In this document: positions 1 through 64,000 of the stretch, piece after piece
Position numbering within the stretch: position 1 is the first letter of the stretch
How the letters are laid out: every line of letters starts with the position of its first letter
From: a phage
Sequence record: QB031382.1
Direction: 5' to 3' (one strand)
DNA length: 64,000 bases
Position numbers and translations under genes: made by a program
The notes under the pieces: generated by a model
Told to the model about the DNA's origin: nothing
The model's database searches: none
The model's input: only the letters and a program-made list of their open reading frames with translations

Positions 1-890
1 AAAACCTCCCTAATTGCGGGGAAATCTTTATTATTGACACCACCAACCTGCCATGGTAACATGATAGAGGCTTCGAAGAGAGATCGAAGGTATGGTAACA
101 GTGTGTTAATTTAGATAATCCGCAGCGAAGCATCCGAAAGGATGAACGTTCAACGACTAGTCGAAAGACGTAGAATCAAGCGATTCGAAACGGGAGGGTG
201 AATGTGTAATACTAAAAAATGTATGGATTGCCAAAGAGTTCTACCTCTTGATGATTTCTTTTTATCATCTAAGAGCAAGGATGGATACTCAGGTACATGC
301 AAGGAATGCTATATGTACTACAGGAAGAATGGATCTCGTAGAAACAAAAATATGGTTAAGAGAGATGATGCAGCATCTTTTATTCAAGACTTGCTGAAGA
401 AAGGTGAGCTTTTTGAATGTAAATCTTGTCATGAAAGTATGCTTGCTGATAGTTTTTACACAAAACGTGACTATGGTAAAGTGTATCTGGTTACGAACAG
501 GTGTAAGATGTGTGAAAAGTTTTATCAGATTGAGAAGAAATTTCACATAACAAAAGATGAATACTATCGTTTACTCTCAGATCAAGATCATAAGTGTGCC
601 ATTTGTAGAATATCTCTTGATGAGTATAGGACGCAAGGGTACAGAGATTTCTTTTGTGTTGATCATGATCATAAAACTGGTGCTGTAAGAGGGTTGCTTT
701 GTGATAAATGCAACAGAGCTTTAGGTTTCTTCCAAGAGGATGAGGAAACCATTCTTAGAGCGGCAGAGTATTTGCACATTCATAAGATATAGTCTGGTCT
801 GCATGGAGACATGCAGCTGCCTGAAAATGGCGGGGCAAGACTAGCGACCTTGCCCGAACATAAACGACGCAGTTCGAATGGGAGCAGATA
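1..890 (+). mobile_element. Probable group I intron (5' end outside window) interrupting the large-terminase gene and carrying an HNH endonuclease ORF
   Basis: 1-201 and 793-~890 have stops in all frames. 12-24 reads AATTGCGGGGAAA, resembling a conserved group I intron core element. The downstream ORF encodes only the C-terminal part of a terminase. 3' boundary uncertain (864-899). Confidence 0.4.
202..792 (+). CDS. HNH homing endonuclease (intron-encoded or free-standing)
   Basis: ATG preceded by GGGAGGG. Cys-rich; C-terminal CVDHDHKTGAVRGLLCDKCNRALG is a classic HNH motif. AT-rich codon usage unlike neighbouring virion genes. Confidence 0.8.
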   Translation: MCNTKKCMDCQRVLPLDDFFLSSKSKDGYSGTCKECYMYYRKNGSRRNKNMVKRDDAASFIQDLLKKGELFECKSCHESMLADSFYTKRDYGKVYLVTNRCKMCEKFYQIEKKFHITKDEYYRLLSDQDHKCAICRISLDEYRTQGYRDFFCVDHDHKTGAVRGLLCDKCNRALGFFQEDEETILRAAEYLHIHKI

Positions 891-899
891 GACTATCTG

Positions 900-1988
900 A
901 TGTCTCGTCTGCGATCTCAGTCAAAGTATCCATCAAGAATGGTTATTAGCTGTAACCCCGATTCAGAACACATGCTTGCCAAACTGGTTAGATGGTGGTT
1001 GGACGATGAAGGGTATCCAGATCCGGAGAAATGCGGTAAGAAAAGATATTTTATCCGACGCGACGGTGAATTTATCTGGGGAGACTCTAAAGAAGAGTTG
1101 ATAGAGAAATACACCACGGTTAACGGACTGGGTGTGGAGATCAAGCCAAGACCGTTGTCATTCTCATTTATAGGCGCAACAATATTCGATAATCCTGTCT
1201 GCTTAAGAGACAACCCCGAATATCTTGCTTTCCTTGAAGGTCTGCCGGAACTGGAAAAAGCTCAGCTTCTTCATGGTAACTGGTTTGCAAAACCTGAGGG
1301 TGCAAACTATTTTCAAAGATCTTTCCTTCGTGATGCCGATAGAGTACCCCTTGGATCAGTATCTTGTAGGGCATGGGATAAGGCAGGAACCGAGAGAACT
1401 TCCGGTAATAAATTTCCTGACTTTACCGCCAGTGTTAAGGTAAGTAAAGATAGCGACGGCTTTTATTACCTGTCCGGTGATTATTGTCCTGAGAACGTGG
1501 ATGACGGGAGATATTCCACAGGTCTGGAAGGTAAGTTCTGTAAAAAGGCTGGTGAACGAGATGTGATCATCAGGAAACAGGCGCAGTTTGATGGTGATGA
1601 TTGTATAATCGTATTCTCTGTGGACCCAGGTCAGGCAGGTAAGAGTGAGTTCTTAACCTCCTCCAGATCCTTACTCGCCGAAGGGTTCAGGGTTGAAGAA
1701 GATCCAATGCCTTCCAACAAATCTAAACTGACAAGGTTCTCACCTTTTGCCAATCTTGCCCAACAAGGAATGGTGAGGATTGTAAAATCCAGTTTCCATC
1801 CTGACACTCTGGAAGCATTTCTGACTGAACTTGAAAAGTTCAACGGGGAAAGATCAACATTTAACAGAAAAGACGACTGGGCCGACTGTGTAGCTTCTGC
1901 GATTAATTTCCTGGAGAAAGAGGAGGTAGCTCTGCCTTGTGTGATTCCATCAATCTCATCACCTTCTATGTTCAAGCGTTTTATCTAA
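900..1988 (+). CDS. terL: Terminase large subunit, C-terminal portion (end of ATPase domain plus nuclease domain); true 5' boundary is an exon junction between 864 and 900
   Basis: Motifs FIGATIFDNP, VFSVDPGQAG and C-terminal DDWADCVASAINFL match terminase patterns. Frame is open from 864. No Walker A in this ORF. Confidence 0.6.
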   Translation: MSRLRSQSKYPSRMVISCNPDSEHMLAKLVRWWLDDEGYPDPEKCGKKRYFIRRDGEFIWGDSKEELIEKYTTVNGLGVEIKPRPLSFSFIGATIFDNPVCLRDNPEYLAFLEGLPELEKAQLLHGNWFAKPEGANYFQRSFLRDADRVPLGSVSCRAWDKAGTERTSGNKFPDFTASVKVSKDSDGFYYLSGDYCPENVDDGRYSTGLEGKFCKKAGERDVIIRKQAQFDGDDCIIVFSVDPGQAGKSEFLTSSRSLLAEGFRVEEDPMPSNKSKLTRFSPFANLAQQGMVRIVKSSFHPDTLEAFLTELEKFNGERSTFNRKDDWADCVASAINFLEKEEVALPCVIPSISSPSMFKRFI

Positions 1989-2037
1989 GTGTTGCCAATC
2001 TTAATTAGATGTGGTAGAATAGAGTAATCGGAGATAC

Positions 2038-2066
2038 TAGCCCTCTGACACGAGGGCTATTTTGTT
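2038..2066 (+). terminator. Intrinsic terminator after terminase
   Basis: Perfect 8-bp stem TAGCCCTC/GAGGGCTA, 6-nt loop, then TTTTGTT. Confidence 0.5.
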
Positions 2067-2090
2067 ATACTGTTTTGAGGGGTAAAGCTT

Positions 2091-3647
2091 GTGTCCAAAA
2101 AGAACCGCAGGAAACACAACGCCACAGCCAAAACTGTGAATAAATCTGGGAACGCAGGCGCACCAACTCATAATGTTCGTATGAGTGAGATCGGTTCTGG
2201 CGCACTTTCCCAAATTATGGCAGAGTCACAATCTATGATGGTTGAGGAATTGCGTTGGCCTCAGCTGATTGCAACAGTGGAGACTATGAAATGTGATTCC
2301 ACAGTTGCTACTGCCTTAGATACAAAATATGTTTTCATCACGAAAGCATTCAATGATTTTAAGATCCTTTATAATGTTAAAAGTGAAGACTCTAAGAAAG
2401 CTGCCGAGCTTATAGAGTATTCTTTGCGTAATTTGGCAAACCAACAAACTCTTCGAGATATTGCAAGAAGCGCAGCTACCTTTAACGAGTATGGTTTTTC
2501 ACTGTTTGAGAAAGTATACCGCAGAGAGAAAGAAGGTAAATACGCCGGGATGCTTCTTATTGATAAGATTGCGTTCCGACCACAGGCCAGTTTGTCCAGA
2601 TCAGAGCCGTTTGTCTTTGACAAGAATAGTAGAACACTGACAGGTATTTATCAATCACCTAATGCATTTCTAAACACGCAGAATGCACGCTGGGCTGGCC
2701 CTCTTGCTGCAATGCCTTCAAAAGGCTTTAATGAGCCTGAAATTTTCATCCCTGCTAAAAAGCTTATGCTCATGACCCTGTCAGGAACAGAATCTAACCC
2801 TGCAGGTGTGTCACCGATGATAGGTTGCTACAGATCTTTCCGTGAGAAAGTTCTGATTGAAAACCTTGAGGTTGTTGGCTGTTCCAAAGACCTTGGTGGT
2901 GTGCTTGAGCTGAAAATTCCTTCCAATATTCTGAACAAGGCCAGTATTGACCCGAATTCAATGGAAGGGAGAATGGTTGCAGATCTTATGCTTGACGCAG
3001 CAAATGCCCATAGCGGGGAGCAAAGTTTCTTTATACTTCCGTCTGATAGAGATAAGTCTGGTAAAGAGCTTTACTCCATGACCCTGAAGGGGGTTGACGG
3101 CATGGGTAAGCAGTATTCCACTAAAGATTTGATTGATGCCCGTAAGAAGGCGATTCTTGACCGTTTCGGTGCTGGCTTTATTAACCTCGGTAACGATAAC
3201 GTTGGGTCCTTCTCTCTGTCTGAGTCAAAACAATCTATCCATGGTCATTTTGTTCAGCGTGATATAGATATTATCACTGAGGCCTTCAATAAAGATCTTA
3301 TTCCACAGCTTCTGGCATTGAATGGTATCATCCTTGAAGATGATGATATGCCTAAACTGAAACCTGGTCTGATTGAAGAAGTGGACATGGAGAGCTTCTC
3401 CAAGTTTGTCCAGAGGATCGGTGCTGTAGGTTACTTGCCAAAAACTCCTGCAGTAATTAATAAGATTCTTGAAGTAGGCGGGTTTGATGAAAGATTTGAC
3501 GAAGACATGGATCAGGAAGAGCTGATGAAGCTCTTGGGCCAAGATATCAGCAGGGCTGGTGATGGTATGGCTGCAGGATCCACTGGCAACGGCACTTCTA
3601 AGATGTCATCAACCAGAGATAATTCCATATCTAACATGGAAAATTAA
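2091..3647 (+). CDS. Portal protein (putative)
   Basis: 518-aa ORF directly after terminase; GTG start with GAGGGG RBS. Called from position and size only. Confidence 0.5.
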   Translation: MSKKNRRKHNATAKTVNKSGNAGAPTHNVRMSEIGSGALSQIMAESQSMMVEELRWPQLIATVETMKCDSTVATALDTKYVFITKAFNDFKILYNVKSEDSKKAAELIEYSLRNLANQQTLRDIARSAATFNEYGFSLFEKVYRREKEGKYAGMLLIDKIAFRPQASLSRSEPFVFDKNSRTLTGIYQSPNAFLNTQNARWAGPLAAMPSKGFNEPEIFIPAKKLMLMTLSGTESNPAGVSPMIGCYRSFREKVLIENLEVVGCSKDLGGVLELKIPSNILNKASIDPNSMEGRMVADLMLDAANAHSGEQSFFILPSDRDKSGKELYSMTLKGVDGMGKQYSTKDLIDARKKAILDRFGAGFINLGNDNVGSFSLSESKQSIHGHFVQRDIDIITEAFNKDLIPQLLALNGIILEDDDMPKLKPGLIEEVDMESFSKFVQRIGAVGYLPKTPAVINKILEVGGFDERFDEDMDQEELMKLLGQDISRAGDGMAAGSTGNGTSKMSSTRDNSISNMEN

Positions 3648-3714
3648 AAATTATCAACACAGGGGGTTGCAAAACCTCCTTTGGCGTGATAAAATAATCC
3701 ACATGGGGAATAAA

Positions 3715-4134
3715 ATGCCACAGGAAGAAATGATTTCCTACGAAATCATCTACGAACCTGACACTAAAGATGCTCACGGTGAGTGGATGAGTAAAGACAC
3801 CATCAAAAAGGCTAAAGATAACTGGGACGCAGCATACGCCGCAGGCCTAGTTTCTGAAAACCTTTTTCACTTGACCTCTACAGATGCTTTCACCATTGAA
3901 AAGACGTGGATTCAAGAAGAGTTTGATGTTGTAGTGATTGGCACTGAGCAGGTCATCAAGGCTGGCTCTTGGGTTGCTAAAGTTAAATACAATAATCCTG
4001 AATTATGGGAAGCTAAGAAGGCTGGCATTGTTGGTGGCCTAAGCATTCAGGCAACAGGTAATGTTGATGAAGAAACTGGTGAAATTACCAACGTAAACTT
4101 CGGGATCAGTGTTGTAGAAGAGGGCAATGAATGA
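3715..4134 (+). CDS. Head morphogenesis protein, possibly XkdF-like prohead protease
   Basis: ATG 3715 after GGGGA; the longer ORF from 3559 would overlap the portal. YEPDTKDAHGEWMSKD resembles XkdF-type protease N-termini. Stop overlaps next start (ATGA). Confidence 0.35.
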   Translation: MPQEEMISYEIIYEPDTKDAHGEWMSKDTIKKAKDNWDAAYAAGLVSENLFHLTSTDAFTIEKTWIQEEFDVVVIGTEQVIKAGSWVAKVKYNNPELWEAKKAGIVGGLSIQATGNVDEETGEITNVNFGISVVEEGNE

Positions 4135-5111
4135 TGTCTGAAAAAACGATTACTATTAAAGAGAAGGGGATTGCCCTGTGCCATAAGGCGCAAGGCTATA
4201 GCGCTAACAACAGACCTGTATCTCTTTTGATGAAGAGTGATCTTCAGCCTGAGCAGTTGACAGACGATATTGTTAAGGCACTTCGCCAAGTTACTGTGGA
4301 GCTTAGTTTTGAAGAATACCTGCGTCGTTTCTTCGATATGTGGTATGACGATGCCAAGGCACTTGCACACATGCTTGGTTTTGAGATTGAAGAGGAAGCT
4401 TGGGCTAAAGAGCATCCTGATTGGGAATGGGCGCAAGCTGACGCAGAGTCTTGCATTGCATGGCTGGAAGAGCGTTGTGATAACGTGACCATTCATAAAG
4501 CTGCAAAAGAAGGCAAGCAGCTTAGTGTGGTAGATCAGTACAGCCTGTTAAAAACACAACAGATTTTTGAACAAGTAACCGCTGATCTCTTCGATAAAGA
4601 AGGGAACCTGATCAAGGCGGTACAGGAACCTGCTGAGGTGGATAAAACTACCGAGGTGGATGATGTTGCAAAATCCGCAAATACCGAGGAGAATCCGGTG
4701 GACGTAACCAAAACTAAAGAGTATCTGGATCTGCTGAAGCAAGTAGAAGAGCTGAAAGCAACCCAGAGTAAAGCTGAAGAAATCATCAAGGCCCAGGTTG
4801 AAGTTGAAAAAGCTAAAATGCTGGCTAAAGCTCAAGCTTTAAGCTTTGTTGGTGAAGAAGATCATGCAACCCTTGTTGACTTCATGCTGGAAAAAGCTAA
4901 CGAACCTATCGTAGCTATGCTGGAGAAAGCTCAAGCCAAAATTAAAGAGCTGGAAGCAGAGGTGCATAAAACCAAAGAAGAGTTTGCCACCACTGAACAT
5001 GGTAATGATGGCGAACCTGTTGTGGATGATATTGCAAAATCCGCAGAAGAAATTCTTGCTGAAAACGTTGCAAAAGCGCTTGCTCGTGCACGTGCAGAAT
5101 CTAACAAATAA
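4131..5111 (+). CDS. Scaffolding protein (putative)
   Basis: Acidic, Ala/Glu/Lys-rich, predicted coiled coil; lies between portal and capsid genes. Confidence 0.5.
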   Translation: MMSEKTITIKEKGIALCHKAQGYSANNRPVSLLMKSDLQPEQLTDDIVKALRQVTVELSFEEYLRRFFDMWYDDAKALAHMLGFEIEEEAWAKEHPDWEWAQADAESCIAWLEERCDNVTIHKAAKEGKQLSVVDQYSLLKTQQIFEQVTADLFDKEGNLIKAVQEPAEVDKTTEVDDVAKSANTEENPVDVTKTKEYLDLLKQVEELKATQSKAEEIIKAQVEVEKAKMLAKAQALSFVGEEDHATLVDFMLEKANEPIVAMLEKAQAKIKELEAEVHKTKEEFATTEHGNDGEPVVDDIAKSAEEILAENVAKALARARAESNK

Positions 5112-5131
5112 GACATTAACGGGGGAAATAA

Positions 5132-5524
5132 ATGATTACCGCTCAATATTCTGATATCGTGCTCGGCAAAGTTGATTCTAGCGATGCTGGCTACAATTTT
5201 AAAGAGATGCAAATTACACTGACAGAGCATCACCACGCTGGCACGGTTGTGACCAAAAATGGTAGCATTGCCAATCAGGACGGTTCAGACGCTTACGGCG
5301 TTCTGGTGGATCGTGCTTTAATTCCCGACTCTGCTGGTAAAGTTCATCTCGCTGAGCCTCTGCAAACAGGCCAGAAATATAAACTGGTTGTCGCCGTGCG
5401 TGGTGTTACTTTTGCCAAGGATAAATTGCTGGCAACTGATGGCGCTAAAGCAGCACAGGCTGTGTTAGACAAGCTTGAGGCTCTGGGTAACAAGGTTCAA
5501 GTCCAGACCCTTGGTGATGAGTAA
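5132..5524 (+). CDS. Head decoration or accessory protein (putative)
   Basis: 130-aa ORF immediately upstream of the capsid gene; host-optimised codons (ctg, cgt, ggt). Confidence 0.35.
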   Translation: MITAQYSDIVLGKVDSSDAGYNFKEMQITLTEHHHAGTVVTKNGSIANQDGSDAYGVLVDRALIPDSAGKVHLAEPLQTGQKYKLVVAVRGVTFAKDKLLATDGAKAAQAVLDKLEALGNKVQVQTLGDE

Positions 5525-5572
5525 GCCCTAAATTGTTCGGGAAAATATTTAAGTTTTACTTTGGAGAAATAA

Positions 5573-6580
5573 ATGATTACTCGTAAAGATGAATTTGGCA
5601 TTGTTGATTTAGGTGCTACTCTGGACCTTGTTCCGCGTCAATTCCGACTGATCACTGGTATGGATCTGTTCGAAACCCGTCTCGGCACCTCAACAATTGC
5701 CCAGATCGAGCGTGTTGATGAAGTTGTAACCGACATTCCGGCACGCCGTCGTGGTGGTGAGCGTAACTACGTTGGTAGTGAACGTGCTCAGGTTAAAAAC
5801 CTGAACATCCCGTTCTTCCCTCTGGACAAAGGCATCACTGCCGCAGATGTTCAGAACTTCCGTCGTTACTTCACCCCTGATGCTCCGAAAACTGTTCAGG
5901 ACGTAGTAACCCGCGTTGTTCGCCGTATCCGTGTTTCTCATGAAGCACTGCGTGAGAAAGCGCTGTTCCAGGCTATTCTGGGTAAATCCTATGCACCTGG
6001 TGACGCTACCTGTCAGTATGATTACTACACTCTGTGGGGTGTGTCTCAGAAGTCTGTTGAGATTGACCCTGCAAAAGCAGATCAGGATCCTATGGAGGTT
6101 CTGGAAGAAGCTCGTCTGCACATCGCACTGCAAGCTGGCGATAACGCAGCTGGCTATCGTATTGTAGCTCTGTGCTCACCAGAGTTCTTCAGCGCTATTA
6201 CCCATCACCCGCTGGTAGAACTGGCATACACCTATTACGGCTCTGCTCAGGAACCTCTGCGTCGCCGTCTGGGTGCTGGCGGTCAAGACAGCGTATATCG
6301 TGTGTTTGAACATAAAGGTATCACCTTTATCGAAGATATCTCTGGTAATATTCCTAAGAAAGAAGCTCGCATTCTGCCGATGGGTATTGATCAGATGTTC
6401 CAGCTGCACTTTGCTCCGGCAGACGATGTTAACGAAGCAAACACTCCAGCACAGGAACTGTACATGTGGTATAAACACTCTGCATACCTGCGTGAAGAGA
6501 AGATTGAATCTGAAACTTCCATGCTGGCAGTTAACACCCGTCCAGAGCTGGTTGTTAAAGCAACTCTGAAAAGTGAATAA
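5573..6580 (+). CDS. Major capsid protein, lambda gpE-like family
   Basis: 335 aa with strongly host-optimised codons. C-terminal region resembles gpE-type capsid proteins. Followed by a strong terminator. Confidence 0.65.
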   Translation: MITRKDEFGIVDLGATLDLVPRQFRLITGMDLFETRLGTSTIAQIERVDEVVTDIPARRRGGERNYVGSERAQVKNLNIPFFPLDKGITAADVQNFRRYFTPDAPKTVQDVVTRVVRRIRVSHEALREKALFQAILGKSYAPGDATCQYDYYTLWGVSQKSVEIDPAKADQDPMEVLEEARLHIALQAGDNAAGYRIVALCSPEFFSAITHHPLVELAYTYYGSAQEPLRRRLGAGGQDSVYRVFEHKGITFIEDISGNIPKKEARILPMGIDQMFQLHFAPADDVNEANTPAQELYMWYKHSAYLREEKIESETSMLAVNTRPELVVKATLKSE

Positions 6581-6604
6581 TCACTAAGGTGATTCATCCC
6601 ATAT

Positions 6605-6637
6605 GGGGAGGGGGTTCTCCCCCTCCCCTTTTTATTT
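6605..6637 (+). terminator. Intrinsic terminator after capsid gene
   Basis: Perfect 10-bp stem GGGGAGGGGG/CCCCCTCCCC, TTCT loop, then TTTTTATTT. Confidence 0.7.
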
Positions 6638-6661
6638 ATTAGGGTTTAACAGGAGTGTCCC

Positions 6662-7477
6662 GTGAAGAGAGCCGTATATCCAGTTGAGTATGATCCTCTA
6701 TTAAGAGTTTTCAACAATCAGCTAAGTTTCTATCAATTTTTAGCACAATATAACCCAGAAATCAATGTTGGTTTATCAGCCCTGCTGCCACCAACAGAGT
6801 TCGTTATTGGTAGTGTTCACTACCCATGCAGAACTATTGTAGACTTCTTCGAGAAGATTGCAAAACATACAGGCCTGCCAATTGATACTGGTATTTCAAC
6901 TATCCGTATGGGTGTTATTCTTCTGTTCTTCACAGAGAGCCTTGATGAAAGCACTTTAACACTGCAAAGCGGTGATGTCAATATCACACTCACTCCGTCA
7001 GTATTTAAAGAGGTAGATGCTGCTTTCAAAGTTTCCGTGGCAGAGGGACATCTGTGGGACCCTGTAGGGATGCCTAAAAAAGTGACCATAAACGATGAGC
7101 AATGCAACATTGTTTATGAAGAAGATACCCAAACTTTTACCATCGAATGGCCTAAGAAACGCTCTCAGGTTGTAAATCTTGGGCTGACCTCTACAGTGGC
7201 CCCAGAGCCTGAACCTGAAGTTCCGGAACCACCTCTTGAGGGTGACGGTGAAGACCCTGTAGCAGATCCACAAGATGTGGCTGTAGCCTCTTTCGCACCT
7301 GCAGCTGTTGAGAATAAGGATGAAATCCTTAAACAGGCCGCAGCTCTTAACAACGAAGATGACAAAAGTGGTTCAAAAGATGCACTCCAAACCTTTGCTA
7401 AAGAGTATGGTGTTACCTTAAGCAAGGCAAAAACTTTCCAAAATATGATGAAAGATTTTGAGGCTGCACTGGCATAA
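6662..7477 (+). CDS. Hypothetical virion protein with Pro/Glu-rich linker
   Basis: GTG start after AGGAG. Contains a PEPEPEVPEPP linker. Lies between capsid and tail genes. Confidence 0.5.
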   Translation: MKRAVYPVEYDPLLRVFNNQLSFYQFLAQYNPEINVGLSALLPPTEFVIGSVHYPCRTIVDFFEKIAKHTGLPIDTGISTIRMGVILLFFTESLDESTLTLQSGDVNITLTPSVFKEVDAAFKVSVAEGHLWDPVGMPKKVTINDEQCNIVYEEDTQTFTIEWPKKRSQVVNLGLTSTVAPEPEPEVPEPPLEGDGEDPVADPQDVAVASFAPAAVENKDEILKQAAALNNEDDKSGSKDALQTFAKEYGVTLSKAKTFQNMMKDFEAALA

Positions 7478-7486
7478 TTTTGTTAA

Positions 7487-7520
7487 GGCCCCTTCCAAGT
7501 CAGGAATGGGGCTTTATTTT
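7487..7520 (+). terminator. Intrinsic terminator
   Basis: GGCCCCTTCC ... GGAATGGGGC stem followed by TTTATTTTT. Confidence 0.45.
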
Positions 7521-7536
7521 TACGAGGTATTTTCAA

Positions 7537-8157
7537 ATGGCATGGTATGAAGATGAAGAGATTATCCCGTCCCCTCCTGACCATGATGGTGTAGTCGATA
7601 CCCCAGAAGAACCACCAAAAGAAGATCCTGCACCTTCTGAACCTGATCCAGACCAACCTCTTATTGATATTATGAGGTTATTGCTTGGCAATGTTGATGA
7701 GGAAACACTCCCTGACGGGGTAATTAAAACATTCCTTGACATGGAGAAGCTGAAACTAAATTATCCGGCAGACCCTGATAAGCTGCCCCTGCTTAAATAC
7801 AATGTGCTTGTGCAGCTTGTGCGGTGGCTGATGATGCAGGAAGTGTCTAGCGGTAATGCAAGTATAACTTCCCGTCTGGAAAAAATAGGTGATGAGACCA
7901 TAGAGATTCGTGGTGGATCTTCCTACGCCCAGTGGAAAGATTTCCTTGATTGGCTGCTGGCACACCCTGACTATGTAGACTCTGAGCTAGATGCTTATAG
8001 CAGAATGATTATCATTGGTGGTGTTCGTGTAGATGAAGGAATTCGGGTTAAATTTAATGAAAACAGTAACGGCCCGTTCGATGTTCAGGGAATTACACCT
8101 ATCAGTGGTCTAAATAATCAACCTCCTCGCCACCCAAGACGCAAACGCAGTTTTTAA
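7537..8157 (+). CDS. Hypothetical acidic protein (head-tail joining region)
   Basis: ATG 7537 downstream of GAGG. The TTG-initiated extension from 7480 would include the upstream terminator. Confidence 0.5.
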   Translation: MAWYEDEEIIPSPPDHDGVVDTPEEPPKEDPAPSEPDPDQPLIDIMRLLLGNVDEETLPDGVIKTFLDMEKLKLNYPADPDKLPLLKYNVLVQLVRWLMMQEVSSGNASITSRLEKIGDETIEIRGGSSYAQWKDFLDWLLAHPDYVDSELDAYSRMIIIGGVRVDEGIRVKFNENSNGPFDVQGITPISGLNNQPPRHPRRKRSF

Positions 8158-8163
8158 AAATTG

Positions 8164-8192
8164 TTGCTTTTGATGTATCTTTGTGGTAAAAT
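8164..8192 (+). promoter_or_regulatory. Sigma70-like promoter
   Basis: TTGCTT, 17-nt spacer, TGGTAAAAT. Confidence 0.5.
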
Positions 8193-8210
8193 ACATTAGT
8201 GAGGAATATA

Positions 8211-8675
8211 ATGCTAAAGGTTAAATGTCAAACAAGGTTCAACTTAAAGCGTTTAGATCGCTTTTATAAAGACCTTGTGAAACTTGAAAGCAAAACAATA
8301 ACCTACGGCTTTTATGATGAACCTCACCCGTCAGGCTTAAATATGGCAACATTGGCAGCTATTCACAACTTCGGTTGGAACGGGCTGCCTGTTCGCAATT
8401 TCATGGAGACGGCCTTTGCATTTCACAGCACGCAACTGCAGACCTTGACAGAAAAATTGTTGAGAGCTATGGCTAGAGGATCAAGCGCAGAGGCTGTTCT
8501 TAAGCAGATGGGGGACACAGGGGCCAAAGCTATCCAGTTTGTTATTGAGGCTGGGCAGTTTAGTAACCCTACTGTTAGTGAGCAGTGGGCACAAGAGAAG
8601 GGCTTCAACGAGGCTATGCGGCATTACGATGTGCTGCTGGAATCTGCAACCTTTAAAATTGGACAGCAAAAATAA
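8211..8675 (+). CDS. Hypothetical neck or head-completion protein
   Basis: ATG 8211 after GAGG; downstream of the 8164 promoter. Confidence 0.5.
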   Translation: MLKVKCQTRFNLKRLDRFYKDLVKLESKTITYGFYDEPHPSGLNMATLAAIHNFGWNGLPVRNFMETAFAFHSTQLQTLTEKLLRAMARGSSAEAVLKQMGDTGAKAIQFVIEAGQFSNPTVSEQWAQEKGFNEAMRHYDVLLESATFKIGQQK

Positions 8676-8684
8676 GGGGGTTGA

Positions 8685-9110
8685 GTGGCAGCAGGTTATA
8701 AGCTGATAGGAAAGAACAGGCTAATACCCCGTAAAACATTCAAAGGTCGCCACAGAGTGTATAACAAAACAGTTGGTGGTCCTTTTGCTAACGAGGGGTT
8801 AGAACTTGAGTATGAAGAGTTTGATGTCTTAGAGTGTGTTGTGCAGCCGTTGACGGGAAGGGCAGCTAAAGACTACTCCTCTCAAATAAATCCTGAAGGT
8901 GACAGACAGTACGAGGCTTTTACAGTTTACTCCTCAACCAAGTTGTATAGTCCAGATGAAGGAACATATGCAATGGCTGATCAAATTCAACTGCCTGGCA
9001 TCCGGGGTGACTTGAAATGGTTTACCGTTTTAAAATGCGATGCATATGTAACGTCTGGTGGTGGAAGATATAGATTTTTTGTGGTAGAAGAGCCTGAAGG
9101 AGAAGACTGA
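8685..9110 (+). CDS. Hypothetical neck or tail-completion protein
   Basis: GTG start after AAGGGGG; 141 aa. Confidence 0.45.
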   Translation: MAAGYKLIGKNRLIPRKTFKGRHRVYNKTVGGPFANEGLELEYEEFDVLECVVQPLTGRAAKDYSSQINPEGDRQYEAFTVYSSTKLYSPDEGTYAMADQIQLPGIRGDLKWFTVLKCDAYVTSGGGRYRFFVVEEPEGED

Positions 9111-9661
9111 TGGAAGCTTTCGAAAAAGTTTTTTCTGATCTTGAAACAACCATTGCTAAGCTTGTCAAGGTTGCCACAGGAAGAACTGTAGTTCTGGCAG
9201 AAAGCTCTACCATACCGAAGCCGGAAGGTGAGTTTGTACTTTTACAAACCTTGGCGATCAATCCCGCCACTTGGGAAGATAATGAGTTTCAAGATGCGGA
9301 GGGTAATGCTTACGTAACACACAGTTACACTGTTACCTATCTGTTAACAGCTTATCGTGGCAGGGCACATGCTGCACTTAGCAGAGTATTGCAAGCAATA
9401 AATCTTCCAATGTTTTATGACAAGTATTTCCCTCTGGGATCGTGCTTTGCTTACTCTAACAATTCAACAATCTCCCCTCAAAGGGTGCCGTTGAATAAGC
9501 AGACGTATGAAAATAGAGCCACGGTAATGCTGACATTTAACGTAAGGTTTGTTGAGACAGACATTGGGGCTTTTGAGGATCTTCAGGGAATTAAGGCTGA
9601 AATAACCACGCACTTCCCTTCACCCAATTCTGATAAATCGGTTACAGACAGTGGTCAGTAA
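9110..9661 (+). CDS. Hypothetical neck or tail-completion protein
   Basis: ATG overlaps upstream stop; 183 aa. Confidence 0.45.
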   Translation: MEAFEKVFSDLETTIAKLVKVATGRTVVLAESSTIPKPEGEFVLLQTLAINPATWEDNEFQDAEGNAYVTHSYTVTYLLTAYRGRAHAALSRVLQAINLPMFYDKYFPLGSCFAYSNNSTISPQRVPLNKQTYENRATVMLTFNVRFVETDIGAFEDLQGIKAEITTHFPSPNSDKSVTDSGQ

Positions 9662-9695
9662 TCGTTATAATTGTGTAGTGTAATGATTACACTGC
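9642..9695 (+). promoter_or_regulatory. Candidate promoter plus 5'-leader palindrome upstream of sheath gene
   Basis: TTACAG, 18-nt spacer, TATAAT (9666-9671), then near-perfect palindrome AGTGTAAT-G-ATTACACT (9677-9693). Confidence 0.4.
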
Positions 9696-9733
9696 GTGTT
9701 TGATATCCGTGCACAGATATTAAGAGGAAACAA

Positions 9734-11110
9734 ATGCCATATTTAGATAAAGTGGTAGATGTTACAGTTAACCTCGGAACCCAGCCTATTGACACTGTAG
9801 GTTTCGAAACCCCGCTGTTCATCGCTATCCACAACAACTTTACTGAGCGAGCTCGCGTATATGCTGAGCTGGATCAGATGGTGGAAGACGGTTTCGCACA
9901 AGGCTCTGCAGCGTATGAGTTTGCAGCAAAAGCTTTCGGCGGTGTATTCCCTCCACAGTATGTTATGATCGGCAGACAGGCAAAAGAAAAAACCACTGTA
10001 GATTTTAAAGGTATTGCTGCCGCAGCTGATACCGATGTCGTAATGACTATTGCAAAAGGTAGCTACAATACTTCTCTGATAGTGCCTATCTCTGGTGGAA
10101 CAGGTGCAACTCAGATTGCAGAGTCAATGAAGACTAAAATTGAAGCAGATGATAGCTTGAACGATATCACTGTAGCGGCTGAAGACGGTGTTCTCACCAT
10201 CACGGGTGACTGTACTGTTGGTTATCATACTGGTAACTATACAATCAAAAATATCGCAAATGCTGAAAAACCTTCTACAGTAGTTGATAAGATCAATGCT
10301 GAGCGTGACAATTGGTACTTCCTGTGCCATGAAGACCACACCGACATTGAAGCATGTGCGAAGTGGGCTCAGGCTAACTACAAGCTGCATGTCTACTCTA
10401 CTGCAGAAGATGTTACTGGTAAAGATAATAACATCGCCACCAAACTGAAAGCTGCACAATATGACAGTGTCGGCATGTACGATCCTCGTGCAGATAAGGA
10501 CTTCCCGGAGGGTGGTATCGTAGGCGCTATGGCATCCAACGATCCGTCTTACGGTGACAGCTTGCATTTAAAACAGATGCCAGGTGTGATTGCACCGTCT
10601 CTGACTTTAACTCAGCGTATGGCGATTTGGGAAAACCACGTTAACTTCTATAGAATGATTAACGGTGTCGGCGCTTTCTGGGAAGGTAAGTGTGCTTCAG
10701 GTCAGTATGCAGACGCTATTCGTTTTGCACACTGGATCAAGTTCAGATCTGAAGAATCCATGTTCGGGTACATGCATCGCCGCTCCAATATGGGTTTAAG
10801 CATGAAGATGTCTGATGATGATCTTCCGGTTATCAAGTCTGTTCTGATGAACAACCCGATCAATACTGGCATTAAGAATGGTGCGATCCTGACAGGTTTT
10901 GACGAAGACAACAATGTGTTCTACGACCCGATCATCACAGTTCCTAAACGTGCAGAAATCCCAACCAATCAGTTGGCTGCTCGTGTTCTGGAAGGTGTGA
11001 AAGTAGAACTGGTGTATAACAACGCCCTGCACTTCGTTCGTATCCGGATCAACGTCCTCCTGGACAAAGTTGGTTCTAAATCCACCAATGCTGTTGCAAT
11101 GACTGAATAA
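9734..11110 (+). CDS. Tail sheath protein (putative)
   Basis: 458-aa ORF with host-optimised codons, followed by a ~157-aa tube-sized ORF, chaperones and tape measure (canonical contractile-tail order). Confidence 0.5.
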   Translation: MPYLDKVVDVTVNLGTQPIDTVGFETPLFIAIHNNFTERARVYAELDQMVEDGFAQGSAAYEFAAKAFGGVFPPQYVMIGRQAKEKTTVDFKGIAAAADTDVVMTIAKGSYNTSLIVPISGGTGATQIAESMKTKIEADDSLNDITVAAEDGVLTITGDCTVGYHTGNYTIKNIANAEKPSTVVDKINAERDNWYFLCHEDHTDIEACAKWAQANYKLHVYSTAEDVTGKDNNIATKLKAAQYDSVGMYDPRADKDFPEGGIVGAMASNDPSYGDSLHLKQMPGVIAPSLTLTQRMAIWENHVNFYRMINGVGAFWEGKCASGQYADAIRFAHWIKFRSEESMFGYMHRRSNMGLSMKMSDDDLPVIKSVLMNNPINTGIKNGAILTGFDEDNNVFYDPIITVPKRAEIPTNQLAARVLEGVKVELVYNNALHFVRIRINVLLDKVGSKSTNAVAMTE

Positions 11111-11120
11111 GGAAGACTAG

Positions 11121-11594
11121 ATGGAAACTCAAATTTTAACTCCTTATGCGTATGACCCTAAAAAGGTCAAACTGTATCTGATGCAGCAGCGTGTCACTGG
11201 CTTCGCTGCTGACACCAAGATCGTTGTTTCAAGAAACGAAGACAACATCTACCCTCACGTTGGTGTGGATGGTGAAATGTCTGCGGCCCTGTCTCGTAAC
11301 CAATCTGGTGTTATGACTGTATCTTTGCAGAACACTTCTGTATGGAACGCTTACCTTTCTGACTGGCAGAAACAGGCATCGATTACTGGTCTGGTATTCT
11401 TCCCGGTTCTGCTGGAAGGTAGCCAAGGCCCTGGTATTTCTACAATCGGTTGGATCCAGAAACAGCCTGACCTGACTTACGGAACCGAAGTAGGTCAACT
11501 GGACTGGGATATCGGTATTCTGGATGCATGGCTCAACCGTGACAACATCACTGGTGCTCTCACTGGCCTCGCAGGTCTTGCAGGTATTATCTAA
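11121..11594 (+). CDS. Tail tube protein (putative)
   Basis: 157 aa directly after the sheath candidate; followed by a terminator. Confidence 0.5.
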   Translation: METQILTPYAYDPKKVKLYLMQQRVTGFAADTKIVVSRNEDNIYPHVGVDGEMSAALSRNQSGVMTVSLQNTSVWNAYLSDWQKQASITGLVFFPVLLEGSQGPGISTIGWIQKQPDLTYGTEVGQLDWDIGILDAWLNRDNITGALTGLAGLAGII

Positions 11595-11611
11595 GGGCAC
11601 ACTTTAGTATA

Positions 11612-11643
11612 AGCCTCACCTTCGGGTGGGGCTTTTTGCTTTT
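11612..11643 (+). terminator. Intrinsic terminator after tube gene
   Basis: AGCCTCACC / TTCG loop / GGTGGGGCT, then TTTTTGCTTTT. Confidence 0.6.
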
Positions 11644-11649
11644 AGGGTT

Positions 11650-11678
11650 TTGACATATTTGTTTGTTTTTAGTATCCT
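11650..11678 (+). promoter_or_regulatory. Sigma70-like promoter for the endonuclease-like gene
   Basis: TTGACA, 17-nt spacer, TATCCT (weak -10). Confidence 0.35.
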
Positions 11679-11699
11679 ACAATAAAGGAGGAGACAGTT

Positions 11700-13325
11700 A
11701 TGGCTAAATTGAGTGCAGAAAGGTTTATCGAAAAAGCTCGTAGGGTTCACGGAGATAAGTACGATTATTCTCTTATAGAATACAAAACATGCAAAGATAA
11801 GGTAGAAATAGTCTGCAATACCTGCGGTAACCACTTCAACCAGACACCTGATAACCATATAAATCTAAAAAGAGGATGCCCTGTTTGTGGAGCTGAGAGA
11901 TCTGCAAAATCAAGAAAGGGTAAGAAATTCCCACATGAGCGTGGTAACAGGTGCACTACCGAGGAGTGGATCAAAAAGGTACTAAAAAGATATCCTGAAA
12001 ATGCTGAAAAGTATGATTATAGCCATGTAGTGTACAAGACCTCTGGGGATAAGGTTGAGATTCATTGCAAAACGTGCGGAAGAATAATGTATCAGAAACC
12101 CAGCAAGCATTTATCTGGGCAAGGGTGCAAGACTTGCGCAGCAAGGTCTGTTTCTGTGAAAAAAGTTCCTAGCTTCCAAGAAATAGTTGAGAGATGTGTA
12201 GAAGTTCATGGTGGGGATTATGAGTATTTTGAAGACTCTTATGTGAACGCCTCAACGCCTATGATGATGCGCCACAAAGAGTGTGGGAATATCTTCATGC
12301 AGCGTCCTGAATTCCATTACGGGAAAGGACAAGGATGCCCTCGTTGCTGTCGCAATCAGTCTAATGGTGAAAAAGAGATCCTGACGTTCATTAAAAGTGT
12401 CTATAGCGGAGATATTGAAGAGAACGTGCGGATTCTGGACAACTTTAAAGATCCTTCCAAGAAAAAGATGGAGCTGGACATTTATATCCCGGAGCTTAAG
12501 CTTGCTGTGGAATATAATGGTGCCTATTGGCACTCCGTGGATAGTAAGGGGAAATGGTACCACATCCTGAAAAGGAAGGCCTGTGAAAAACAAGGTATTC
12601 GCATGTTGTCTATATGGGATTGTGATTGGCAGGATGCTCGGAAAAGACCTATCATTGAGAGATATCTTAAGAATGCTTTAGGAGTCAAAGACGAGAAGAC
12701 CGTCTATGCCAGAAAGTGCACAGTTAGGGATGTGGACAATAAAACTTACCGTGACTTTATGGAGAAAAACCACATTCAAGGGTATGCTCCCGCCAAGGAA
12801 GTGAAGAAGGGTCTGTTTACATCTGACGGTGAGCTGGTAGCTTGTATGAGTTTTAAGGTATTGAAAAACAGAGATCAAAAGGTAACCCCTTTCGTTATGT
12901 GGGACATGGTAAGGTATGCAACAAGCTGTAACGTTCCTGGTGGGCGTAGTAAGCTGTTTAAGCATATCCAAAAAGAGTTTAAGATGGATCATGTTCAATC
13001 CTTCCTTGACAGGGATTACTTCACAGGTGTGTCCTATAAGGAGGAGGATGGCTGGATTTTGGCAGAGGACGATCAGGTATCTACCAGCTTCTGGAGCTAC
13101 CGTGGTGGCAGAATGCCAAGACAGGCTTGGTGGAAGTCAAACATCCAAGAGACACTGAAGCATTTAGGGTTGGACGAGTCCTTATACGATCCTGAGAAAA
13201 CACAAGAGTGGAATGCTAAAAATGCAGGCTGCTATATCCTTGAAAACAGCGGCAACTCTCGCTTCGAATGGCACAGCGATGAAGGTAAAAATGATCCTGC
13301 GTACTTGGATTGGTTGAAAGGTTAA
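11700..13325 (+). CDS. Homing-endonuclease-like protein: three zinc-ribbon repeats plus a PD-(D/E)XK (DUF559/Vsr-like) nuclease motif
   Basis: Three ~55-aa repeats each with C-x2-C ... GCPxC. ELDIYIPELKLAVEYNGAYWHS matches the D...E-x-(D/N)-G..WH signature. AGA/AGG-rich codons; own promoter and RBS. Confidence 0.5.
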   Translation: MAKLSAERFIEKARRVHGDKYDYSLIEYKTCKDKVEIVCNTCGNHFNQTPDNHINLKRGCPVCGAERSAKSRKGKKFPHERGNRCTTEEWIKKVLKRYPENAEKYDYSHVVYKTSGDKVEIHCKTCGRIMYQKPSKHLSGQGCKTCAARSVSVKKVPSFQEIVERCVEVHGGDYEYFEDSYVNASTPMMMRHKECGNIFMQRPEFHYGKGQGCPRCCRNQSNGEKEILTFIKSVYSGDIEENVRILDNFKDPSKKKMELDIYIPELKLAVEYNGAYWHSVDSKGKWYHILKRKACEKQGIRMLSIWDCDWQDARKRPIIERYLKNALGVKDEKTVYARKCTVRDVDNKTYRDFMEKNHIQGYAPAKEVKKGLFTSDGELVACMSFKVLKNRDQKVTPFVMWDMVRYATSCNVPGGRSKLFKHIQKEFKMDHVQSFLDRDYFTGVSYKEEDGWILAEDDQVSTSFWSYRGGRMPRQAWWKSNIQETLKHLGLDESLYDPEKTQEWNAKNAGCYILENSGNSRFEWHSDEGKNDPAYLDWLKG

Positions 13326-13326
13326 A

Positions 13327-13355
13327 TTGACAATGCGCTATAATCATGGTAAAAT
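13327..13355 (+). promoter_or_regulatory. Sigma70-like promoter
   Basis: TTGACA, 17-nt spacer, TGGTAAAAT. Confidence 0.55.
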
Positions 13356-13398
13356 ACACAAATATGGTGCACAACATGACTAATAAGGATGCTATAAA

Positions 13399-13872
13399 AT
13401 GGCTATAAACTTTAGACCTACAACAGAGATTGATTTAGCAGGGCACAACTTTGTGATCACTCACTGGGGGCCGATGAAAGCAATGAAAAACATGCCTAAA
13501 ATCGGTAAGATTGTGGCTGTCCCGCTAGGTGCTATCGGTGGATCTATTCTCTCAGGCGGTCAAAATATGGCAGAGGTCCTTCCTACAGCCCTGGCTTACC
13601 TGTTCCAAGAACTTGATGATAACTCTATTGAAGAGTTATTTAAAATCTTGTTCGAAGATATTACCGTGGATGGTGTGGATAAGCTTAACCCTGATGTTGT
13701 GTTTGCAGGGCATCTGCTGGAGATGATTAAGCTGGCAGGTAAGGTTCTGGAGGTTAACTACGGCTGTTTTTTCACACAAGACGGTTTAGGAAGCCTTCTG
13801 GAGATGTTACAGCAGATGGGTATGATCCAGCAGGTGAACAATCTGGATCAGACTCCGGAAGAGCAGGAATAA
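13399..13872 (+). CDS. Tail assembly chaperone (putative)
   Basis: 157-aa acidic protein between tube and tape measure. Confidence 0.4.
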   Translation: MAINFRPTTEIDLAGHNFVITHWGPMKAMKNMPKIGKIVAVPLGAIGGSILSGGQNMAEVLPTALAYLFQELDDNSIEELFKILFEDITVDGVDKLNPDVVFAGHLLEMIKLAGKVLEVNYGCFFTQDGLGSLLEMLQQMGMIQQVNNLDQTPEEQE

Positions 13873-13883
13873 GCAAGGTTGTT

Positions 13884-14132
13884 GTGAGGGCCAGTGAGTG
13901 GGCAGCCAAGAACAGTTCACTTAACTGGTTCGACTTTCTTTGGTGCAGGGTGCTCAAGAATTTCAAAGGGGAAAATTTTGAATCGCTAAATCTTGCAGAT
14001 ATGGCGTATTTCCTGAAGCTCTGTGAGTATCTTGATATCGAAGAATTCCTAGATACCGTCCAAAACAGGGAAATGGAGCGGGAGCAGAAGGCTGCCGCAG
14101 CTGCTGCGAAAGCTAAGCGCAGGAGAGGATAA
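13884..14132 (+). CDS. Small protein upstream of tape measure (possible second chaperone)
   Basis: GTG-initiated 82-aa ORF in the -1 frame relative to the preceding gene; no slippery heptamer found. Confidence 0.35.
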   Translation: MRASEWAAKNSSLNWFDFLWCRVLKNFKGENFESLNLADMAYFLKLCEYLDIEEFLDTVQNREMEREQKAAAAAAKAKRRRG

Positions 14133-14137
14133 TCTAA

Positions 14138-14172
14138 GGGCCGGATTCCTTTTCTGGGATCTGGCCCTTTTT
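14138..14172 (+). terminator. Intrinsic terminator or attenuator
   Basis: GGGCCGGAT ... ATCTGGCCC stem followed by TTTTT. Confidence 0.45.
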
Positions 14173-14186
14173 ATTATGAGGAAAGC

Positions 14187-16523
14187 ATGGCTACAAACAA
14201 AATAGTTGCCACAACAGTCAACAAGATTGGCTTTGAGATAGAGAACTCCTCCTACAAAAAAGCTGTAGAGAAAATTCGCAGTATTGGGAGGGAGTTCAGG
14301 AAACTTGGCGAGGATTTTAACTCAGCCAACCCGATGAGTAGATGGCAGGCAGTGGCTGTTAAAACCCAGCAAACAATGCAGCGGGTTGCCAGACAGCAAT
14401 CTCAGGCAAATGCTAAACTGCACAGGGAGAGCGTAGCACAAGCCAAGAAAGAGGCTGCAGTAAGGGCCGCAATAGAACGTAGGGAGAACGCGAGACGTAA
14501 ACAAGCTGTAGGCAATCTTACCGCTAAAAATCCAGAAATGGCTAGGATGCGTAAGTTCTACCAGCAGCAAGCTAAAGAGGCCAAAAAGGCTGCCAAATCT
14601 ACACCAGTGTCTTACGGCGGTTATAAGGCACCTAAGGCAAGAGTTTTGGCTAATGCCAAATCTTTCAAGTATATCCCTGGTAACCATAATATGGGTGGTG
14701 TGGCTTCCGACCCTAACCTTGTGAAAGCTCAGACAGCCGCTATGAATCGTTATCATAGACAGCTAAGAAGGGACAGTAAAGCTGGCATGGATAATAGGCT
14801 TATGTCGGATCGTGAGGCAAGGAGAACCCACCTCTACAACTCTGCGATAAGACTTTCTGCCAAGTATGGAGCCGGATTCCGTGGAAGCTTGCCTGGATAC
14901 TCAGAGTTAGAGTCCAGGTTTGCTCGCGGGGAGATGAAAAAGTCAACCTTTAACGCCCACCTGTCAGCTCTGCAGTCTGGATTTAAAAGCGCCACCAGCC
15001 AAACGCTTACACTTGGTGATGCCATGAGAGACTTACGTAGGTCTGTTATTAATGCAACAGCTGCGTATACGGCTTTCTCTGGATTTACTGCTGTGAACAG
15101 ATCTGGTCACATGATGGAGGGGGCAAGTGCTGCTCTTACTGCTGTTACTGGAGATCCAAACAAAGCCAACAGTGAGGTTGCGTTTGTCCAGCAAGAGGCT
15201 ATGCGTCTTGGTTTTGATCTCAAATCTGGTCTTCAAGGTTACGCCCAGATGTCGGTAAACGCCAAAAACCAGATGACAAATCAGGAAGTGCATGAGCTGT
15301 TTTCTGCATACTCACAGTATGCTGCTGCTTATGGTGCCGATGAGGTAAAATACCAGCGTGGTATCATGGCAATCCAGCAAATGCTCGGGAAAGGACAGGT
15401 AATGTCCGAAGAACTGAAGCAACAACTTGCTGAAGCATTGCCTGGTGCATATGAACCTTTTATCAAGGCCACCAAAGAGGCTTTTGGTCTTTCTGAACTA
15501 TCCATGGATCAGTTCATGGACATGATGAAGAAAGGTGAGGTTAAGACAGCCAAGATCATGAAGTATGTGGCTAAGTACATGAACGAGGCATCTGCAGCTG
15601 GTTATGAAAGAATGCAGAAGTCTAACGTACTGGCAGAAAACAGACTGAAAACCTTCATCGAACTATCTCGTCAGAAGCTGTTCACCCGTTGGGCTGATGA
15701 ATTAACAGAGTTCTATTATACACTGATTCGCACAGGTGAGACTTTGCAATTTGTGTGGGATGCCTCTGGTGATTTTGTTAGCGGGTTTGTGAGAGGCCTC
15801 AACTGGGTAGTTGGTGAACTAAACAATACCATAGTCAAGATCCGCATGTTTTTCCTTGAGTGGGGGATTAAATGGGGATTCATAACAGCTAAGACGAAGG
15901 AATATTCTGAAGAGCTTCATGACACCTTTAGCTATGCTAAATGGGCAGGGTTTGCTGCTGCCATCATGCTGGTAGTGAACGCCCTGACAAAAGGTTTTGT
16001 CATGGCATCTATGCTTGTAAAAACCTTCAAATTCCTTAGCTCTATAAGAGGTGCAGCTGGAGCAGCAGCGGGTGCAGCTACCACAGAAGGATCTGGTGGG
16101 GGTGCAGCAGGAAAAGGGGGAGGTGGCCTCAAGACACCTGGTGGTAAAGTTGGCCTGCTTGGTAAGCTTGGTATTATCGGTACAATATTAAGTGCCGGGG
16201 AGTTATTTAATGACCGTTTCAACCCACTGAGTGAGAGAAATCAGCAACTGGATACTATCAGCGATATGATTCGCAAAGATATCATATCGGGAGGTAACGG
16301 GTTTGTTGATCCTTTGGATACCTTACCGGGAGGGACTCTTCCGTTGCCGGGTGGTCCTGGTTTTGCTTCTCAATTAAGAACTATGGAAATGCTACCTTTA
16401 GAGATCAGTGATGGCAAAATCACGATTTCAATAGATGAGGGTGAGTTTAGCAAAATACTTGATGCAAAACTTGAGTGGGAGAACAACAAAGATATTAACT
16501 TTATGTCAACAGATCTTTGGTAA
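14187..16523 (+). CDS. Tape measure protein
   Basis: 778 aa, largely helical. Contains a Gly/Ala-rich hydrophobic segment (GAAGAAAGAATTEGSGGGAAGKGGGG ... GIIGTILSAG). Confidence 0.7.
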   Translation: MATNKIVATTVNKIGFEIENSSYKKAVEKIRSIGREFRKLGEDFNSANPMSRWQAVAVKTQQTMQRVARQQSQANAKLHRESVAQAKKEAAVRAAIERRENARRKQAVGNLTAKNPEMARMRKFYQQQAKEAKKAAKSTPVSYGGYKAPKARVLANAKSFKYIPGNHNMGGVASDPNLVKAQTAAMNRYHRQLRRDSKAGMDNRLMSDREARRTHLYNSAIRLSAKYGAGFRGSLPGYSELESRFARGEMKKSTFNAHLSALQSGFKSATSQTLTLGDAMRDLRRSVINATAAYTAFSGFTAVNRSGHMMEGASAALTAVTGDPNKANSEVAFVQQEAMRLGFDLKSGLQGYAQMSVNAKNQMTNQEVHELFSAYSQYAAAYGADEVKYQRGIMAIQQMLGKGQVMSEELKQQLAEALPGAYEPFIKATKEAFGLSELSMDQFMDMMKKGEVKTAKIMKYVAKYMNEASAAGYERMQKSNVLAENRLKTFIELSRQKLFTRWADELTEFYYTLIRTGETLQFVWDASGDFVSGFVRGLNWVVGELNNTIVKIRMFFLEWGIKWGFITAKTKEYSEELHDTFSYAKWAGFAAAIMLVVNALTKGFVMASMLVKTFKFLSSIRGAAGAAAGAATTEGSGGGAAGKGGGGLKTPGGKVGLLGKLGIIGTILSAGELFNDRFNPLSERNQQLDTISDMIRKDIISGGNGFVDPLDTLPGGTLPLPGGPGFASQLRTMEMLPLEISDGKITISIDEGEFSKILDAKLEWENNKDINFMSTDLW

Positions 16524-16536
16524 TAAACAGCACACA

Positions 16537-16562
16537 GGGGGCTCCGGCCCCCTTTATTTTAT
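16537..16562 (+). terminator. Intrinsic terminator after tape measure
   Basis: GGGGGC / TCCG / GCCCCC followed by TTTATTTT. Confidence 0.6.
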
Positions 16563-16567
16563 CGGTG

Positions 16568-16596
16568 TTGTAAAAACGGCTATTTTATGATACAAT
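16568..16596 (+). promoter_or_regulatory. Sigma70-like promoter
   Basis: TTGTAA, 17-nt spacer, TACAAT. Confidence 0.5.
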
Positions 16597-16629
16597 ATTT
16601 AGATGGTATCGGAGTGTCCTGGAGAGGTT

Positions 16630-17514
16630 ATGCCAAGCAATATAGTTGATGAAAAAGACCTGTACAAGCCTCAAGAGGTTAAATCTCCAAAGGCTGAAAA
16701 GGCAGAGCAGCAAACTGAAAGCGATGTAAAATACACTATGTTTGTCAGCGGTCTTAACTATGGTGGTCGCAATACGGAGATGAAGGGTAAAAACTTTACT
16801 AACGATCTTGCCATCATCTTCGATCAGATTGAGAATTACTCTTTCAAACATTCTGTTGATAAGACTGATTTTGCGGTGGAAGATAAATCTACCCTGTCAG
16901 ACCACGCTGTAATTAAAGATGGTGTATTTTCTTTTACTGGTAGGGTAAATACATCACCACATATAATCTATGAGCAAAACTACATTGACAGGAATACTGA
17001 CTCTAAAAACCCTGCAGCGTCTATGCGACCCGGCGCTGCACTGGAGGCTTTGACTGAAATCATTAATAAGCGCCAGTTGGTTTCTTTGGTTACCGAGGAG
17101 AGACTCCTTGAGAACTACATCATAACCAGCCTTTCTGCCAACAAGTCTGTTGGTGAAGGTGCTGCGATGGTGTTTGATGTAGAACTTACAGAGTTCCGCA
17201 CATTCTACTTGAACAAGGTTGTTAATGCAACTGTATACAGCAACCCTAAGAAAGTAGGCAAGACCCAGCAAAAAGGTGCTGTCAACGACTGTAAGAATGG
17301 CAGTAACGTAGGTAACAAGAGGGACACAGGGGCATTTGCAGACACTGCATCCACAAATGCTGCAGAAGAGTGGCAGCCATACAAATCTATGATGTGGACG
17401 GATGAAAACGGTGTTACCCAATCTGCTGCGGATTGGTATTATCAGGAATATGGAAGACCTTCTACCATAGTCCCATCTGAGCAGGGAAACTACAACAAAG
17501 TTAACGGAAAATAA
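16630..17514 (+). CDS. Baseplate or distal tail protein (putative)
   Basis: First ORF after tape measure. ATG 16630 after GGAG; alternative leaderless ATG at 16603. Confidence 0.45.
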   Translation: MPSNIVDEKDLYKPQEVKSPKAEKAEQQTESDVKYTMFVSGLNYGGRNTEMKGKNFTNDLAIIFDQIENYSFKHSVDKTDFAVEDKSTLSDHAVIKDGVFSFTGRVNTSPHIIYEQNYIDRNTDSKNPAASMRPGAALEALTEIINKRQLVSLVTEERLLENYIITSLSANKSVGEGAAMVFDVELTEFRTFYLNKVVNATVYSNPKKVGKTQQKGAVNDCKNGSNVGNKRDTGAFADTASTNAAEEWQPYKSMMWTDENGVTQSAADWYYQEYGRPSTIVPSEQGNYNKVNGK

Positions 17515-17526
17515 GGGGAGCGTGTA

Positions 17527-17907
17527 ATGGAGCTTAAAGATTGGTGCATAATCACCTTTGTGTGGGACATTGACGGCTTTCCTGATCAAACCATGCGTGT
17601 TGTTTTAGACAATGAGACGTATGAAATGCGTATGCAATGGAATGAGAGGGATGAGTCCTGGTGGTTATCTCTTGGTCCGGTAGGTGACAGCCCTTTAGTA
17701 ACCAGAAAAGTAACAGCTTGTCAAGATATTCTAGACGGACTGCATTACAGAGACGACTTACCGAAAGGTAGATTGATGGTGCTGTCGTTTAAAGACGATC
17801 AATATTGGGGACGGGTTGGAAGATACAACCTTGGAGCAAGATCTGAGCTGCAACTTGTATACGGTACCCCAGTTGATCTTTACAAGGAACAGCAAGGGTT
17901 AGAATAA
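17527..17907 (+). CDS. Hypothetical tail or baseplate protein
   Basis: 126 aa, RBS AAGGGGAG, tightly packed in the operon. Confidence 0.45.
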   Translation: MELKDWCIITFVWDIDGFPDQTMRVVLDNETYEMRMQWNERDESWWLSLGPVGDSPLVTRKVTACQDILDGLHYRDDLPKGRLMVLSFKDDQYWGRVGRYNLGARSELQLVYGTPVDLYKEQQGLE

Positions 17908-18905
17908 TGGCAGAGTACAGACGTAGAACATGGCGACTGTTGTTTGGTCGCCCTGTAGAGCATGGCGGTAAATCAAAAACCAATATCCCAAAATCTGTTG
18001 AAAAGAAAGGAGAGAGTGATTCCGGAGTTTATGAGATTAGCTCGGACACTGGTGCTGCCAATATAGAGTTTGACATACAAAAGGACAATACTAAAGAGCC
18101 AAACAAAGGCTATGTGACAGTTTACAATCTGTCTGACGATACAGTCAACTATCTAGATATGCATCAAGCTGATGCTCTTGCAGTTATGTTTGAGGCTGGC
18201 TATGATAATGAGAACCAGTTGATATTTTCCGGAACTGTAGAGTTTGTTGAGGACAGATGGGAAGGCCCGACCAGAAAAACTAAGTTCATCTTTGGTGATG
18301 GCACTGAGAACATCATTAAGTGCCAAAGCACAAGATCTTATCAGAAAGGCACACCTCTAAACTCTGTGCTTAATGACCTGCTGAAGGATATGAACTTGCC
18401 AAAAGGTAGGGTTGTTGGTTTTGGAAACCAGACTTTGCAATACTCTATGGCTTTCTCTGGAAACACTGCAGAGAACCTCCGCAGGTTTGCAAGGCTGACA
18501 AACTCAACATTTAGCGTTCAGGACGGTGCTTTATATTGGACCAAGGTTGGAAAAAGGTTCAAGGACTCTGTATTTGAAATAAGTGCAGAATCTGGGATGC
18601 ACGGATCACCTACTCCTAAAAACCCAGAACCTGCTAAAAAACGAAAAGCTAAAGCTGCTGCGAAAGGTGGCACAAGTAAGAAAAAGAAAAACCCGAGAGA
18701 GGATGTTGGTCTTACTGTAACAACATGCCTTAACGGAGCTATCCTCCCAGAGTCCACCATTTATCTTAAAAGTAGGCAATACACAGGCTTCTATAAGGTG
18801 ATCACGGTGCACCATAAGGGCACCATAGAAGGCGGTGATTACACTACAGAGCTTGGCCTTGGGGAAACAATAGGTGGAGTTGTTGACAAAACTGAGGAGG
18901 TATAA
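17907..18905 (+). CDS. Baseplate or tail protein (putative)
   Basis: 332 aa with a basic Lys-rich patch (KKRKAKAAAKGGTSKKKKNP). Position suggests hub or baseplate. Confidence 0.4.
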   Translation: MAEYRRRTWRLLFGRPVEHGGKSKTNIPKSVEKKGESDSGVYEISSDTGAANIEFDIQKDNTKEPNKGYVTVYNLSDDTVNYLDMHQADALAVMFEAGYDNENQLIFSGTVEFVEDRWEGPTRKTKFIFGDGTENIIKCQSTRSYQKGTPLNSVLNDLLKDMNLPKGRVVGFGNQTLQYSMAFSGNTAENLRRFARLTNSTFSVQDGALYWTKVGKRFKDSVFEISAESGMHGSPTPKNPEPAKKRKAKAAAKGGTSKKKKNPREDVGLTVTTCLNGAILPESTIYLKSRQYTGFYKVITVHHKGTIEGGDYTTELGLGETIGGVVDKTEEV

Positions 18906-19582
18906 TGGCAATAAATAGGAAAGATGCTGCCGTAAGATCCTTTATAGAAAAAATAATGAGGGACTATCACACCAGTATCAGGGCTAGAGTTGTCAGTGTA
19001 GATTACAGTATCCCCTCCGCAGCAGTGCAGCCAATAGCTGAAACTACGTTTGATGACGGAGATGTTGAGAGATACCCTCTTATCTATGATGTGCCAATAC
19101 AGGTAATGTCTGCAAACAGTGGGAAGGCAAGGTTAACACTTCCTATTAAGGCTGGAGATGTTGTAGGATTGCAGTTTTCAGAGAGAAATGAAAACAATAA
19201 TGATGATCAACAAACTCACGGCCTGTTTCCGGGGTGGGCAATAACCTCTGTTCATTCAGACTCTAACGCCCTGCAGATCGATCCTGATAATGTAGAGTTA
19301 TGGAATGATAGGGTTTATTTTAAGCTGACACCTTCTGGTGATTTTGAGCTTCAAACCCCTGGTGGGACATTACGGTGCGACAGTAGCGGGGAGTTTTCTT
19401 TCACCAACGGAGCTGCCAATTTACGAGCTGCTGTGGATGGAAATATTAGAATGAATGGTGCCACAATAGACCCATCTGGTAGAATCATAACTGCTGCTGG
19501 TGTGGATTTGGACTCATTCTATGCAGAATATAAAGGTCATACCCACTCTTGCCCTGATGGTGAGACAAGTGGACCGCACTAA
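18905..19582 (+). CDS. Baseplate central spike protein (gp5/Gp138-like, putative)
   Basis: N-terminal region resembles spike OB-domain proteins from memory; lies in baseplate block. Confidence 0.4.
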   Translation: MAINRKDAAVRSFIEKIMRDYHTSIRARVVSVDYSIPSAAVQPIAETTFDDGDVERYPLIYDVPIQVMSANSGKARLTLPIKAGDVVGLQFSERNENNNDDQQTHGLFPGWAITSVHSDSNALQIDPDNVELWNDRVYFKLTPSGDFELQTPGGTLRCDSSGEFSFTNGAANLRAAVDGNIRMNGATIDPSGRIITAAGVDLDSFYAEYKGHTHSCPDGETSGPH

Positions 19583-19594
19583 TAGAGGGCTTGC

Positions 19595-20311
19595 ATGGCT
19601 ACGCTTTATAGTGATATATTGATGGACCCACAGACAGGCGATTTGGCGATAGACAAAGGTCTTGAGTTGATAGACTCAAACCAGGTAAGTCTGCGCCAGC
19701 GCCTGTGGATGAGGTTTAATACCTGGAAAGGGAGCTGGTACTTTGACGAGTTGTTTGGCTTCCCTTATATGGACTTTCTTAGTAAGAAGGTCATGAAGAC
19801 TGTTCTTGATAACAAGATTATGGAAGTGGCAAGACAAGAGCCGGATGTGCTAAACATCATAAACTTCCAGTCTACCATGGATCGAAGATCGAGAACATAC
19901 CAAGCGTTCTTTGAGGTTGTTACCAAAGAGAACGAGATTGTAAGGCTGGCCTTCGTAGGTCTTGATCAGTTCACCTACCCACAGCCTGATTCTGGGACAA
20001 CCTCTCTTTGTGATGATGAGGGTTGGATTAAGTGGGCTAATAAACTGTACTATCTGATCAACTTCAGATTGCCTAGAACCGGAGATGCCACATGGTGGAA
20101 CCAGTATGCTGGTCCTGAGATGGAAAACCCGATCCCTGTAGGCTCTCTGTTGACTCAGGATAAAGATCTGCTGATGACTGAGGCAGAACAAACCATTAAC
20201 CGCAATACCTGGACGCTTGCTCCAGATGAGCGCGAATACTCTGGTGTTATTGCTACCTCCAATGATGAGGCTATTGCCAACCAGTCTGGTCGTGCTATTG
20301 ATGTTAACTAA
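19595..20311 (+). CDS. Baseplate wedge protein (putative)
   Basis: 238-aa ORF in baseplate block. Confidence 0.35.
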   Translation: MATLYSDILMDPQTGDLAIDKGLELIDSNQVSLRQRLWMRFNTWKGSWYFDELFGFPYMDFLSKKVMKTVLDNKIMEVARQEPDVLNIINFQSTMDRRSRTYQAFFEVVTKENEIVRLAFVGLDQFTYPQPDSGTTSLCDDEGWIKWANKLYYLINFRLPRTGDATWWNQYAGPEMENPIPVGSLLTQDKDLLMTEAEQTINRNTWTLAPDEREYSGVIATSNDEAIANQSGRAIDVN

Positions 20312-20320
20312 GGAGAAATC

Positions 20321-20989
20321 ATGGCTGTAGCTTATCCTACAATACCAATTCCAGATCTTGAAGATGCAGAAACAGTCCTGAGTGATGACTTCTTGGTTGT
20401 CAACCAGACTGATGGGACAAGAAAGGCTAAGATTGACGATGTTGTCAACGATCTTAGCATTACTAAGATAGTCTATTTCACAGAGGGTGGTTATCTTAAG
20501 GGCAAGAAGGACTTTGCTTATGATCCAGAAACTAAGCGCTACTACACGTGGAACGGGGATTATCCTAAAATAATCCTCCCAGACTCCACTGTAGAGGGTG
20601 CTGGGGGTGTGTCTGCAAATGCCTGGTCTGTTTTTGGTGAGCTTGCTGCAACTTCTTCTGGCAGAATAGTTGATTACGGATCTATCGGTGGTCAGCTTGA
20701 TATGGATCTTGAAGTTGCGGATACCTTTAAGGTTCGACTAACTTCAAATACCACAATCTCTTTTGAAAATCAAACAGAAGGTCTTGAAGGGGTGGCGAGA
20801 ACCATAACCGTATGCATTACTCAGACCTCTGGCGGCAACAAAGTCTATTGGCCTGGTAATGTTAAATGGTCCTACGGAAGAGATCCTATCCTAACATTTA
20901 CAGCTGGTGCAACAGATATTTTCAAGTTAGAAACCTACGACAACGGGTTAACTTGGTACGGGGCACTGATTATAGCAGGAGCTATCTAA
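20321..20989 (+). CDS. Fibre/spike N-terminal anchor-domain protein
   Basis: N-terminal ~105 aa parallel the N-terminus of the 23624 product (D[D/Y]xLVVxQ.D.TR..KI.DVV ... EGG.L.G..DFAY ... AW.V). Confidence 0.5.
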   Translation: MAVAYPTIPIPDLEDAETVLSDDFLVVNQTDGTRKAKIDDVVNDLSITKIVYFTEGGYLKGKKDFAYDPETKRYYTWNGDYPKIILPDSTVEGAGGVSANAWSVFGELAATSSGRIVDYGSIGGQLDMDLEVADTFKVRLTSNTTISFENQTEGLEGVARTITVCITQTSGGNKVYWPGNVKWSYGRDPILTFTAGATDIFKLETYDNGLTWYGALIIAGAI

Positions 20990-20990
20990 G

Positions 20991-23588
20991 ATGCGTATTC
21001 AACACAACATTGATAACGTATTTCAGATGATTGAGGGGCACAGGAAGTGCCTCGATAACAACACAGGCATTACCAATCTCCCCACGCAGAACAAACTGGT
21101 AAACCAGGATGGACTTATAGCGTCAGGTTGGTCAGGGAGTAAGATAAATAATGATTGGGCAATGCATGAAGCTCAGGCTGTGTTGATTCTGGGGTACATT
21201 GAGGCATACAGGGCATCAAAAAGCGATTTTTACCTAGATAGGGCCAAAGAAGCTTGGGAAGCCTACAACAGTCATCTTCTAGGTGCATATGCAGTAGAAA
21301 GTAAAATGCAAAGATTGTCCCACTACCCATTATCCACAGACGGGGTTCCATCACATGGTGGGTTTAAAGATGTAGTGGTGTCTTTTACCAATGGTAGAGG
21401 AAAAATTCCAGCCGGATCTCCGACATGGGGTGAATACCTAGACAAGGCATTCCAAGCGTATAACGGTGTGCTAGGAAGAAACACTGTAGACTCTGATGTT
21501 TACGGCGGCACAGATGCTAACCCAAATTGGACAACATCTGGATTAAGTTGGTGGGTTGAGTGGTATATAGCATGGGATGGTAACCGCTATTGGGCCAACG
21601 GTAGCATAGCCGACAGTGGTCATACGTCTGCAGAGTTCGGCACAATCCAACTGCAGGATAAGGGTGTTACAGGCAGCCACAAGGTAACCTACTGTGTGAG
21701 ATTACCACAAGAGCAGGGTGGATCAGTGATACCTGCTGGATCCCCTGTAATTGTAAATCCTATAAATGTGGTTGCGGACAACCAAGCCCCAGAGTTGGAC
21801 GGGGAAGAAATGTGGTGTGACGCTTGTTATCAACTCTACACCTTGACAGGTGAGGAAAAGTATTATACAGCGTTTAAGCAGTCTTACAACAAGCTGCTTA
21901 ATTTCAGCGATATAAATGCCTACGACAAACTGTTTAGAAAGACCACGTTAATTAAGGCACCGTTCACAGATGGTACTTGTCTCGTCGCAGGAACAGTTCC
22001 TGTCATGAGCAGGGACAGTGACGGGTATATCAATTTTAGAATGAACGCACGTCAGCCTTGCGAAATAATTCAAAAAGGGACTACATACAAGATAGGCAGA
22101 GATGCTGAAATTGTTATGAATTTCGGAGGAGAAGGGGTTCTGTTCCAGCCACACTTCATTCTTAATGATGGTAACAATAACAAAAAACAGTATAGGATAG
22201 GTGTCCCTTTTGGAGGGGCAGAGGTAACAGAGACAGTTGCCAAGGTTACCGATTTCGTAGAGGTGGTTGGTAAAGATGGTAACCCGTATCTCTTACCAAA
22301 AGAGGAAAACATTGTCGTAAGCGGTGGCGCTAGTGTTAGTATGCAGTATGATACCGACATTTATAACCACTCCGACAACTTCACCCGTTGCAACATAGCA
22401 AGAGGCAAGGTAACTTTCAATTTTGGAAGAGAGATCTCTTTAAACTCAGTAACTTATCGATCAGATGATGAGATGGTAAGGGTCAAATTTCTTGACAAAG
22501 ACCGTTGGTTATGGTATGCTGATCTATATGCCACTAATGGACAATGGATAACAGAAACTCTTACCTTAGGTGATTTTAAACTAGACCCAACACAACCTCA
22601 TCACACAGAAGATGAGATTAAACCTTTCTTTGCTAACCCTAAAGGAATTACCTCTGTAGATTTCAGTCTGAGCGACAGGCAGATAGGCAATGGCTTGTTC
22701 GATCTGTATTGCGTCAACACGCTGCCGCAATTTTATGTTGCAGACAGAGATGCTTATATGATCTGGTTTAGTGTATGGATGGCAAGCAAGACAGAATCAA
22801 CAGCTAAGGTTGGTGATTGCTATGTCAGAAACTACAAGCAAGGCGCATACAGACACACTCCAGGTGTGTTCCCTGCCGGAAAGGTGATAGATAAGGAGAA
22901 TTATCTTCTAGAGGAAAGGCCAAATTGGCCCTATCCCGGCATGCAATATCCGGTAGTCTACTGTATGGGTGCGGAAAACATAGATCGTCAAAGATTGGCA
23001 AATACAATTGGATTTATGTACGACTCCCAAGTTTGGTATAATAACACATTTAGAACAGAAGGACCAGTTGCATCCCGCTACGTATGGCAGAGGGGTAATG
23101 AGGGGTTGACTGGTTGGTGGGAGATGGTAGATAACTCTAAACTCCAATCAAGAGCCTTTGTTGCTGCGTGCCGCACACTATATGAGCTTAAGAAACATAA
23201 AGAACCTGTTGATGAAAGACTGTTCCTGTTCTGCCAGAAATGGGCATGGTTCCTCAACAGATTCCAGTCATCTCATTCCGGAAATCTTCCTACAGACTTC
23301 AACACCTCAGGAGGATATTCTTATCAAGACAGAGGAGACAGGATGTGGGTGGTAGGTGAATGGCTTGCAGGTTGCTGCTGGCTAGGCCTTTGCGGGTATT
23401 CAGAAACAATACCCCAAATAGATATTGTTGTAGAAGCCTGTGTGAAGTTACTGCAAAAGCACCACTTCATTAACGGGGATAATGTTTTAAACGGCTGCTG
23501 GGCAGTTTCTGATCCGGTAGGCTATCACTCTGGCGAAATCCTTCGCGGTCTGGGACTTTATGCTCAATACCGTGGATTGTACCTTTAA
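20991..23588 (+). CDS. Large tail-associated protein, possibly an enzymatic spike body
   Basis: 865 aa, Trp/Tyr-rich. Starts 1 nt after the anchor-domain gene's stop. Confidence 0.4.
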   Translation: MRIQHNIDNVFQMIEGHRKCLDNNTGITNLPTQNKLVNQDGLIASGWSGSKINNDWAMHEAQAVLILGYIEAYRASKSDFYLDRAKEAWEAYNSHLLGAYAVESKMQRLSHYPLSTDGVPSHGGFKDVVVSFTNGRGKIPAGSPTWGEYLDKAFQAYNGVLGRNTVDSDVYGGTDANPNWTTSGLSWWVEWYIAWDGNRYWANGSIADSGHTSAEFGTIQLQDKGVTGSHKVTYCVRLPQEQGGSVIPAGSPVIVNPINVVADNQAPELDGEEMWCDACYQLYTLTGEEKYYTAFKQSYNKLLNFSDINAYDKLFRKTTLIKAPFTDGTCLVAGTVPVMSRDSDGYINFRMNARQPCEIIQKGTTYKIGRDAEIVMNFGGEGVLFQPHFILNDGNNNKKQYRIGVPFGGAEVTETVAKVTDFVEVVGKDGNPYLLPKEENIVVSGGASVSMQYDTDIYNHSDNFTRCNIARGKVTFNFGREISLNSVTYRSDDEMVRVKFLDKDRWLWYADLYATNGQWITETLTLGDFKLDPTQPHHTEDEIKPFFANPKGITSVDFSLSDRQIGNGLFDLYCVNTLPQFYVADRDAYMIWFSVWMASKTESTAKVGDCYVRNYKQGAYRHTPGVFPAGKVIDKENYLLEERPNWPYPGMQYPVVYCMGAENIDRQRLANTIGFMYDSQVWYNNTFRTEGPVASRYVWQRGNEGLTGWWEMVDNSKLQSRAFVAACRTLYELKKHKEPVDERLFLFCQKWAWFLNRFQSSHSGNLPTDFNTSGGYSYQDRGDRMWVVGEWLAGCCWLGLCGYSETIPQIDIVVEACVKLLQKHHFINGDNVLNGCWAVSDPVGYHSGEILRGLGLYAQYRGLYL

Positions 23589-23623
23589 CATAGGGGGCTG
23601 TTTGCCCCCTTTCAGGAGAAAGA

Positions 23624-26600
23624 ATGGCTGATATTAAAGTTGTCAGAATTGAATCTCTTCCTGCCACTACCGCAGTGACAGAGGATGATTACCTGGTTGT
23701 TCAACAACCAGACCTGACCCGTCGTGTAAAAATTGGCGATGTTGTCCATGTGGATGGGACTGTTTCTCATGTAATCTCCTTTAAGGAAGGTGGTAAGTTA
23801 AACGGCCCAATGGATTTTGCCTACTTCGAAGAGGAAGACCTCTACCTGCGTTGGAAAGGCGAATTTCCACACACTGTGCCTGCACTGTCTTCACCGTACT
23901 CTGATGGTGGGATTACCGATGCTGCATGGATGGTATATACAGATCCGTCCTTAAGGGAGGAGCTGGAGTCTACCATTGGCGCATCTATGATCATGACAGC
24001 CGAAGGGCAGTCTGTCCAGGATGTAATGGATGTTACGGTTCAGACAGCCAACGATGCTAAAGCACTTGCACAGCGGGTAGATTTTGGTACAGTGCATACT
24101 GTAGGCGATGTTATTCACCTTGTCAACTTTGTTGGTCCTGCAGTTATTGAAGAGGGAAGAACTACTAACTACCCTTCTGTAGCAGCTGGTGAAAAATTTC
24201 TGAACGGTGTGGTATCTCGTCGTGATACTACGACTGTTGATGGTATTTTCCGTGGCGCTACCTCTGGAGCCATGTATACCATTGCAGTAACCAATGGTGT
24301 AGCAACAACAAAAAGAATAGCACTTCGTGATGAATTTAAACGCCTGGAGGCAAACAACCCAACAAGAACAGTTATCCGTGCTGGAGATGATTTAAACACG
24401 GCAGGGTACTTGCAGCTTGATGCAGCAGGCCGTTGGGGTATGTGGAACCAGCAAACAGCCTCGTGGCAACCTCTTGCTATAGAGCAAGGTGGTACAGGTG
24501 CCAGAGATGCCGCTGGAGTCCGTATCAATATCGGTGCTTTCTATAAGCAACGTGCAGCCCTTGAGCCAAATTTCAATATCAATAACTTGACTGGTAATCA
24601 GGATGGTGTATACTACCAGCCAATGACTGCTTATGCAACTGAGGCAAATGGTTACCCTGCAGGTTCTGGTGCTGGTCACTTGATTGTTTGGCAGAACAAT
24701 GCTAACGGCGGTACAGGTTGTCGTCAGGAATACTATCCATTCTCTAACGTAGATGTTTGGTATTTAAGAACCTATCAGGCCAACACAAACCAGTGGACTG
24801 CATGGCAGCCAATGGTCAGACCTCGTAACGATGATACCTTTAGATCGCACATCGGTCTCGGGTCTAGAAACTCCCCTACCTTCGGGCACCTTTACCTGTC
24901 TCAAAGTTCTGCTGATGTTAAGTCAGCATCCGGTATTGTTAACGGGGACAAATACAGCGCTGACGGTGTCCTTGAGCATGGATATAGGATCTACTCAGAG
25001 GTAAGAAACGACAATAAGGCTTGGTTAACAATCCACCTGCACAAAGGTGCAAAAGGATCTGAAACTCATCGGTATTTAGGATTCCGTGAAGATGGTGTGT
25101 TAGATTGTCCTAAGTACATGCAGGTTGGGGATCTTACTGGTCAGCTGACAAACTGGGGACTGGGAGAATGGATTCGTAGTTCAGGGGCAGAAAGAGGGTT
25201 CTGGGGTTCCAAGAAAGCCGCTAAGATGGTCGTCTGGGATGGCGGTATGGATGAATCCGGTAATGGTTCTCTAGAATGGGGTGTTTATAACAACCGGAAG
25301 GCCAAGTGGGAGCCTTTACCTCAAGCTGCAGGTGGTACAGGGGCTACAACCCTGGCAGATGCTCAGAGTCTGTTCAAAGTTCCTATAGCTGCGGGTGTCA
25401 AAGATTTCTTAACACTGCCAAGAACTGCAGGTATGGAAGATGGGAAATATTACCCAATCATCGTTAGAACAGATCCGTATTATGCTCCAGCAACTGGCAC
25501 CGATATTACCCTAGTCACCAGATTGTCATCTGGCGGTGACCCTATGAACTGCGCCACCTTACAGTGTCACTATAGAACTGGCGGTTGGACAGATAGAGGG
25601 GACTCTTTCTACGGGGTAGTGAATTTCTATCAAAATGAAAAAGCACTTCTTGGGATGGTTGCTCCAACAAGGGGTAAACAAGAGTATGTTGCTTTCTATG
25701 CAGAGGCTCGTGCTTTCCCTGTCAGCATATACGCAAGTAGAAATGTTGTCGAAGTGTTTACCAGAGAGCAAGATTATCAAGTCGGCTCTGTAACAAACAA
25801 TCAGGACGGTGTTAAGTTCGTTGCACCTCTCCAGTCAGCAGATTTAAATCTGGCTGTTCTCGGAGATAACAATACCAACACCAGACCTATTGTTGACTTC
25901 AAAGGTACCTCTGGGTTCTACACTGGCGGCGGCACACAGTGGCACTATATAGGCACTGCTGAACGCTATGCGGTGATGAGCAAAATGAACATGCCTAAAG
26001 TCGAACTATGGGCTGACGGTATTGACTATTTGTGCTACGGCAGTCCTAGAAAGGCGTTATTCTCTAATGCAGGATTTCAGTGTGCATCAGATGGGACAGA
26101 TGATCTGACTAACGGTACGTTTACCTCTAAATGCGGTAATGGTGCTGGACTTCAAGGTCAGGCAGAGTTCAGATCTACCCCAGAAGCTGGTCAAGTTATT
26201 GTTCGTGATGTTGTAGGTTCCGCTCACAGATTCTACAATTTCAACAAAGACGGTACTTTCTCGGCCCCTGGTGGTTTTGTATGCCACACAGGTGCAGACT
26301 GGAACAACCAGTTCGGAAATAATAATCCGTCCAAAATACTGGCTGGCAACGTCAACGGGCCTGAAGGTTCAATGGTTGTTGGCGGGTTGTCTGTGGTGTT
26401 TTCTGGAAACTTTGCTTTCCAGATGGCTGGTCGCCTTGATAGGTTGTATACCAGATCTATCGAGGGTGGTGCTCACAGACCGTGGAACAAGATCTTCTCA
26501 CACAGAGGTGCAGGTCTTGAGTCTACAGACCTAAACACTTACGATGGTACTTGTGAGGGCATCTATCACCAACATCTTGATGCCAACTCGACATCTGAAA

Positions 26601-27436
26601 GACATTACCCAGCACCGTACGCTGGTACTCTGATTGTTTACCAGAACAATGCAAACAATCCGAAAGGATGCGTACAGGAGTACATCACACGTTTTGGTGA
26701 CAGATATACTCGTGTTGGTAACATGGATAGAACTGGGACCACTTATATGTGGGAAGTTTGGCGGCACGATTCTGGTAAAGCTATTCAGTTACGCCCGAAT
26801 CGTAATGTTGATGAAACAGATAAAGAGCTGTGTATTCATGTTGGTGGTTCTGATAACCCCAGAAACAACACCAGCCTACCTGCTGATAATGCCAGATTAT
26901 TCTATTGGGGTAATGGCGCGGATAGGAAGAATGTGCTGGAGCTTCAGATAAGTGATAACTCAACAGCCGCCAGCTGGGTATTCCACTGTGGAGCTAAGGC
27001 AGATGAGGCTAAATCAAGATATTTTGCTGTCAACGGCACGGTAGAATGCACCACTGTTAGTCAAAGTTCTGACCGTGACCTGAAGGATAATATAGAGGTA
27101 ATACCTAACGCTCTGGAAGCAATTAGAAAGATGAAAGGCTATACCTACACCTTGAAAGAGAATGGTATGCCTTATGCAGGCGTGATTGCTCAAGAGGTTA
27201 TGGAAGCATTGCCAGAGGCAGTAGGGTCTTTCGTGAAAAGGAAGGAAATAGAAGGTCCTACTCAAGACGGTATTCCTCTGATGACCGAGGAAAGGTTCTA
27301 TAACGTTGACTACGCAGCTGTTACAGGCTTGCTTGTCCAGGTTTGCAGGGAACAGGATGATAAAATAACCGCCCTTGAGGAGCAGGTTAAAAAATTGACA
27401 GAGGTTGTTACTGGGTTGCAAGAGAAACTGAAGTAA
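23624..27436 (+). CDS. Tail fibre/spike with C-terminal intramolecular chaperone (peptidase S74-like) domain
   Basis: 1270 aa; N-terminal anchor shared with 20321. C-terminal DRDLKDNIEV ... YNVDYAAVTGLLVQVCREQDDKITALEEQVKKL matches the auto-cleaving chaperone domain pattern. Confidence 0.65.
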   Translation: MADIKVVRIESLPATTAVTEDDYLVVQQPDLTRRVKIGDVVHVDGTVSHVISFKEGGKLNGPMDFAYFEEEDLYLRWKGEFPHTVPALSSPYSDGGITDAAWMVYTDPSLREELESTIGASMIMTAEGQSVQDVMDVTVQTANDAKALAQRVDFGTVHTVGDVIHLVNFVGPAVIEEGRTTNYPSVAAGEKFLNGVVSRRDTTTVDGIFRGATSGAMYTIAVTNGVATTKRIALRDEFKRLEANNPTRTVIRAGDDLNTAGYLQLDAAGRWGMWNQQTASWQPLAIEQGGTGARDAAGVRINIGAFYKQRAALEPNFNINNLTGNQDGVYYQPMTAYATEANGYPAGSGAGHLIVWQNNANGGTGCRQEYYPFSNVDVWYLRTYQANTNQWTAWQPMVRPRNDDTFRSHIGLGSRNSPTFGHLYLSQSSADVKSASGIVNGDKYSADGVLEHGYRIYSEVRNDNKAWLTIHLHKGAKGSETHRYLGFREDGVLDCPKYMQVGDLTGQLTNWGLGEWIRSSGAERGFWGSKKAAKMVVWDGGMDESGNGSLEWGVYNNRKAKWEPLPQAAGGTGATTLADAQSLFKVPIAAGVKDFLTLPRTAGMEDGKYYPIIVRTDPYYAPATGTDITLVTRLSSGGDPMNCATLQCHYRTGGWTDRGDSFYGVVNFYQNEKALLGMVAPTRGKQEYVAFYAEARAFPVSIYASRNVVEVFTREQDYQVGSVTNNQDGVKFVAPLQSADLNLAVLGDNNTNTRPIVDFKGTSGFYTGGGTQWHYIGTAERYAVMSKMNMPKVELWADGIDYLCYGSPRKALFSNAGFQCASDGTDDLTNGTFTSKCGNGAGLQGQAEFRSTPEAGQVIVRDVVGSAHRFYNFNKDGTFSAPGGFVCHTGADWNNQFGNNNPSKILAGNVNGPEGSMVVGGLSVVFSGNFAFQMAGRLDRLYTRSIEGGAHRPWNKIFSHRGAGLESTDLNTYDGTCEGIYHQHLDANSTSERHYPAPYAGTLIVYQNNANNPKGCVQEYITRFGDRYTRVGNMDRTGTTYMWEVWRHDSGKAIQLRPNRNVDETDKELCIHVGGSDNPRNNTSLPADNARLFYWGNGADRKNVLELQISDNSTAASWVFHCGAKADEAKSRYFAVNGTVECTTVSQSSDRDLKDNIEVIPNALEAIRKMKGYTYTLKENGMPYAGVIAQEVMEALPEAVGSFVKRKEIEGPTQDGIPLMTEERFYNVDYAAVTGLLVQVCREQDDKITALEEQVKKLTEVVTGLQEKLK

Positions 27437-27443
27437 CTGTTTT

Positions 27444-27472
27444 GCCCTCGCTTCAGCGGGGGCTTTTTGTTT
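27444..27472 (+). terminator. Intrinsic terminator
   Basis: GCCCTCGC / TTCA / GCGGGGGC followed by TTTTTGTTTG. Confidence 0.6.
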
Positions 27473-27475
27473 GTA

Positions 27476-27504
27476 TTGCGTATTAACTCAAAATCTGGTA
27501 AAAT
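27476..27504 (+). promoter_or_regulatory. Sigma70-like promoter
   Basis: TTGCGT, 17-nt spacer, TGGTAAAAT. Confidence 0.45.
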
Positions 27505-27535
27505 AACTATCATGATTGTTTAACCTGGAGGCACA

Positions 27536-28126
27536 ATGTTTTTATGGGAAAGGCCTAGATACCTTCCAGATATTAGATTGGAGCTGCTGGCAGATATTGT
27601 TACGTTTAAAAGTCCGTTTACAGGTAAAACGCAAAAAGTAACCTATGCCACACCTAACTGGAAAGGCACTTTGACGGTTTCCAATATCAGCGAGTCACAG
27701 TTGCTAGAGCTTAAGAGCTTTGTTGATCAGGTGTATAAAGATGGAAACATCTTTCTTATTAAAACTTACGGTCACTCAGTTACAGCTAATGAGCCAATCG
27801 CCCTTGGGCCTACTGGTAACGACGATTTTTTGAAGACGGTTGGGTGGGAGCCAAACAGAGACATAGCCAGAGCTGGGGATAAAATATCTGTCAATGATGA
27901 ATTGAAAGTGGTAACAGCTCCAGTGCGTAGCGATGGTGTTGGGTCTGCTGTTATAGGCATATCTCCAAGACTTAGAAAACCTATTGCCGCAGGGGACACC
28001 ATGAAGATAATAACTCAATCTCCGAAGGGTAGGTTTCATATCAGAGATATTTATAAAATTAAGCAAAAAGTCGATGCTATGCAAAAAGGTGATAATATAG
28101 TTATCAACTTCTTTGAGGATTTCTAA
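27536..28126 (+). CDS. Tail tip assembly protein (lambda gpL/gpM-like or GTA-like module, putative)
   Basis: 196 aa; first gene of a four-gene block ending in the J-like protein. Confidence 0.35.
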   Translation: MFLWERPRYLPDIRLELLADIVTFKSPFTGKTQKVTYATPNWKGTLTVSNISESQLLELKSFVDQVYKDGNIFLIKTYGHSVTANEPIALGPTGNDDFLKTVGWEPNRDIARAGDKISVNDELKVVTAPVRSDGVGSAVIGISPRLRKPIAAGDTMKIITQSPKGRFHIRDIYKIKQKVDAMQKGDNIVINFFEDF

Positions 28127-28127
28127 G

Positions 28128-28679
28128 ATGATCAGAGCGCCATTAGATAATTTATTTCTTGAAAAGCTGGAGCTTGATGGTGTTGAGATCTTAATTGCTG
28201 CAAAGCTGGAGCTACCGACAGGAACTGTCAGGGTGTGCTCAGGCACTGGTGTTGTAGTAATTGAGGGGCAACATTTTATAGGGATAGGTGGATCAGCAAC
28301 ATTGACTGCTGTGTCTGAGAAAGATGCCACCAACTTCGGATCTGTGGTAGCAACATTGAACGGGTTTGATCCTAAATATGTTGGCGATCTGCTGAAGACG
28401 GAGTATTCTGGTTGCCGTGCCACACTGTATATCACCGCTATGGAGAGTGGTTTACCTGTTACAACTAATGGCTTGTTTGACGGCCTTATAACAGACATGG
28501 CTATTCAGACAGGGGAGAATAGTGCTTTGTCCATATCCATCTCTTCCATCTTCAACAGCTGGTTAAGAGGTTTTCCTTATCGATACACAGAGGAAAGCCA
28601 TAGCTCAAGAAACGATAATGACAGATTTTTTAAATATGTGGATCAGGTGGCAAGCCGCCCGATCATTTGGGAGGTTTAA
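28128..28679 (+). CDS. Tail tip assembly protein (putative)
   Basis: ATG 28128 after GAGGA; a TTG-initiated extension to 28113 is less likely. Confidence 0.35.
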   Translation: MIRAPLDNLFLEKLELDGVEILIAAKLELPTGTVRVCSGTGVVVIEGQHFIGIGGSATLTAVSEKDATNFGSVVATLNGFDPKYVGDLLKTEYSGCRATLYITAMESGLPVTTNGLFDGLITDMAIQTGENSALSISISSIFNSWLRGFPYRYTEESHSSRNDNDRFFKYVDQVASRPIIWEV

Positions 28680-29104
28680 TGAGCACACACCCTCGTTTAG
28701 TAGACTGGCAAGAAAGATTGTGGAAAGTGTTTGACGAAGAAGCCACCGTCCCGTTTGAATGGGGATTCCACGATTGCTGCACTTTTGCGGCTAAGTGTGT
28801 TGATGCCCAATACGGAACAGATTTTCTTTCTAACTTTGAAGGAACTTATAAAACAGAGTTGGAAAGCAAGAGATGGTGTATGCTTCGTTTCAAAACCACA
28901 CACCTGCCTACTGTTTTTGATCTCTTTTTGACTCGACTGGATACTCCTAAACAGGTTCAGCGTGGTGATATTGTTATTTTCGAAGGTCTGAACGGCCTCA
29001 CCGCTGGTGTGTTCTGGAACAACCAGATTTGGGCGAAAGGTGATAAAGGGATCTTTACGTTCGATATGAAAGATTCTATCGTTGTTGATGTCTGGAGGTA
29101 TTAA
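28679..29104 (+). CDS. NlpC/P60-family peptidase-like tail protein (lambda gpK C-domain-like)
   Basis: ATG 28679 after GGGAGG. FHDCCTF matches the catalytic-Cys region of NlpC/P60 tail-tip proteins. Immediately upstream of the J-like gene. Confidence 0.5.
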   Translation: MSTHPRLVDWQERLWKVFDEEATVPFEWGFHDCCTFAAKCVDAQYGTDFLSNFEGTYKTELESKRWCMLRFKTTHLPTVFDLFLTRLDTPKQVQRGDIVIFEGLNGLTAGVFWNNQIWAKGDKGIFTFDMKDSIVVDVWRY

Positions 29105-32100
29105 TGCCAATTGCAATGATTGATAACATCGTTGCTTCTGCAAGATCTTCAAGTTATGACTGGAACGCATCCAAGGCAGCTCTGGCTGACAGCCTGAACA
29201 CTGTTACCACCAGAACTCTGGATAAGATTTTCGAGGGCAACAAATCTTACAGAAGTCAGCAAGATAGACAAAAGCTTCTCAGATCTTCTGCTGCACCTTG
29301 CTCTGTAGTATATGGAAAGACACGCACATCTGGATTGCTTGCGTTTTTGGAGCAGGACAGGGACAGAACCCTTCATTGTGCTATTGTTCTTGCTAATCAT
29401 CCCTTGGAAGGCATAGAAGATATACTTATCGACGGTAATCCTATTTCTTCGTATGGTGATTTGGTATCATGGGAGTTACATAACGACAGGAAAACCTCTG
29501 ATCCTTTCATGGGCACACACTGCCCTTCATGGTCACCAGACATGATAGGTAGAGGGATCAGTTGGCTACGTGCCAGCTTCAAGTTCGACCCTAACAAGTT
29601 TCCTTTTGGGTTGCCAAACGTTACACTCGTTAAGGTTGGTAAAAAATGCTATGATCCTCGTATCAGTAAAGAGGTGTACACCAATAACGCATCCTTGGTG
29701 ATCCTGGACTATTTAAGAACGTACCTTAAATGTCCTGACGAAACCATCAACTGGGAGTCCTTTAAGGAGGCTGCCAACATATGCGACGAGGCGGTAAAAA
29801 ACGCTGACGGAACCAGTGAGCGACGTTACACCATTAACGGTGAGTTTGACATGGATGAGGCCCCAGCAAGTATTATGGCAGAAATGCTGAAAGCTTGCGG
29901 TGCAGACCTTAGTTATGTTGCTGGTAAGTATGGTTTGCTGGTTGGTGCATACTATGGTCCGGCAACAATGACATTGAGTGAGGACTGTGTCTGTGGTGAG
30001 GTTAAGATCTATCCGGAAGCCTCATTTGACAAAAGATCTAACACAATAACTGGCAGATTCACTAGTCCGACCAAAGGGTATTCTGAAACAGATTTCCCAT
30101 CAGTGTTTGTCCCAGAGTGGATAGAGAAGGATGGAGAAAGAAAGATAATCGATATAGACTATCGCTTTGTTACCAGTCCTTATCAAGCTCAACGTGTTTC
30201 TGCAATCTTCTTAAGACGTGCTAGAGCTGGCAGGATTATTGAAGTCACCTGCAATATGCGAGGTTTTAAATTTAAGCCTGGCCGTTACGTTACAATGAAT
30301 CTCCCAAGTATTGGTATAGTAGGCCAAGAAATGAGGGTTCTTGAATGGGAGTTCACCAAAAAGGGTGGTGTCAAGGTAAAACTTCGTCAAGATGCTAAAG
30401 AGTGGAATGATGCCACAGGGCAACTTCCGGATTCTGGTGATGTAGATATTCCGATATCTCCATCTGGTGTAGCTCAACCGCAAAACTTCAGATACTCCGT
30501 CCTCCAAGCTGGGGAAATAACTCACGGTGTTCTGGCTTGGGACAACGTTGGGACTTACGCTCAAAATATTGTGCAGGTAAGAAAGAACGGAGAGATTGTT
30601 TGGACAGCACAGACAGTTGAGCAGTTTGTCCGAGTAGAAGGCTTGACCAAAGGGTCATACACAGCAACCGTGGTTGCAACATCTTATAAAGGTGGTGTAT
30701 CTCCAGAAGCGTACTGCGAGTTTAACATTCAGGCACCTGAAGCTCCTGTTTCTGTAGAGGTTAAGCAGGGATACTTTGCTATCACCTTGATTCCACACAG
30801 CAGGGATTTAGCAAGTGTAAGCACCCAGTATGACTTTTGGACATCTGGTATGACAAGGTTGCCCGACACCAGCGATGCAACCGTTACTTCAAACGCCACC
30901 CGTATGGGTGTTGGTTCAACTTGGACATCCGAAGGTCTGCAGAACGATAAGGTTTATTATTGGTATATTCGAACCACAAACGCTTTTGGTAGCTCTCAGT
31001 TTGTAGAGTGTGCTGCACGCTGCTATACCTCCATTGAGGATTTGATGCCTCAGATAGATGCTGAATTCAAAAAGACAGAAACTTATAAAGAGTTGATGAG
31101 CACTTTGGATTCCTCTATTGAAGAGGTTGAAAATCGTGTCACAGAACTTAACAGGTACATGGATGGTAGAGTTGACGAGGCTTTTGACCACATGGAAGGT
31201 GAGTTCTCTAGAGTAGACAAGCTGTATGCTCAGTTGGGAGATAGGGTTGGAATATTCATCCAAGAAACCCACGACAACTTCCAGGACGTTAATGGAACGC
31301 TTACCACTCTAGATCAGAAACTGGTAGCCACTCAGAACAAGTTTGCAGATGATCTTTCTAAAGAAAGTGGCAAGCTTGCTTCTCTAATCCAGACCACTAA
31401 CAAAGCTACAACCGATCTGTTAAATCAGAAAACTGAAGCTTTGGACGAGAAGATTGTTTCAACCAGGGGTGAGTTGGAAGATGCTTTAGCGCAGGAAAGC
31501 TCTGAGCTGAACTCCCTGATTGTATCAACCAATAAAACGACTACAGATCTCCTTAATCGGAAAACCGAGGCTTTAGACAATAAGCTGACGGCAACGAAAG
31601 GTGAGTTGACCAACAATCTGCAGAATGAGAGTGCTAAACTATCGTCCTTGATTGAGTCAACCAACAAATCCACCACTGATCTTCTTAATAAGAAAACAGA
31701 GGCGTTGGATGAAAAACTGGTTGCTGCACAGGGCGAGTTGACTGAGCAGATCGGAGATGTTGAAAAAGGCTATCTGGCTGGTGATAAGAGCCTAGAGGGC
31801 AAGTTGAATACTCAAAGATCTGAGTTGGATGCGAGCATTCTGAGCACTAACCAGGCCACTGTGGACTTGCTGAACAGAACTTCTGAGACTCTTGACCAGA
31901 AGATTAGCCAGACCAACGCCACAGTGTCCAAAAACTACACCACGCTTGATGGTAAGATAAACACCGCCAAGTCTGATCTTAATACGTTGATTTCTACCAC
32001 CAACAAGGCCACAACTGACCTGTTGAATCAGAAAACGGCAGCTTTGACTGAGCAGTTAACCACTGCTAAAGGGCAGATTACAACCAACACCAATAATATT

Positions 32101-33249
32101 ACTGGGTTGGACAATAAGCTGACTCAGACGAAGAAAGACTTGTCTGCGAATATTTCTGAAACTAATAACGCCACTGTTGATCTGATTAACGGCACAGCGT
32201 CAGCTATTCGTCAAGAACTTGCTGTTGCTAAGCAGGAGATCATTGATGGTGTTGGCGATGTGTCCGAGATCAGGGCTGCAGTAGCTACAACAGCTAAGGC
32301 TGTGACCGACTTAGAGGGTAAAGTAAATGCTCAGTGGGGTACAAAAATACAGGTAGACTCCGCAGGGAATAAATATGTTGCAGGTATCCAGTTGGGGATG
32401 GAAGGGTCTGGGGGCCAAGTTCAATCCTACTTCATGGTTAGTGCAAACAATTTTGCGGTATACAATCCTGGCAATGGAACAGCAACCCTTGCTTTCGCAA
32501 TCAAGAACAACCAAGCGTTCTTGAAAGACGCTTTTATAGAGAATGGCACGATCTCCTCTGCCAAGATCGCACAAGAAATTTCGTCAAACAACTACGATGG
32601 CAACGGGTACCATAAATACGGTTGGTATATTAACAAGAACGGGCACGCCCAATTTATGGATGTGTGGGTGAAAGGCAACATCAACGCCAGTTCTGGTAAC
32701 TTCACAGGGGCAGTTAACGCCACTAGTGGTACCTTCCGTGGGGATGTTTATGCCAATAATGGTAGCTTTAGAGGCACCATAGATGCAACCGGAGGTACCT
32801 TCCGTGGTCGTGTAGAAGCTTCTGTTATCCGTGCCAACCAGTTCGAAGGTGCAATTGTTGCACACAGGACTTACGGGGATTGTGCTCCAGTATATAACTC
32901 TCAGCAAAGGGTTTGCCGTTGGAGGTGGAGATACGTAGATAACGTTTCAGGTCAGGGTAAGAACGTAACATTCTTCTTTAAACTGAACGGTACTCTTGCC
33001 AGCTCCCAACTGAATGCATGGATAGCTGGTCATCAGATCCTTGCTGGCAAGAAGTATTTTAACGACAACAACGGCATGTGTGCGGTAGGGATAACAGGTC
33101 TGGGTGAACAAACTATAGACATTGTTATCGAGATTTACACACCGTGGTCAACGTCGAGCGTGACAGGTGTCACAATCTCCTGTCCCACTGTGATAGTAAG
33201 TCGTTCAAACTCTAGCTTCCAGGGACCTTGGAACGAGTCTCACAACTAA
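29104..33249 (+). CDS. Host specificity / central tail fibre protein, lambda gpJ-like, with expanded coiled-coil repeats
   Basis: Segments parallel lambda J as recalled: APEAPVSVEVKQGYFAITLIPH, YYWYIRTTNAFGSSQFVE, KYVAGIQLGMEGSGGQVQSYFMVSANNFAVYNP, NINASSGNFTGAVNATSGTFRG. Confidence 0.7.
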   Translation: MPIAMIDNIVASARSSSYDWNASKAALADSLNTVTTRTLDKIFEGNKSYRSQQDRQKLLRSSAAPCSVVYGKTRTSGLLAFLEQDRDRTLHCAIVLANHPLEGIEDILIDGNPISSYGDLVSWELHNDRKTSDPFMGTHCPSWSPDMIGRGISWLRASFKFDPNKFPFGLPNVTLVKVGKKCYDPRISKEVYTNNASLVILDYLRTYLKCPDETINWESFKEAANICDEAVKNADGTSERRYTINGEFDMDEAPASIMAEMLKACGADLSYVAGKYGLLVGAYYGPATMTLSEDCVCGEVKIYPEASFDKRSNTITGRFTSPTKGYSETDFPSVFVPEWIEKDGERKIIDIDYRFVTSPYQAQRVSAIFLRRARAGRIIEVTCNMRGFKFKPGRYVTMNLPSIGIVGQEMRVLEWEFTKKGGVKVKLRQDAKEWNDATGQLPDSGDVDIPISPSGVAQPQNFRYSVLQAGEITHGVLAWDNVGTYAQNIVQVRKNGEIVWTAQTVEQFVRVEGLTKGSYTATVVATSYKGGVSPEAYCEFNIQAPEAPVSVEVKQGYFAITLIPHSRDLASVSTQYDFWTSGMTRLPDTSDATVTSNATRMGVGSTWTSEGLQNDKVYYWYIRTTNAFGSSQFVECAARCYTSIEDLMPQIDAEFKKTETYKELMSTLDSSIEEVENRVTELNRYMDGRVDEAFDHMEGEFSRVDKLYAQLGDRVGIFIQETHDNFQDVNGTLTTLDQKLVATQNKFADDLSKESGKLASLIQTTNKATTDLLNQKTEALDEKIVSTRGELEDALAQESSELNSLIVSTNKTTTDLLNRKTEALDNKLTATKGELTNNLQNESAKLSSLIESTNKSTTDLLNKKTEALDEKLVAAQGELTEQIGDVEKGYLAGDKSLEGKLNTQRSELDASILSTNQATVDLLNRTSETLDQKISQTNATVSKNYTTLDGKINTAKSDLNTLISTTNKATTDLLNQKTAALTEQLTTAKGQITTNTNNITGLDNKLTQTKKDLSANISETNNATVDLINGTASAIRQELAVAKQEIIDGVGDVSEIRAAVATTAKAVTDLEGKVNAQWGTKIQVDSAGNKYVAGIQLGMEGSGGQVQSYFMVSANNFAVYNPGNGTATLAFAIKNNQAFLKDAFIENGTISSAKIAQEISSNNYDGNGYHKYGWYINKNGHAQFMDVWVKGNINASSGNFTGAVNATSGTFRGDVYANNGSFRGTIDATGGTFRGRVEASVIRANQFEGAIVAHRTYGDCAPVYNSQQRVCRWRWRYVDNVSGQGKNVTFFFKLNGTLASSQLNAWIAGHQILAGKKYFNDNNGMCAVGITGLGEQTIDIVIEIYTPWSTSSVTGVTISCPTVIVSRSNSSFQGPWNESHN
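31351..32240 (+). repeat. In-frame tandem repeats (period ~123 nt) encoding coiled-coil modules in the J-like protein
   Basis: At least three clear copies (from 31351, 31474, 31597) of L..SLI.STNK.TTDLLN.KTEALD.KL..T.GEL, then degenerate copies. Confidence 0.7.
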
Positions 33250-33257
33250 CCTTTAAA

Positions 33258-33284
33258 GCCCCGCTTCGGCGGGGTTTATTTTTA
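33258..33284 (+). terminator. Intrinsic terminator
   Basis: CCCCGC / TTCG / GCGGGG followed by TTTATTTTTA. The 16-mer is identical to that at 59420-59435. Confidence 0.65.
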
Positions 33285-33292
33285 TGCTCAGA

Positions 33293-33321
33293 TTGACTAT
33301 TGTTACAAAATTTGGTAAAAT
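33293..33321 (+). promoter_or_regulatory. Sigma70-like promoter
   Basis: TTGACT, 17-nt spacer, TGGTAAAAT. Confidence 0.55.
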
Positions 33322-33354
33322 ACCTTGTAGAGATTTTCATACCGGAGGAGTGAC

Positions 33355-34845
33355 GTGGCTAAGTATGGATTGACAGAGGCTGGTTTCGTTATACCAACCC
33401 TAAATGACCTAATCGTTGAAACTAAGCAAAGCCTGATCCGTGCTTTTGGCGAAAACTTCAACGTACAGAGTAACTCCGTTGCAGATAAGCTGACCACTAT
33501 CTTCAACGAGCGAGAGTATCAACTTATTCTTATGGCAGCATCTGTATACGCATCACAGACGCTGTATGGGGCAGAAGGTATTTACCTAGATGAGCTTCTT
33601 GGAAGACAGGGTATTTACCGAAGAGGCCGTTCTAAATCATCAGGTACCTGCCAGTTGACAATCAACACAACTGTGCCGTACAATATGATTTATGATTCCA
33701 AAACTTATACGCTGGACAGTGGCAACTTTGTTCTTAGCAACGATGTGCAAGTAGCAGGGAATCTTATTGCTCACAGAATAAATGCTCCAGACCTAAGGAT
33801 TGGGAAATACAACTTCCAAATTACCAACCAGACAGATGGAAGTATCAAAACAAAAAGCCTGGTTTTAACAGATAAGTCTCTGGACTCTTCTGATTTGCCA
33901 AGCTTTTACGGAGAGATTAAGCAATTCATTGTCGATAATACAACCCTGTTGAACGACGATTTGATTCAGATCGATATGTTGACAGGGACGTTGTGGATAG
34001 GGTACAATTCAAATCTTGATCAAGTTGGACTTAATAGCAGAGTAGATTTCAGAGTATCCCCGATTGTAGGGGAAAGAACTATCACACTGGATGTTATCGC
34101 TAACGAGGCTGGTGAGCTGTCAAGAGAAGCAGAAACCGTGACAACAATGTCGCCTACTCCTAGTGGATTTATCAAGCTTACCAACCGAGAAAGATTCAAT
34201 GAGGGCAGGGATGTTGAGAAGGACTCAGAGTATCGCTTAAGAGCTTCCAGCACTAAACAGTTAACATCTAAAGCTACCCGTCCTGCAATCCTTAGCGCTG
34301 TAAGCGAGGTGAAAGGTGTTGAGAAAGTAAGAGTGTTCTCTAACAACACCGATAAAACGGATGCGAAAGGTATACCACCTTATAAGTTTCAAGTGGTGGT
34401 GTTCGGTGGTGCAACAGAGGATATCTGTCAGGCGCTGTATCAAACCATAGCTTGCACAAACAGAACTTATGGGAATATCTTCTACGATATTACCACATCA
34501 GACGGTCAGACTGAAAGGATTTATTATTCTAAGGCAAACACTTACCGCCTGGATATGAGAATTACCTACTCAGGTGCTGCGCTTTCTACTACCGAAAAAG
34601 ATGCCATTACAGAGGCTCTTTTGCAGGTTGTTAACGGCTTGGATGTTGCCGATACGTTGTACAATATCCAATTGGTCGGTGCTGCATCTGCTGCTGTGTC
34701 GATAGGCAGATTTAATAGACTGGTAATTCAAGTTAAACCTGTGGGAGCTTCTGATGAAGCTTACACTACAAACGACATTGTTGCGAACATGACCGAGGTG
34801 TTTGACCTCGATGAAAGTAATATAACTTTCCAACAAACTATTTAA
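33355..34845 (+). CDS. Baseplate J-like protein (P2 gpJ / T4 gp6 family, putative)
   Basis: GTG start after GGAGGAG. AEGIYLDELLGRQGIYRRGRSKSSGTCQL resembles the Baseplate_J N-terminal signature. Confidence 0.45.
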   Translation: MAKYGLTEAGFVIPTLNDLIVETKQSLIRAFGENFNVQSNSVADKLTTIFNEREYQLILMAASVYASQTLYGAEGIYLDELLGRQGIYRRGRSKSSGTCQLTINTTVPYNMIYDSKTYTLDSGNFVLSNDVQVAGNLIAHRINAPDLRIGKYNFQITNQTDGSIKTKSLVLTDKSLDSSDLPSFYGEIKQFIVDNTTLLNDDLIQIDMLTGTLWIGYNSNLDQVGLNSRVDFRVSPIVGERTITLDVIANEAGELSREAETVTTMSPTPSGFIKLTNRERFNEGRDVEKDSEYRLRASSTKQLTSKATRPAILSAVSEVKGVEKVRVFSNNTDKTDAKGIPPYKFQVVVFGGATEDICQALYQTIACTNRTYGNIFYDITTSDGQTERIYYSKANTYRLDMRITYSGAALSTTEKDAITEALLQVVNGLDVADTLYNIQLVGAASAAVSIGRFNRLVIQVKPVGASDEAYTTNDIVANMTEVFDLDESNITFQQTI

Positions 34846-34856
34846 GGTGGCGGGAT

Positions 34857-35543
34857 ATGGCAGAGATTAAGTCGGATGTTAACCACATCCACACTCTGCC
34901 AGATTTTGTTCAGGGGGGTCTTGACTACCTGCCTGGAGATTTTCTGGCTGAGAAGGTTAATTTAGTCACATTCTTAACCGTGTACCTTAAAAGGTTGGAG
35001 GATGTTGATAAGATGCTGGTAGGTTTGGCTGAAGGAAGATTGCTTAACAATGCCAGCGGAAGATACCTTGACGAAGTTGGTAATCAACTTGGTATTCTTA
35101 GGAATGGACTTTCAGATGCTGATTTTCGTGCCACACTAATTATTCAGCAGGCCGCAGCATCAAGGGGCGGGACTCGCGAAGATGTCATCTCCACCTTGCG
35201 ACAATTGTTCGGAAGAGACAATTTCGATACGTGGAAAGGAGACAACTTCAGGCTTGACATAAATATTAGAAAAACTTGCTTTGACATATTGCAGTCTATT
35301 GATCAGATCTTAGACATGCTACCATTGCCTTGTCATTTGCGTCTTACAGAATCGCAAGGGCAAGCTTTTGGTTTTGAAGGGGACTCTACAGCTCTTGGCT
35401 TCGGATCGGTGTGGGAAGAAAACCAATTCGGAGTTGGTGGGCTGGCTACTTTGTTGTATGTTCCTGACGTAAGACCTGACTGGGACACCACAACCATTTA
35501 TTGTGAAAGTATTACAGTAAACGCAACTAGACAGGAGGGTTAA
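34857..35543 (+). CDS. Baseplate or tail protein (P2 gpI-like, putative)
   Basis: 228-aa ORF directly after the baseplate-J-like gene. Confidence 0.35.
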   Translation: MAEIKSDVNHIHTLPDFVQGGLDYLPGDFLAEKVNLVTFLTVYLKRLEDVDKMLVGLAEGRLLNNASGRYLDEVGNQLGILRNGLSDADFRATLIIQQAAASRGGTREDVISTLRQLFGRDNFDTWKGDNFRLDINIRKTCFDILQSIDQILDMLPLPCHLRLTESQGQAFGFEGDSTALGFGSVWEENQFGVGGLATLLYVPDVRPDWDTTTIYCESITVNATRQEG

Positions 35544-37615
35544 TGGCAACAGCTGTTTTTAAACCTTACCGTGATTACTCTACAATGGCTGCACAGTTTC
35601 ATTACCGAACAGTTCAGGATACTGCTGTTCCTGGGAGGGATTATAATCATGTTGAGGGCGATGTAACTATCCCGGTTGGGGCAACCAGTATCGAGATCCC
35701 TGTAGAAATTGTTGACAAATTGCCAAACAGGTTGCCAAGAAGCTTCTTTATGGAGTTTTCATCAAACTCACAAGGGGTTATGATTGGAACACAAAGAGCG
35801 AAATGTACAATAGTTTCAGATGAGAATCTTGACAGAATATCTTGGGATACCGTTGAGGAGAGAATGTTTCACCCAAGATATTGGGTTACAACCACACAGC
35901 AGACTGAAAGCACCTGTATTGTTGCGGATAATAACTGCTGTATTAACCGTTTAGTGTCAAGAACATATGGAGGCATGGCTGGGTGCATTTGGGAAACAGT
36001 TGACAAGTATGACCATTTCGGCATTGGATTTGATGATCACTACGAGATGAGAAACACCAAGCTTTGGTTCAGAATGTCAATAACCAATGCCAGCAACTTC
36101 TCCACCCCTGAAAAGATGATTATGACTGTAGACCTTGTTGATGGCACAATCATCTATGTTCCTTTAGCTCAATATGCTGTCAGCATCTCAGAGGATAAGA
36201 ATGTTGCAGAAATTCATATTGATTTCGAGGACTGCGTCGGGATGGACCAGAACAACAACATGATGGGTGTTGATCCTCGGCAGGTGAGAAGGATTTTAAT
36301 ACCACTTATGCCTAAAGATTGGGTAAGTAATAGCACAGACCCAAGAACGGAAAATGTAGAGTGCGAGTTGCGTCTAGATCTGCTTCAGCCGGACACAGGC
36401 TGGAAAATGATGCAACTTAACAATATCCAGGTGAAAGAGCACGACGTCGGGATCTGCACAGCATATGACGATATGTGGAACGTATCTCCTTTAAGGGTGT
36501 TGAGCAATATCAAGCGTCTAGGCTATACCGGAACCATAAACCATTATGTTGGTATGAGCCATTATTATGATTACACATGGTCCGGAACTCAATGGTCTAT
36601 AAACAGAACAGGAGCTCTAAACGCTGCAGCTTACAAATGGCACGATGATTTTATGTACAATGCCAAACGACATGACTTTGATGTTATGCAGTCTGTAAGC
36701 TTTGAGCTTTACAGTGATGCCTGTCCGTTGGAATGGACCCAAAGGGATTGGAACGATAACTATGCTAAAACAGGCTATACACCTTGTAGTTACCTCCTGT
36801 CTCCAACCATTGAAGAGGGTATGAATTTCCTTACTGCAGTATTTAAGAATTTTGCATCAGCCGCTATGAGGAACAGCCTGCCAGTGATCATGCAGATTGG
36901 TGAACCGTGGTGGTGGTTCAATACCGATACTCGTAAGCCTTGTATTTATGACTACCCTACAAAACAGGCGTTTTATGATGAAACTGGTGAATATGCCCTA
37001 GACATTGGGACTATTGACGATCCTAAAACTGGTGGTGTTTATGACAAGTATGTAGCATTTTGTCGTGGTAAGCTTGGCGCTCGTATTGCAGCTATTTCAA
37101 AGGCAATAAAAGCACACGCTGCATCGGCTCAGATGACAGCCTTGCTGTTTTTCCCAACCATTATGGAAACCGAGCTTACGCAAAAACTGAACCTTGCCGA
37201 CCAATATAAAAAGGAAGCAGGCGCTCTTGATTTCTTCTGCACTGAGTGCTACGATTGGGTGATGCAGGGTGGTATTGAAAAGGCAAAAGAGTCTGTAAAC
37301 ATACCTATCGTTAAGTTAGGTTGGCAACCGTCTGAAATACAATACCTTGCAGGGTTCGTTCCTAGTAAAGAGCTTGCTCCAGTATATGGCTACGACCCAA
37401 CCAGGAATTACCAAGAATTTTTATGGAGATGTATTTGCGGAAACATGGCAACCATAGAGTATAGATACCCTGAGGTAAAACAGTATGTGTGGGCATACCC
37501 GCAAGTAATGTCTGACAGCATCACTGTTACCGCCAGAGATTCTACCGTGCTTCATATGGGGCAGGTTGCTCTGAAAGGGTATGTAGAAGATGTTGTCCCG
37601 CCAGACTTCTCATAA
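35543..37615 (+). CDS. Tail fibre/spike protein with N-terminal Calx-beta-like module
   Basis: 690 aa. N-terminus (VPGRDYNHVEGDVTIPVGATSIEIPVEIVD) resembles a Calx-beta/Ig-like module; remainder Trp/Cys-rich. Confidence 0.4.
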   Translation: MATAVFKPYRDYSTMAAQFHYRTVQDTAVPGRDYNHVEGDVTIPVGATSIEIPVEIVDKLPNRLPRSFFMEFSSNSQGVMIGTQRAKCTIVSDENLDRISWDTVEERMFHPRYWVTTTQQTESTCIVADNNCCINRLVSRTYGGMAGCIWETVDKYDHFGIGFDDHYEMRNTKLWFRMSITNASNFSTPEKMIMTVDLVDGTIIYVPLAQYAVSISEDKNVAEIHIDFEDCVGMDQNNNMMGVDPRQVRRILIPLMPKDWVSNSTDPRTENVECELRLDLLQPDTGWKMMQLNNIQVKEHDVGICTAYDDMWNVSPLRVLSNIKRLGYTGTINHYVGMSHYYDYTWSGTQWSINRTGALNAAAYKWHDDFMYNAKRHDFDVMQSVSFELYSDACPLEWTQRDWNDNYAKTGYTPCSYLLSPTIEEGMNFLTAVFKNFASAAMRNSLPVIMQIGEPWWWFNTDTRKPCIYDYPTKQAFYDETGEYALDIGTIDDPKTGGVYDKYVAFCRGKLGARIAAISKAIKAHAASAQMTALLFFPTIMETELTQKLNLADQYKKEAGALDFFCTECYDWVMQGGIEKAKESVNIPIVKLGWQPSEIQYLAGFVPSKELAPVYGYDPTRNYQEFLWRCICGNMATIEYRYPEVKQYVWAYPQVMSDSITVTARDSTVLHMGQVALKGYVEDVVPPDFS

Positions 37616-37627
37616 TCAGGAGATAAA

Positions 37628-38668
37628 ATGTCAAAACCTAGTTTTCCATTAGAGATTTGGGCAGAGGAGGATCAGGTTCTGCCTAACACCCACAGACAGA
37701 ACAGGCTACGCCCGATTGATGATTTGTGGAGAAAAGGTTGGGATCTTGGTCAAAAGCCATCCTGTGAAGAACTTAACTATATTTTCAATATGCTCGGGAC
37801 TTGGGCAAAATACATTGCTGACGAGCAGATCCCCGCTCAAGAAGGCCGCTATCTGGTACGTGATAATAACTTGAGTGATCTTTTGAACATCCCTGTTGCC
37901 CGTAGAAACCTTGGAATTATTACTAAGGAAGAGGCAGACGCCAGGTATGTAAAAGTTACAGGTGATACAATGACAGGCCCATTGGGTTTGCAACGTATCA
38001 ACTTTAAAGCTGCCGAGACAGATAAGGCTTGGATAGAGACAACTATTGGCCCAGATAAGACAACTCTTGACTTTGGGTTAAGTGATAATATTGGAGCGTT
38101 CGATGATGGTGGCACATCTACAGTGGATGCGTTCCGTTGGAGATTCCAGCCAACTCAGCCGGACATTAACCCAGAGTTCACTTTAATGTACCTGAACGCA
38201 ATCACGGCTAATCGTGCGTTGTTGAAAGTGGTGGGCAATGTTGAAGTTGTTGATAACATGCGGTGTAATAACCTCACCATTAGTAGCACAGCAACATTCA
38301 CCAACTGCAATGTAGCCAGTCAGTTGACAGCTGGGTCAGTATATGTCAATGGCGGTGCAAGTTGTGATAGTATGGTTGTAAGAAGCCAGCATTGTGTTGT
38401 CGGTAACAGAAATGTGGTGCGCTCTGTGAATGGAGTGACGGCTAACGGCAACGGCGATGTAACGATCACCATCCTACAGACAGGTGTACAGGATATCAGA
38501 ATCGGTGCAAGACTTGTTGATGGTGTTTCTGAATCTCCAGTTCGCAACGGCTACGTTGTCACAGGTTGGCATTTTGGTGATAAAAAAGAGATGCGTGGTT
38601 CAACCTACTGGGCAGGGCCTTTACAAAAACTTGTAAATGGTCAATGGATCACTGTTAATTATGCGTAG
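37628..38668 (+). CDS. Tail fibre protein (paralog A)
   Basis: Shares PLEIWA..D, LKGWD, GDTMTG, LQRI, FRWRFQP, LNAITANRA, RNVVR.VNG and VNGQWIT with the 39684 product. Confidence 0.65.
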   Translation: MSKPSFPLEIWAEEDQVLPNTHRQNRLRPIDDLWRKGWDLGQKPSCEELNYIFNMLGTWAKYIADEQIPAQEGRYLVRDNNLSDLLNIPVARRNLGIITKEEADARYVKVTGDTMTGPLGLQRINFKAAETDKAWIETTIGPDKTTLDFGLSDNIGAFDDGGTSTVDAFRWRFQPTQPDINPEFTLMYLNAITANRALLKVVGNVEVVDNMRCNNLTISSTATFTNCNVASQLTAGSVYVNGGASCDSMVVRSQHCVVGNRNVVRSVNGVTANGNGDVTITILQTGVQDIRIGARLVDGVSESPVRNGYVVTGWHFGDKKEMRGSTYWAGPLQKLVNGQWITVNYA

Positions 38669-38682
38669 ATCGGAGGACTAGC

Positions 38683-39267
38683 ATGAAAATACTTCAAGAG
38701 TTTAAGCTTTACCAGCCGGGATCTGGCGAATACCACACCAACAAAGGTACCAAGGAGCTGACTCCTCAGGAGGTTGAGGATTACACGGCATACACTGGAT
38801 ATTTTTTACGTAATGATGATGGTGATTGGTATGTGCAATCACGAACACTACGACAAGAAAATCCAGGCTGTATCTTCCTACTTGTTGACGAGAAGGGTAT
38901 TCTTAAGACATCTACAGAAGAACCTGATGCCTTGTGGCCTGCTCCAGGTCTTCGTGTGGTTATCGCCAAAAAAGAAGAGGTACCAGAAAACATTATGCTC
39001 CACCACGACGCTTTGCGTTTAGTTGGTGATGAATTTGTCACAGACAATGAATTCTTTGTTCAACAGGCAGAGGGTGTCATAGAGACAGAACTTGCTTGGG
39101 CTACTGCTAGAATTGGTGCCTATCAAGACATGATTGACCTTGAATACGATCTCACTGATGACCAAAAACGCAACATCAGAGATTTGAAAATGTACAGGGT
39201 AAAACTTCTTGAAATAGATACATCTAAAGCCCCTGACATTTTCTTCCCGGAACGACCTACCCTCTAA
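38683..39267 (+). CDS. Tail fibre assembly chaperone (Tfa-like)
   Basis: C-terminus DQKRNIRDLKMYRVKLLEIDTSKAPDIFFPERP matches the conserved Tfa C-terminal motif. Directly downstream of a fibre gene. Confidence 0.55.
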   Translation: MKILQEFKLYQPGSGEYHTNKGTKELTPQEVEDYTAYTGYFLRNDDGDWYVQSRTLRQENPGCIFLLVDEKGILKTSTEEPDALWPAPGLRVVIAKKEEVPENIMLHHDALRLVGDEFVTDNEFFVQQAEGVIETELAWATARIGAYQDMIDLEYDLTDDQKRNIRDLKMYRVKLLEIDTSKAPDIFFPERPTL

Positions 39268-39278
39268 GAGGAGGTGTT

Positions 39279-39593
39279 GTGGAGTTGGATTTGGCGGCAT
39301 TGTACGGTATCTGCATGGGTACCGTTGTCCCGATCTGTGTATGGGCTTTCAACCAGTGGCACACCAAATGGAAAGGCATTTCCAAGAGGCTGGATGAGCT
39401 GGAGAAAGACCTCATTTTAGTGAAAAATAGCATGGTTACAAAAGATAGACTTGATTCCATTATTGAGACCCGGTTAAGTAAGCTAGAGGCCGATATTAAC
39501 GACCTTAAGCAAGATGTCAGGACAGATGTCTCCGGTATCAGAGCCGATGTGCAAAAGATTTTACACATGCTTGTAGAGCACAGTAAAAGGTAA
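39279..39593 (+). CDS. Small membrane protein with N-terminal TM helix and coiled coil (holin, spanin-like or other)
   Basis: GTG start after AAGAGGAGG. LAALYGICMGTVVPICVWAF hydrophobic helix, then heptad-like coiled coil. Followed by a terminator. Confidence 0.45.
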   Translation: MELDLAALYGICMGTVVPICVWAFNQWHTKWKGISKRLDELEKDLILVKNSMVTKDRLDSIIETRLSKLEADINDLKQDVRTDVSGIRADVQKILHMLVEHSKR

Positions 39594-39603
39594 ACAAAGG
39601 TCA

Positions 39604-39623
39604 GAACGGCAAGGATGCCGTTC
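39604..39623 (+). terminator. Intrinsic terminator overlapping next promoter
   Basis: GAACGGCA / AGGA / TGCCGTTC followed by TTGCATTTTGTT. Confidence 0.5.
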
Positions 39624-39652
39624 TTGCATTTTGTTCTCTAAAGTGTTAAAAT
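39624..39652 (+). promoter_or_regulatory. Sigma70-like promoter
   Basis: TTGCAT, 17-nt spacer, TGTTAAAAT. Confidence 0.45.
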
Positions 39653-39683
39653 AGTCCTTAAGGAATTTTCTCAGGAGAACGTG

Positions 39684-40727
39684 ATGACTAAACCAGTTAT
39701 CCCTCTTGATATTTGGGCCAATCAGGATGTTGTGCTTGAAAATACAGGAGAGTTGAACAAATCTCAACCGAACAAAGAAGAGAGATTGAAAGGTTGGGAT
39801 ATGACACAAAGGATAGCATGTGAAGTTGTTAACTTTGAACTCCACATGCTCTCTGCGTGGCTAAAGCATTTAACAGAAGATGTTGTCCCAGGATGGGATA
39901 ATAGATTCTTAAGGGTCACTAATAATCTGGCAGACGTTCCAGACAAAGCTGCTGCACGTCAAGTTCTCAATGTATACTCGCCTGAAGAAATGGATGACCT
40001 TTATGTTGACAAGGCTGGAGACACAATGATCCAGACTCAAACTTTAGGTCTTCAAAGAATCGAGTTTGCATCCGCGTCAACAGATAGTGCGGCGATATAC
40101 ACCACTATAACTCCAGACAAGACGATGATGGATTTCTGGATTATGGACAACATCGGTGGTGCTGACGGCACAGACCTTGATGATCCCTCTCACCAAATAG
40201 ACGGTTTCCGTTGGAGATTTCAACCTTCTGGTGGGCAGCCTGTGTTTTCGGCTATGAAGCTCAATGCTATAACTGCCAACCGTGCAAGACTGGCTATCCA
40301 AGGAAATCTTGAATGCAATGATGCAAAAAGCTCCTCTGCAAATGCTAATGCGGTAACGATACCTAGAGCCACTGTTAATGGACAACAATCCTGCGGCAGC
40401 GCTCAAATAGATGGAAGAGTAGATTGTAACGATAAAACCGCCAGGGGTCAATATGCAACAGTTGGTGGAAGAAACGTGGTCCGCAGGGTAAATGGTAGTA
40501 GCGCAGACAGTAGTGGTAACCTTACTATTCCTATGCCTAGTAGGGGTGTTGAAGATGTAAGGATAGCAAACCGTTTCAGAACCACCTACAGAGAATCAAG
40601 AGTATACCCTGGGCATGTAATGTGCTCCGGCAATTACGCCTATAAACACCCGTATCAGGGCGACTATTGGACTGGAGCTATTCAAAAATTTGTAAACGGT
40701 CAATGGATCACCATATCTTATGCTTAA
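39684..40727 (+). CDS. Tail fibre protein (paralog B)
   Basis: ATG 39684 after AGGAG (GTG 39681 alternative). Shares the motif set with paralog A but diverges in the central and C-terminal regions. Confidence 0.65.
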   Translation: MTKPVIPLDIWANQDVVLENTGELNKSQPNKEERLKGWDMTQRIACEVVNFELHMLSAWLKHLTEDVVPGWDNRFLRVTNNLADVPDKAAARQVLNVYSPEEMDDLYVDKAGDTMIQTQTLGLQRIEFASASTDSAAIYTTITPDKTMMDFWIMDNIGGADGTDLDDPSHQIDGFRWRFQPSGGQPVFSAMKLNAITANRARLAIQGNLECNDAKSSSANANAVTIPRATVNGQQSCGSAQIDGRVDCNDKTARGQYATVGGRNVVRRVNGSSADSSGNLTIPMPSRGVEDVRIANRFRTTYRESRVYPGHVMCSGNYAYKHPYQGDYWTGAIQKFVNGQWITISYA

Positions 40728-40736
40728 AGAGGGTAA

Positions 40737-41003
40737 ATGAAATTAACTCAGTTTTTATGGGGACTGGTTGCAGCATCTGATGACCCTACAAAAGTGTCCC
40801 AATCTAAGCTATGGTCAAACATAGGCATGGCAGTGATGACTGGGGTGTTTATTCATATGGGGTACAATGATACGCTTCCTGAATGGTATGCGTGGATATA
40901 CGCACCTTCAGTAGCCTGCCCCCAGCTTATTAGCAAATTCATCTCGCTCCGGTGGGGTTGCCAGCACCCTGACCACGTTAAAAACGAAGAGCAAAAAGCT
41001 TAA
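40737..41003 (+). CDS. Small membrane protein (holin-like candidate)
   Basis: 88 aa with two or three hydrophobic segments and a charged C-terminus (HPDHVKNEEQKA). Confidence 0.4.
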   Translation: MKLTQFLWGLVAASDDPTKVSQSKLWSNIGMAVMTGVFIHMGYNDTLPEWYAWIYAPSVACPQLISKFISLRWGCQHPDHVKNEEQKA

Positions 41004-41012
41004 GGAGAAATC

Positions 41013-42758
41013 ATGGCGCAAGACATGACAAGCTTCGAGCAGGCGGTAGATCAAGTAATTGTTGATTCTGAACGTTTGCACTTGATTGTCAACGGTAACG
41101 CTGTGGATGAAGTTGTCGTAGAGGATGGGACCACCATCCCTACGGTACGAAAAGCCATGCTTGACACCCTTTATTTTAAAACGCCACCAATCCCTTGGGC
41201 GTATGGTGCATCCACAACAGTTTTTAACCAGTTATATGAGTTTAAAGGGGACACAGGCCCTCAGTGGTGGTACGCTCCCGCAGCATCAAAATCTAACCCG
41301 GTTAGAATGCCAGCAGATCCTTCACAATCTCCGAACTGGAGATTATATACCGATTCTGCAGTAATGGCAAAATACTACGCAAAACTTAACAGCCCAAGAT
41401 TCGAAGGTGACCCGCGAGTACCTACACCTCCAATGGACGATAAGTCCGAGTCTATAGCAAACACAGAGTTTGTTGTGGACTATGTGGATAGCATATTTAA
41501 AGCCATGGAGGGGATGAAAGTTACTGTAGGGTCTTTGGTGGTAAAAGGTCTTACAGAACTTGCTAACACCATAGTTGGTGGCACCCTTACCTTACATGGG
41601 CCTGTTAATGGAGCGGATTCTACTGCACGCTTCAGGAACCTAATCCTTACTGCAAATACTTCTACACTGACTTTTGCGTGGAGCGATCCTAAGCATGCAG
41701 ACTGGAGAAGCACAGAGCTGCAACCTCATGAAGTAGCCACCCACAGAGTTATAGCTGACACTATAACTTCTGGGAAACCAGTGGCTAATAACAACGATGT
41801 GCATTTTGATGGTCTAGGTAATAACTTTTTTGACTACGTGTACATTCGTGGTAATGCCATGAAGGCAGCAACCGAACCGACATTGCAGGTCGATGGGACC
41901 ACCAGGGTTAAGAACCTTGAGGTGACAGGCACCGTTACAGGAATAACCTACTCTGTAGATGGCACCATGATCTACCCTAGCTATATTGAAAGCACAGGAG
42001 ATGCACTGATCAATGGAGATTTAGAGGTTGGCGGATCTATAGTCATTCGTGGCACAGCATCTGTCCAGAACATATCTTTAAATACTCTGAGGGTGAATGA
42101 GCGTGCCACTTTTGAAGGAGAAGGGCTTACAGCCAACAAAGGTGCAATTACCGAGCTGACAACCACTACTCTAACTGCAACAACTGCAAACTCTGAAAAC
42201 TGCAACGTTACCCGCAACTTGCAGGTAAATGGAGATGTTAGTTTAAACGCAGCAGGTACGGGAACCACTTATCTTCACAACCTTGGAATATCCGGCACGG
42301 TGACTGGGTGGCTGCCAGACTTCTCTAATGTTAACTTTGTCTGCAACGGCATTAACTCCAGTGGTAAGATAACCACCTCTCAAGAAATTGAGGCTGGTAA
42401 AACCATTACTGCCCCTACTTTCCACGCAGGAAAGGTAGATTTTGATTTAGAGGAGGTTGACGCATCTAGTGGGACATGGACACCTAACGGGCAGGCCAGC
42501 ATGTATGTTGTCCACGCGAAAGGGGATTTTACAATAGGCCAATGGCCTGGAACATCGGCTGAAGATAAACCTTACCCGTTTACTGCAATCATCTATGTCA
42601 TTCAAGATGCTGTAGGTCACAACGTGACTTTGCACGATAAGTATGCTATCCTGTCGGCAACACCTGTTATTAACAACAAGGCTAACAGTGTTACCTTGCT
42701 GCAATTAACGTATTGTGGTGTTGGTGATATCGTAGACGTAGTAATTGCACAACGTTAA
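41013..42758 (+). CDS. Tail fibre protein (putative)
   Basis: 581 aa, Thr/Gly/Asn/Val-rich beta-type composition; lies in the fibre cluster. Confidence 0.45.
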   Translation: MAQDMTSFEQAVDQVIVDSERLHLIVNGNAVDEVVVEDGTTIPTVRKAMLDTLYFKTPPIPWAYGASTTVFNQLYEFKGDTGPQWWYAPAASKSNPVRMPADPSQSPNWRLYTDSAVMAKYYAKLNSPRFEGDPRVPTPPMDDKSESIANTEFVVDYVDSIFKAMEGMKVTVGSLVVKGLTELANTIVGGTLTLHGPVNGADSTARFRNLILTANTSTLTFAWSDPKHADWRSTELQPHEVATHRVIADTITSGKPVANNNDVHFDGLGNNFFDYVYIRGNAMKAATEPTLQVDGTTRVKNLEVTGTVTGITYSVDGTMIYPSYIESTGDALINGDLEVGGSIVIRGTASVQNISLNTLRVNERATFEGEGLTANKGAITELTTTTLTATTANSENCNVTRNLQVNGDVSLNAAGTGTTYLHNLGISGTVTGWLPDFSNVNFVCNGINSSGKITTSQEIEAGKTITAPTFHAGKVDFDLEEVDASSGTWTPNGQASMYVVHAKGDFTIGQWPGTSAEDKPYPFTAIIYVIQDAVGHNVTLHDKYAILSATPVINNKANSVTLLQLTYCGVGDIVDVVIAQR

Positions 42759-42766
42759 TATATCTA

Positions 42767-42793
42767 ACCGCTCCTGACGGGGCGGTTTTCTTA
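42767..42793 (+). terminator. Intrinsic terminator
   Basis: ACCGCTCC / TGAC / GGGGCGGT followed by TTTCTT. Confidence 0.45.
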
Positions 42794-42806
42794 TCTGGAG
42801 AACACA

Positions 42807-45800
42807 ATGCTTCCAATCCCTTTGCTAAAACTTGGTCGTCATTTCCTCGATAAGAGGGGTGGAATTAAGGAACTTGCTGTTCTGTCATACCCAATAGACA
42901 ACAGTGATGGCACAAGCACTACAGTACCCTATGTAAATAGCTTAGCTATACTTTTTGATGATGGTCAACTTAATATCACGGGCTATAACAGGTTCGGAGA
43001 GTGCCGTACTGGGGATCTTGACACGATAAACTATCCCAACGAGGCTGCCTGGAACGTTGATCATGTGTGGAGAGCAGACCGTGCGTTTGTAATCCGAACT
43101 TTTGATAATCAGTTTTTCTACATCGGCTGCACTGCAGGGCTTATTGGGTCTGATGCCGCAGGCGGTAATGATGTTTGTGTAAGAGAGTGGACACCTCTTC
43201 CTGAACAGATCGTTAAAGGGTTGCACCTTGACACCCACCCAGAGCGCCTTATTGAGGTGATGGGTGGTATTAACAACACTGTCTGGGTTATTGCAGAGGC
43301 AGAAGGCACTGGTATACTGAACCTGTACGGGTCTGGTAACAACACCTACGGATCTTTGCATGTAGATAAAAATCAGCATGCAACCCCTGTAAAGATCGGT
43401 GAGACATCGGAAAATCCTGAAACAGGCCCTTGGAAAAACCCAAGCATTAACTGCGAGGTGCATGACAACTCTGTTATTTTCGGCGGTCCTAGAGGTTTCT
43501 GGATTGCTGGATACGATTTTCTGAGAAACAACAGTAGAAACGACCTTGTTTGGCCTCCTGTGCAGATTACTCGTAACGATTTGAGGGGCATTCCTGCAGA
43601 TGAGGAGTGGAAAGGGTTTATGTGCGGTCCTAACGGGGCAATAATTGCCACGCAGAGGATGCACACACCCAATGACCAGCAGCTTGTTAACGTATTCTAC
43701 GGGCAAAACGTCTGGGGAGATGACACATGGCGTTCCTTAAATATCACCTACACCCATGAGGTGATAATGGCTCGTGGATACGGCACAAGTGGCATTTTCT
43801 TCAATAATGGCACTAAGCAGTATCGTGGATTCTCTCGCAACTTGTGTAATGATATTGGCGCACAATCTGCAAACAATAGCCCTAGGGCCAATTTTATCCA
43901 CTATCAAGCTCTTGCCACAGCCAAATACGTTGAGCAACGCCTCCCAGTTAGCTGGACAGAGAGTGTTTATTTCCAAGGCATCCACAGGGAAGGTTTCTTA
44001 GGAACCTTTACTGTTGTTAATGGTAAACTTTGGTGGTCAGGCATCCCAAGGGGAAATTTTGCAGGATCTAATAACCTGTTTGGCGGCAGACTTAATAGCC
44101 AAGGGTTCACAGAGGTCCCCGAGAATTGGTATAAAAATGTCCCAGTAGACAGTTGGGGTGTTGAGGATATTTTCGACGTTAACGGTGTTAGCAGCGTTAG
44201 CAATATTTACATTGGTGATACGGTCAAGATGAAATTGAAGCCTCAGCCAGAAGGGGCCACGTTCATTATTGACAAGATTGAACTGGTAAATGCTGCAGGT
44301 ACGGTTGTTACAGATGCAAATTACCAATTCTCTACCAACTGGAACCACGGCGGGGCCAACGAAGTTATTGTTACCCAGTATAACAGGAATGTTAACAGGC
44401 GTGGCCTGTACTCTGTAAAAATAACCTATCATGACAAACATGGCACAGGAAGAACCCACACAACAAGGAATTTGAACTGGAACACTATCGTCCCAGCGTA
44501 TCCGTCTGATGGTAAATGGCATACTGTAGGTAGAAACAAACAGTTCCATGTTAACGACACTGTATACTTTGGACTAAATGCGGCCCAGCCTGCAGTAGAA
44601 GGGGATACATCGTATATGGTCAGACTCCATAGAATGGATGCTGGATCAGTAACTTATGATGTTACCCAAGAGATTTATAATCAGCGACGAAATACCTATG
44701 ATAACTTGGTGCAGACACAGGCCCTATGGGAGTTCAACCCAAACGGAAGGGGTGGTAAAATGTTGCAGGTCAACGAACAAAACGGGACATCGTTGACTGT
44801 TCACGAACACCCAAACCCTTGGCCTGATCCTGGGAAACCGAATTCAGGTGCTCGTACACTAAAAATTGTCAGCCATGACGTAGGATATTTCGGAATACGT
44901 TGGGAAGCCACAGTAAGATATGCCGACGGGACAACAAACAATATTGGGATTACCCTTGGCGGCACCAGTGAGGATAACTCACTGAAAATTGCCTACACTC
45001 CTAGAGGTATTTCTATTGATAATATGGATGTTGTTCGCAATGGTTACGGCGATGTGAATGTCAAAGTTACTCTTGGCGAGCACCTTGGTGGGGAAAGGAT
45101 TATCATGTATGCTTTTGATCATGATCCGCGCACCAATGGAACTTATGCAAATCAGGCATGGAGTTACCTAATAAATGCACCTGAGCCGAATACTAAAGAG
45201 TTCTACTATGGTATGAAGCGAGATGTGTGCAAGAAAACAGGAACACATGACTGGATTGCTATCTGCGTTAAAGATGAGCGCACAGCTTGGGATGAGCCTG
45301 TTAACAGATGGTTCATAGGTATTCCTACCAGAAGTGATAAGTATGTCGCAGAGTATATTGTATGCATGGGCGGTACCAACCTGAACATGTGTTGGAACGA
45401 AGATGTAAACAAATACTCTACTTATGACTATATGAGGGATTATGCTTGTAATCTGTGGTTTAGCCAAACTACAGGTTACCCTCCGCGTCAGGCGAGAGTA
45501 AATCCTGCAATCTTCACAGATACGCAGGTTTTCTTGACAAAACAGGCTAACGAGGTTCAGACCTTTAAGAACAAATACGACCCTAACAAGTGGTTCTACA
45601 ACTGTTCCGGAGCAATATTCTGGGGACCTGCTGAACTGCCTGATACAGGTTCTTGCTTAGGGGCTGCAACCTATGGCAGTGACTATATTATGGGTCAGGT
45701 CAAGAAGTACAAGATAATTCCTGGACCTGCAATTCTAGGTAATGCTGTTGACCCGTACATAAATTTCGCAGCTATACATGCTAATATGGATGGAGGGAGA

Positions 45801-48434
45801 TATCCGTTTGTTGTTCCGTTAAACTGGGGGTACAAACGTGTCGTGATGATTATTAAATGCGATCTGATCGGGAAGCAAGTTCTTGCAGAAAACGGAACCT
45901 CAACACATTTATTCGAGACTGCTCTGCACTACCAGTTTGCAGACTCACCATATGCAGGGGATAAAAGAATATCCGACACAGACTCTAAGCGCTGTAAGAA
46001 AGTTTTACTTGGAGCTGGGTGGTGGTGGTACGAGTTTGATTTGACAGATAAGTTCACAGATGATACCAAAACTCTCACAGGTATCCGTCTGAACCTTGGT
46101 GAGAACATGCATAAAAGTGTTTGTGATGGTACCTACGGTGACCCTACGGTATATCTAAAGTATGTTTCTCTTGAGCATCGCGAAGAGGATGTTTATGGTC
46201 CAAAACTGAGATTGTTTGGCTCATGGATTGCTAAAGACAGAGTAGGTATGGGTAAGAAGGTGAGAGGCTTCTTGATAGATGCAGGGACAGAAGACATGCT
46301 GGTTAATGCAGTATGGCCTGAATTACCAGGAACTCAGTGGGACAACTCTGCCAAATCTATAAACTGGTACAACATTCACAGAGCCATGTGGACCACCAAC
46401 TGCTACTTGTGGAGAGAGCTTAACGATCAGGCTTTCGGCTTCAGTAACGGTAGAAGGATGGCAATCATCTGCTGGACAACGCTGCAAAGATGTTATGACC
46501 ATGACTACGAGATTGGCGGTAGGGCATGGAAAGATATTAGGGATAGAATCATATACAATTTTGCAGATGATAATGGTGGCGGGGCGTATAACTTCGGCAC
46601 AAGCAGGCTCATCCATTTGAACGGATCCTTGGCCTACAAGAAAGAAGGCTACTCTGGGTCCATGATTGAGTGGGGTCTGGTGAAAGATGCTCGCGTATTG
46701 ATGGGTCAACAACTTGCTGCTGCAATAGGACCTAACGCAGTGCAGTCTGTCAAACCAGCGTGGTTCGATATCCCAATATGGTCACCGGGAACTGCGGCAA
46801 TCAACCCTACCACTGGGGATCTGGAAATCTCTTGGGAGGACTTAAAGCAGGTCGGTGGCTGGGATAAGACAGGCTACCAGGTGCAATGGTGGAGATCTGA
46901 CGGATCGTTAGCGGCTGATGAGTTTGTTAAGGACAATTTCTACACCATGTCCTCTGCAAAAGCACAGCAATTGTTTGGTCAGGCCACTCCGTCAACGATC
47001 ACCATGTCCATGTGCTGTAAAGACACCAGGACTGGAGCTCTGGGGCCAAGGGTTGCTAAAGTTTTCTCAGGTATTAAATGGAATCTCCCTGTTCAAGGTG
47101 TTTCATGGAAGCAAATAGGCGATAACAAGCTACTGGTTACTCCTGCCTGCCAGTTCGATGCAACTCTTGACGTTGATCCAGCTGTTGCAGCAAACTCAGC
47201 CAGAGCTTCTGACTTCTCTGTGTCTAACACTGCTATGGCAGATGTGAGAAAGATTGACACACTGAATGCCAGAATTACCTGTAAAAACACTTATGGCACA
47301 TTCCAAATCATCAACAACTTCACAGATACTGATTCTAAGGTGGTGAGGACAGCAAGCCAGACTATGCAGTTGGGTACTCTGGCATACTCTGCCCTGATCA
47401 CTGAACAGTCCTCCACTCTCCAGGGTGGTGGTGTTGGTAAGTTGATCACAACCCCTGTGTGGAAGCCAAACGAGTGGGTTGTGTTTGATTTGACTGTGGA
47501 CTTCTCCAGCGATAATAACTGGACATGGGTGAGGAATTGCTTGTCACAGCTGATGGGTGGCCCAAACTCCATTAGTGATAGCCATGACTCTACTGACCCG
47601 AGTGTGTTCCAGGTTGGTAAAACTCACCCAGAGACTGGGGCACTGTTGCCTGACAGGAAGTATGCTTTGGTTTGCATCTCCAACGGCAAGGCAGATGTAA
47701 CCTTCTCAGGGACACACACATATAACGGCACTTACAACTTCTCTAAAAAGTACAGCCTCAAGGCAGGTAACATTGTAGACGAGGTTGGTGCGTTGTATAA
47801 TCCAGGGAACGGGATAGGGATTGTGGGTGGTAAGCTGCAGATGCAGGAACCTTCTATTACCCCTTCCAATGTGCCAGGAATTAGGAAGACTTGGGAAAGT
47901 AGTGATACCAACATTGCAACAGTGGATGCTACCACAGGGCTGGTAACATTTAAAGCTACTGGGAATGTTACTATAAGGTTTGTAGTTACAGATGATGCAG
48001 GACGCAAAACGTCTTCAACATCGTTTACTGTCAAACAGATGGCACCACAGTGGAGAATGTGGATAGGTACAGCAACAAACGGGGCATATCCTAATCCGGC
48101 AGGGACTTCTGGTATGAAGACTTTCTCTACAAGCAAGCCGATGGAGTACGGCAGCGGTCCTAAGGTAGGGCAGATGGTGTACTTTGGTGCATATATTCCT
48201 GAAATTATAGGGCTTCCGAGAAGTCAGCTTCAGTTGCTGTTTGGGGCTGGTGTTGACGATCTTGCCACTTTCGGGTATAGCGACAACATCGAGGCTGCAA
48301 GGAGTTCAGGATGGGTAGGGTTCAGAATGGAGTCTGGAAAGGAAGGCAGGATTCTAGGGACAGCCTCTATAGGTGTTATGTTCCCTGGTGACCAGCAGTA
48401 TCGTCTGGGAGCCTACGCAACCTTTTCTCGTTAA
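42807..48434 (+). CDS. Giant tail fibre or host-recognition protein with C-terminal Ig-like (Big_2-like) domain
   Basis: 1875 aa, aromatic-rich. Residues encoded ~47855-48035 (TWESSDTNIATVDATTGLVTFKATGNVTIRFVVTDDAGRKTSSTSFTV) fit a Big_2-type Ig-like domain. Confidence 0.5.
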   Translation: MLPIPLLKLGRHFLDKRGGIKELAVLSYPIDNSDGTSTTVPYVNSLAILFDDGQLNITGYNRFGECRTGDLDTINYPNEAAWNVDHVWRADRAFVIRTFDNQFFYIGCTAGLIGSDAAGGNDVCVREWTPLPEQIVKGLHLDTHPERLIEVMGGINNTVWVIAEAEGTGILNLYGSGNNTYGSLHVDKNQHATPVKIGETSENPETGPWKNPSINCEVHDNSVIFGGPRGFWIAGYDFLRNNSRNDLVWPPVQITRNDLRGIPADEEWKGFMCGPNGAIIATQRMHTPNDQQLVNVFYGQNVWGDDTWRSLNITYTHEVIMARGYGTSGIFFNNGTKQYRGFSRNLCNDIGAQSANNSPRANFIHYQALATAKYVEQRLPVSWTESVYFQGIHREGFLGTFTVVNGKLWWSGIPRGNFAGSNNLFGGRLNSQGFTEVPENWYKNVPVDSWGVEDIFDVNGVSSVSNIYIGDTVKMKLKPQPEGATFIIDKIELVNAAGTVVTDANYQFSTNWNHGGANEVIVTQYNRNVNRRGLYSVKITYHDKHGTGRTHTTRNLNWNTIVPAYPSDGKWHTVGRNKQFHVNDTVYFGLNAAQPAVEGDTSYMVRLHRMDAGSVTYDVTQEIYNQRRNTYDNLVQTQALWEFNPNGRGGKMLQVNEQNGTSLTVHEHPNPWPDPGKPNSGARTLKIVSHDVGYFGIRWEATVRYADGTTNNIGITLGGTSEDNSLKIAYTPRGISIDNMDVVRNGYGDVNVKVTLGEHLGGERIIMYAFDHDPRTNGTYANQAWSYLINAPEPNTKEFYYGMKRDVCKKTGTHDWIAICVKDERTAWDEPVNRWFIGIPTRSDKYVAEYIVCMGGTNLNMCWNEDVNKYSTYDYMRDYACNLWFSQTTGYPPRQARVNPAIFTDTQVFLTKQANEVQTFKNKYDPNKWFYNCSGAIFWGPAELPDTGSCLGAATYGSDYIMGQVKKYKIIPGPAILGNAVDPYINFAAIHANMDGGRYPFVVPLNWGYKRVVMIIKCDLIGKQVLAENGTSTHLFETALHYQFADSPYAGDKRISDTDSKRCKKVLLGAGWWWYEFDLTDKFTDDTKTLTGIRLNLGENMHKSVCDGTYGDPTVYLKYVSLEHREEDVYGPKLRLFGSWIAKDRVGMGKKVRGFLIDAGTEDMLVNAVWPELPGTQWDNSAKSINWYNIHRAMWTTNCYLWRELNDQAFGFSNGRRMAIICWTTLQRCYDHDYEIGGRAWKDIRDRIIYNFADDNGGGAYNFGTSRLIHLNGSLAYKKEGYSGSMIEWGLVKDARVLMGQQLAAAIGPNAVQSVKPAWFDIPIWSPGTAAINPTTGDLEISWEDLKQVGGWDKTGYQVQWWRSDGSLAADEFVKDNFYTMSSAKAQQLFGQATPSTITMSMCCKDTRTGALGPRVAKVFSGIKWNLPVQGVSWKQIGDNKLLVTPACQFDATLDVDPAVAANSARASDFSVSNTAMADVRKIDTLNARITCKNTYGTFQIINNFTDTDSKVVRTASQTMQLGTLAYSALITEQSSTLQGGGVGKLITTPVWKPNEWVVFDLTVDFSSDNNWTWVRNCLSQLMGGPNSISDSHDSTDPSVFQVGKTHPETGALLPDRKYALVCISNGKADVTFSGTHTYNGTYNFSKKYSLKAGNIVDEVGALYNPGNGIGIVGGKLQMQEPSITPSNVPGIRKTWESSDTNIATVDATTGLVTFKATGNVTIRFVVTDDAGRKTSSTSFTVKQMAPQWRMWIGTATNGAYPNPAGTSGMKTFSTSKPMEYGSGPKVGQMVYFGAYIPEIIGLPRSQLQLLFGAGVDDLATFGYSDNIEAARSSGWVGFRMESGKEGRILGTASIGVMFPGDQQYRLGAYATFSR

Positions 48435-48443
48435 CAAGGGGTA

Positions 48444-48476
48444 AATAAAAAGGGGCCAAACGGCCCCTTTCTTTTT
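48444..48476. terminator. Bidirectional intrinsic terminator at convergent junction
   Basis: AGGGGCC / AAAC / GGCCCCT flanked by an A-run upstream and T-run downstream. Confidence 0.65.
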
Positions 48477-48480
48477 ATAG

Positions 48481-48681
48481 TTAGTAATACTCCCAACATG
48501 CCCCATCTTCAGACGGCTTGACGCGCTTACCTTTATGGTCAACATAGGTATAGCCACAACCTTCACAAATAACAGGTGCTGCATAGCCTTCCTTCCACTG
48601 ATCCTCAGTGATCAGACCTTCCAAATCTTTGCAGTCAAAGCCAAACAACTCTTCAGAGCAATCTTTACAAAAATCAGCCAT
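48481..48681 (-). CDS. Small zinc-ribbon-like protein
   Basis: 66 aa with CKDC and CEGCG pairs; RBS GAGG; start overlaps upstream stop. Confidence 0.45.
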   Translation of the reverse strand: MADFCKDCSEELFGFDCKDLEGLITEDQWKEGYAAPVICEGCGYTYVDHKGKRVKPSEDGACWEYY

Positions 48682-48684
48682 TTC

Positions 48685-49092
48685 TCAGTCCTCGCATTTA
48701 ACAAATTTTTCTACAGATCCGCCAAGCACAGCTTGTTGCTTGATGGCACTTCCTTCATCATAGTGGATAGATTTATGCTCCGTTCCACCAAACTTCCCTG
48801 TGTGGAAAGTATGCACCCAAATCTCTTTGGGAAGGGATTTATTCTCTTCCTCCACCAACTCCCACATACCCCACAAGTGATCTGTGATATCTCTGATGAA
48901 ATATCCCTCACCAAGATTTGTATTCACACTGTAGGTGGATTTGTGATCTCCGCAAATATAACGGAAGGCAGTGTACTCTTTTCCCGGTGTGAAGTGGGTA
49001 TCCATCAGTATGGCTGTTAGAGAATAAGGGTCTCGAAAGCCCAAGAATTTTAGTTTAACAATTTCGACGTTCACACTTGCAAGATTATCCAT
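48685..49092 (-). CDS. Hypothetical early protein
   Basis: ATG 49092 preceded by AGAGGAGA; the longer ORF to 49167 would start at TTG. Candidate promoter TTGACA-15-TATGAT at 49125-49151. Confidence 0.45.
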   Translation of the reverse strand: MDNLASVNVEIVKLKFLGFRDPYSLTAILMDTHFTPGKEYTAFRYICGDHKSTYSVNTNLGEGYFIRDITDHLWGMWELVEEENKSLPKEIWVHTFHTGKFGGTEHKSIHYDEGSAIKQQAVLGGSVEKFVKCED

Positions 49093-49255
49093 GACAATCT
49101 CCTCTGTTTGGTTGGTGAGATAATCATATATAAGTCTGGTGTTAGTGTCAAGCTTAATTTTAAGCAATTTGAGAAGGTATTTTATTCAGAAGGGTAATCA
49201 CACAGAGGTAGGCAGTTTATGAAGGCACAGGCCTCTTTTGAGGCCTTAAAATCGA

Positions 49256-49636
49256 TTATGACACTTTGACGTAGCGCTCTGACAAAGCTGGAAAGCCAAC
49301 AGAAGTACCTATGCTGCCGTATGCTATCCACCATTGAAGTTCATCGTGACACCATTTTCCGATCAGAAAGGTGCTGGGGTAGCGAGTCAGTATTTTGGCA
49401 TAAGCTTTAGGATCTGCATCCTCTGGGATAATGATGCTTGGAGCATCTTTGTTATGACCACAGCAGCAGTTTAGAGTTTTCAATCCTGCCGCCCATAGAC
49501 TCATGATAGGCTTAACCATGCACTTATCAAGGCACACACGTTTTTTGCCGTCACGGAGCTTTTTAGGCACATCAACGATAACATTTTGATGCTTGGCACC
49601 TTTCACTTTCCAATTATAGGATTTACACTTGCACAT
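49256..49636 (-). CDS. Hypothetical Cys-rich protein
   Basis: 126 aa; RBS GGAG. Confidence 0.45.
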   Translation of the reverse strand: MCKCKSYNWKVKGAKHQNVIVDVPKKLRDGKKRVCLDKCMVKPIMSLWAAGLKTLNCCCGHNKDAPSIIIPEDADPKAYAKILTRYPSTFLIGKWCHDELQWWIAYGSIGTSVGFPALSERYVKVS

Positions 49637-49687
49637 TTAATCAGTCTCCATTTAGAAGTACACACTATTACGTTTTTGAGGCATACC

Positions 49688-49858
49688 TTACTTAAAGTCT
49701 TTATCACCTGTTACGATTGCACGAATCCACTCATTGTGATGCTTAATGGCGGTAAGGTGTAACATAATGTAGTGATTGTCATTACCAAACACGGCGCGAC
49801 AAGCTTTAGCAGCACCATGGTGTAACTTCCACATCAAGTAATGGTATCTTCGTTTCAT
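49688..49858 (-). CDS. Small basic His-rich ORF (56 aa), not in the supplied ORF track
   Basis: MKRRYHYLMWKLHHGAAKACRAVFGNDNHYIMLHLTAIKHHNEWIRAIVTGDKDFK. Start overlaps the upstream stop (ATGA); fills an otherwise empty 218-nt gap. Confidence 0.3.
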   Translation of the reverse strand: MKRRYHYLMWKLHHGAAKACRAVFGNDNHYIMLHLTAIKHHNEWIRAIVTGDKDFK

Positions 49859-50328
49859 GGCTCTTTCTCCGGTTCAGGATCTGGGTAATCTTCAATAATA
49901 AAGGGCCATCCGTTACGCTTAGCGTCAGACTTATACTCAATTTCCTTCATTGCAAACTCTAGCTGATTCTTGGCTGGAATGCAAGCTGGAGAATCATCAA
50001 CCCAGATGTCCGGGTAGATATCAAACTGCGCCAGATAAGCGGCCTTTTGAACACCTCCAGTATAAAACACTCCAACATCAAGTTCCTTGCGCCAGTATTC
50101 AATGTCCACATTATCTTGAGTGATGAATCGAAAAGTCACAAGGTAGACTGTCCACCCTTCCTTCTTCAGGTCCTTAATCAAGCGGGAGAAGATGAAAGGG
50201 CTCGCATTAAACGTTCCATCAAAGTCAATGGCTATGATATGTGTGCCGTGGCGAGTCTCATATGGATTGCTCGTGGTAAGATTGCTGTAGTTAAAAGGCA
50301 CTTCTTCCCCGCAGTAGCTGTAGTCCAT
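49855..50328 (-). CDS. HAD-superfamily phosphatase-like protein (possible nucleotidase)
   Basis: IIAIDFDGTF (DxDGT motif I) and VWVDDSP (motif IV-like). ATG 50328 with GAAGGTG RBS; GTG 50334 alternative. Confidence 0.45.
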   Translation of the reverse strand: MDYSYCGEEVPFNYSNLTTSNPYETRHGTHIIAIDFDGTFNASPFIFSRLIKDLKKEGWTVYLVTFRFITQDNVDIEYWRKELDVGVFYTGGVQKAAYLAQFDIYPDIWVDDSPACIPAKNQLEFAMKEIEYKSDAKRNGWPFIIEDYPDPEPEKEP

Positions 50329-50330
50329 AT

Positions 50331-50606
50331 TCACACCTTCTCGTTAATAAATTTACGGGCGGTTTGGTGAGTTGTTTCTGCTGTCTTCAGAATGATATTA
50401 ATTTTATTGTCAAGATCATTCATCTCAGCAGTTAATTCAGGAATCTCTCCAGCATGCATGGTGAAATCATACATAGACATGCCTAGAATCTCGTTAATGC
50501 GGCGGTTGCATTCTGCAGCACGCTGGTTCATTTTCCACGCTAACACCAAAGCCTCCTGTGTGGCTTCTAATGCAAAGTCTAATACGTCGGCCTCTTCTTT
50601 CGTCAT
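50331..50606 (-). CDS. Hypothetical helical protein
   Basis: 91 aa; RBS AGGAGAG. Confidence 0.45.
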   Translation of the reverse strand: MTKEEADVLDFALEATQEALVLAWKMNQRAAECNRRINEILGMSMYDFTMHAGEIPELTAEMNDLDNKINIILKTAETTHQTARKFINEKV

Positions 50607-50661
50607 CTCAGTCTCTCCTGTTTATTGTTGATAGGTGCATGAATGCCTTATAACTAACTCT

Positions 50662-51228
50662 TTATTCAAATTGCAATAGCAAGTCCACCACCGCGCTAGG
50701 TCTGTCAACAAACTCCCCAGGCCCACATGCCCATAGAGGGTATCCGTCCACATACCTCCATATCCAACCTGAAGTGTGGAGCTCAAGAAGGGCAGTACCG
50801 TCCTCACTGTCAACCACTCTTTCCCACAGTGTTGGGCAGCGAAGCTTGAGGATCGGATCCCCGCCCTTATACCCATCCATGTAGATACCCATTGCAAAGT
50901 TCAGCATCATCTTTTTGTGCACTGACCTCTTACTGAGGGTGCTCATCACTTCCTCCTTGTGGATGTTTGTAAGCTTCTCCTTGGCTACCTGCAGATCGTT
51001 GCAGCCATTGTTCAGGAGATCTTCCAGACACTTTACCCTAAGGTCGTGGATATCTTTGTCGTGCACCGTTGGTACAGGGTCGTAGCGATATAGCACTGTT
51101 GATACAAGGTTGCTAGGGTGTGGGTCTGACAGCAGCCCATAACCCCAATACTCTTCTGTATCTGAAAGGACAAGACACCCAATATCTCTGTCAAGCTTTC
51201 CTGTGTTGTACGCCACATTGACCGCCAT
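50662..51228 (-). CDS. Hypothetical protein
   Basis: 188 aa; RBS GGAG 8 nt upstream. Confidence 0.45.
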   Translation of the reverse strand: MAVNVAYNTGKLDRDIGCLVLSDTEEYWGYGLLSDPHPSNLVSTVLYRYDPVPTVHDKDIHDLRVKCLEDLLNNGCNDLQVAKEKLTNIHKEEVMSTLSKRSVHKKMMLNFAMGIYMDGYKGGDPILKLRCPTLWERVVDSEDGTALLELHTSGWIWRYVDGYPLWACGPGEFVDRPSAVVDLLLQFE

Positions 51229-51230
51229 GA

Positions 51231-51476
51231 TTATAGCTCCACTAACAAAGTGCTTTCAAAATGCCTCTCATGCAGACCGCTATAAGGAACCACTTCCACA
51301 ACACCGTCTCGGATATATGGAGTCATCATGGCAACATAATCACCGAATGGGTTGGCATTATCACTAACCACAACCACATGCTGCCCCTCCTTGGCAGAGT
51401 GCCAGATAGATCTGCATTTCATCATGTGTTCGAGAGCTCCAGGTAAAATCTTGTTACGTTCTTTACGGGTCTTCAT
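51231..51476 (-). CDS. Hypothetical protein
   Basis: 81 aa; start overlaps upstream stop (ATGA). Confidence 0.45.
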   Translation of the reverse strand: MKTRKERNKILPGALEHMMKCRSIWHSAKEGQHVVVVSDNANPFGDYVAMMTPYIRDGVVEVVPYSGLHERHFESTLLVEL

Positions 51477-51922
51477 AACAGGTATAGCTCCTTATGAAAG
51501 TGGGCTTTCAATTTCTCACCGAGAAACTTCTTGATACCTTCCTCTAAGGTGTTTTCGATGTAGTCCAGCTTAACTGCTTCTATGGACATATCATAGATCG
51601 CCAGCTCTAAGCTGTCAAGTCCCATCATAGCATGAACCATAAGATTTTCATCTTCAGATACATTCAGGGGGCTGCCTATAACATCCGGGGGCAGAATAGT
51701 TTCCCAATTATTCTGGGTGGTAGATCTCTCGCCATCCACCTTACGTCGCAGCTCGAAGGTGTTTTTAGTGTAAAACACTTCATAAGAAACGATACGACTG
51801 TCGCTCTCGTAATAAACGAAGTTCAGGTAGGAGCCGAGCCGTAGTCGGCAAACTTCTACTCCAAACCATTGTTTCTTATAAGAATTCAGGCTAATGCTTT
51901 CGCATTCGCGTTTGCTCAACAC
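51473..51922 (-). CDS. Hypothetical protein
   Basis: 149 aa; GTG start after AAGGAG. Confidence 0.45.
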   Translation of the reverse strand: MLSKRECESISLNSYKKQWFGVEVCRLRLGSYLNFVYYESDSRIVSYEVFYTKNTFELRRKVDGERSTTQNNWETILPPDVIGSPLNVSEDENLMVHAMMGLDSLELAIYDMSIEAVKLDYIENTLEEGIKKFLGEKLKAHFHKELYLL

Positions 51923-51937
51923 GGCTCTCTCCTTTTG

Positions 51938-52171
51938 TTAATCTTCGTAAATCAGGATCTCTGCTTTAGGTTTTCGTGCTTTCAGGTCCAGCTCTATCCA
52001 GTGCACCACAGATGTTTCAAGAAAAACAGCCTGTATGCATCCGTCTTCAGCGTGTCCTACTAGCATAACAAGATCTTCACCTTCGTCATCTGCATCACGA
52101 ACATACAGAATCTCTCCAGATTCAAAGTCTTTCACAACCTGGTTGCTGGATAATTTACGAATTTTTGCCAT
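51938..52171 (-). CDS. Hypothetical acidic protein
   Basis: 77 aa; tightly packed in operon. Confidence 0.4.
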   Translation of the reverse strand: MAKIRKLSSNQVVKDFESGEILYVRDADDEGEDLVMLVGHAEDGCIQAVFLETSVVHWIELDLKARKPKAEILIYED

Positions 52172-52172
52172 A

Positions 52173-52436
52173 TCAGAAACCCTCTAAAAAGCTCTTGTAG
52201 AAAATAATCTCAGTATCCACACCAGTCACGATCTTATCGTTCCTGATTTCATCTGTAAGATAGGTGTCAAAACGCAGAACCTGTGTGGTGTTGTCACACA
52301 TCCACTCGGCTGTGACCATGGCGAAAATCTTAGCATCTTCATTGTCAGGTGTGAATGTTACCACCTCACCGCATTTAAACTTTTCGATAGGCTGCGTGTT
52401 AGCTTTCGGTTCTGCAATGGTTATTTTTGTGGTCAT
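52173..52436 (-). CDS. Hypothetical protein
   Basis: 87 aa; start overlaps upstream stop. Confidence 0.4.
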   Translation of the reverse strand: MTTKITIAEPKANTQPIEKFKCGEVVTFTPDNEDAKIFAMVTAEWMCDNTTQVLRFDTYLTDEIRNDKIVTGVDTEIIFYKSFLEGF

Positions 52437-52693
52437 TGTTCTTCCTCCATAGTTTCACCAAATACTTCGATACGAGCGTCAAGCTCTGTTGCTTTCAGCT
52501 CTCCAACAAAATCTTTCAGTTCTTTCTCGTCAAGATCATATGCCCACACACAAGATGAGCACGCAGATTTCACGATTAGCAGTGTAGATACACGACCTGA
52601 CTCTGTAATCATGCTCACAATAGTTCCTACAGGAAACGTGTTGATAGCTTTTTTAACTGGGCGTTCAGCTTTAATTACTACTTCTGTTGCCAT
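52433..52693 (-). CDS. Hypothetical protein
   Basis: ATG 52693 lies 9 nt after AGAGAGG; ATG 52702 abuts the RBS. Confidence 0.4.
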   Translation of the reverse strand: MATEVVIKAERPVKKAINTFPVGTIVSMITESGRVSTLLIVKSACSSCVWAYDLDEKELKDFVGELKATELDARIEVFGETMEEEQ

Positions 52694-52708
52694 AAATAAC
52701 ATCCTCTC

Positions 52709-54169
52709 TTATTTAGCGTACTCGATCAATTCTACAGTTTTCCCAAAGCTTGGGATATAATTTTTATTATACCCTTCGGTGAGAACCCATAAAGTATCGT
52801 ACTTTTTCCACTTGTTGTCAACAGCCTTTTGTTCAAAGTTATGCTCAAAGTATAGGTCGGTCAGGACGATGACATCTTTTGCATTTGGTATGTTAGCGTC
52901 CAGATACTCGAACACGCAAGCGGCTGTTGTTCCCCATGTTGAGTGGACCTCATAGTTGATCATCTCGTCGATGTTCCCACGAGTGTATACTTTAACCTCT
53001 CCAACCTCGGTTGACCAGCAGAACATCGTAACCTTGAACTCTTTATACAGATTGCACAACCCAGTGATCTCATTGAACATTTTCTTTAAAGTTCTTTGGG
53101 AGATCGATCCAGAAACGTCTAGAGCCACCACAATATCTATAGTGTTTTCCGGATTACGACCTGGAACAACAACGTGCTGATTCTTGTTTATAGCCCCAAC
53201 TTTTCGCATTGTGCTGGTCAAAGACCCAGATCGGCGACCGGGTTTTCTATAGGTTAGTTCAGCCTTTCGTTTAGACAGCATACGTTGCTTAATGATGTCT
53301 ATATAATTGATTACAGGCTTACCTCTGTTCTTGACAAACTCACGCACAGCCTCAGGGCAACGACCTCCGGAAGCCTGCATTGCTGCTTCCAACATGTCAC
53401 CAGAGTCCTGCATGGCTTGATCTTTATCAGATTGACTGATCACTGGTTGTGGCTGATCATACCCCATCGCCTTTCCAAGATCATCACTAGTGCCACCGTT
53501 ACCACTCATGTGATCATCGGTTTGTCGTTTATCTCCTTGAGAGTTCTCTCCTTTACCGTTCTTACTTTTACCGCTATTCTGATCTCTTTGCTTATCAAGA
53601 ACCGCATAGACGTTCTCAGCAATCCATCCATGGAACCTCATGTCACAGTAGCAACTAGCTAAGAAGCCAAAAGGCTTACCTTTTACAAACGTAGTGCTTT
53701 TCCCCTTCGGGAAGAAAACACAAGGTGGCTTGCTAAAGTCAACCACAAGACCTGTGTTGATAACATGATCACAGGCAATATTGAACAGCTCCGGCTCAAA
53801 GCTTTTACCACGGACCAGATGATCACAGATAATATGTCCCACCTCATGCGATAGAAGAAATGCCACCTCTTTCACAGATTTGGGGGAATAGAAAACCTCA
53901 GCCATCTCAAACTGCTTGTCAGTCAAAGATGCCTTAAGAATGGTTTTGCGCTCATCGGCCAATCCCATAACGAACTCAGGACTGTAATAAATGCGTTTAT
54001 GATCTGTTGCCATGGTGGAGCACCATGTGTGGTTTTCTACGAACTGCAACCCTGATAACAGTGTGCCATAAAACGGCAGTTTTTCAAGAAGATACATACG
54101 TGCTGCCTGCAGCATTCGCAAGGCGTCATCTTTTTGTGCGGCAATGATTTCTGAACTTCTGCTATCCAT
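52709..54169 (-). CDS. VWA-domain protein with N-terminal HExxH metallopeptidase-like region
   Basis: HEVGHIICDH (HExxH) in the N-terminal third. C-terminal DVSGSIS fits a MIDAS DxSxS motif. Gln/Asp/Ser-rich linker between. Confidence 0.55.
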   Translation of the reverse strand: MDSRSSEIIAAQKDDALRMLQAARMYLLEKLPFYGTLLSGLQFVENHTWCSTMATDHKRIYYSPEFVMGLADERKTILKASLTDKQFEMAEVFYSPKSVKEVAFLLSHEVGHIICDHLVRGKSFEPELFNIACDHVINTGLVVDFSKPPCVFFPKGKSTTFVKGKPFGFLASCYCDMRFHGWIAENVYAVLDKQRDQNSGKSKNGKGENSQGDKRQTDDHMSGNGGTSDDLGKAMGYDQPQPVISQSDKDQAMQDSGDMLEAAMQASGGRCPEAVREFVKNRGKPVINYIDIIKQRMLSKRKAELTYRKPGRRSGSLTSTMRKVGAINKNQHVVVPGRNPENTIDIVVALDVSGSISQRTLKKMFNEITGLCNLYKEFKVTMFCWSTEVGEVKVYTRGNIDEMINYEVHSTWGTTAACVFEYLDANIPNAKDVIVLTDLYFEHNFEQKAVDNKWKKYDTLWVLTEGYNKNYIPSFGKTVELIEYAK

Positions 54170-54181
54170 TAAAACTCCAGA

Positions 54182-54198
54182 AGGGGCCTTTGGCCCCT
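54182..54198 (-). other. Intercistronic hairpin between two leftward genes
   Basis: GGGGCC / loop / GGCCCC between stop at 54203 and start at 54169. Confidence 0.35.
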
Positions 54199-54202
54199 GT
54201 CA

Positions 54203-55192
54203 TTATTTAACGTGCTTGAAAATACCAGCCAACTCGGTCATTGTCATGCGGGTGGTCTTCATGAGGTCTGTCATAGCCTTCTCCATAATTGGAGATACTA
54301 CCATAAAGTTACCTTTGGTGAAACCTTTATTCCAGTCGGTAACTAATAGTGGTTTAAGTCCGGACCCGAGACGCTCACCAGTTAAAGCACAACATTTTCG
54401 AATGTATGTGCTCTTAAACTGGCTGAATGACAGATCAACTTTCATACCTGCATCGTAGAACGTCTGGCAATAGAAAGTGTAAGCTTTGGCAATCTCAACA
54501 TCGTCAGGCAGTGCAGGAACCTCTTCTGTAAGCTCTTCTTCGCCCCCTTGAGGCTCTTTTTCCTCTTCGTGGTCTTGTTGTATCATTTCTTCAATCTCTT
54601 CTGTTACAGGCTCGTTTACAATGTCAGAAATGTGCTTGTTGGCTCCACGATTAGCCATGAAGTTTTTAAAATCCTGCATTGGTGACATATCTTCCTCCCA
54701 TTCTTCGTCAAAGAGTGCTAGTTTATCCTCTTCCGTTCCATATTGCAAGATGAAATCTTCAAAAGTGTAATCACCTTTCAATTTCTCCATACGCTCTTCG
54801 CTCAGGTGGAGCATCATCTGCTGGACAATTTTTCGATCAGTTTTGTCTTTAATCAAGATTGCGGTCTTTTTATCTACCAGGCAGTCTTTCAGAGAGTTAC
54901 ACCTCAATCCTACCACACAACAGTTATCAATTGCGTAAGGACCTTCATCATCTATCCGCTCCAGAGATGGGTAGAAAGGATTCCCCAGCCCGTTTTCATC
55001 TGTGTGCATGTCGAAAGGTATAAGGGTATAGTCGCATACCCCCTCTCCTAAAAGTTTTTTACCAAATAGGAGGTATTCTTCCCATGACAGGTTGAACTCT
55101 ATATCTCGTTTCCGTGCATTATTTTGTTTGCGTCTGTATTTTTTGAGCAGGCGCTCTAACTCTTCTGGTGTATAATATTTTTCAAGATTCAT
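54203..55192 (-). CDS. Early protein with degenerate HNH_3-like segment and acidic linker
   Basis: ATG 55192 chosen because a promoter (TTGACA-17-TAAGAT) sits inside the TTG-initiated extension to 55258. LERIDDEGPYAIDNCCVVGLRCNSLK resembles an HNH_3 core lacking the catalytic His. Confidence 0.4.
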   Translation of the reverse strand: MNLEKYYTPEELERLLKKYRRKQNNARKRDIEFNLSWEEYLLFGKKLLGEGVCDYTLIPFDMHTDENGLGNPFYPSLERIDDEGPYAIDNCCVVGLRCNSLKDCLVDKKTAILIKDKTDRKIVQQMMLHLSEERMEKLKGDYTFEDFILQYGTEEDKLALFDEEWEEDMSPMQDFKNFMANRGANKHISDIVNEPVTEEIEEMIQQDHEEEKEPQGGEEELTEEVPALPDDVEIAKAYTFYCQTFYDAGMKVDLSFSQFKSTYIRKCCALTGERLGSGLKPLLVTDWNKGFTKGNFMVVSPIMEKAMTDLMKTTRMTMTELAGIFKHVK

Positions 55193-55223
55193 GAGTTGTC
55201 TCTTGTGCTCTGTAGGTGGAGAA

Positions 55224-55252
55224 ATCTTATCAAGTGCCTGGGAATATGTCAA
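55224..55252 (-). promoter_or_regulatory. Leftward sigma70-like promoter
   Basis: On the minus strand: TTGACA, 17-nt spacer, TAAGAT. Confidence 0.5.
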
Positions 55253-55265
55253 CCTCAAAAACGTG

Positions 55266-55294
55266 TTGACTTTACTCTAAATCCACGATATAGT
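55266..55294 (+). promoter_or_regulatory. Rightward sigma70-like promoter
   Basis: TTGACT, 17-nt spacer, TATAGT; divergent from the leftward promoter. Confidence 0.5.
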
Positions 55295-55334
55295 TCACCC
55301 ATTCGAAAGAAAACGAACACAGGAGTACTTAATC

Positions 55335-56234
55335 ATGGCAAATCTTAACAGCTTTAGCACTCGATGGAAACAAGATATCACAACTAATCTCTCTGCAGGC
55401 GATATCCTTTCTGCAATTTACGAGGCTTTGGATGATAAAGCTACTTCAAAATCGGTTTGTACCAACCCGTTAATTCCTATGGTAATGAAGGTGATTGAGC
55501 GTAGGTTGGTATCCGGATCTGATAAGTGGACATATCTGGATAATGGAGGCCACACTTACTCCAACGGCTATGTAGATATAAAAGTAGAATATGCGGTATC
55601 ATATCGCCGGAGCGGCTCTGTAACTTTCAACTTCTCTGGTGGTTTCCGATCTCTGGCAACTTCACCTTTTGTTTCCTCAGAGCAGAAGTTTGAACTTCCG
55701 TTCCTTTGGATGATGGCTAACGCGACAGGCAAAACCCCTGTAAGCATTCGCGTAAAATACAACTACAACGGATCTAGTAAGATCTATGCCGAGAGTGTCT
55801 CAGCAAGTTTTTATTTTGTGATGGGGGATGGAATCCTCAAACATATAAAGATGTGCGATATGCATGATGTTATAAATGAAGTGACTGATAAGAATGTTCT
55901 GGTGAAGGATCTCAACAATTTTTATACACCGGGAGACTATTACGTCAACCGTCCACTGTGCATCTTTAATGCTGCACACCCTTTAGGTGAGTATTTGATT
56001 GCCAATAGTGATATTGCCAATAACCGCTTCGAGGTAGCAAGAGTACAGAATGAGGTGTTGACATCTTGCAAGAGCGGTGATAAGTTTACCGAAGAAGAGA
56101 TGGGTGTTTTAGAAATGATGGGATATAAGTGTAGCCTTTGGGTAGATGAGGTGTTTAATGACGGCATCTATGGACAGGATATTTACCCGTTAAAGAAGTA
56201 TACTGATTCCAGTTTAATTTACGCGGAGATTTGA
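55335..56234 (+). CDS. Hypothetical protein
   Basis: 299 aa; RBS AGGAG; first gene of the rightward operon. Confidence 0.5.
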   Translation: MANLNSFSTRWKQDITTNLSAGDILSAIYEALDDKATSKSVCTNPLIPMVMKVIERRLVSGSDKWTYLDNGGHTYSNGYVDIKVEYAVSYRRSGSVTFNFSGGFRSLATSPFVSSEQKFELPFLWMMANATGKTPVSIRVKYNYNGSSKIYAESVSASFYFVMGDGILKHIKMCDMHDVINEVTDKNVLVKDLNNFYTPGDYYVNRPLCIFNAAHPLGEYLIANSDIANNRFEVARVQNEVLTSCKSGDKFTEEEMGVLEMMGYKCSLWVDEVFNDGIYGQDIYPLKKYTDSSLIYAEI

Positions 56235-56236
56235 CT

Positions 56237-56509
56237 ATGATGAAGGCATGTGGTAGTGTATACTATGTGGGTGAAAATGTTCAGGCAGACAGTGTGTGGA
56301 AATCCATTAAGTCCACCACCGATGATGCCTTCTTGAGCGGGCTATGTTTCCCCAATCCTGGAGACATTCTCCCTCACCCTGGGGATTTTGTTGTTAACAA
56401 GACAGATGGTTATACTGTGTGCCTGATGGTTGAAAAAATCTTTTTAGACACTAGACACAATCACCGTCTTGTGTTAAAATTTCAAGAATGTAAAATGACA
56501 GTTGCCTAA
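56237..56509 (+). CDS. Hypothetical protein
   Basis: ATG 56237 after GGAG; TTG 56231 alternative. Confidence 0.4.
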   Translation: MMKACGSVYYVGENVQADSVWKSIKSTTDDAFLSGLCFPNPGDILPHPGDFVVNKTDGYTVCLMVEKIFLDTRHNHRLVLKFQECKMTVA

Positions 56510-56521
56510 GGAGGCCTACCA

Positions 56522-56881
56522 ATGTCTAAAGTTACTTATCGTGCAGCTATTTACTGCAATGAGCAACCAATCAATAGTGATGGTCACTGCTTTTTTAAAG
56601 AAAATCAGTTGGGCTGTATTGCCCTCCTTGATGAAGGGGAAGGTTATATGATTGCATTGACAGGGTTTGAGCCTGAAGCCTTGGAAGCCAATCTGGACTA
56701 CCTGGTAGAGAAGGGTGCTGCAGACTTGGTTGCCAATGGCCTCTCCATAAGCCTTGAAGAAGTGGAGCGCTTCATGGGCAATTACCGTGTAGTGCGTGAG
56801 TTTACTGTCGAGGTGGAAACTCCAGAGTGGGGTAGCACTGAAACTAATGCTGAAGAAAAAGAAGAGGGGGTAGAAGAATGA
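56522..56881 (+). CDS. Hypothetical acidic protein
   Basis: RBS AGGAGG; 119 aa. Confidence 0.45.
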   Translation: MSKVTYRAAIYCNEQPINSDGHCFFKENQLGCIALLDEGEGYMIALTGFEPEALEANLDYLVEKGAADLVANGLSISLEEVERFMGNYRVVREFTVEVETPEWGSTETNAEEKEEGVEE

Positions 56882-57135
56882 AAGTGCAGATCTTGACTAA
56901 TGCCGAGAAGATGTTTATCGAAGATACGCCTTTTGAAACTGGTGAGCTACAGTTTGTATATTTTGTTGACTTAGATAAGGTTTTTCCTGCGCTGAATCTG
57001 GGTTTGGAGAAAGTACCTTATAAAACTCTATGCCAGGTTGTCCGTGCCTTAGCTGCAGATGGGGAGTTCCACACCCTTGAAGATATCCAGACCTATGGGT
57101 ATCTTGAACTGCAACGAGAAGAAGAGGTAGACTGA
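56878..57135 (+). CDS. Hypothetical protein
   Basis: 85 aa; start overlaps upstream stop. Confidence 0.45.
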   Translation: MKVQILTNAEKMFIEDTPFETGELQFVYFVDLDKVFPALNLGLEKVPYKTLCQVVRALAADGEFHTLEDIQTYGYLELQREEEVD

Positions 57136-57137
57136 TA

Positions 57138-57518
57138 ATGGCCCAGTGGAAGACAACAGTTGACCTTCATGATCAGTGGTTAGGACGCATAACTGAAGAC
57201 GGGAAACTGGTAGAGTGGGACAACAAGCATGTTAGCGAGTTGGCAAGTATTGTGGCTGGCAAGTTACGCTCCAAGTTCCCTGAACAACTGGATCCTGATA
57301 GTTCAAAGTTCGATCCTGAGTTGGAGGATGTTGTATACTACTTCGACACCGTGGATGACTACGATGCGTGGTTTGCAGCACTGGAGTTATACCCACAAGG
57401 ATCCGCTATGCGCCGGATGGAAGAAGATTACCCTCCGTGTGAGCAATTCAATAGTGCAATGACTTGCCTTTATGATTGGGCAGATAAGAACCTTGTCTGG
57501 ATTCGGACTGCATTTTAG
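57138..57518 (+). CDS. Hypothetical acidic protein
   Basis: 126 aa. Confidence 0.45.
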   Translation: MAQWKTTVDLHDQWLGRITEDGKLVEWDNKHVSELASIVAGKLRSKFPEQLDPDSSKFDPELEDVVYYFDTVDDYDAWFAALELYPQGSAMRRMEEDYPPCEQFNSAMTCLYDWADKNLVWIRTAF

Positions 57519-57562
57519 TGGGTAGGGATGGCGGCAAGGATGCTGCTTAAGGAGCAGTAGAG

Positions 57563-57832
57563 ATGTTATACCAGCAGTACGAACTTCGTGCAGAAAAAGA
57601 ATTAAATTTTGACAAAGATATTCACAGATATTATTATGGGAAAGTTAGAGGACAAGCAAGAAAGTGTACTCCAACACTCTTTCATGCCAGCAGACGACTA
57701 GCTCCAGAAGAGGCAACAGCAGAAAGGGTTGCATATGGCTGGAGAGTTGCGTATGATATTGACAGATCCGATGTGATGTCTGTTTTGGAAAACTTTGAAA
57801 ACACTTACACACAAGTAGAGGACTTTTACTAA
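57563..57832 (+). CDS. Hypothetical protein
   Basis: 89 aa; RBS GGAG. Confidence 0.45.
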   Translation: MLYQQYELRAEKELNFDKDIHRYYYGKVRGQARKCTPTLFHASRRLAPEEATAERVAYGWRVAYDIDRSDVMSVLENFENTYTQVEDFY

Positions 57833-59016
57833 TGTCAAGAAACGTATTCGAAAGTGGTCAAATCACTGTCCGCGAGTTGCCAGCTATTATTCAATTTGCC
57901 CAGCGTCATAACCGATCTGTCCTGATTTTAGGACCGATGGGTGTGGGGAAGAGCCAGGTGATGAAGCAGATTGCTGATAATATGTTCGGTGAGCGAGATG
58001 ACAACCTGGTTGACGTGCGGCTGTCAGATAAAGATCCTGCTGACTTATCTGGACTACCTATCCCTGTAGAGGCAGATGGAACTACACGCACAGTGTTTGC
58101 AATTCCAGAATTTTGGCCTGCAGACTCGGACTGGAGCGGAATTATCTTTCTGGATGAGCTTACTCATGCAGATAACTACCTGCAGAAGGTTGCAATGCAA
58201 ATTATGCTCGACCACAAGTGCGGCACCTATGCATTTCCTAAGGGCTCTGTTTTTGTAGCTGCAGGTAACCGTGCTACAGATGGTGCTGTTCTTTCGGCGC
58301 TCGAAGCTCCTCTGGCTAACCGCTTTATCATTGTAGAAGTTACAAGCAATGCAGAGGTATTTATTGAGGACTACGCATTCCTTAATGGTGTACATTCCTC
58401 TGTAATTGGATATCTGAAAAGAGTTCCATCAGCTATCGATAATTATGAGGCTATGGCTGAGATTAATTGTCCGTCTTTTGCCACACCGCGATCTTGGGTT
58501 GCTGCATCTGACATCCTGCACGATTTTGACAGCGGTATTATTTCTGACGCTATGGCTCGTGTTCTTCTGCAAGGTGCTATTGGTCACACTGCAGCGGTAG
58601 AAATCTGGACCTACCACACCAAGAAACGAAACTTGCCAGAAATCGGTCGGATTATGGCAGGGGGTTGCAAAGAGTATGTAGGTCCTAAGCAGCCAGACAT
58701 CTTGTGGATTCTGGGGTCTGAAGGTTGTATCGCTATTCGTAACATGATGGAAAATGCAAGTATCTCCGACGAAGATCTTGTCAGCTGTGTGGCAAACTTC
58801 CTTGATTTCCTTTGGGAAAATTTCAAAGATGAAAACCGAGACTTTGTATTCTCAGTCTTTATGGCGATGATGAAACCCAACGCCCTAGGGAATGCCTTAC
58901 TTATTGGTAAAGGCCGGGACAAGATCGTTGCTCAGCTGATCAAAGCATACCCAAACCTGATGAAGATTGTAAAAGAGTTTGGTGAAGAGTTTAGCGCCAT
59001 TTTAGCTAAAGCTTGA
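57832..59016 (+). CDS. AAA+ ATPase, MoxR/CobS-like (AAA_5-type)
   Basis: Walker A GPMGVGKS, Walker B IIFLDELTHA, then VFVAAGNRATDG. Single-module length typical of MoxR-type ATPases. Confidence 0.6.
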   Translation: MSRNVFESGQITVRELPAIIQFAQRHNRSVLILGPMGVGKSQVMKQIADNMFGERDDNLVDVRLSDKDPADLSGLPIPVEADGTTRTVFAIPEFWPADSDWSGIIFLDELTHADNYLQKVAMQIMLDHKCGTYAFPKGSVFVAAGNRATDGAVLSALEAPLANRFIIVEVTSNAEVFIEDYAFLNGVHSSVIGYLKRVPSAIDNYEAMAEINCPSFATPRSWVAASDILHDFDSGIISDAMARVLLQGAIGHTAAVEIWTYHTKKRNLPEIGRIMAGGCKEYVGPKQPDILWILGSEGCIAIRNMMENASISDEDLVSCVANFLDFLWENFKDENRDFVFSVFMAMMKPNALGNALLIGKGRDKIVAQLIKAYPNLMKIVKEFGEEFSAILAKA

Positions 59017-59025
59017 GGAGGTTGT

Positions 59026-59406
59026 ATGGCTAAAGTAGGTAAGCGGGGAAACTACCTGGTGGTATTGACAGAGGAGCCGGAGAAGGAGTACGAATGCAGC
59101 TCCACCTGCGTGATCGATATCCGAGAAAAAGATGTAGATGAAATCTGGTTTAAAATACTGGACGCTTGCGACAGTAGTGATTATTTCTTCATCTATGTCA
59201 ACGATAAAGCTGGGTTCTTCCATGACGATGGAGAGTTACCGTATGAAATCTATGAACTTGTAGAGGCTTGCCATCGTGGAGATGCGGAGTTGTTTGGTCT
59301 ACGGCTGAAAAGCGGTAAATTTTTCTACCAAGATGAGTGCATGAATCTTCACAACTTCGTAGAGGGGACTTGCAATGATGGAGAGATTTTGGCACACTAC
59401 GACTAA
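59026..59406 (+). CDS. Hypothetical acidic protein
   Basis: 126 aa; RBS GAGGAGG. Confidence 0.45.
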   Translation: MAKVGKRGNYLVVLTEEPEKEYECSSTCVIDIREKDVDEIWFKILDACDSSDYFFIYVNDKAGFFHDDGELPYEIYELVEACHRGDAELFGLRLKSGKFFYQDECMNLHNFVEGTCNDGEILAHYD

Positions 59407-59418
59407 TTTCTAAGACCA

Positions 59419-59446
59419 CCCCCGCTTCGGCGGGGATTTTCTATTT
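59419..59446 (+). terminator. Intrinsic terminator
   Basis: CCCCGC / TTCG / GCGGGG followed by ATTTTCTATTT. Confidence 0.55.
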
Positions 59447-59455
59447 GGAGTTATT

Positions 59456-59956
59456 GTGAAAATTAAGATCTTTGCTATTATTTTGAGCGCATTTTTATCG
59501 CTGCCTGTTGTTGCAGCACCAAAACAAAAAGTATATCACACCTGCAAGCCATCGGATACTAAGGAAAACATTCTAGCATGTAATATCTACAGGGAGGCTA
59601 GAGGGGATGGCACGATGGGTATGCTGGCATCAGGGTTTGCCACACTAAACAGGAAATCTCACCCCAAATACCCGGACACCATAAGAAAGATTGTCTACCA
59701 ACCTAACCAGTTTTCGTGGACAAACCACGGCAAAACTTTTAAGGTGACAGAAAAAGATTCATGGGATCACGCTAAAAGTCTTGCAAAGATGCTTCTAAAG
59801 GTCTATAATAACAACCATGTTGCATACATGGCTATGGATATAACAGGTGGAGCAACACACTATCATACAACAAAAGTACGACCGAAATGGGCAAAAAAGA
59901 TGCAGAGGACAGCTCAATTCGGGAGTCATATCTACTACAAGGAGCGCAATAAATGA
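59456..59956 (+). CDS. Secreted cell-wall hydrolase (SleB/CwlJ Hydrolase_2-like), candidate endolysin
   Basis: GTG start after GGAG. N-terminal signal-peptide-like MKIKIFAIILSAFLSLPVVAAP. Domain motifs NIYREARGDG ... GGATHYHT ... RPKWA. Confidence 0.6.
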   Translation: MKIKIFAIILSAFLSLPVVAAPKQKVYHTCKPSDTKENILACNIYREARGDGTMGMLASGFATLNRKSHPKYPDTIRKIVYQPNQFSWTNHGKTFKVTEKDSWDHAKSLAKMLLKVYNNNHVAYMAMDITGGATHYHTTKVRPKWAKKMQRTAQFGSHIYYKERNK

Positions 59957-61935
59957 TTGTAAACAGTAATGAAACTAAAGCAGTGCTAACTGGGAATTTG
60001 GAGGTAACAAGGGGATCAATTTCTCTGAACAAAGAAACTTTTGGGTTAATCATTAAAGGGATTTATGAAGATAAGGTGCTGGCAAGCTGCCGTGAACCAA
60101 TCTTCAATGCTGTGGACTCTCATGTTGAGTCTGGACGTGGTGATGTTCCGATCATCATTCACTCCCCTACAGATCTTGAACCATACTTCTTTGTGCAGGA
60201 CGTTGGCCTCGGTATGTCAGAAGAGATGGTCCGCAACACTTTCATGAACCTCGGCGAGTCAACCAAGCGCGACAGCAACGATCTGGTAGGCAATAAAGGT
60301 GTTGGTTCAAAGGCCCCGTTCAGCATGGTGGACACTTTCGATGTAATCAGTGTGCACAATGGTGTGGAAAGCACATACCTATTGTTCTTGGACCAGGGTA
60401 TCCCAAATGTCACCAAGATCCGTGAGCGGAAGACTGAAGAGCACAATGGAGTAAAAGTTCAGTTTCATGTTAAGAAAGAGCATGTTCTGAAATATCGCAC
60501 CGCTATTGCATCATGTCTGCGCTATGCAAAATTTCCGTTCACTGTCACCGATCCGATGACGAGCAAGATGCTGGAGGGAGACAAAGTAGAGGCGCAGTAT
60601 TATTATGAAAAAGATGGTTGGAAGATGACCATCCTGAAGGGCTATACCAGCTCTGACGAGAGTCGTGTGGTAATGGGTCACCAACCTTACCGTTCTAAGT
60701 TCCTGGAAACACTAACAGATTATCCTGCAATTTGTGTAGAGATCCCTATCGGAGATTGCAATATTAACCCAGGGCGTGAATGGACCATAGAAGGTCACGA
60801 CGATGGTGGATTCCAAGAGCGTTTGGAAGCTTTTGTCAAAGAAGGCATTCGCCTTCGTGGAGCAGAAGTTGTTGCAGAACTGGAGACAGCAAAAACATCC
60901 TCAGAAGCACGCGAGATGATGAAGAACAGTGGAGTGTTCGGGCACATCTTCGGTAAGAATTTTATGTATAACCGTTGGGAAGAAACAGGACTAGGGAATT
61001 TGGGGGACTGCGAGATCTTCGCGGGTGGCTTAAATAAAGGCCGCATAGGCTACGCTTGTTACGGAAAGGTAGAATTCTTACGAGGAGTCTATTTAGTATT
61101 TAACGACGGAGACGGTAAATATAACCGAAATAAGTGTAACTACTTAAGCGAGATCACCGGACGCAACGTTTTCTATTGCCGGAACACGGATCTGGTAAAA
61201 GAGTTTAAAGAGGCGGCACACCATCCGTTTTTTGCAGATACGGTCAAATTGTTATCAGAGCTTCCTCGCCGACCTGTGAAGAAAGGTGAAACCAAAACTC
61301 GTTACGAGCCAGGCTATTGGGTTAAAAAACTTGAGAAGGATGGTTACTTCCGTCGTGAGCGTATTACTAAGGCAGAGTTCAGGAAGATTAAGCACTGCAT
61401 TCCTTATGAGGGTGATATCCAACGTGGAAGTTGTTGGCTGGGACAGCTGAGTAACATCTACCAGCAAAATTATGACCGTGTGCGTGCGGCACTCCAGATT
61501 CCTGAAGGGGAAGATCTGTACCTAGTATCAGAATCTCGTCTGCTTTGGACTGATCCTGATTGCCAGTATGTTACAGAGAAGAATGTGGAACATTTGTTGA
61601 AAGAGGACGCCTGGAAATTCTTACTGACTCGCGCAGCAAATGAAACTTCATATGACAGCCTGTATAGACAATTAGGGAAAATTATTCCCATGCAAGATTT
61701 TGGAAATTATCGGCCACATTTCCACAAGTGGGAAGGTAACACCGCGTGGAAGCACAGTGAGCTAAATCATCGTGCCAAAATCTTAATCGCCAACCGAGTT
61801 AAATGCGGGAAGGCCTATATTGCAAGATTGGAAAAGAAATACCCACTTTTGAAGCATGTAGGCTTGAAATATTGGGACACTCCTGCTATGATTGAATACC
61901 GTGAACTGATCGATACAAAGAATAACATCAAATAA
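59953..61935 (+). CDS. rIIA: rIIA-like protein with N-terminal GHKL ATPase fold
   Basis: GHKL motifs in order: EPIFNAVDSH, VQDVGLGMSEEMV, GNKGVGSKAPF. Closely parallels the T4 rIIA N-terminus as recalled. Confidence 0.6.
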   Translation: MIVNSNETKAVLTGNLEVTRGSISLNKETFGLIIKGIYEDKVLASCREPIFNAVDSHVESGRGDVPIIIHSPTDLEPYFFVQDVGLGMSEEMVRNTFMNLGESTKRDSNDLVGNKGVGSKAPFSMVDTFDVISVHNGVESTYLLFLDQGIPNVTKIRERKTEEHNGVKVQFHVKKEHVLKYRTAIASCLRYAKFPFTVTDPMTSKMLEGDKVEAQYYYEKDGWKMTILKGYTSSDESRVVMGHQPYRSKFLETLTDYPAICVEIPIGDCNINPGREWTIEGHDDGGFQERLEAFVKEGIRLRGAEVVAELETAKTSSEAREMMKNSGVFGHIFGKNFMYNRWEETGLGNLGDCEIFAGGLNKGRIGYACYGKVEFLRGVYLVFNDGDGKYNRNKCNYLSEITGRNVFYCRNTDLVKEFKEAAHHPFFADTVKLLSELPRRPVKKGETKTRYEPGYWVKKLEKDGYFRRERITKAEFRKIKHCIPYEGDIQRGSCWLGQLSNIYQQNYDRVRAALQIPEGEDLYLVSESRLLWTDPDCQYVTEKNVEHLLKEDAWKFLLTRAANETSYDSLYRQLGKIIPMQDFGNYRPHFHKWEGNTAWKHSELNHRAKILIANRVKCGKAYIARLEKKYPLLKHVGLKYWDTPAMIEYRELIDTKNNIK

Positions 61936-61945
61936 GGAGACCAAG

Positions 61946-63151
61946 ATGATTTTCATCTACGAACATTTCAAAACCCGTAAAGAAGCAAGAGACCGCCGTG
62001 CAGAACTTGAGAAGAAGGGTTTCATATGTGCCATTGAGAAAGGCGACACAACCTGGACACTGGCAGTTGGTGCCCCAGAGTTGTTCGATCCTGACCGTGA
62101 CAGCGTCTGCTACACCCGTGAAGATTTTGAAACCCGCGAAGAGGCCCGTTTATTTCGATACGGTCTGGAAGATAACGGTAAGTACGCCATGATCTTAGAT
62201 TTAGGCGAAGGGTCCGTTAAACGTTGGGGCGTGGTATACCCACTGTGTGTTGTTCATGGTGTGGGGTTCACTGGGGTAGCAATCAAGTCAGAAGAACCTT
62301 TAGTAGAAGTCAAAGATCCGGTGCTGGAGGTGGTGAGCAGTGTATCTCAGCAACAGACTCGAAGTATTGAGCCTTTGGTAGTTATTTGTGGGGAACTCCT
62401 CCAGATCACCTGCAACGAAGGCATTTTTGAAATTCGCCGCAGTGAAAGTGAGGAAGTTTACCAGAAAGTCTTCGACCATATCTCTGCCCAGAAATATGAC
62501 GAGGCAATTGGTGAAATCCTTGTCTGGTTGGAACGCAAGAATGAGTTCACTACACTTGCAGACAACCTGATCATGAAAGATGGTAAGCTCTACTACTACG
62601 GTGTAGAGATGCGATCCACCATTGCAAAGAAAATTGAGAAAGATTATGCAGACGGAACACTAGATGACCGCTATGTGAAATTCCTAGTTCGCCTGCTACG
62701 CAATCCTTCTGCAAAATCTGTAAACATGCTCTACGATTTTATGCAGGCCAACGATATCCAGGTTGCAGAAGATGGTCGAATCATTTGCTACAAAGGGGTT
62801 CAGTTTAACGGCAGCAAGTGGGTGGATTGGCACAGTGGTAAAGTTCCACAATACCAGGGTGCTTTTGTATCCATGCCTCGTAACTTTGTAGAGGATGATC
62901 CTGAAGCTGCTTGCTCCTATGGCTTACACTGCGCCAGCAAAGAGTATGCAAAGAGCTACGGCACTGTAATGACTGTTATGGTTGATCCTGCAGATGTGGT
63001 CAGTGTGCCATACCAACACAATAGCGCTAAGTGCCGTGCATGCCGCTATGAGATTGTGGTAGCTCCGGAAGCACGCAAAGACGGAGACCCTATTGAATAT
63101 GTAGTTGATCGTGACGGTAACACTATCGACATTCTTTACGAGGAGGCGTAA
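61946..63151 (+). CDS. rIIB: rIIB-like protein
   Basis: C-terminal NPSAKSVNMLYDFMQANDIQVAEDGRIICYKGV ... GLHCASKEYAKSYG ... VDPADVVSVPYQHNSAKCRACRYEIV parallels T4 rIIB as recalled; adjacent to rIIA-like gene. Confidence 0.6.
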   Translation: MIFIYEHFKTRKEARDRRAELEKKGFICAIEKGDTTWTLAVGAPELFDPDRDSVCYTREDFETREEARLFRYGLEDNGKYAMILDLGEGSVKRWGVVYPLCVVHGVGFTGVAIKSEEPLVEVKDPVLEVVSSVSQQQTRSIEPLVVICGELLQITCNEGIFEIRRSESEEVYQKVFDHISAQKYDEAIGEILVWLERKNEFTTLADNLIMKDGKLYYYGVEMRSTIAKKIEKDYADGTLDDRYVKFLVRLLRNPSAKSVNMLYDFMQANDIQVAEDGRIICYKGVQFNGSKWVDWHSGKVPQYQGAFVSMPRNFVEDDPEAACSYGLHCASKEYAKSYGTVMTVMVDPADVVSVPYQHNSAKCRACRYEIVVAPEARKDGDPIEYVVDRDGNTIDILYEEA

Positions 63152-64000
63152 TGGAAAAAGGGCAGTATGATGTAGGCACAGATGCTGCCCTCGTTGCAAT
63201 CATGAGCGGTGAGAATGTCTTCGTTTCAGGACCTGCAGGTTGTGGGAAGACGTATCTCATCAACATGATCCAGTCAATGTATGGAGACTCTTGCATAACG
63301 GTTGCCCCGACAGGGGTAGCCGCTTTAAACGTTAATGGAGCAACAGCACACCGAACCTTCGATCTTGCAGCAGGTGTGAGCATGGAGTCAGACTGGACCG
63401 CAATAAGGGCAAAAACAGCAAAGCCTTTGAAAAGCAAGGCATTTACCATCCTAATTATCGATGAAATCTCTATGATCCGTGCTGATAAGTTTATAGAGAT
63501 GGATAGGAAACTCCGCTTCCTTCGAAAAAATGACAAACCTTTCGGAGACATACAGGTCATATTGTTTGGCGATTTTTACCAGGCACCTCCTGTTGTCTCT
63601 TCTATGGAGAAGGAAGCCTACTTCAACTTCTACCATACGGACCTGTGTTGCTATACCGAATCTTGGAAAGAGCTTGACCTCCACAACATAGCCCTAGTAG
63701 ATCAGTTCCGACAGGAGTCTATTCGATTTGCCACAATGCTCAACTGTGTTCGTGAGGGTCGTCGCATAAAAGAGGTTGTAGCAGAACTTAATGCTCGCTG
63801 TTACAAAGGCGGTGTACCAACAGACGCTCTCACAATTTGCGCCACCAACAAACAAGCGGAGGAAGTGAACAGAAGGTTCTATGATGCCATCAACGCCCCA
63901 GAGAAGGTATACACTGGTGAAATGAAGGGTAAGTTTCCCTCCACCCTGCCAGTTGAGCAGGAGATGAAGTTGAAAATTGGCATGAAAGTTATGATAACCG
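63151..64000 (+). CDS. Pif1/RecD/Dda-like SF1 helicase (3' end outside window)
   Basis: ATG overlaps upstream stop (TAATG). Walker A GPAGCGKT, APTGVAA, IIDEISM, ILFGDFYQAPPV. ORF runs to window end. Confidence 0.65.
   Translation, partial: MEKGQYDVGTDAALVAIMSGENVFVSGPAGCGKTYLINMIQSMYGDSCITVAPTGVAALNVNGATAHRTFDLAAGVSMESDWTAIRAKTAKPLKSKAFTILIIDEISMIRADKFIEMDRKLRFLRKNDKPFGDIQVILFGDFYQAPPVVSSMEKEAYFNFYHTDLCCYTESWKELDLHNIALVDQFRQESIRFATMLNCVREGRRIKEVVAELNARCYKGGVPTDALTICATNKQAEEVNRRFYDAINAPEKVYTGEMKGKFPSTLPVEQEMKLKIGMKVMIT

Follow-up and report, generated by a model that had tools for sequence, protein, structure and literature searches.

The window (the whole stretch of DNA that was analysed, 64,000 nucleotides, sequence record QB031382.1) belongs to an rV5-like Vequintavirus genome. 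Its positions 39279-39593 hold, on the plus strand, a coding sequence for a 104-aa homologue of rV5 gp31 (ORF 31), a family catalogued as PHROG 5345 with function unknown; the open reading frame lies exactly where a first-pass annotation of the sequence had drawn it. Translation begins at a GTG codon, and a direct read of the sequence places the Shine-Dalgarno element GGAGGTG at 39270-39276 (plus strand), with a gap of 2 nt to the start. Both the GTG and the Shine-Dalgarno element are kept in three diverged Vequintavirus lineages (rV5, P0003 and P0007), in agreement with the earlier proposal that the gene has a strong ribosome-binding site of its own; homologues of other genera have ATG instead at the same aligned position. 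A dual-start motif was considered and ruled out, because the TTG of codon 3 varies, being TTA in the P0003 lineage. The dN/dS ratio is 0.035 in the comparison with rV5, and a lineage with 86% protein identity gives 0.044; the gp31 gene is thus real and under strong purifying selection (dN/dS about 0.04).

Downstream of the gene, an intrinsic-terminator-like hairpin with a T-rich tail occupies 39603-39634 on the plus strand. The stem-loop itself spans 39603-39624, has a 9-bp stem and is directly followed by the tail TGCATTTTGT. Folding of the surrounding 66 nt (39585-39650) yields -21.9 kcal/mol (z = -4.56), and none of 200 shuffled sequences folds as well. The terminator that had been assigned to the gene is borne out by these values, and the hairpin is terminator-like in a position that closes the transcription unit gp36...gp31. 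Shortly after it, at 39643-39653 (plus strand), the sequence GTGTTAAAATA resembles the rV5 late-promoter motif TggTAaAAtA (PMC3606486) and may serve as a late promoter upstream of the next fibre gene; an equivalent GCTAAAATA is kept at the same spot in two diverged lineages. The gp31 gene itself is late-expressed, as it sits in the late structural operon.

The location inside a fibre cluster, also stated in the first pass, was confirmed. On the plus strand, gp31 is preceded by a short tail fibre gene (gp33 homologue, 37628-38668) and, directly upstream, by a Caudo_TAP tail fibre assembly gene (gp32 homologue, 38683-39267), and it is followed by a second short tail fibre gene (gp30 homologue, 39681-40727). 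The two fibres are 45% identical, and in rV5 both resemble T4 gp12 (PMC3606486). Next on the same strand comes the gp29 homologue (40737-41003), an 88-aa protein of PHROG 1322 whose two helices are weakly hydrophobic and whose charged C-tail is variable; gp29 homologues were found in 369 phage records. One of them shows a weak match to DUF2644 (E = 0.036), a family that Mu gp24, gp26 and gp20 do not match, and a literature search brought up no mention of it.

When related genomes are considered, gp31 is seen to open a conserved module composed of protein A (gp31), an optional polytopic protein B and protein C (gp29). In Vequintavirinae and related myoviruses, this module closes the baseplate and short-fibre operon; in the genus of the window, the second short-fibre gene replaces B and parts gp31 from gp29. 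In genomes that lack both B and the extra fibre gene, gp29 adjoins gp31 or is translationally coupled to it. Such coupling is found in lineage L022, and the A-C pairing survives rearrangements; in the metagenomic lineage L011, the pair lies after a baseplate-J gene with neither a fibre nor a chaperone gene adjoining. These arrangements suggest that gp31 and gp29 may be partners. On its other side, gp31 stands directly behind the short fibre and the Caudo_TAP chaperone in Vequintavirinae, phi92-like phages and Aeromonas Plateaulakevirus, and its start overlaps or abuts the stop of the chaperone gene in several genera. The first-pass annotation had missed this two- or three-gene membrane module, with its partner gp29 one gene further on, as well as the assembly role that is weighed below.

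Homologues of gp31 were detected by tblastn in 224 phage records, and in 117 of these identity reaches at least 95%. An exhaustive HMMER search of 1.84 billion proteins returned only 12 cluster representatives, which include a truncated copy (P0008) and a fusion (P0012); P0015-P0017, also among the 12, were discarded as unrelated repeat or coiled-coil proteins. A word-indexed protein search retrieved close relatives only. Among 185,579 bacterial and archaeal species, with one genome each and with a narrowed family alignment as query, a single phage-like MAG contig carried the family. From its distribution, gp31 is a core gene, not a sporadic one, and is conserved in at least three phage groups. 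Scans of Pfam, NCBIfam, PHROGs and PADLOC yielded its own PHROG 5345 and otherwise sub-threshold coiled-coil noise. The weak PHROG matches of the 16 aligned family members fall on phrog_404 'minor tail protein' (11 members), phrog_739 'Rz-like spanin' (6) and phrog_736 (4), and much of this similarity, spread over many families with a transmembrane (TM) segment plus a coiled coil, may be architectural. The labels now in use in genome annotation, among them 'tail fiber protein', 'lipoprotein', 'DNA-directed DNA polymerase' and 'ATP synthase subunit b', are unfounded.

The single N-terminal TM helix noticed in the first pass stood up to a hydropathy check. The Kyte-Doolittle maximum over 19 residues is 1.91 at residues 5-23, above the usual cut-off of 1.6, and homologues reach 2.1-2.35; the helix comprises about residues 5-24 (39291-39350, plus strand). 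No other small protein of the late structural region of the window is strongly hydrophobic. The four residues that precede the helix are M-E-L-D, with Asp4 invariant in the family. In each of the 16 homologues, the N-tail is acidic, counts 3-6 residues and lacks Lys and Arg, and 3-5 Lys or Arg lie within the 15 residues after the helix. By the positive-inside rule, this charge pattern predicts an N-out/C-in topology with a cytoplasmic coiled coil. Conservation is highest in the cytoplasmic helix and lowest in the TM segment, and the C-terminal domain is charged but about neutral overall (net -1 to +3).

The predicted topology bears on two of the roles that had been proposed for the protein. 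One was spanin-like, a suggestion that the architecture invites: two-component i-spanins are also small late proteins with an N-terminal TM helix followed by a coiled coil, as in lambda Rz, T4 PseT.3 and rV5 ORF67, and the best of the matches to phrog_739 has E = 4.4e-5, while a phi92-like homologue matches at 2.5e-4. The charge pattern, however, predicts a cytoplasmic coiled coil, whereas i-spanins have the opposite orientation (N-in, C-out). The absence of an overlapping lipoprotein partner, already remarked upon in the first pass, was corroborated by a lipobox search: no same-strand lipobox reading frame lies in or adjoins 39279-39593, the lone 'lipobox' found is in the middle of an antisense reading frame, and the gene downstream encodes a tail fibre. 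Furthermore, rV5 already has a spanin pair, ORF67/ORF66 (phrog_4297 and phrog_1267), beside TerL, and catalogued pairs exist elsewhere in the genomes of PVP-SE1, CR3 and phi92. In profile alignments (hhalign), the gp31 family scored 11.9 against the rV5 ORF67 i-spanin (E = 0.25) and 12-18 against four other i-spanins, over short fragments only, and the gp31 domain of about 80 residues is smaller than the periplasmic domains listed for the i-spanins of these phages. We therefore rejected gp31 as an Rz-like i-spanin or a unimolecular spanin on grounds of topology, partner and existing pair, and give the idea almost no credence.

The other was a membrane-targeted exclusion or adsorption accessory. 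In the exclusion variant, gp31 would be a superinfection-exclusion or host-takeover membrane protein akin to Imm, Cor or Llp, with its gene beside those of the receptor-binding proteins. Exclusion genes often adjoin fibre genes, every protein of the module is a membrane protein, and the PHROG of gp29 is filed under 'moron, auxiliary metabolic gene and host takeover'. However, a predicted periplasmic tail of about 4 residues cannot mask an outer-membrane receptor and is hard to reconcile with an adsorption function. Expression from a late structural operon, core status in at least three phage groups and near-absence from bacterial genomes and prophages also speak against exclusion, and PADLOC returned nothing beyond weak coiled-coil noise (JetC, E = 0.006; LeoC, E = 0.0015). 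A role of this kind thus seems quite improbable.

The long coiled coil of the earlier description is supported by family-wide core columns, by an exact 7-residue indel in one clade of the family and by an AlphaFold2 monomer model in which residues 3-103 form one continuous helix (mean pLDDT 68). The predicted cytoplasmic coiled coil covers residues 31-104 (39369-39590, plus strand). In the 16-sequence alignment, aliphatic core columns are found at 38/41/45/48/52 and then at 58/62/66/69/73/76/80/84/87/91/95/98. The register skips from 52 to 58, with no core residue at 55/56. Heptads run up to residue 51, and from residue 58 the periodicity is of 11 residues (hendecads), with a positions at 62, 73, 84 and 95 and h positions at 58, 69, 80 and 91.

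At the register jump lies the sequence M52-V53-T54-K55-D56-R57 (39432-39449, plus strand), a candidate for the trimer-specific break known as a beta-layer. The motif is conserved as M in 13/16 members, V or I in all 16, T in 15/16, K in 14/16 and D or E in 14/16, with a variable sixth position; T54 and K55 hardly vary, and D59 is invariant. The published beta-layer consensus is [aliphatic]-A-T-K-[polar]-[DE], and such motifs are known in trimers only, mostly from phage fibre proteins (PMC4786415). The gp31 motif departs from it in having Val rather than Ala at position 2 and in its variable position 6. The top PDB sequence match of gp31 is 6h9l (E = 9e-4), a structure with three chains and MATKED repeats, and GCN4-MATKDD fusions come next. 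The coiled coil of gp31 is probably a parallel trimer with a beta-layer break at M-V-T-K-D, although the trimeric state itself is a prediction.

A structural parallel is offered by the alpha/beta coiled coils with beta-layers (Hartmann et al. 2016), among them the stalk of DUF1640/MCUR1-CCDC90B-type membrane proteins as well as 6h9l. In these, as in gp31, [aliphatic]-[AV]-T-K-[DE] marks the register break, heptads precede the motif and hendecads come after, and the coiled coil is a membrane-anchored stalk. In DUF1640 proteins the motif stands at the start of the C-terminal stalk (PMC4786415). Unlike them, gp31 has no Pfam DUF1640 match, carries a single copy of the motif and has its TM helix at the N-terminus. 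The TM helix of DUF1640 proteins is at the C-terminal end.

If gp31 is a membrane protein of the late operon, one may ask whether it is part of the particle. Mass spectrometry of rV5 virions identified 19 proteins, gp31 not among them; this proteome is shallow, and absence from it is weak evidence by itself. Five tryptic peptides of gp31 were searched in the rV5 tables, and none was found. In the Certrevirus CB7, 26 virion proteins were identified by mass spectrometry. The neighbours CB7_31, 36 and 37 are present, while the region CB7_32-35 is missing and with it the gp31 homologue, CB7_33. The corresponding proteins are not included in the cryo-EM component lists of phi92, and neither gp31 nor gp29 was found in any of the virion proteomes and component lists examined. 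We conclude that gp31 is a non-virion protein, as judged by its absence from the virion proteomes examined. A minor virion component, for instance a whisker-like coiled-coil trimer belonging to the baseplate or fibres, would agree with the 'tail fiber protein' label in some GenBank records and with weak coiled-coil matches to fibritin and to a short tail fibre. Besides its absence from the rV5 and CB7 mass spectra and from the modelled components of phi92, however, the strongly hydrophobic N-terminal segment of gp31 makes such an explanation very improbable.

Absence from the virion is also what would be expected of a chaperone, and an assembly role is the main rival to the interpretation that we favour. 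It holds that gp31 would be a non-virion, membrane-tethered trimeric scaffold or chaperone that acts in the cytoplasm on the trimeric short fibre (gp33/gp30) or on the attachment of the baseplate periphery. Its function would match that of small coiled-coil fibre chaperones, T4 gp57A for example, but from a membrane anchor. T4 gp57A is a small, non-virion, all-helical oligomer without a TM segment that acts as chaperone of both short and long tail fibres, and T4 gp12 requires it. The two proteins, compared by description only, share a link to gp12-like short fibres (the likeness of gp30 and gp33 to T4 gp12 has been mentioned above) and differ in the TM helix. Several observations fit this view: the placement of gp31 directly behind the short fibre and Caudo_TAP genes in several phage groups, with overlapping or abutting reading frames; a predicted topology that sets the coiled coil in the compartment where fibres fold; the candidate beta-layer, with its precedents in fibre proteins; an evolution as slow as that of structural genes; and the prevalence of phrog_404 among the weak matches. 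However, a soluble chaperone has no need of a membrane anchor, proteins B and C are membrane proteins devoid of soluble domains, the A-C pair of L011 lacks a fibre or chaperone gene alongside, and no similarity to known chaperone families was found in Pfam, PHROGs or NCBIfam. On balance, we regard an assembly function as possible rather than probable.

The first-pass annotation had also mentioned a holin-like lysis protein, and the evidence on this proposal is mixed. No holin family gave a match in Pfam, PHROGs and NCBIfam, and the gene is never found beside an endolysin; however, the gene is late, its product was not detected in virions, and its architecture is that of the releasin of phage Mu. 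As a hole-forming holin, gp31 would be of a single-TMD, N-out/C-in type, and gp29 might then serve as its antiholin or co-holin. In favour of this, gp31 is a small membrane protein made late, with one TMD and a charged C-terminal domain, a combination that is not specific; the endolysin is soluble; and one gp29 homologue bears the GenBank label 'membrane protein-holin', which is annotation only. The rV5 and CB7 papers proposed holin candidates on topology only, and none has been verified in the subfamily. Nevertheless, gp31 is least conserved in its TM segment, and its cytoplasmic domain is a long structured coiled coil. In rV5 the endolysin lies about 49 kb away from gp31, and none stands beside the module in the genomes examined. 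The classical class II holin pattern is better matched by rV5 ORF129. A holin identity for gp31 itself is, in our opinion, unlikely. ORF129 is a plausible class II holin, genus-restricted and fast-evolving, so that its existence leaves a lysis role for gp31 neither confirmed nor excluded. Another candidate, rV5 ORF90, which lies beside the endolysin gene, was discarded as a holin because it looks like a signal-peptide or lipoprotein-like protein.

Our best guess, to which we assign a probability of roughly 35%, is that gp31 may be a lysis-control accessory that acts together with gp29. In such a scheme, gp31 would be made late as a bitopic inner-membrane protein with about 4 acidic residues in the periplasm and a domain of about 80 residues in the cytoplasm, would accumulate and oligomerise through its coiled coil, and would act from the cytoplasmic face of the inner membrane, in the manner of Mu gp25 or of the TM-plus-coiled-coil proteins that accompany holins. 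With gp29, it might help to trigger or time either membrane permeabilisation or the release of the muralytic enzyme.

The position of the gene in a late operon with its own Shine-Dalgarno element and terminator, the lack of gp31 or its homologues in the virion data of rV5, CB7 and phi92, the charge pattern seen in 16/16 homologues and the retention of A and C together through rearrangements are consistent with a lysis-control function. So are the traits of gp29, a small protein with two weakly hydrophobic helices and a charged C-tail. The endolysin of rV5, ORF89, is a soluble lambda-R-like enzyme with neither a SAR nor a TM segment, and a soluble endolysin should need a holin system. A lysis gene that closes a fibre cluster also has a precedent in T4, whose holin gene t directly follows the tail-fibre genes 37-38. 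A secreted SleB-like hydrolase is encoded at 59456-59956 of the window. The targets reported in a CRISPRi-ART study of the rV5-like phage EdH4 were only the major capsid protein and rIIA/rIIB, and the genome announcements of Murica and Mydo make no statement on lysis genes.

Among experimentally studied proteins, gp31 most resembles Mu gp25 (DUF2730, PF10805, phrog_736), a releasin required for endolysin release (PMC9239132), and the comparison also supports lysis control. Mu gp25 has 99 aa, against 104 in gp31, and a predicted N-out/C-in topology in which four residues are periplasmic and 73 aa form the cytoplasmic domain (PMC9239132). The two proteins thus share a single TM helix near the N-terminus, a very short acidic tail before it (starting M-D-L in Mu gp25 and M-x-[LIV]-D in the gp31 family), the predicted orientation, a helical cytoplasmic domain of 73-80 aa and a helix break at residues 51-56, where M-V-T-K-D of gp31 corresponds to P-G-[AT]-E-D in Mu gp25. 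Both are encoded by late genes, and neither is a holin by sequence. When the gp31 and Mu gp25 families were aligned by hhalign over 85-92 columns, E values of 1.1e-4 and 4.6e-4 were obtained, and the local runs scored 27.4 and 25.8. Controls in which the TM columns were kept and the rest shuffled gave maxima of 18.3 (n = 40) and 22.2 (n = 60), so that none of the 100 shuffles reached the real score. In addition, gp43 of PVP-SE1 matches phrog_736 over its full length (E = 0.01).

Other observations weaken the parallel. The hhalign probability is just 57% and 33%, respectively, and the weak PHROG matches are scattered, with other TM-plus-coiled-coil PHROGs scoring as well as or better than phrog_736. 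At E <= 1, PF10805 matches neither the window protein nor the PVP-SE1 or PcCB7V homologues, whereas Mu gp25 itself scores 50 bits, and no Pfam DUF2730, holin or XhlA match reaches threshold. The Mu gp25 domain is predominantly anionic (PMC9239132), unlike the nearly neutral domain of gp31. Genes of the DUF2730 family lie within five genes downstream of an endolysin and are restricted to transposable phages (PMC9239132); gp31, in contrast, is found in the tail-fibre cluster of virulent myoviruses, with the soluble endolysin far off. A releasin promotes the release of a membrane-tethered (SAR) endolysin, and rV5 ORF89 is not of that type. The profile resemblance of gp31 to the releasin family is full-length but weak, and membership in DUF2730 is unproven. 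Against lysis control in general, no endolysin lies near gp31 in any genome examined, the most conserved part is the cytoplasmic helix and not the TM helix, unlike in typical holins, there are other candidates for the holin (rV5 ORF129, with two TMDs and a basic C-tail, and CB7_82), and the strict synteny with fibre and chaperone genes suits an assembly role equally well.

A second point of comparison is found in the XhlA (PF10779) and BhlA proteins of the lysis cassettes of Bacillus phages and PBSX, which are small TM-plus-coiled-coil proteins like gp31. In those cassettes, the gene order places XhlA/BhlA after tail-fibre genes and before small membrane proteins. However, the XhlA match of gp31 is sub-threshold (16 bits against a cut-off of 34.7, E = 0.014) and covers 21 residues only, the TM segment of XhlA is C-terminal, BhlA gives no match, and no amidase or endolysin follows gp31.

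A bolder version of lysis control would make gp31 a distant relative of the Mu releasin that, with gp29 (and B where present), provides inner-membrane lysis control in Vequintavirinae, phi92-like phages and Plateaulakevirus. We consider this doubtful. If true, this would take releasin-type proteins beyond transposable phages for the first time, and gp31 would be one that works with a soluble endolysin, is encoded in a baseplate and fibre operon and is built on a trimeric beta-layer coiled coil.

Myoviruses of the rV5-like, PVP-SE1-like and phi92-like groups are widely used in phage therapy and biocontrol, and every genome of the group encodes gp31 and gp29, two core membrane proteins that evolve slowly and are non-virion. 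If the two proteins control lysis, they would fill the holin gap in these phages and extend the releasin concept beyond Mu-like phages. If they are assembly factors instead, they would represent a rare case of membrane-tethered morphogenesis of tail fibres or baseplates.

At 37600-41100 the sequence shares 98.9 % identity with Escherichia phage VB-EcoM-WM and 98.6 % with FV3; 117 phage records match this region, and almost all of them are rV5-like. Judging by this near-identity, the phage is a Vequintavirus (Vequintavirinae). Its late structural genes lie on the + strand of the window, followed by a SleB-like hydrolase gene, rIIA and rIIB. Some 16-21 records labelled 'Campylobacter phage' (MG0656xx) are at least 90 % identical here to E. 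coli rV5-like phages, and their host label looks doubtful.

The open reading frame at 39279-39593 (+ strand, 104 aa, GTG start) is the homologue of rV5 ORF 31 (rv5_gp031, hereafter gp31), listed in the rV5 paper as 'membrane protein, 1 TMD' without MS evidence. The Shine-Dalgarno sequence GGAGGTG precedes it at 39270-39276 (+). Both start codon and Shine-Dalgarno sequence are kept in three diverged lineages of Vequintavirus, and other genera have an ATG start at the same aligned residue. The gene is genuine: its dN/dS ratio is 0.035 when compared with rV5, and 0.044 when compared with a lineage with saturated synonymous sites. A hairpin with a 9-bp stem and a T-rich tail lies 3' of the stop codon (39603-39624, +), and RNA folding of 39585-39650 yields -21.9 kcal/mol (z = -4.56). 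Beyond the hairpin is GTGTTAAAATA (39643-39653, +), which is similar to the published late-promoter motif of rV5; diverged relatives keep it at the same spot. The gene is flanked by a short tail fibre gene and a Caudo_TAP tail fibre assembly gene on one side and by a second short tail fibre gene on the other. Hence, the reading frame with its own ribosome-binding site, the terminator and the position among fibre genes proposed in the first-pass annotation all hold.

The N-terminal TM helix and the coiled coil that had also been proposed were found as well. In Kyte-Doolittle-type hydropathy analysis the maximum is 1.91 at residues 5-23 (2.1-2.35 in homologues). The N-tail of every family member has 3-6 residues, a net charge of -1 or -2 and no K or R, and the 15 residues after the TM segment contain 3-5 K/R in every member. 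By the positive-inside rule, this charge distribution predicts an N-out/C-in topology, with an 80-residue helical domain in the cytoplasm. Identity between Vequintavirus and other genera is 0-30 % in the TM segment and 22-39 % in the cytoplasmic domain; M1, D4 and D59 are invariant, and L41 and T54 nearly so. Aliphatic core columns run through the family in heptads (38, 41, 45, 48, 52), then jump to 58 and adopt an 11-residue period (h = 58, 69, 80, 91; a = 62, 73, 84, 95). The jump coincides with the best-conserved motif, M52-V53-T54-K55-D56. The motif, with Val in place of Ala at its second position and a variable sixth position in the family, resembles the consensus [aliphatic]-A-T-K-[polar]-[DE] of the beta-layer in trimeric alpha/beta coiled coils, and the jump fits their register abcdefg-beta-beta-beta-efg... 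(PMC4786415). When the family profile was compared with PDB sequences, the best match was 6h9l (three chains, MATKED repeats, E = 9e-4), followed by GCN4-MATKDD fusions. From the beta-layer-like motif, the register jump and the 6h9l match we infer that the coiled coil would be a parallel trimer. The AlphaFold2 monomer is a single unbroken helix of modest confidence.

Several data sets bear on the possibility that gp31 is a virion component. None of five gp31 tryptic peptides was present in the stored MS tables of rV5, whose shotgun proteome comprises 19 proteins. In virions of Certrevirus CB7, 26 proteins were found, including the flanking CB7_31, 36 and 37; missing from them are CB7_32-35, which correspond by synteny to the assembly protein and the module proteins A, B and C described below. 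Small proteins corresponding to the gp31 region are also not among the baseplate and fibre components named in a 2026 cryo-EM study of phi92. This negative evidence, of moderate weight, suggests that gp31 is not a virion protein, and a role as a virion component is very improbable. In the neighbouring gp34 homologue (35543-37615, +, 690 aa), a virion protein by MS in rV5, a Calx-beta domain occurs together with two domains, N-terminal and TIM-barrel, that are named after a 'non-contractile tail sheath protein' (PF23844 and PF23845; E = 1e-79), although the tail of the phage is contractile.

In PVP-SE1, KpS8, Av-05, PcCB7V, LTH01 and SSBI34 the genes for a short fibre and its assembly protein are followed by A, B and C, and these by a long fibre gene. 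A is the gp31 family, B (PHROG 7451) has 152-157 aa with 4-5 hydrophobic segments, and C is the gp29 family (PHROG 1322, 86-91 aa); A and B share 4 nt. In Aeromonas phage 2L372D (locus L009) the apparent gap between A and C holds an unannotated ORF for a polytopic membrane protein (~4490-4930), which corresponds to protein B. In two metagenomic lineages without B, C directly follows A; in one the two genes share 4 nt, and in the other the pair lies 3' of a baseplate-J gene and not of a fibre gene. In Vequintavirus and a 53 %-identical sister lineage, B's place is taken by a second short-fibre gene, preceded by a terminator and a late-promoter-like motif, so that A and C are one gene apart. A and C are thus kept together, whereas B is dispensable. 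The two short fibre genes of the window (37628-38668 and 39681-40727, both +) are 45 % identical paralogues, the second with the terminator and late-promoter-like motif upstream. As it occupies the slot of the PHROG 7451 protein of all other genera, fibre gene insertion, on this sequence comparison, displaced the membrane-protein gene in Vequintavirus. A membrane-tethered factor for fibre or baseplate assembly would suit the synteny and the trimer motif as well as a lysis accessory would, but the membrane partners do not suit it; we regard it as a possible though less probable role.

The gp29 homologue (40737-41003, +, 88 aa, PHROG 1322) belongs to a wider family than gp31, with 369 phage records that include phi92-like, phAPEC8-like and Aeromonas phages, and its relatives always adjoin tail or baseplate genes. 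Its features are two weakly hydrophobic helices, a core of high conservation (SHTK-WSNIG...EWY-W-YAP...LISK-ISLRWG) and a charged C-tail that varies. In a sister lineage the homologue (locus L014, 7471-7839) is extended at its C-terminus by 35 residues, among them GGRYP repeats and numerous acidic residues, so this tail is free to vary. One GenBank record names a gp29 homologue 'membrane protein-holin'.

By tblastn, gp31 homologues occur in 224 phage records, with identities of at least 95 % in Vequintavirus and 24-35 % in Seunavirus, Mydovirus, Avunavirus, Certrevirus and relatives. When 1.84 billion representatives were searched exhaustively with HMMER, 12 proteins were returned, seven of which (P0007, P0009-P0011, P0013, P0014, P0018) are full-length homologues of 102-112 aa with the same plan; among bacterial genomes, scanned at one per species, one phage-like MAG contig and no other was found. 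The family is thus limited to one lineage of virulent myoviruses. Aeromonas Plateaulakevirus carries a homologue (phrog_5345, E = 6e-11), and a 113-aa protein of phi92-like phages is probably a distant one (phrog_5345, E = 6e-4; hhalign E = 1.7e-4 across the best-conserved motif). In phi92-like phage PD06 (locus L008, 8933-9274, phrog_15210) it is labelled 'lipoprotein', yet lacks a cysteine or lipobox; its plan and place, 3' of the fibre assembly gene, are those of gp31. P0012 (207 aa) lacks the TM, and its residues 137-203 are the cytoplasmic coiled coil of a gp31 homologue behind an unrelated N-terminal domain; the cause is either chimeric assembly or natural fusion of domains. Some GenBank names of gp31/B homologues lack support: PcCB7V has 'ATP synthase subunit b protein' and 'putative serine protease', EspYZU08 has 'DNA-directed DNA polymerase', and in several rV5-like records 'tail fiber protein' is used.

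A spanin-like role, which the first-pass annotation had offered, was dropped. Spanin-like phrog_739 was touched by 6 of 16 gp31 members (best E = 4e-5). However, i-spanins have the opposite of the predicted gp31 topology, and the family has no similarity to ORF67, which with ORF66 is annotated as the rV5 spanin pair in RefSeq; both fall in spanin PHROGs and lie just beyond the window. According to a spanin census, the i- and o-spanins are separate in rV5, FV3, PVP-SE1 and CR3, and overlapped in phi92; in CB7, rV5 and PVP-SE1 the pair adjoins the large terminase (CB7 paper). No lipoprotein ORF is embedded in or adjoins 39279-39593; the first-pass annotation had seen no overlapping lipoprotein partner either. 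A spanin is the least probable reading of all.

As its endolysin, rV5 has ORF89, a soluble enzyme that is lambda-R-like. The proposed holin, ORF129, is a candidate with two strong TMDs and a basic tail, genus-restricted and fast-evolving (53-100 % identity), and another candidate of 65 aa has been proposed in Certrevirus (CB7 paper). That gp31 is the holin itself seems unlikely. ORF90 (locus L019, 1110-1316, 68 aa), directly 3' of the endolysin gene, has a signal-peptide or lipoprotein-like N-terminus (LFMAACLAC), not a holin-like one. A second muralytic enzyme, the secreted SleB-like hydrolase (59456-59956, +, 166 aa), has a strongly hydrophobic N-terminal signal, MKIKIFAIILSAFLSLPVVAAP..., and is encoded directly 5' of rIIA and rIIB. 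A role in lysis has been suggested for its CR3 homologue, and its CB7 homologue is toxic when expressed (CB7 paper); conceivably, the hydrolase is a client of a membrane-tethered lysis accessory.

The closest characterised look-alike is the Mu gp25 'releasin', described as a late-expressed N-out/C-in protein of 99 aa that has four residues in the periplasm and a cytoplasmic domain of 73 aa and is required to free the SAR endolysin (PMC9239132). The predicted plan of gp31 is the same. Full-length hhalign comparison with two alignments of Mu gp25 relatives gave E = 1.1e-4 (57 % probability) and E = 4.6e-4 (33 %). Local scores were 27.4 and 25.8, against maxima of 13.8 in full column shuffles (n=40) and of 18.3 and 22.2 in TM-preserving shuffles (n=100), 14.2 for the reversed alignment, and 12-18, over short fragments, for four i-spanins. 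A helix break at residues 51-56 and an LL[LM]EN-like C-terminal end are common to both families, and PVP-SE1 gp43 matches phrog_736, the Mu gp25 PHROG, over its full length (E = 0.01). However, gp31 and its PVP-SE1 and PcCB7V homologues gave no match to Pfam PF10805 (DUF2730, the Mu gp25 family) at E <= 1, phrog_736 was touched by just 4 of 16 members (11 of 16 for phrog_404, 'minor tail protein', and 6 of 16 for phrog_739), and the gene context is wholly different. For gp31, DUF2730 is therefore taken as the closest functional model and a possible remote relative, not as the family to which it belongs.

What has to be explained is a late, non-virion core membrane protein, always linked to a second small membrane protein, with a functional domain that is predicted to face the cytoplasm and is probably trimeric. 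A role in exclusion or host takeover is more doubtful still than that of holin. The best-fitting reading, and one with a characterised precedent, is that gp31 may be a lysis-control accessory, releasin-like or holin-partner-like, to which we give a probability of about 35 %. Existing annotation has the gene as a hypothetical membrane protein; what is new here is the A-B-C module, the argument on topology, the candidate beta-layer and the parallel with releasin.

Follow-up and report, generated by a model that had tools for sequence, protein, structure and literature searches.

The holin genes t of phage T4 and 17.5 of phage T7 are located beside tail fibre genes. T4 T combines a single transmembrane domain (TMD) with a large domain in the periplasm, and a single TMD is also present in T7 gp17.5. 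Class II holins are small proteins with a charged C-terminal tail which are encoded in late operons; S21 68 of phage 21 has two TMDs with both termini in the cytoplasm (N-in/C-in). The class I holin S105 of lambda contains three TMDs in an N-out/C-in arrangement. In phage P2 the gene of the putative antiholin LysA lies between the endolysin gene K and the spanin genes lysB and lysC. Mu gp25, the releasin (DUF2730), is a further small inner membrane protein associated with lysis and has a cytoplasmic coiled-coil domain. Cor and Llp are encoded beside receptor-binding genes.

The DNA analysed here is a stretch of 64,000 nucleotides from a phage, called the window in the following. Its region from 39000 to 43000 is 98% identical to Escherichia phage FV3 and matches 118 phage records with 90–99% identity, which places the source phage among the rV5-like myoviruses (Vequintavirus). 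In the literature the lysis genes of rV5-like phages are described as scattered, with no holin established. The rV5 paper (Kropinski et al.) found no holin homologue and proposed gp129, a protein of 78 amino acids with two TMDs, as the holin. The recognised endolysin of the group, FV3_00082 (rV5 gp89), is lambda-R-like and soluble and is encoded outside the window. It contains neither a signal nor a SAR sequence, and the group therefore needs a holin. The rV5-like Rz/Rz1 spanin genes adjoin the large terminase gene, as is likewise the case in T7. An earlier note on the window had suggested that an 88 amino acid protein is holin-like and that the lysis genes are dispersed, with the only clear lysin candidate encoded at position 59456. 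The dispersed arrangement agrees with the literature. The lysin assignment had to be revised, as FV3_00082 is the recognised endolysin and the gene at 59456 encodes another enzyme with a signal-like sequence (hydropathy is given here as Kyte-Doolittle (KD) values, for the 88 amino acid protein over 19 residues, with a classical TMD cut-off of 1.6):

59456..59956: SleB-like hydrolase (PF07486), adjoining rIIA, with a strongly hydrophobic N-terminal signal-like segment (KD 2.5)

Several other small proteins were considered as holins of the group. The gp129 homologue FV3_00121 has two strongly hydrophobic TMDs and a basic C-terminal tail. Its type is restricted to Vequintavirus (116 records), where identity goes down to 53–59% within the genus, and it lies in a block of small genes sharing a transcription unit with nucleotide metabolism genes. 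FV3_00003 (59026..59406), directly upstream of the SleB-like gene, was discarded for having no hydrophobic segment, and FV3_00084 (68 amino acids, encoded near the lambda-R-like endolysin) was discarded because it consists of one N-terminal signal-like TMD and then a soluble domain. A hydropathy census of the FV3 open reading frames yielded numerous small membrane proteins, encoded away from the structural module in clusters of short genes which mostly carry no annotation.

The 88 amino acid open reading frame was found exactly where the earlier note had placed it, downstream of tail fibre paralogue B on the plus strand. The features of the locus are:

40737..41003, plus strand: open reading frame of 88 amino acids with ATG start and TAA stop, candidate holin-type lysis membrane protein, member of phrog_1322
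40728..40733, plus strand: Shine-Dalgarno-like AGAGGG, read from the sequence, 3 nt before the ATG and directly after the TAA of the upstream tail fibre gene
39681..40727, plus strand: tail fibre paralogue B (FV3_00030, phrog_4465), directly upstream of the 88 amino acid gene
41013..42758, plus strand: tail fibre gene gp28 (FV3_00028, phrog_4549), directly downstream of the 88 amino acid gene
39603..39624, plus strand: terminator-like hairpin from a consensus scan only, upstream of the unit formed by fibre B, the 88 amino acid gene and fibre gp28
42766..42787: second terminator-like hairpin, likewise from a consensus scan only, closing this unit

The gene is separated by 9 nt from the upstream tail fibre stop (40727) and by another 9 nt from the next tail fibre gene (41013), whose AAGGAG overlaps the stop codon of the 88 amino acid gene. 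With AGAGGG following directly on the tail fibre TAA, translational coupling to the upstream gene is likely. The promoter and terminator sites in the consensus scan of the source DNA, to which the two hairpins belong, were no more numerous than in shuffled sequence. Late expression would be expected from the position of the gene in the structural operon (rV5 transcription unit 27–81) and from the 9 nt spacing on both sides. The neighbours in the source genome are thus tail fibre genes, and the endolysin and spanin genes are tens of kb away. In its distance from the endolysin and its place next to fibre genes the gene resembles T4 t and T7 17.5, to which its product is unrelated in sequence and topology.

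The protein is identical to rV5 gp29 (ABI79100.1) and to FV3_00029, which is annotated as "membrane protein, similar to rV5 hypothetical protein" and the codons of which differ by one synonymous and no non-synonymous change. Homologues occur in 374 phage records, 115 of them with at least 95% amino acid identity, while the DNA of most records is only 90–95% identical over 39000–43000. The gene is therefore real and conserved, as homologues are widespread, the protein is kept while the DNA diverges, and no non-synonymous change separates it from FV3. It matches phrog_1322 ("membrane protein") over its full length (E 2.7e-32, residues 1–87 against positions 1–86 of the 87 in the profile), a family which PHROGs files under "moron, auxiliary metabolic gene and host takeover".

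Hydropathy, alignment of relatives and AlphaFold2 suggest the following parts of the protein:

40743..40775, plus strand: short N-terminal hydrophobic or amphipathic helix, residues 3–13 (LTQFLWGLVAA), from the KD profile; AlphaFold helix 3–11
40791..40820, plus strand: family signature KVSQSKLWSN before and into TMD1, from alignments, predicted to be cytoplasmic or interfacial
40809..40865, plus strand: predicted TMD1, residues 25–43, LWSNIGMAVMTGVFIHMGY, from KD, AlphaFold and the charge pattern of the family
40866..40883, plus strand: short acidic loop, residues 44–49 (NDTLPE), without lysine or arginine, predicted to be periplasmic from the loop charge of the family
40884..40949, plus strand: predicted TMD2, from residue 50 to at least 71, with a kink at C61-P62 and then the conserved interfacial motif SKFIxLRWG, from KD, AlphaFold and alignment
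40950..41000, plus strand: hydrophilic charged C-terminal tail, residues 72–88, predicted to be cytoplasmic from alignment and charge

The two or three hydrophobic segments of the earlier note thus correspond to two TMD-like helices and a short N-terminal one, which all stay below the cut-off of 1.6. Predicted TMD1 is weakly hydrophobic, with a 19-residue maximum of 1.05, and is rich in glycine, serine, threonine and asparagine; the 19-residue mean of predicted TMD2 is about 1.0. This weak hydrophobicity of both helices explains that in the rV5 paper TMHMM and Phobius called no TMD for gp29. For PVP-SE1 gp42 one TMD was called by Octopus and Phobius, and the relatives are more hydrophobic than the 88 amino acid protein. 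AlphaFold2, run with a 70-sequence alignment, returned helices at residues 3–11, 22–43, 49–60 and 62–73 and a disordered tail (mean pLDDT 73.5), so that by model and hydropathy together two helices of TMD length, of sub-threshold hydrophobicity, are contained in the 88 amino acids. When the model was searched against BFVD only uncharacterised family members scored, and entries named "Holin" had E values above 0.7; the search is uninformative because the model is a two-helix hairpin.

The topology was predicted from the distribution of charges. In the family the median number of lysines and arginines is three before TMD1, zero in the loop (net charge −1) and four in the tail after TMD2, a pattern which fits an N-in, loop-out, C-in arrangement by the positive-inside rule. 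The C-terminus is charged, as the earlier note had said, although it is net neutral in the 88 amino acid protein itself (three K/R, two H and three D/E among the last 17 residues); the tails of relatives are 6–78 amino acids long and more highly charged. Topology prediction, proposed in the earlier note as a check, hence speaks for two helices with N-in/C-in orientation by charge, and against it stand the KD values below 1.6 and the missing TMD call for rV5 gp29. The likeness to class II holins held for the predicted topology, and the likeness to class III did not, since T4 T-type architecture is absent from a protein with two helices and a tail of only 17 residues.

The N-terminal helix of 11 residues is too short for a TMD. 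The sequence MKLTQFLWGLVAA/SDD (the slash marks the apparent cleavage site) superficially fits the n-h-c pattern of a signal peptide with an A-x-A site, with an h-region of only 8–11 residues. Relatives near to the 88 amino acid protein have a proline at position +1 of the apparent site (LVAAPDD), which blocks signal peptidase I, and in distant relatives the N-terminal hydrophobic stretch is missing altogether. On these three grounds a signal peptide was rejected at the level of the family. No lipobox cysteine is found in the protein or in the family alignments. A dual-start motif is also absent: the N-terminus reads MKLTQF with M31 as the next methionine, and relatives start with MFKKIK and have no second start.

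A profile search with the near relatives among 1.84 billion representatives gave 72 cluster representatives at E<1e-3, and all 70 diverse relatives which were aligned match phrog_1322. The family shares a common plan, with a short N-terminal segment, the consensus motif G(R/K)xSHTK(F/L)W(S/A)N leading into TMD1, an acidic loop, TMD2 ending in SKF(L/I)xLK(Y/W)G, and a variable charged tail. Serine 21, lysine 24 and tryptophan 26 are nearly invariant in the 70 sequences. An extra, strongly hydrophobic N-terminal TMD is found in 12 of 58 family members, for which a lambda-S-like N-out/C-in form is predicted.

The 88 amino acid protein and 13 near relatives had no Pfam match at E values up to 10, no Pfam holin family was among the recurrent matches of the 70 relatives, and NCBIfam gave no match for the 88 amino acid protein. 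The only Pfam family with any similarity was DUF2644 (PF10841), itself of no known function, which was matched by six of the 70 relatives (best E 2e-4) and by two of the 14 homologues from Mu-like cassettes described below (E 0.054). The name also appears in metagenome records for one close relative and for one protein in the 90% identity cluster of the 88 amino acid protein. Membership in DUF2644 was rejected, since none of the 14 close relatives including the 88 amino acid protein matches at E up to 10 and the other matches are below threshold, which leaves a weak remote link. The word "holin" is absent as a name of a member from the public sources of the cluster look-up and from the annotated records among the phage matches listed.

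In the genera Vequintavirus, Seunavirus, Certrevirus, Justusliebigvirus and Plateaulakevirus the gene is always found in the structural module, among baseplate and tail fibre genes. In some phi92-like records the homologue goes under the label "structural protein". In the phi92-like phage muut it has 81 amino acids. A paper of 2025 on BME3, likewise a phi92-like phage, mentions two "topology II holin" candidates without naming them, one with 61 and one with 81 residues. The larger of them may be the same gene, as suggested by the shared length of 81. Three-TMD forms occur outside of these genera. In the T4-like Busanvirus and Menderavirus the gene of such a form is isolated on the opposite strand, flanked by the DNA polymerase gene on one side and the dUTPase/regA genes on the other, and the three-TMD form carried by Stenotrophomonas phage Marzo is annotated only as putative membrane protein. 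The announcement of Marzo states that neither holin nor endolysin could be identified.

The most informative relatives are encoded in lysis cassettes of unrelated phages, namely of Mu-like phages and prophages and of Pseudomonas phage Dolphis. Their homology to the rV5-like group is well supported by profile comparison, with an hhalign probability of 99.5% (E 2.4e-23) for the rV5-like group against the diverse relatives and of 97.3% (E 2.5e-11) against the homologues from Mu-like cassettes alone; a tblastn search with a prophage member also finds phages of the Seunavirus type, with E 2e-5. In Ralstonia phage RS138 the order is late activator (Mor), endolysin (ORF26), homologue (ORF27) and Rz-like spanin (ORF28), the latter with an embedded lipoprotein reading frame, and a holin is annotated nowhere in the whole genome. 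In Pseudomonas phage Bise Mor is followed by an M15 peptidase, the homologue, Rz with embedded Rz1, and a coiled-coil protein with an N-terminal TMD. Pseudomonas phage Dolphis, which has 93 kb and is not Mu-like, carries a GH19 endolysin, the homologue, an i-spanin and an o-spanin in this order, and besides the homologue has a "hol-like" protein of phrog_2658 upstream of the endolysin.

A search with a five-sequence alignment extended this arrangement. Among 185,579 species genomes 16 prophage loci were found (Burkholderiaceae, Cupriavidus, Pandoraea, Jeongeupia, Neisseriaceae, Moraxella), and a scan of IMG/VR gave 27 loci. An endolysin adjoins the homologue on its upstream side in 12 of the 16 prophage loci and, by manual reading of open reading frame listings, in 23 of the 27 from IMG/VR. 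It usually overlaps the start of the homologue; in two loci (L021, L048) a gap of about 190 nt separates the two genes. In the majority of endolysin-linked loci the homologue is followed by a reading frame with a TMD at its N-terminus, as is typical of i-spanins. All upstream neighbours tested had a PHROG endolysin or amidase match (14 of 14 from annotated phages and prophages, seven of seven from IMG/VR and Dolphis), and they span seven families (phrogs 2649/465, 873, 822, 435, 90, 894 and 181). The homologue thus keeps a fixed place while the family of the adjoining endolysin changes, and this is therefore the pattern expected of a component of the lysis cassette. An obvious signal or SAR sequence is absent from the N-termini of the endolysins beside homologues which were read. 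A further small protein, with a coiled coil and a single TMD, is encoded in Dolphis and in most of the Mu-like cassettes. In a crude census, no TMD protein besides the spanin and the homologue was seen at loci L011 and L052 or at two Moraxella loci (L009, L018). Exceptions are three Moraxella/Faucicola prophage loci where the homologue comes first in the late operon and is not adjoined by an endolysin.

The 88 amino acid gene is regarded here as the leading candidate for the holin of rV5-like phages and as a member of a lysis cassette family which had gone unrecognised. That its product has a role in lysis of any kind appears probable; that it is specifically the holin-type membrane protein is given an even chance. 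The position of homologues between endolysin and spanin, together with the predicted N-in/C-in topology and the charged tail, supports the holin-like reading of the earlier note. Position by itself supports a lysis membrane protein more firmly than a holin, because the putative antiholin of P2 occupies the same slot and because the holes could be made either by the homologue or by the second small TMD and coiled-coil protein. With class II holins the protein shares its small size, two predicted TMDs, the predicted N-in/C-in topology, a charged tail and the placement in a late operon. It differs from these in having no Pfam holin similarity, no dual-start motif, and weak hydrophobicity in both TMDs, and we know of no counterpart in class II holins of the cytoplasmic SHTK(F/L)W signature. 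With respect to class I holins, the 12 three-TMD members resemble lambda S105 in their extra N-terminal TMD and long, highly charged C-terminal tails, whereas the 88 amino acid protein lacks the first TMD; sequence similarity to class I holins was not detected. From Mu gp25 it is distinguished by two TMDs and by the absence of a cytoplasmic coiled-coil domain. Counting against a holin are the distance of the gene from the lysis genes in the source genome, the weakly hydrophobic helices, the missing Pfam holin match, the three Moraxella/Faucicola loci, the second coiled-coil protein which could be the real holin, and the identity of at least 95% across most Vequintavirus records, which is unusually high for a holin.

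As a holin, the protein would be made late, from a transcript shared with the tail fibre genes and probably with its translation coupled to theirs. In the inner membrane it would form a hairpin of two helices. The short acidic loop would then face the periplasm, and both termini, together with the charged tail and the conserved SxxKLW segment, would face the cytoplasm. It would accumulate harmlessly and then oligomerise at a set time into lesions which collapse the membrane potential. Through these lesions the lambda-R-like endolysin, which has no signal sequence and is encoded in another part of the genome, would reach the cell wall, after which the outer membrane would be disrupted by the Rz/Rz1 spanins encoded beside the terminase gene. 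The late expression, the insertion into the membrane and the formation and size of the holes are all deduced here from sequence and gene order.

Three other roles were weighed against this one. The slot between endolysin and spanin, which is the position of lysA in P2, makes one think of an antiholin or another regulator of lysis timing which modulates a different holin; P2 LysA is larger and has more TMDs than the 88 amino acid protein. The "hol-like" protein of Dolphis, the additional TMD and coiled-coil proteins of most Mu-like cassettes, and a sequence conservation suggestive of specific contacts with other proteins would suit such a regulator, and the holin to be regulated in rV5-like phages could be gp129 (FV3_00121), for which this function was proposed by Kropinski et al., a protein of the gp31 type, or a gene yet to be recognised. 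The four loci with no TMD protein other than the spanin in the crude census, the missing holin annotation in RS138 and the three-TMD variants, which look like class I holins, argue against it, and gp129 as the partner is disfavoured by its confinement to one genus and its transcription unit with nucleotide metabolism genes, while the 88 amino acid family is common to all related genera, all of which would need a holin. A regulator of this kind is therefore regarded as rather unlikely. The company of the gene in five genera, on the other hand, would point to the tail fibre module, where a membrane protein could assist fibre assembly, exclude superinfecting phages or mask receptors in a place like that of Cor and Llp. 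The trio which the gene forms in PVP-SE1 and CR8 with two other membrane proteins beside a tail fibre assembly gene, the PHROGs category, and the label as structural protein in some phi92-like records are in line with this. Homologues in other phage groups, however, are found in lysis cassettes or alone and not beside fibres, and the protein is nearly invariant across Vequintavirus records and has no lipobox or family-wide signal peptide. The adjoining fibre and tailspike genes differ widely between genera, so the gene does not track receptor specificity. By mass spectrometry gp29 was not detected in rV5 virions (table of the rV5 paper), and in the 2026 cryo-EM paper on phi92 gp144 is not mentioned and the homologue is not modelled in the virion. 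A function tied to the fibres is accordingly judged to be unlikely.

The third role concerns the size of the hole. TMD1, weakly hydrophobic and rich in glycine, serine, threonine and asparagine, would behave like the SAR-type TMD1 of S21, and the predicted two-TMD N-in/C-in topology matches S21 68, so that the protein could act as a pinholin-like depolariser for the SleB-like hydrolase at 59456..59956, which has an N-terminal hydrophobic signal-like sequence. In contrast to the S21 type, the endolysins adjoining homologues are soluble, and a pinhole would be insufficient for them; a hole of the size of a folded enzyme is needed in those phages. The lambda-R-like endolysin of the rV5 type is soluble as well, and the N-terminal segment of the SleB-like enzyme is, with its KD of 2.5, strongly hydrophobic, unlike SAR domains. 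A pinholin is hence considered highly improbable.

A variant of the holin-type interpretation takes a second gene of the window into account:

39279..39593, plus strand: 104 amino acid protein (rV5 gp31, phrog_5345) with N-terminal TMD and coiled coil, possible partner of the 88 amino acid protein

In the table of the rV5 paper gp31 is listed with one TMD. In PVP-SE1 and CR8 the homologues of the 104 and the 88 amino acid genes are one gene apart, and the 104 amino acid homologue, a protein with four TMDs and the 88 amino acid homologue stand together after the tail fibre assembly gene. The architecture of the 104 amino acid protein resembles that of the single-TMD coiled-coil proteins of Mu-like cassettes and of Mu gp25, a small lysis-associated protein of the inner membrane. 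Homology to the Mu-like proteins was rejected (BLASTP E 0.10, hhalign probability 7.9%), and neither type matched DUF2730 in Pfam, so that the architecture alone is alike. In Dolphis and in the majority of Mu-like cassettes the homologue thus comes with a coiled-coil partner which is analogous and non-homologous. From this one may speculate that phrog_1322 is one half of a two-component lysis trigger, in which a weakly hydrophobic two-TMD protein acts with a single-TMD coiled-coil partner, here the 104 amino acid protein; the proposal is a distinctly doubtful one. If it were true, phrog_1322 would explain the missing holins of at least four unrelated groups, i.e. the rV5/phi92-like phages, the T4-like Menderavirus and Busanvirus, the Mu-like transposable phages and the Dolphis-like phages, and the placement in the tail fibre operon of rV5-like phages would tie the timing of lysis to fibre production.

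As rV5-like and phi92-like myoviruses are common in collections for phage therapy and biocontrol, the placement of the 88 amino acid protein in a lysis cassette family provides a specific holin candidate which is cheap to test. It also suggests that the entire family phrog_1322, now labelled only as "membrane protein" and moron, is a lysis family; it occurs in Marzo too, and in Mu-like phages and prophages whose endolysins are soluble. If confirmed, this would improve the annotation of lysis genes in the several hundred phage genomes which carry phrog_1322, and the known holins would be joined by a family whose hydrophobicity is unusually weak and whose cytoplasmic motif is conserved.

The 88-aa gene, a candidate for a holin-type lysis gene, is flanked by two tail-fibre genes, paralogue B and gp28. 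The following terminator-like hairpins, all three of which are placed exactly at gene ends, were found in the window:

39603..39624, + strand, 9-bp GC-rich hairpin followed by a T-rich tract
42766..42787, + strand, 9-bp GC-rich hairpin followed by a T-rich tract
48449..48470, + strand, 9-bp GC-rich hairpin followed by a T-rich tract

Hairpins at these places would set fibre B, the 88-aa gene and fibre gp28 apart as a short unit; terminator-like sites overall were no more numerous than the shuffled expectation.

The product of the neighbouring 104-aa gene (39279..39593, + strand), the suggested partner of the 88-aa gene, is similar in architecture to the releasin gp25 of Mu and to XhlA-type lysis proteins, the match to XhlA being weak (E 0.014). 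An hhalign comparison with the analogous single-TMD coiled-coil proteins of Mu-like lysis cassettes found no homology (probability 7.9%). In PVP-SE1 and CR8 the homologues of the 104-aa gene and the 88-aa gene are one gene apart. In Seunavirus and Certrevirus the place that fibre B has in this window is taken by a polytopic membrane protein 152-157 aa in length:

L026 (PVP-SE1 region, Seunavirus), 4500..4973, gp43, polytopic membrane protein annotated with four TMDs
L028 (CR8 region, Certrevirus), 4519..4977, gp031, polytopic membrane protein

This yields three consecutive membrane-protein genes within the tail-fibre module.

The three-TMD form of the family was found in T4-like phages (Busanvirus and Menderavirus) and related metagenome contigs (loci L022, L023, L057 and L058), in every case standing alone on the opposite strand with DNA polymerase on one side and dUTPase/regA/clamp-loader genes on the other.

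About 15-21 GenBank records (MG0656xx) named "Campylobacter phage", with Campylobacter jejuni as the stated host, contain this E. coli rV5-like region. Their 88-aa protein is 99-100% identical, several of the records are without annotation, and the host labels look doubtful.

Cell-wall enzymes and further small membrane proteins are encoded at the following places:

59456..59956, + strand, SleB-like cell-wall hydrolase (PF07486, E 2.1e-19)
L003 (FV3, outside the window), 27470..28909, FV3_00082 to FV3_00084: lambda-R-like endolysin, HNH endonuclease, 68-aa protein
L027 (FV3, outside the window), 1517..1753, FV3_00121, 78-aa homologue of rV5 gp129

At the N-terminus of the SleB-like hydrolase lies a signal-like segment that is strongly hydrophobic, MKIKIFAIILSAFLSLPVVAAP, with a proline immediately after A-A, and the stop of the hydrolase gene overlaps the start of rIIA (59953). 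The hydrolase is a second muralytic enzyme, probably an exported one, besides the soluble lambda-R-like endolysin.

The HNH endonuclease gene separates this endolysin from the 68-aa protein (FV3_00084, labelled "similar to rV5 putative membrane protein"), which was rejected as a holin, its N-terminal signal-like TMD and Cys-containing soluble domain not being holin-like in appearance. The other candidate, gp129, had been put forward as the rV5 holin in 2013; the two TMDs of FV3_00121 are very hydrophobic and its tail is basic. The gp129-type protein occurs in Vequintavirus only and is just 53-59% identical over most of the genus, a pattern opposite to the near-invariance of the 88-aa protein.

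Follow-up and report, generated by a model that had tools for sequence, protein, structure and literature searches.

We characterized the gene that closes the tail-fibre module of a Vequintavirus genome and interpret its product, with moderate confidence, as a non-essential and probably low-copy accessory virion adhesin that binds glycans and is anchored by its amino terminus. The analyzed stretch of 64,000 nucleotides, termed the window, is Vequintavirus DNA, and rV5 gp27 and the BASEL genes bas49_0041/bas54_0041 are the orthologs of this gene, which is already catalogued as the 208-kDa gp27 of rV5-like E. coli phages. Our result thus refines an annotation rather than reporting a discovery; new in the present analysis are the assignment of an amino-terminal propeller and its link to proteins of Seunavirus and Phapecoctavirus, the absence of detectable homologs for residues 441–1420, the model of the carboxy-terminal half, the selection, mosaicism and knock-outs of the gene, and its position between two terminator hairpins without an own late promoter.

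Identity and locus of the gene

The nucleotide identity of the gene to phage FV3 is 94.5%, and the FV3 protein is 96% identical across 100% of the length. At least 80% of the gene is covered in 110 phage records, and phrog_15684 matches the protein end to end (E=0, residues 1–1875 against profile positions 1–1878). Compared with rV5 gp27, FV3 and bas49_0041/bas54_0041, the length, genome position, flanking terminators and Big_2 domain are all the same and the protein identity is 89–96%, leaving no substantive difference and marking the target as the same gene. The window copy combines the commoner of two carboxy-terminal alleles (the 95–99% identity group) with a distinct allele of residues 876–1125. 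In BASEL the ortholog is annotated as a lateral tail fibre protein (PMC8594841), the full label of bas49_0041/bas54_0041 reading 'lateral tail fiber protein with intimin domain'. The locus comprises the following features:

42766–42792, plus strand: terminator-like hairpin with T-run, between the gp28 ortholog gene and the target (9-bp stem, 6 G-C pairs)
42797–42800, plus strand: Shine-Dalgarno GGAG, 6 nt 5' of the ATG at 42807, read from the sequence
42807–48434, plus strand: target ORF with ATG start (1875 aa, 208.5 kDa, pI 6.4; phrog_15684 member)
48449–48470, no strand assigned: bidirectional terminator-like hairpin, common to the target and the convergent minus-strand genes, corresponding to rV5 t027/t026

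A preliminary description of this DNA had proposed a single ORF of 1875 residues as the last late gene, taking up about 9 percent of the window, and these points held. Besides the ATG and the GGAG, the ORF has the same start Met in the orthologs, and its dN/dS of 0.02–0.17 along the full length, calculated against two orthologs, indicates purifying selection and thus a selected coding gene, not a chance ORF. It makes up 8.8% of the 64,000 nt. As the final plus-strand gene of the structural block, it closes the tail-fibre/baseplate module and is followed by the hairpin and then by convergent minus-strand genes. Directly upstream lies a fibre gene of 581 residues, the rV5 gp28 ortholog; the position between this gene and the convergent early genes is as in the orthologs, and the gene order with the target at the end of the module is kept in EmilHeitz, MaxBurger and a metagenomic homolog at 41% identity.

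The upstream hairpin corresponds to rV5 t028, with a sequence identical to that in rV5 Table S4. No own late promoter (TGGTAAAATA-type motif) was found between this hairpin and the ATG, and transcription past the preceding terminator appears to be required for expression, which would keep the stoichiometry of the protein low. A low copy number is suggested by the flanking hairpin terminators, by the lack of an own late-promoter motif and by the 3.1% coverage in rV5 mass spectrometry described below.

Tryptophan amounts to 3.09% of the protein versus 1.63% in the other large ORFs of the window (pooled), an approximately twofold enrichment resembling that of the adjacent glycosidase-domain fibre proteins, whereas W, Y and F together reach only 11.4% versus 9.7%, so that the protein is aromatic-rich, as described earlier, mainly with respect to Trp. 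The nine fibre genes annotated by BASEL, one of which encodes a lambda-J-like hub protein, sum to 22.7 kb in the window (17.1 kb without the target), making the former figure of seven other fibre or spike genes and about 19 kb an undercount.

Predicted domain architecture

The protein was divided into the following segments, all encoded on the plus strand:

42807–42923, plus strand: conserved amino-terminal leader, aa 1–39 (MLPIPLLKL...), from the alignment with positional homologs
42924–44126, plus strand: putative RCC1-like β-propeller, aa ~40–440, the best conserved part of the protein
44127–45701, plus strand: family-specific region, aa 441–965, mostly β in the AF2 model (pLDDT 48–74 in two β blocks)
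45702–46211, plus strand: putative CBM-like β-jelly-roll, aa ~966–1135, overlapping the recombination hot block aa 876–1125
46212–46790, plus strand: Trp/Cys-rich helical module, aa ~1136–1328, conserved, helices predicted
46791–47813, plus strand: FN3/Ig-like β-sandwich array, aa ~1329–1669 (AF2 pLDDT 53–86)
47814–48065, plus strand: Big_2 (bacterial Ig-like group 2), aa ~1670–1753 (Pfam PF02368 match at aa 1683–1730)
48066–48431, plus strand: variable carboxy-terminal domain, aa ~1754–1875, with two alleles among E. coli vequintaviruses

The amino-terminal module is common to the last tail-module genes of Seunavirus (567 aa) and Phapecoctavirus (890 aa), with 40% identity over residues 1–197 by BLASTP (E 2e-27) and a probability of 99.4% over the same residues by hhalign. 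Since this conserved module recurs in positional homologs of two other genera, the first ~200–440 residues are the obvious candidate for an anchor, correcting the earlier statement that no recognised anchor motif is present, and the leader may serve as a virion-docking peptide. The target matches phrog_4219 ('regulator of chromosome condensation') at E 3.2e-7 over residues 42–189, and the positional homologs match it at 1e-34 to 1e-44. The latter also exceed the Pfam RCC1 cut-off (23.9–36.9 versus 21.7 bits), match WD40_RLD at 1e-9 to 1e-10 and show a Pfam architecture of an RCC1 propeller plus two Big_2 domains. A joint profile of target and homologs retrieved only RCC1-like propellers from the PDB, namely UVR8 (1e-8), HERC1, HERC2, RCC2, RPGR and RCC1. 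For the target alone, Pfam RCC1_2 was weak (E 0.059, under the cut-off), and the amino-terminal profile of the target family matched no RCC1 structure in the PDB. A word-indexed protein search with residues 1–460 returned near-identical fragments only, and the same search with the cross-genus alignment of the amino terminus added Seunavirus-type homologs only. The module is also part of phrog_11922 ('tail protein').

Together, the conserved amino terminus looks like an RCC1-like β-propeller with a putative seven blades, the number fitting the domain length (~400 aa) and the colinearity with the homologs. Recognisable blades are confined to about residues 45–200, the remainder of the propeller being placed by this colinearity. 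AF2 predicted β-strands at residues 20–235 and 398–413, with a pLDDT below 50 across residues 215–407, and self-hhalign of residues 1–460 yielded no significant internal repeat, one weak off-diagonal match (E 0.6) being the only signal. The AF2 models were calculated for a monomer in two halves from a 16-sequence alignment and had mean pLDDT values of 42.6 for residues 1–845 (unusable) and 57.0 for the carboxy-terminal half (partly confident). Owing to the poor model of residues 1–845 and the unmodelled helical module, the monomeric state, the domain count and the seven blades are to be taken as unproven.

The central 1,000 residues have no detectable homolog outside the family. A HMMER search with a profile of residues 441–1420 against 1.84 billion representative proteins recovered the own family alone; segment-wise searches of Pfam and NCBIfam with permissive thresholds returned nothing for residues 461–1660; and the only match in PDB searches with a profile of residues 201–1400 and with the single sequence was one of 40 residues to intimin Big_2. 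Residues 451–750 of the homolog P0015 are just 20–28% identical to the target. Based on the model, the family-specific region probably contains two or more β-sandwich domains, at residues ~447–560 and ~737–840. In the carboxy-terminal half, AF2 produced a confident jelly-roll and Ig-like domains, and the CBM-like structure matches would fall at residues 966–1135.

The adjacent helical module contains many invariant charged and aromatic residues, including E1162, D1163, H1191, R1192, E1235, E1280, E1288 and W1289. AF2 predicted helices here, but with a pLDDT of only 22–35, and no homolog of the module was found in Pfam, NCBIfam, the PDB or the library of 1.84 billion representative proteins. 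Given its strong conservation and these invariant positions, acidic, His and Trp among them, an enzyme could reside in the module, in which case the label 'adhesin' would be incomplete.

The following FN3/Ig array is strongly divergent, with 12–44% identity to distant homologs. Foldseek on the carboxy-terminal model returned multi-Ig chains such as NUP210, cadherins, S-layer proteins and Hoc; as these matches of the whole model were generic (TM ~0.1) and came without query ranges, no domain was assigned from them. The Big_2-type domain near the carboxy terminus, already recognized in the preliminary description, scored 29.6 bits in the whole protein and 34.6 bits in the carboxy-terminal segment, above the Pfam cut-off of 22.8. 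We rejected 'intimin domain' as a family assignment, the match being to Big_2 only: NCBIfam intimin_all reached 21.8 bits versus a cut-off of 1400 and covered 39 Big_2 residues, the PDB intimin match had an E of 0.026 over 40 residues, and no whole-protein match to intimin or invasin (outer-membrane β-barrel, carboxy-terminal lectin-like domain) was found in the target. The variable carboxy-terminal domain is missing from the homologs P0011 and P0014, and the BFVD model of the V18 fragment superposes with a TM of 0.90. These residues, ~1754–1875, are a candidate ligand-binding tip.

Variation, dispensability and virion membership

The identity to distant homologs declines from 55–83% for residues 1–450 to 12–43% for residues 1426–1875, and two homologs lack the last ~225 residues. 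Between blocks dS rises from 0.07 to >1, with hot blocks at residues 876–1125 and 1751–1875. The last 316 residues fall into two allele groups with 95–99% and ~79% identity, and MaxBurger is 64% identical to the target over residues 1751–1866 with saturated dS. On these sequence comparisons the gene is mosaic in its alleles, and declining conservation from the amino to the carboxy terminus and mosaic alleles are each typical of host-interaction proteins.

Transposon insertions are tolerated in bas54_0041, rendering the ortholog dispensable on E. coli K-12 (bioRxiv 10.1101/2025.11.20.689424); the earlier view that the function is open between fibre, depolymerase and adhesin is therefore partly outdated. 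The gene is also knocked out in several isolates propagated on K-12. Natural knock-outs are those of magaca (nonsense mutation, codon 617), naswa (with a frameshift) and V18 (with several lesions), although sequencing errors could explain part of such apparent lesions in database genomes.

MudPIT analysis of rV5 detected gp27 with 3 peptides and 9 spectra, corresponding to 3.1% coverage. These peptides are non-tryptic with Sp ranks of 1, 9 and 14, and a 660-aa protein of rIIA size is likewise 'detected' in that table, making the virion evidence for gp27 itself weak; absence from virions had been named in the preliminary description as what would speak against a fibre-like protein, and the detection in rV5 points to presence to this limited degree. 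Cryo-EM of Bas49/Bas54 located three fibre densities, in which the target protein was not placed (PMC12143355). Purified virions of the related phage W70 contain phrog_4219 proteins in abundance, as detected by mass spectrometry (PMC11370258).

Explanations for the role of the protein and related systems

In the mechanism that we propose, the leader and the RCC1-like propeller (residues 1–440) would dock the protein to the virion, the most likely site being the baseplate/fibre network whose genes lie directly upstream, and the other ~1,400 residues would extend outward as a chain of mostly β-sandwich modules. From the anchored end, this chain would comprise the family-specific sandwiches, the CBM-like jelly-roll, the helical module, the FN3/Ig-like domains, one Big_2 and the variable carboxy-terminal tip. 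The Trp-rich CBM-like domain and the tip may bind surface glycans reversibly, with capsule, O-antigen or exopolysaccharide of particular hosts, and possibly mucus, as candidates. Such binding would raise adsorption or widen the host range and would be dispensable for the core route from ECA to LPS core on E. coli K-12. Of this picture, the orthology, the domain calls, the dispensability of the ortholog, purifying selection with mosaic alleles and the lack of homologs for the central part are shown; the place on the virion, the anchored end, the monomeric state and the glycan binding are inferred.

The location in the fibre module, the divergence from the amino to the carboxy terminus and the allelic variation would also suit a canonical homotrimeric lateral tail fibre, forming or capping one of the three lateral fibre sets of phi92-like and rV5-like baseplates and serving as primary receptor-binding protein for certain hosts. 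Certain lateral fibre genes were found to be conditionally essential on clinical isolates by HIDEN-SEQ (10.1101/2025.11.20.689424), and the low AF2 confidence for residues 1–845 is also expected from monomer predictions of intertwined trimers. However, Pfam searches at E<=10 on five target segments yielded only Big_2-type matches and the weak RCC1_2, with no β-helix, collagen, coiled-coil, tail-spike N-domain or Peptidase_S74, whereas Tail_spike_N, Peptidase_S74 and Phage_Tail_Tip were recognized in the adjacent fibre genes. No chaperone gene was found next to the target, the terminator and opposite-strand genes lying downstream instead; the sole Caudo_TAP gene, at 38683–39267, serves short fibres. 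The recognisable folds (RCC1-like propeller, CBM-like jelly-roll, Ig/FN3/Big_2 sandwiches) are usually monomeric, the protein is not among the three densities fitted in Bas49/Bas54, and the apparent dependence on terminator read-through also speaks against such a fibre. We consider a trimeric fibre unlikely, and the earlier term 'fibre-like' fits the module position, the BASEL label and the divergence pattern, but not the searches for fibre features. Quite improbable in our view is a decoration or whisker on capsid, neck or tail tube resembling Hoc, whose Ig-like domains would adhere weakly to mucus or environmental glycans ('BAM' model) and not recognise the host. It would account for a gene that the phage does not need in the laboratory although purifying selection acts on it in nature, and phrog_215 ('structural protein with Ig domain', head and packaging) does match the carboxy-terminal 300 residues with E 6e-48; we rejected this category as evidence of location, as the family may merely hold fragments of the target gene, split ORFs of which occur in V18, APECc02 and ime. 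Moreover, a distance of ~30 kb separates the head genes from this gene, the last of its module, and homologs without the carboxy-terminal 225 residues disfavour a capsid anchor at that end.

A depolymerase or other glycan-modifying enzyme, with residues ~1136–1328 as a novel catalytic domain that the CBM and Ig domains would target to polysaccharide, is slightly more improbable still. Residues 1150–1300 are dense in invariant acidic, His and Trp residues across homologs of 41–93% overall identity, the CBM-like domain immediately upstream would correspond to the usual arrangement of CBM and catalytic domain, and the Trp enrichment is like that of the neighbouring glycosidase-domain fibres. Against this, neither Pfam, NCBIfam, PDB sequences nor the HMMER search of 1.84 billion proteins gave a single match to an enzyme family, depolymerase catalytic domains included, and none to a non-structural enzyme, the second finding that the preliminary description had named as speaking against a fibre-like protein; the low AF2 confidence permits no fold assignment, and conservation is no proof of catalysis, as contacts between domains or with the virion could equally be what the module provides. 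We give the least credence to a late-expressed non-virion protein, soluble or cell-associated, whose release at lysis would, for instance, let it bind receptors or debris or block them. The quality of the rV5 peptides and the listing of the 660-aa protein would then reflect a false positive or contamination, cryo-EM did not locate the protein, and infective virions form without the ortholog; but the gene lies within the structural module in the same orientation, its amino-terminal module belongs to the phrog_4219 family found in W70 virions and to a phrog annotated 'tail protein', and no signal peptide or other export feature was found in the amino-terminal sequence.

Extending the preferred reading of an accessory glycan-binding adhesin, the gp27 family might represent an undescribed class, in which a monomeric 'beads-on-a-string' adhesin is plugged into the baseplate of a contractile tail by an RCC1-like propeller rather than by a trimeric adaptor. 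Its ~1,000-aa core, without homolog among 15 billion proteins, would possibly hold a new glycan-active fold in the helical module, and the RCC1-like virion proteins of many large phages would be docking or adhesion modules, not DNA-condensing factors; we regard this extension as tentative and rather doubtful. Vequintaviruses belong to the broad-host-range coliphages that are recovered most frequently, and cocktails for therapy and biocontrol contain them. As for the roles of their nine 'fibre' genes, the largest appears to encode a dispensable, recombining, propeller-anchored multi-domain adhesin and not a classical fibre. A gene that can be deleted or swapped without loss of viability would offer engineers 5.6 kb of cargo space, the variable modules at residues ~876–1125 and the carboxy-terminal tip are places to seek determinants of host range or mucus binding, and the analysis suggests a testable structural role for RCC1-like proteins in other large phage virions.

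Free-standing RCC1-like proteins of phage virions (phrog_4219; W70_237-239 from Septuagintavirus; multiple in the jumbo phage phAPEC6) appear to have the RCC1-like repeat propeller in common with the target. They are ~40-kDa single-domain proteins encoded elsewhere, whereas the putative target propeller is the amino-terminal module of a 208-kDa protein of the fibre locus. Mass spectrometry of purified W70 virions identified W70_237-239 (PMC11370258), and DNA condensation by such proteins is the speculation of the authors who described them. The surface-displayed tandem Ig-like/Big_2 sandwiches recall T4 Hoc, the carboxy-terminal Ig domain of lambda gpV, T5 pb6/pb10 and the Big_2 adhesins intimin, invasin and Leptospira Lig; like the target, Ig-like accessory proteins are dispensable in the laboratory, and they have been proposed to bind carbohydrates weakly. 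Unlike intimin-type adhesins, the target has no intimin β-barrel, LysM or lectin domain, and compared with Hoc it is far larger, is encoded in the tail-fibre module and additionally carries the propeller, the CBM-like domain and the unique helical module.

The receptor-binding proteins phi11 Gp45 and those of phage 812 contain five-bladed propeller platforms inside trimeric assemblies and bind teichoic-acid GlcNAc. Judged from their descriptions, they resemble the target in using a β-propeller within a phage host-recognition protein; the putative target propeller differs in being RCC1-type (7 blades expected), amino-terminal and better conserved than any other part of the protein, and owing to this position and conservation it looks more like an anchor than like a receptor-binding head. 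A similar arrangement is seen in the phrog_11922 proteins from Seunavirus (567 aa in PVP-SE1/GAP31/4MG) and from Phapecoctavirus (890 aa, phAPEC8/ukendt gp231), which are likewise encoded by the last tail-module gene and combine the homologous leader and RCC1-like propeller with Big_2 domains downstream. They are two to three times shorter than the target and lack both its ~1,200-aa insert (sandwiches, CBM-like domain, helical module and FN3/Ig array) and the carboxy-terminal tip; the Phapecoctavirus protein carries a weak BspA-type LRR tail instead.

Gene identity, genomic context and expression

The window comes from an E. coli myovirus of the rV5/FV3 type, a Vequintavirus. The reading frame was recovered as previously described, as was its position closing a long plus-strand structural block, with convergent minus-strand genes coming next. 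The gene shows 94.5% nucleotide and 96% protein identity to phage FV3, and at least 80% of it is covered in 110 phage records. Its synteny and size identify it as rV5 gp27, a 1878-aa protein of 208,334 Da annotated as 'CHP' with Big_2 (PMC3606486 Table S3). It corresponds to bas49_0041 and bas54_0041 of the BASEL phages Bas49 and Bas54, labelled 'lateral tail fiber protein with intimin domain' (for bas54_0041, 89% identity at the protein level in a matching genome position), and to phrog_15684, whose function is listed as unknown. In view of these entries the gene is already catalogued: over 100 genomes carry near-identical orthologs, and several papers discuss these.

Genomic features of the gene and its surroundings
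8184, 13347, 27496 and 33313, plus strand: late-promoter motif TGGTAAAATA, four perfect copies in the structural block, three or more lying in gaps between listed ORFs
42766–42792: hairpin (9-bp stem rich in G+C, plus a T-run) separating the upstream gene from the ATG
6 nt upstream of the ATG, plus strand: GGAG at the Shine–Dalgarno position
42807–48434, plus strand: ORF with ATG start, 1875 codons
48449–48470: bidirectional hairpin past the stop codon

Both hairpins appear in rV5 Table S4 as terminators t028 and t027/t026, and no gene 27 promoter is listed there. Likewise, TGGTAAAATA was not found between the 42766–42792 hairpin and the start codon. Expression thus presumably relies on terminator read-through, which would hold the copy number down. 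The calculated mass and pI of the product are 208.5 kDa and 6.4. Its described richness in aromatic residues held mainly for Trp (3.09%, vs 1.63% across the window's remaining large ORFs). A codon comparison of the gene with two orthologs yielded dN/dS values of 0.02–0.17 in each 125-codon block, indicating that the entire reading frame is under purifying selection.

Two sets of database records deserve mention. Fifteen or 16 unannotated 'Campylobacter phage' GenBank records (MG0656xx) with C. jejuni as host are about 90% identical in nucleotide sequence to E. coli vequintaviruses across the whole 5.6-kb gene; this host attribution looks doubtful. Two fragments 96–99% identical to the protein, deposited as 'hypothetical protein, partial' from Eggerthella lenta and Escherichia coli, are probably phage reads or contamination within bacterial assemblies.

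Predicted domain architecture

Searches with tblastn located residues 1–197 also in Phapecoctavirus (39–40% identity) and Seunavirus (about 30%), where the homolog is in both cases the last tail-module gene and its product is shorter than the 1875-aa protein (ukendt gp231, 890 aa; GAP31_232/4MG gp038, 567 aa). Pfam assigned to these homologs an RCC1-like domain (PF00415, 23.9–36.9 bits at a cut-off of 21.7; WD40_RLD, E 1e-9 to 1e-10, residues ~40–330) and two Big_2 domains. Profile–profile comparison linked them to the target family over residues 1–197 with 99.4% probability (E 7e-22), and the multiple alignment was colinear up to about residue 440. Within the PDB, the joint N-terminal profile matched solely seven-bladed propellers of the RCC1-like type: UVR8 (1e-8), HERC1 (3e-7) and HERC2 (9e-7), followed by RCC2, RPGR, ATS1 and RCC1. 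Without the joint profile, the module had no PDB match; the protein alone matched phrog_4219, 'regulator of chromosome condensation' (E 3.2e-7, residues 42–189), and weakly Pfam RCC1_2 (E 0.059). These comparisons identify residues ~40–440 as a putative RCC1-like propeller, with direct coverage for roughly the first three blades and the remainder predicted. Purified virions of W70, a related Vequintavirinae phage, contain the phrog_4219 proteins W70_237-239 in abundance (141–233 spectra; PMC11370258), so this propeller family is a genuine virion module in the lineage. PF26918 is common to one database homolog (P0001) and the Seunavirus homologs.

A HMMER profile of residues 441–1420, scored against the full set of 1.84 billion representative sequences (from about 15 billion proteins), retrieved nothing beyond three members of the protein's own family, and the region had no match in PDB, Pfam or NCBIfam. 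AF2 modeled residues 1–845 poorly (mean pLDDT 42.6) and resolved several domains within residues 846–1875 (mean pLDDT 57).

Domains in the AF2 model of residues 846–1875
~966–1135: 13-strand β-sandwich, CBM-like, confident (pLDDT 75–87)
~1136–1328: helical region, unmodelled (pLDDT 22–35)
~1329–1669: predicted FN3/Ig-like sandwiches
1683–1730: Big_2 (pLDDT 75–92), near the C-terminus as described beforehand and the sole Pfam family above cut-off
C-terminal domain: moderate confidence

An independent BFVD model of the C-terminal fragment from phage V18 superposes on the AF2 model at TM 0.90. Foldseek matches were to chains of Ig-like domains, among them those of NUP210, cadherins, S-layer proteins, Hoc and head or tail proteins bearing Ig domains.

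Variation, dispensability and virion association

Identity to distant homologs falls from 55–83% over residues 1–450 to 12–43% over residues 1426–1875, and two of them lack the last ~225 residues. Two blocks diverged unevenly, being far less similar in certain homologs than in the rest: residues 451–750 (in one homolog, P0015) and 976–1050 (in four). Between close relatives dS jumps from block to block, from 0.07 to above 1, with hot blocks at residues 876–1125, overlapping the CBM-like domain, and 1751–1875; the last 316 residues form two allele groups (95–99% vs about 79% identity). Such a pattern, in which the N-terminus is conserved and the distal part recombines, is classical for host-interaction proteins anchored on the virion.

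HIDEN-SEQ on Bas54 placed bas54_0041 among the fibre genes tolerating disruptive transposon insertions, and it is therefore dispensable for K-12 infection and infective virion formation; on clinical isolates, some lateral fibre genes, not named individually, become conditionally essential (bioRxiv 10.1101/2025.11.20.689424). Independent natural disruptions are consistent with a gene that laboratory hosts do not require, though sequencing errors may account for some of them. Codon 617 is an in-frame stop in magaca, and naswa has a frameshift close to codon 788; both phages were isolated on K-12 MG1655. V18 carries several lesions and a deletion, ime and APECc02 have split ORFs (BFVD library), and a 557-aa truncated form (P0016) represents 77 metagenomic sequences.

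Evidence for gp27 in the rV5 virion is weak. MudPIT, which accepted peptides at any tryptic status, yielded three non-tryptic or semi-tryptic peptides for locus 27 (Sp ranks 1, 9 and 14; 9 spectra; 3.1% coverage; PMC3606486 Table S5). Two weak peptides in the same table are assigned to a 660-aa, rIIA-sized protein (PMC3606486), and caution is warranted over the minor 'virion proteins' of this dataset.

Possible roles of the protein

With moderate confidence, we interpret the protein as an accessory, low-copy adhesin, docked N-terminally and carrying glycan-binding distal modules. Leader and propeller would dock it, a long chain of sandwich modules would be displayed, and the CBM-like domain and variable tip might attach to surface glycans of certain hosts or substrates; the core route of infection on K-12 does not need the protein. 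That it is a true trimeric lateral fibre, as the BASEL label implies, appears unlikely: a search for canonical fibre hallmarks found none in the protein but several in neighbouring genes, and the "fibre-like" designation of the preliminary description is not supported. Cryo-EM of Bas49 and Bas54 revealed just three fibre densities near the baseplate vs nine annotated fibre genes (PMC12143355). The locus holds fewer than nine true receptor-binding fibres, since the 1381-aa product of 29104–33249, labelled by BASEL as a lateral tail fibre with FN3 domain, is assigned by Pfam to the lambda-J-like tip/hub proteins (Ig_J, Ig_J_second, Phage_Tail_Tip). The 581-aa upstream neighbour (41013–42758), a 'lateral tail fiber with glycosidase domain', has an ortholog with precomputed PF26208 and PF26209, named after phage phiTE protein 241; the neighbour itself had no match in the Pfam version searched, which lacks both families.

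A Hoc-like decoration serving mucus adherence is improbable. The helical module retains dense invariant residues in homologs down to 41% overall identity; an enzyme based on it, a reading compatible with the others, is a slimmer prospect still. Least probable is a non-virion protein, for which the sparse rV5 peptides would leave room and to which the propeller family in W70 virions runs counter.

Four points appear unreported in the literature searched: the RCC1-like character of the conserved N-terminal module, which recurs in the genes closing the tail module in two further genera, the homolog-free central 1,000 residues, the CBM-like domain and the terminator-bracketed context. They refine the annotation and leave the category of the protein unchanged; that it represents a class of propeller-anchored monomeric adhesin with a new fold in its core is a tentative proposal. 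Elsewhere in the window, the ORF at 202–792 (196 aa) is unusual in containing 7.1% Cys and zero Trp.
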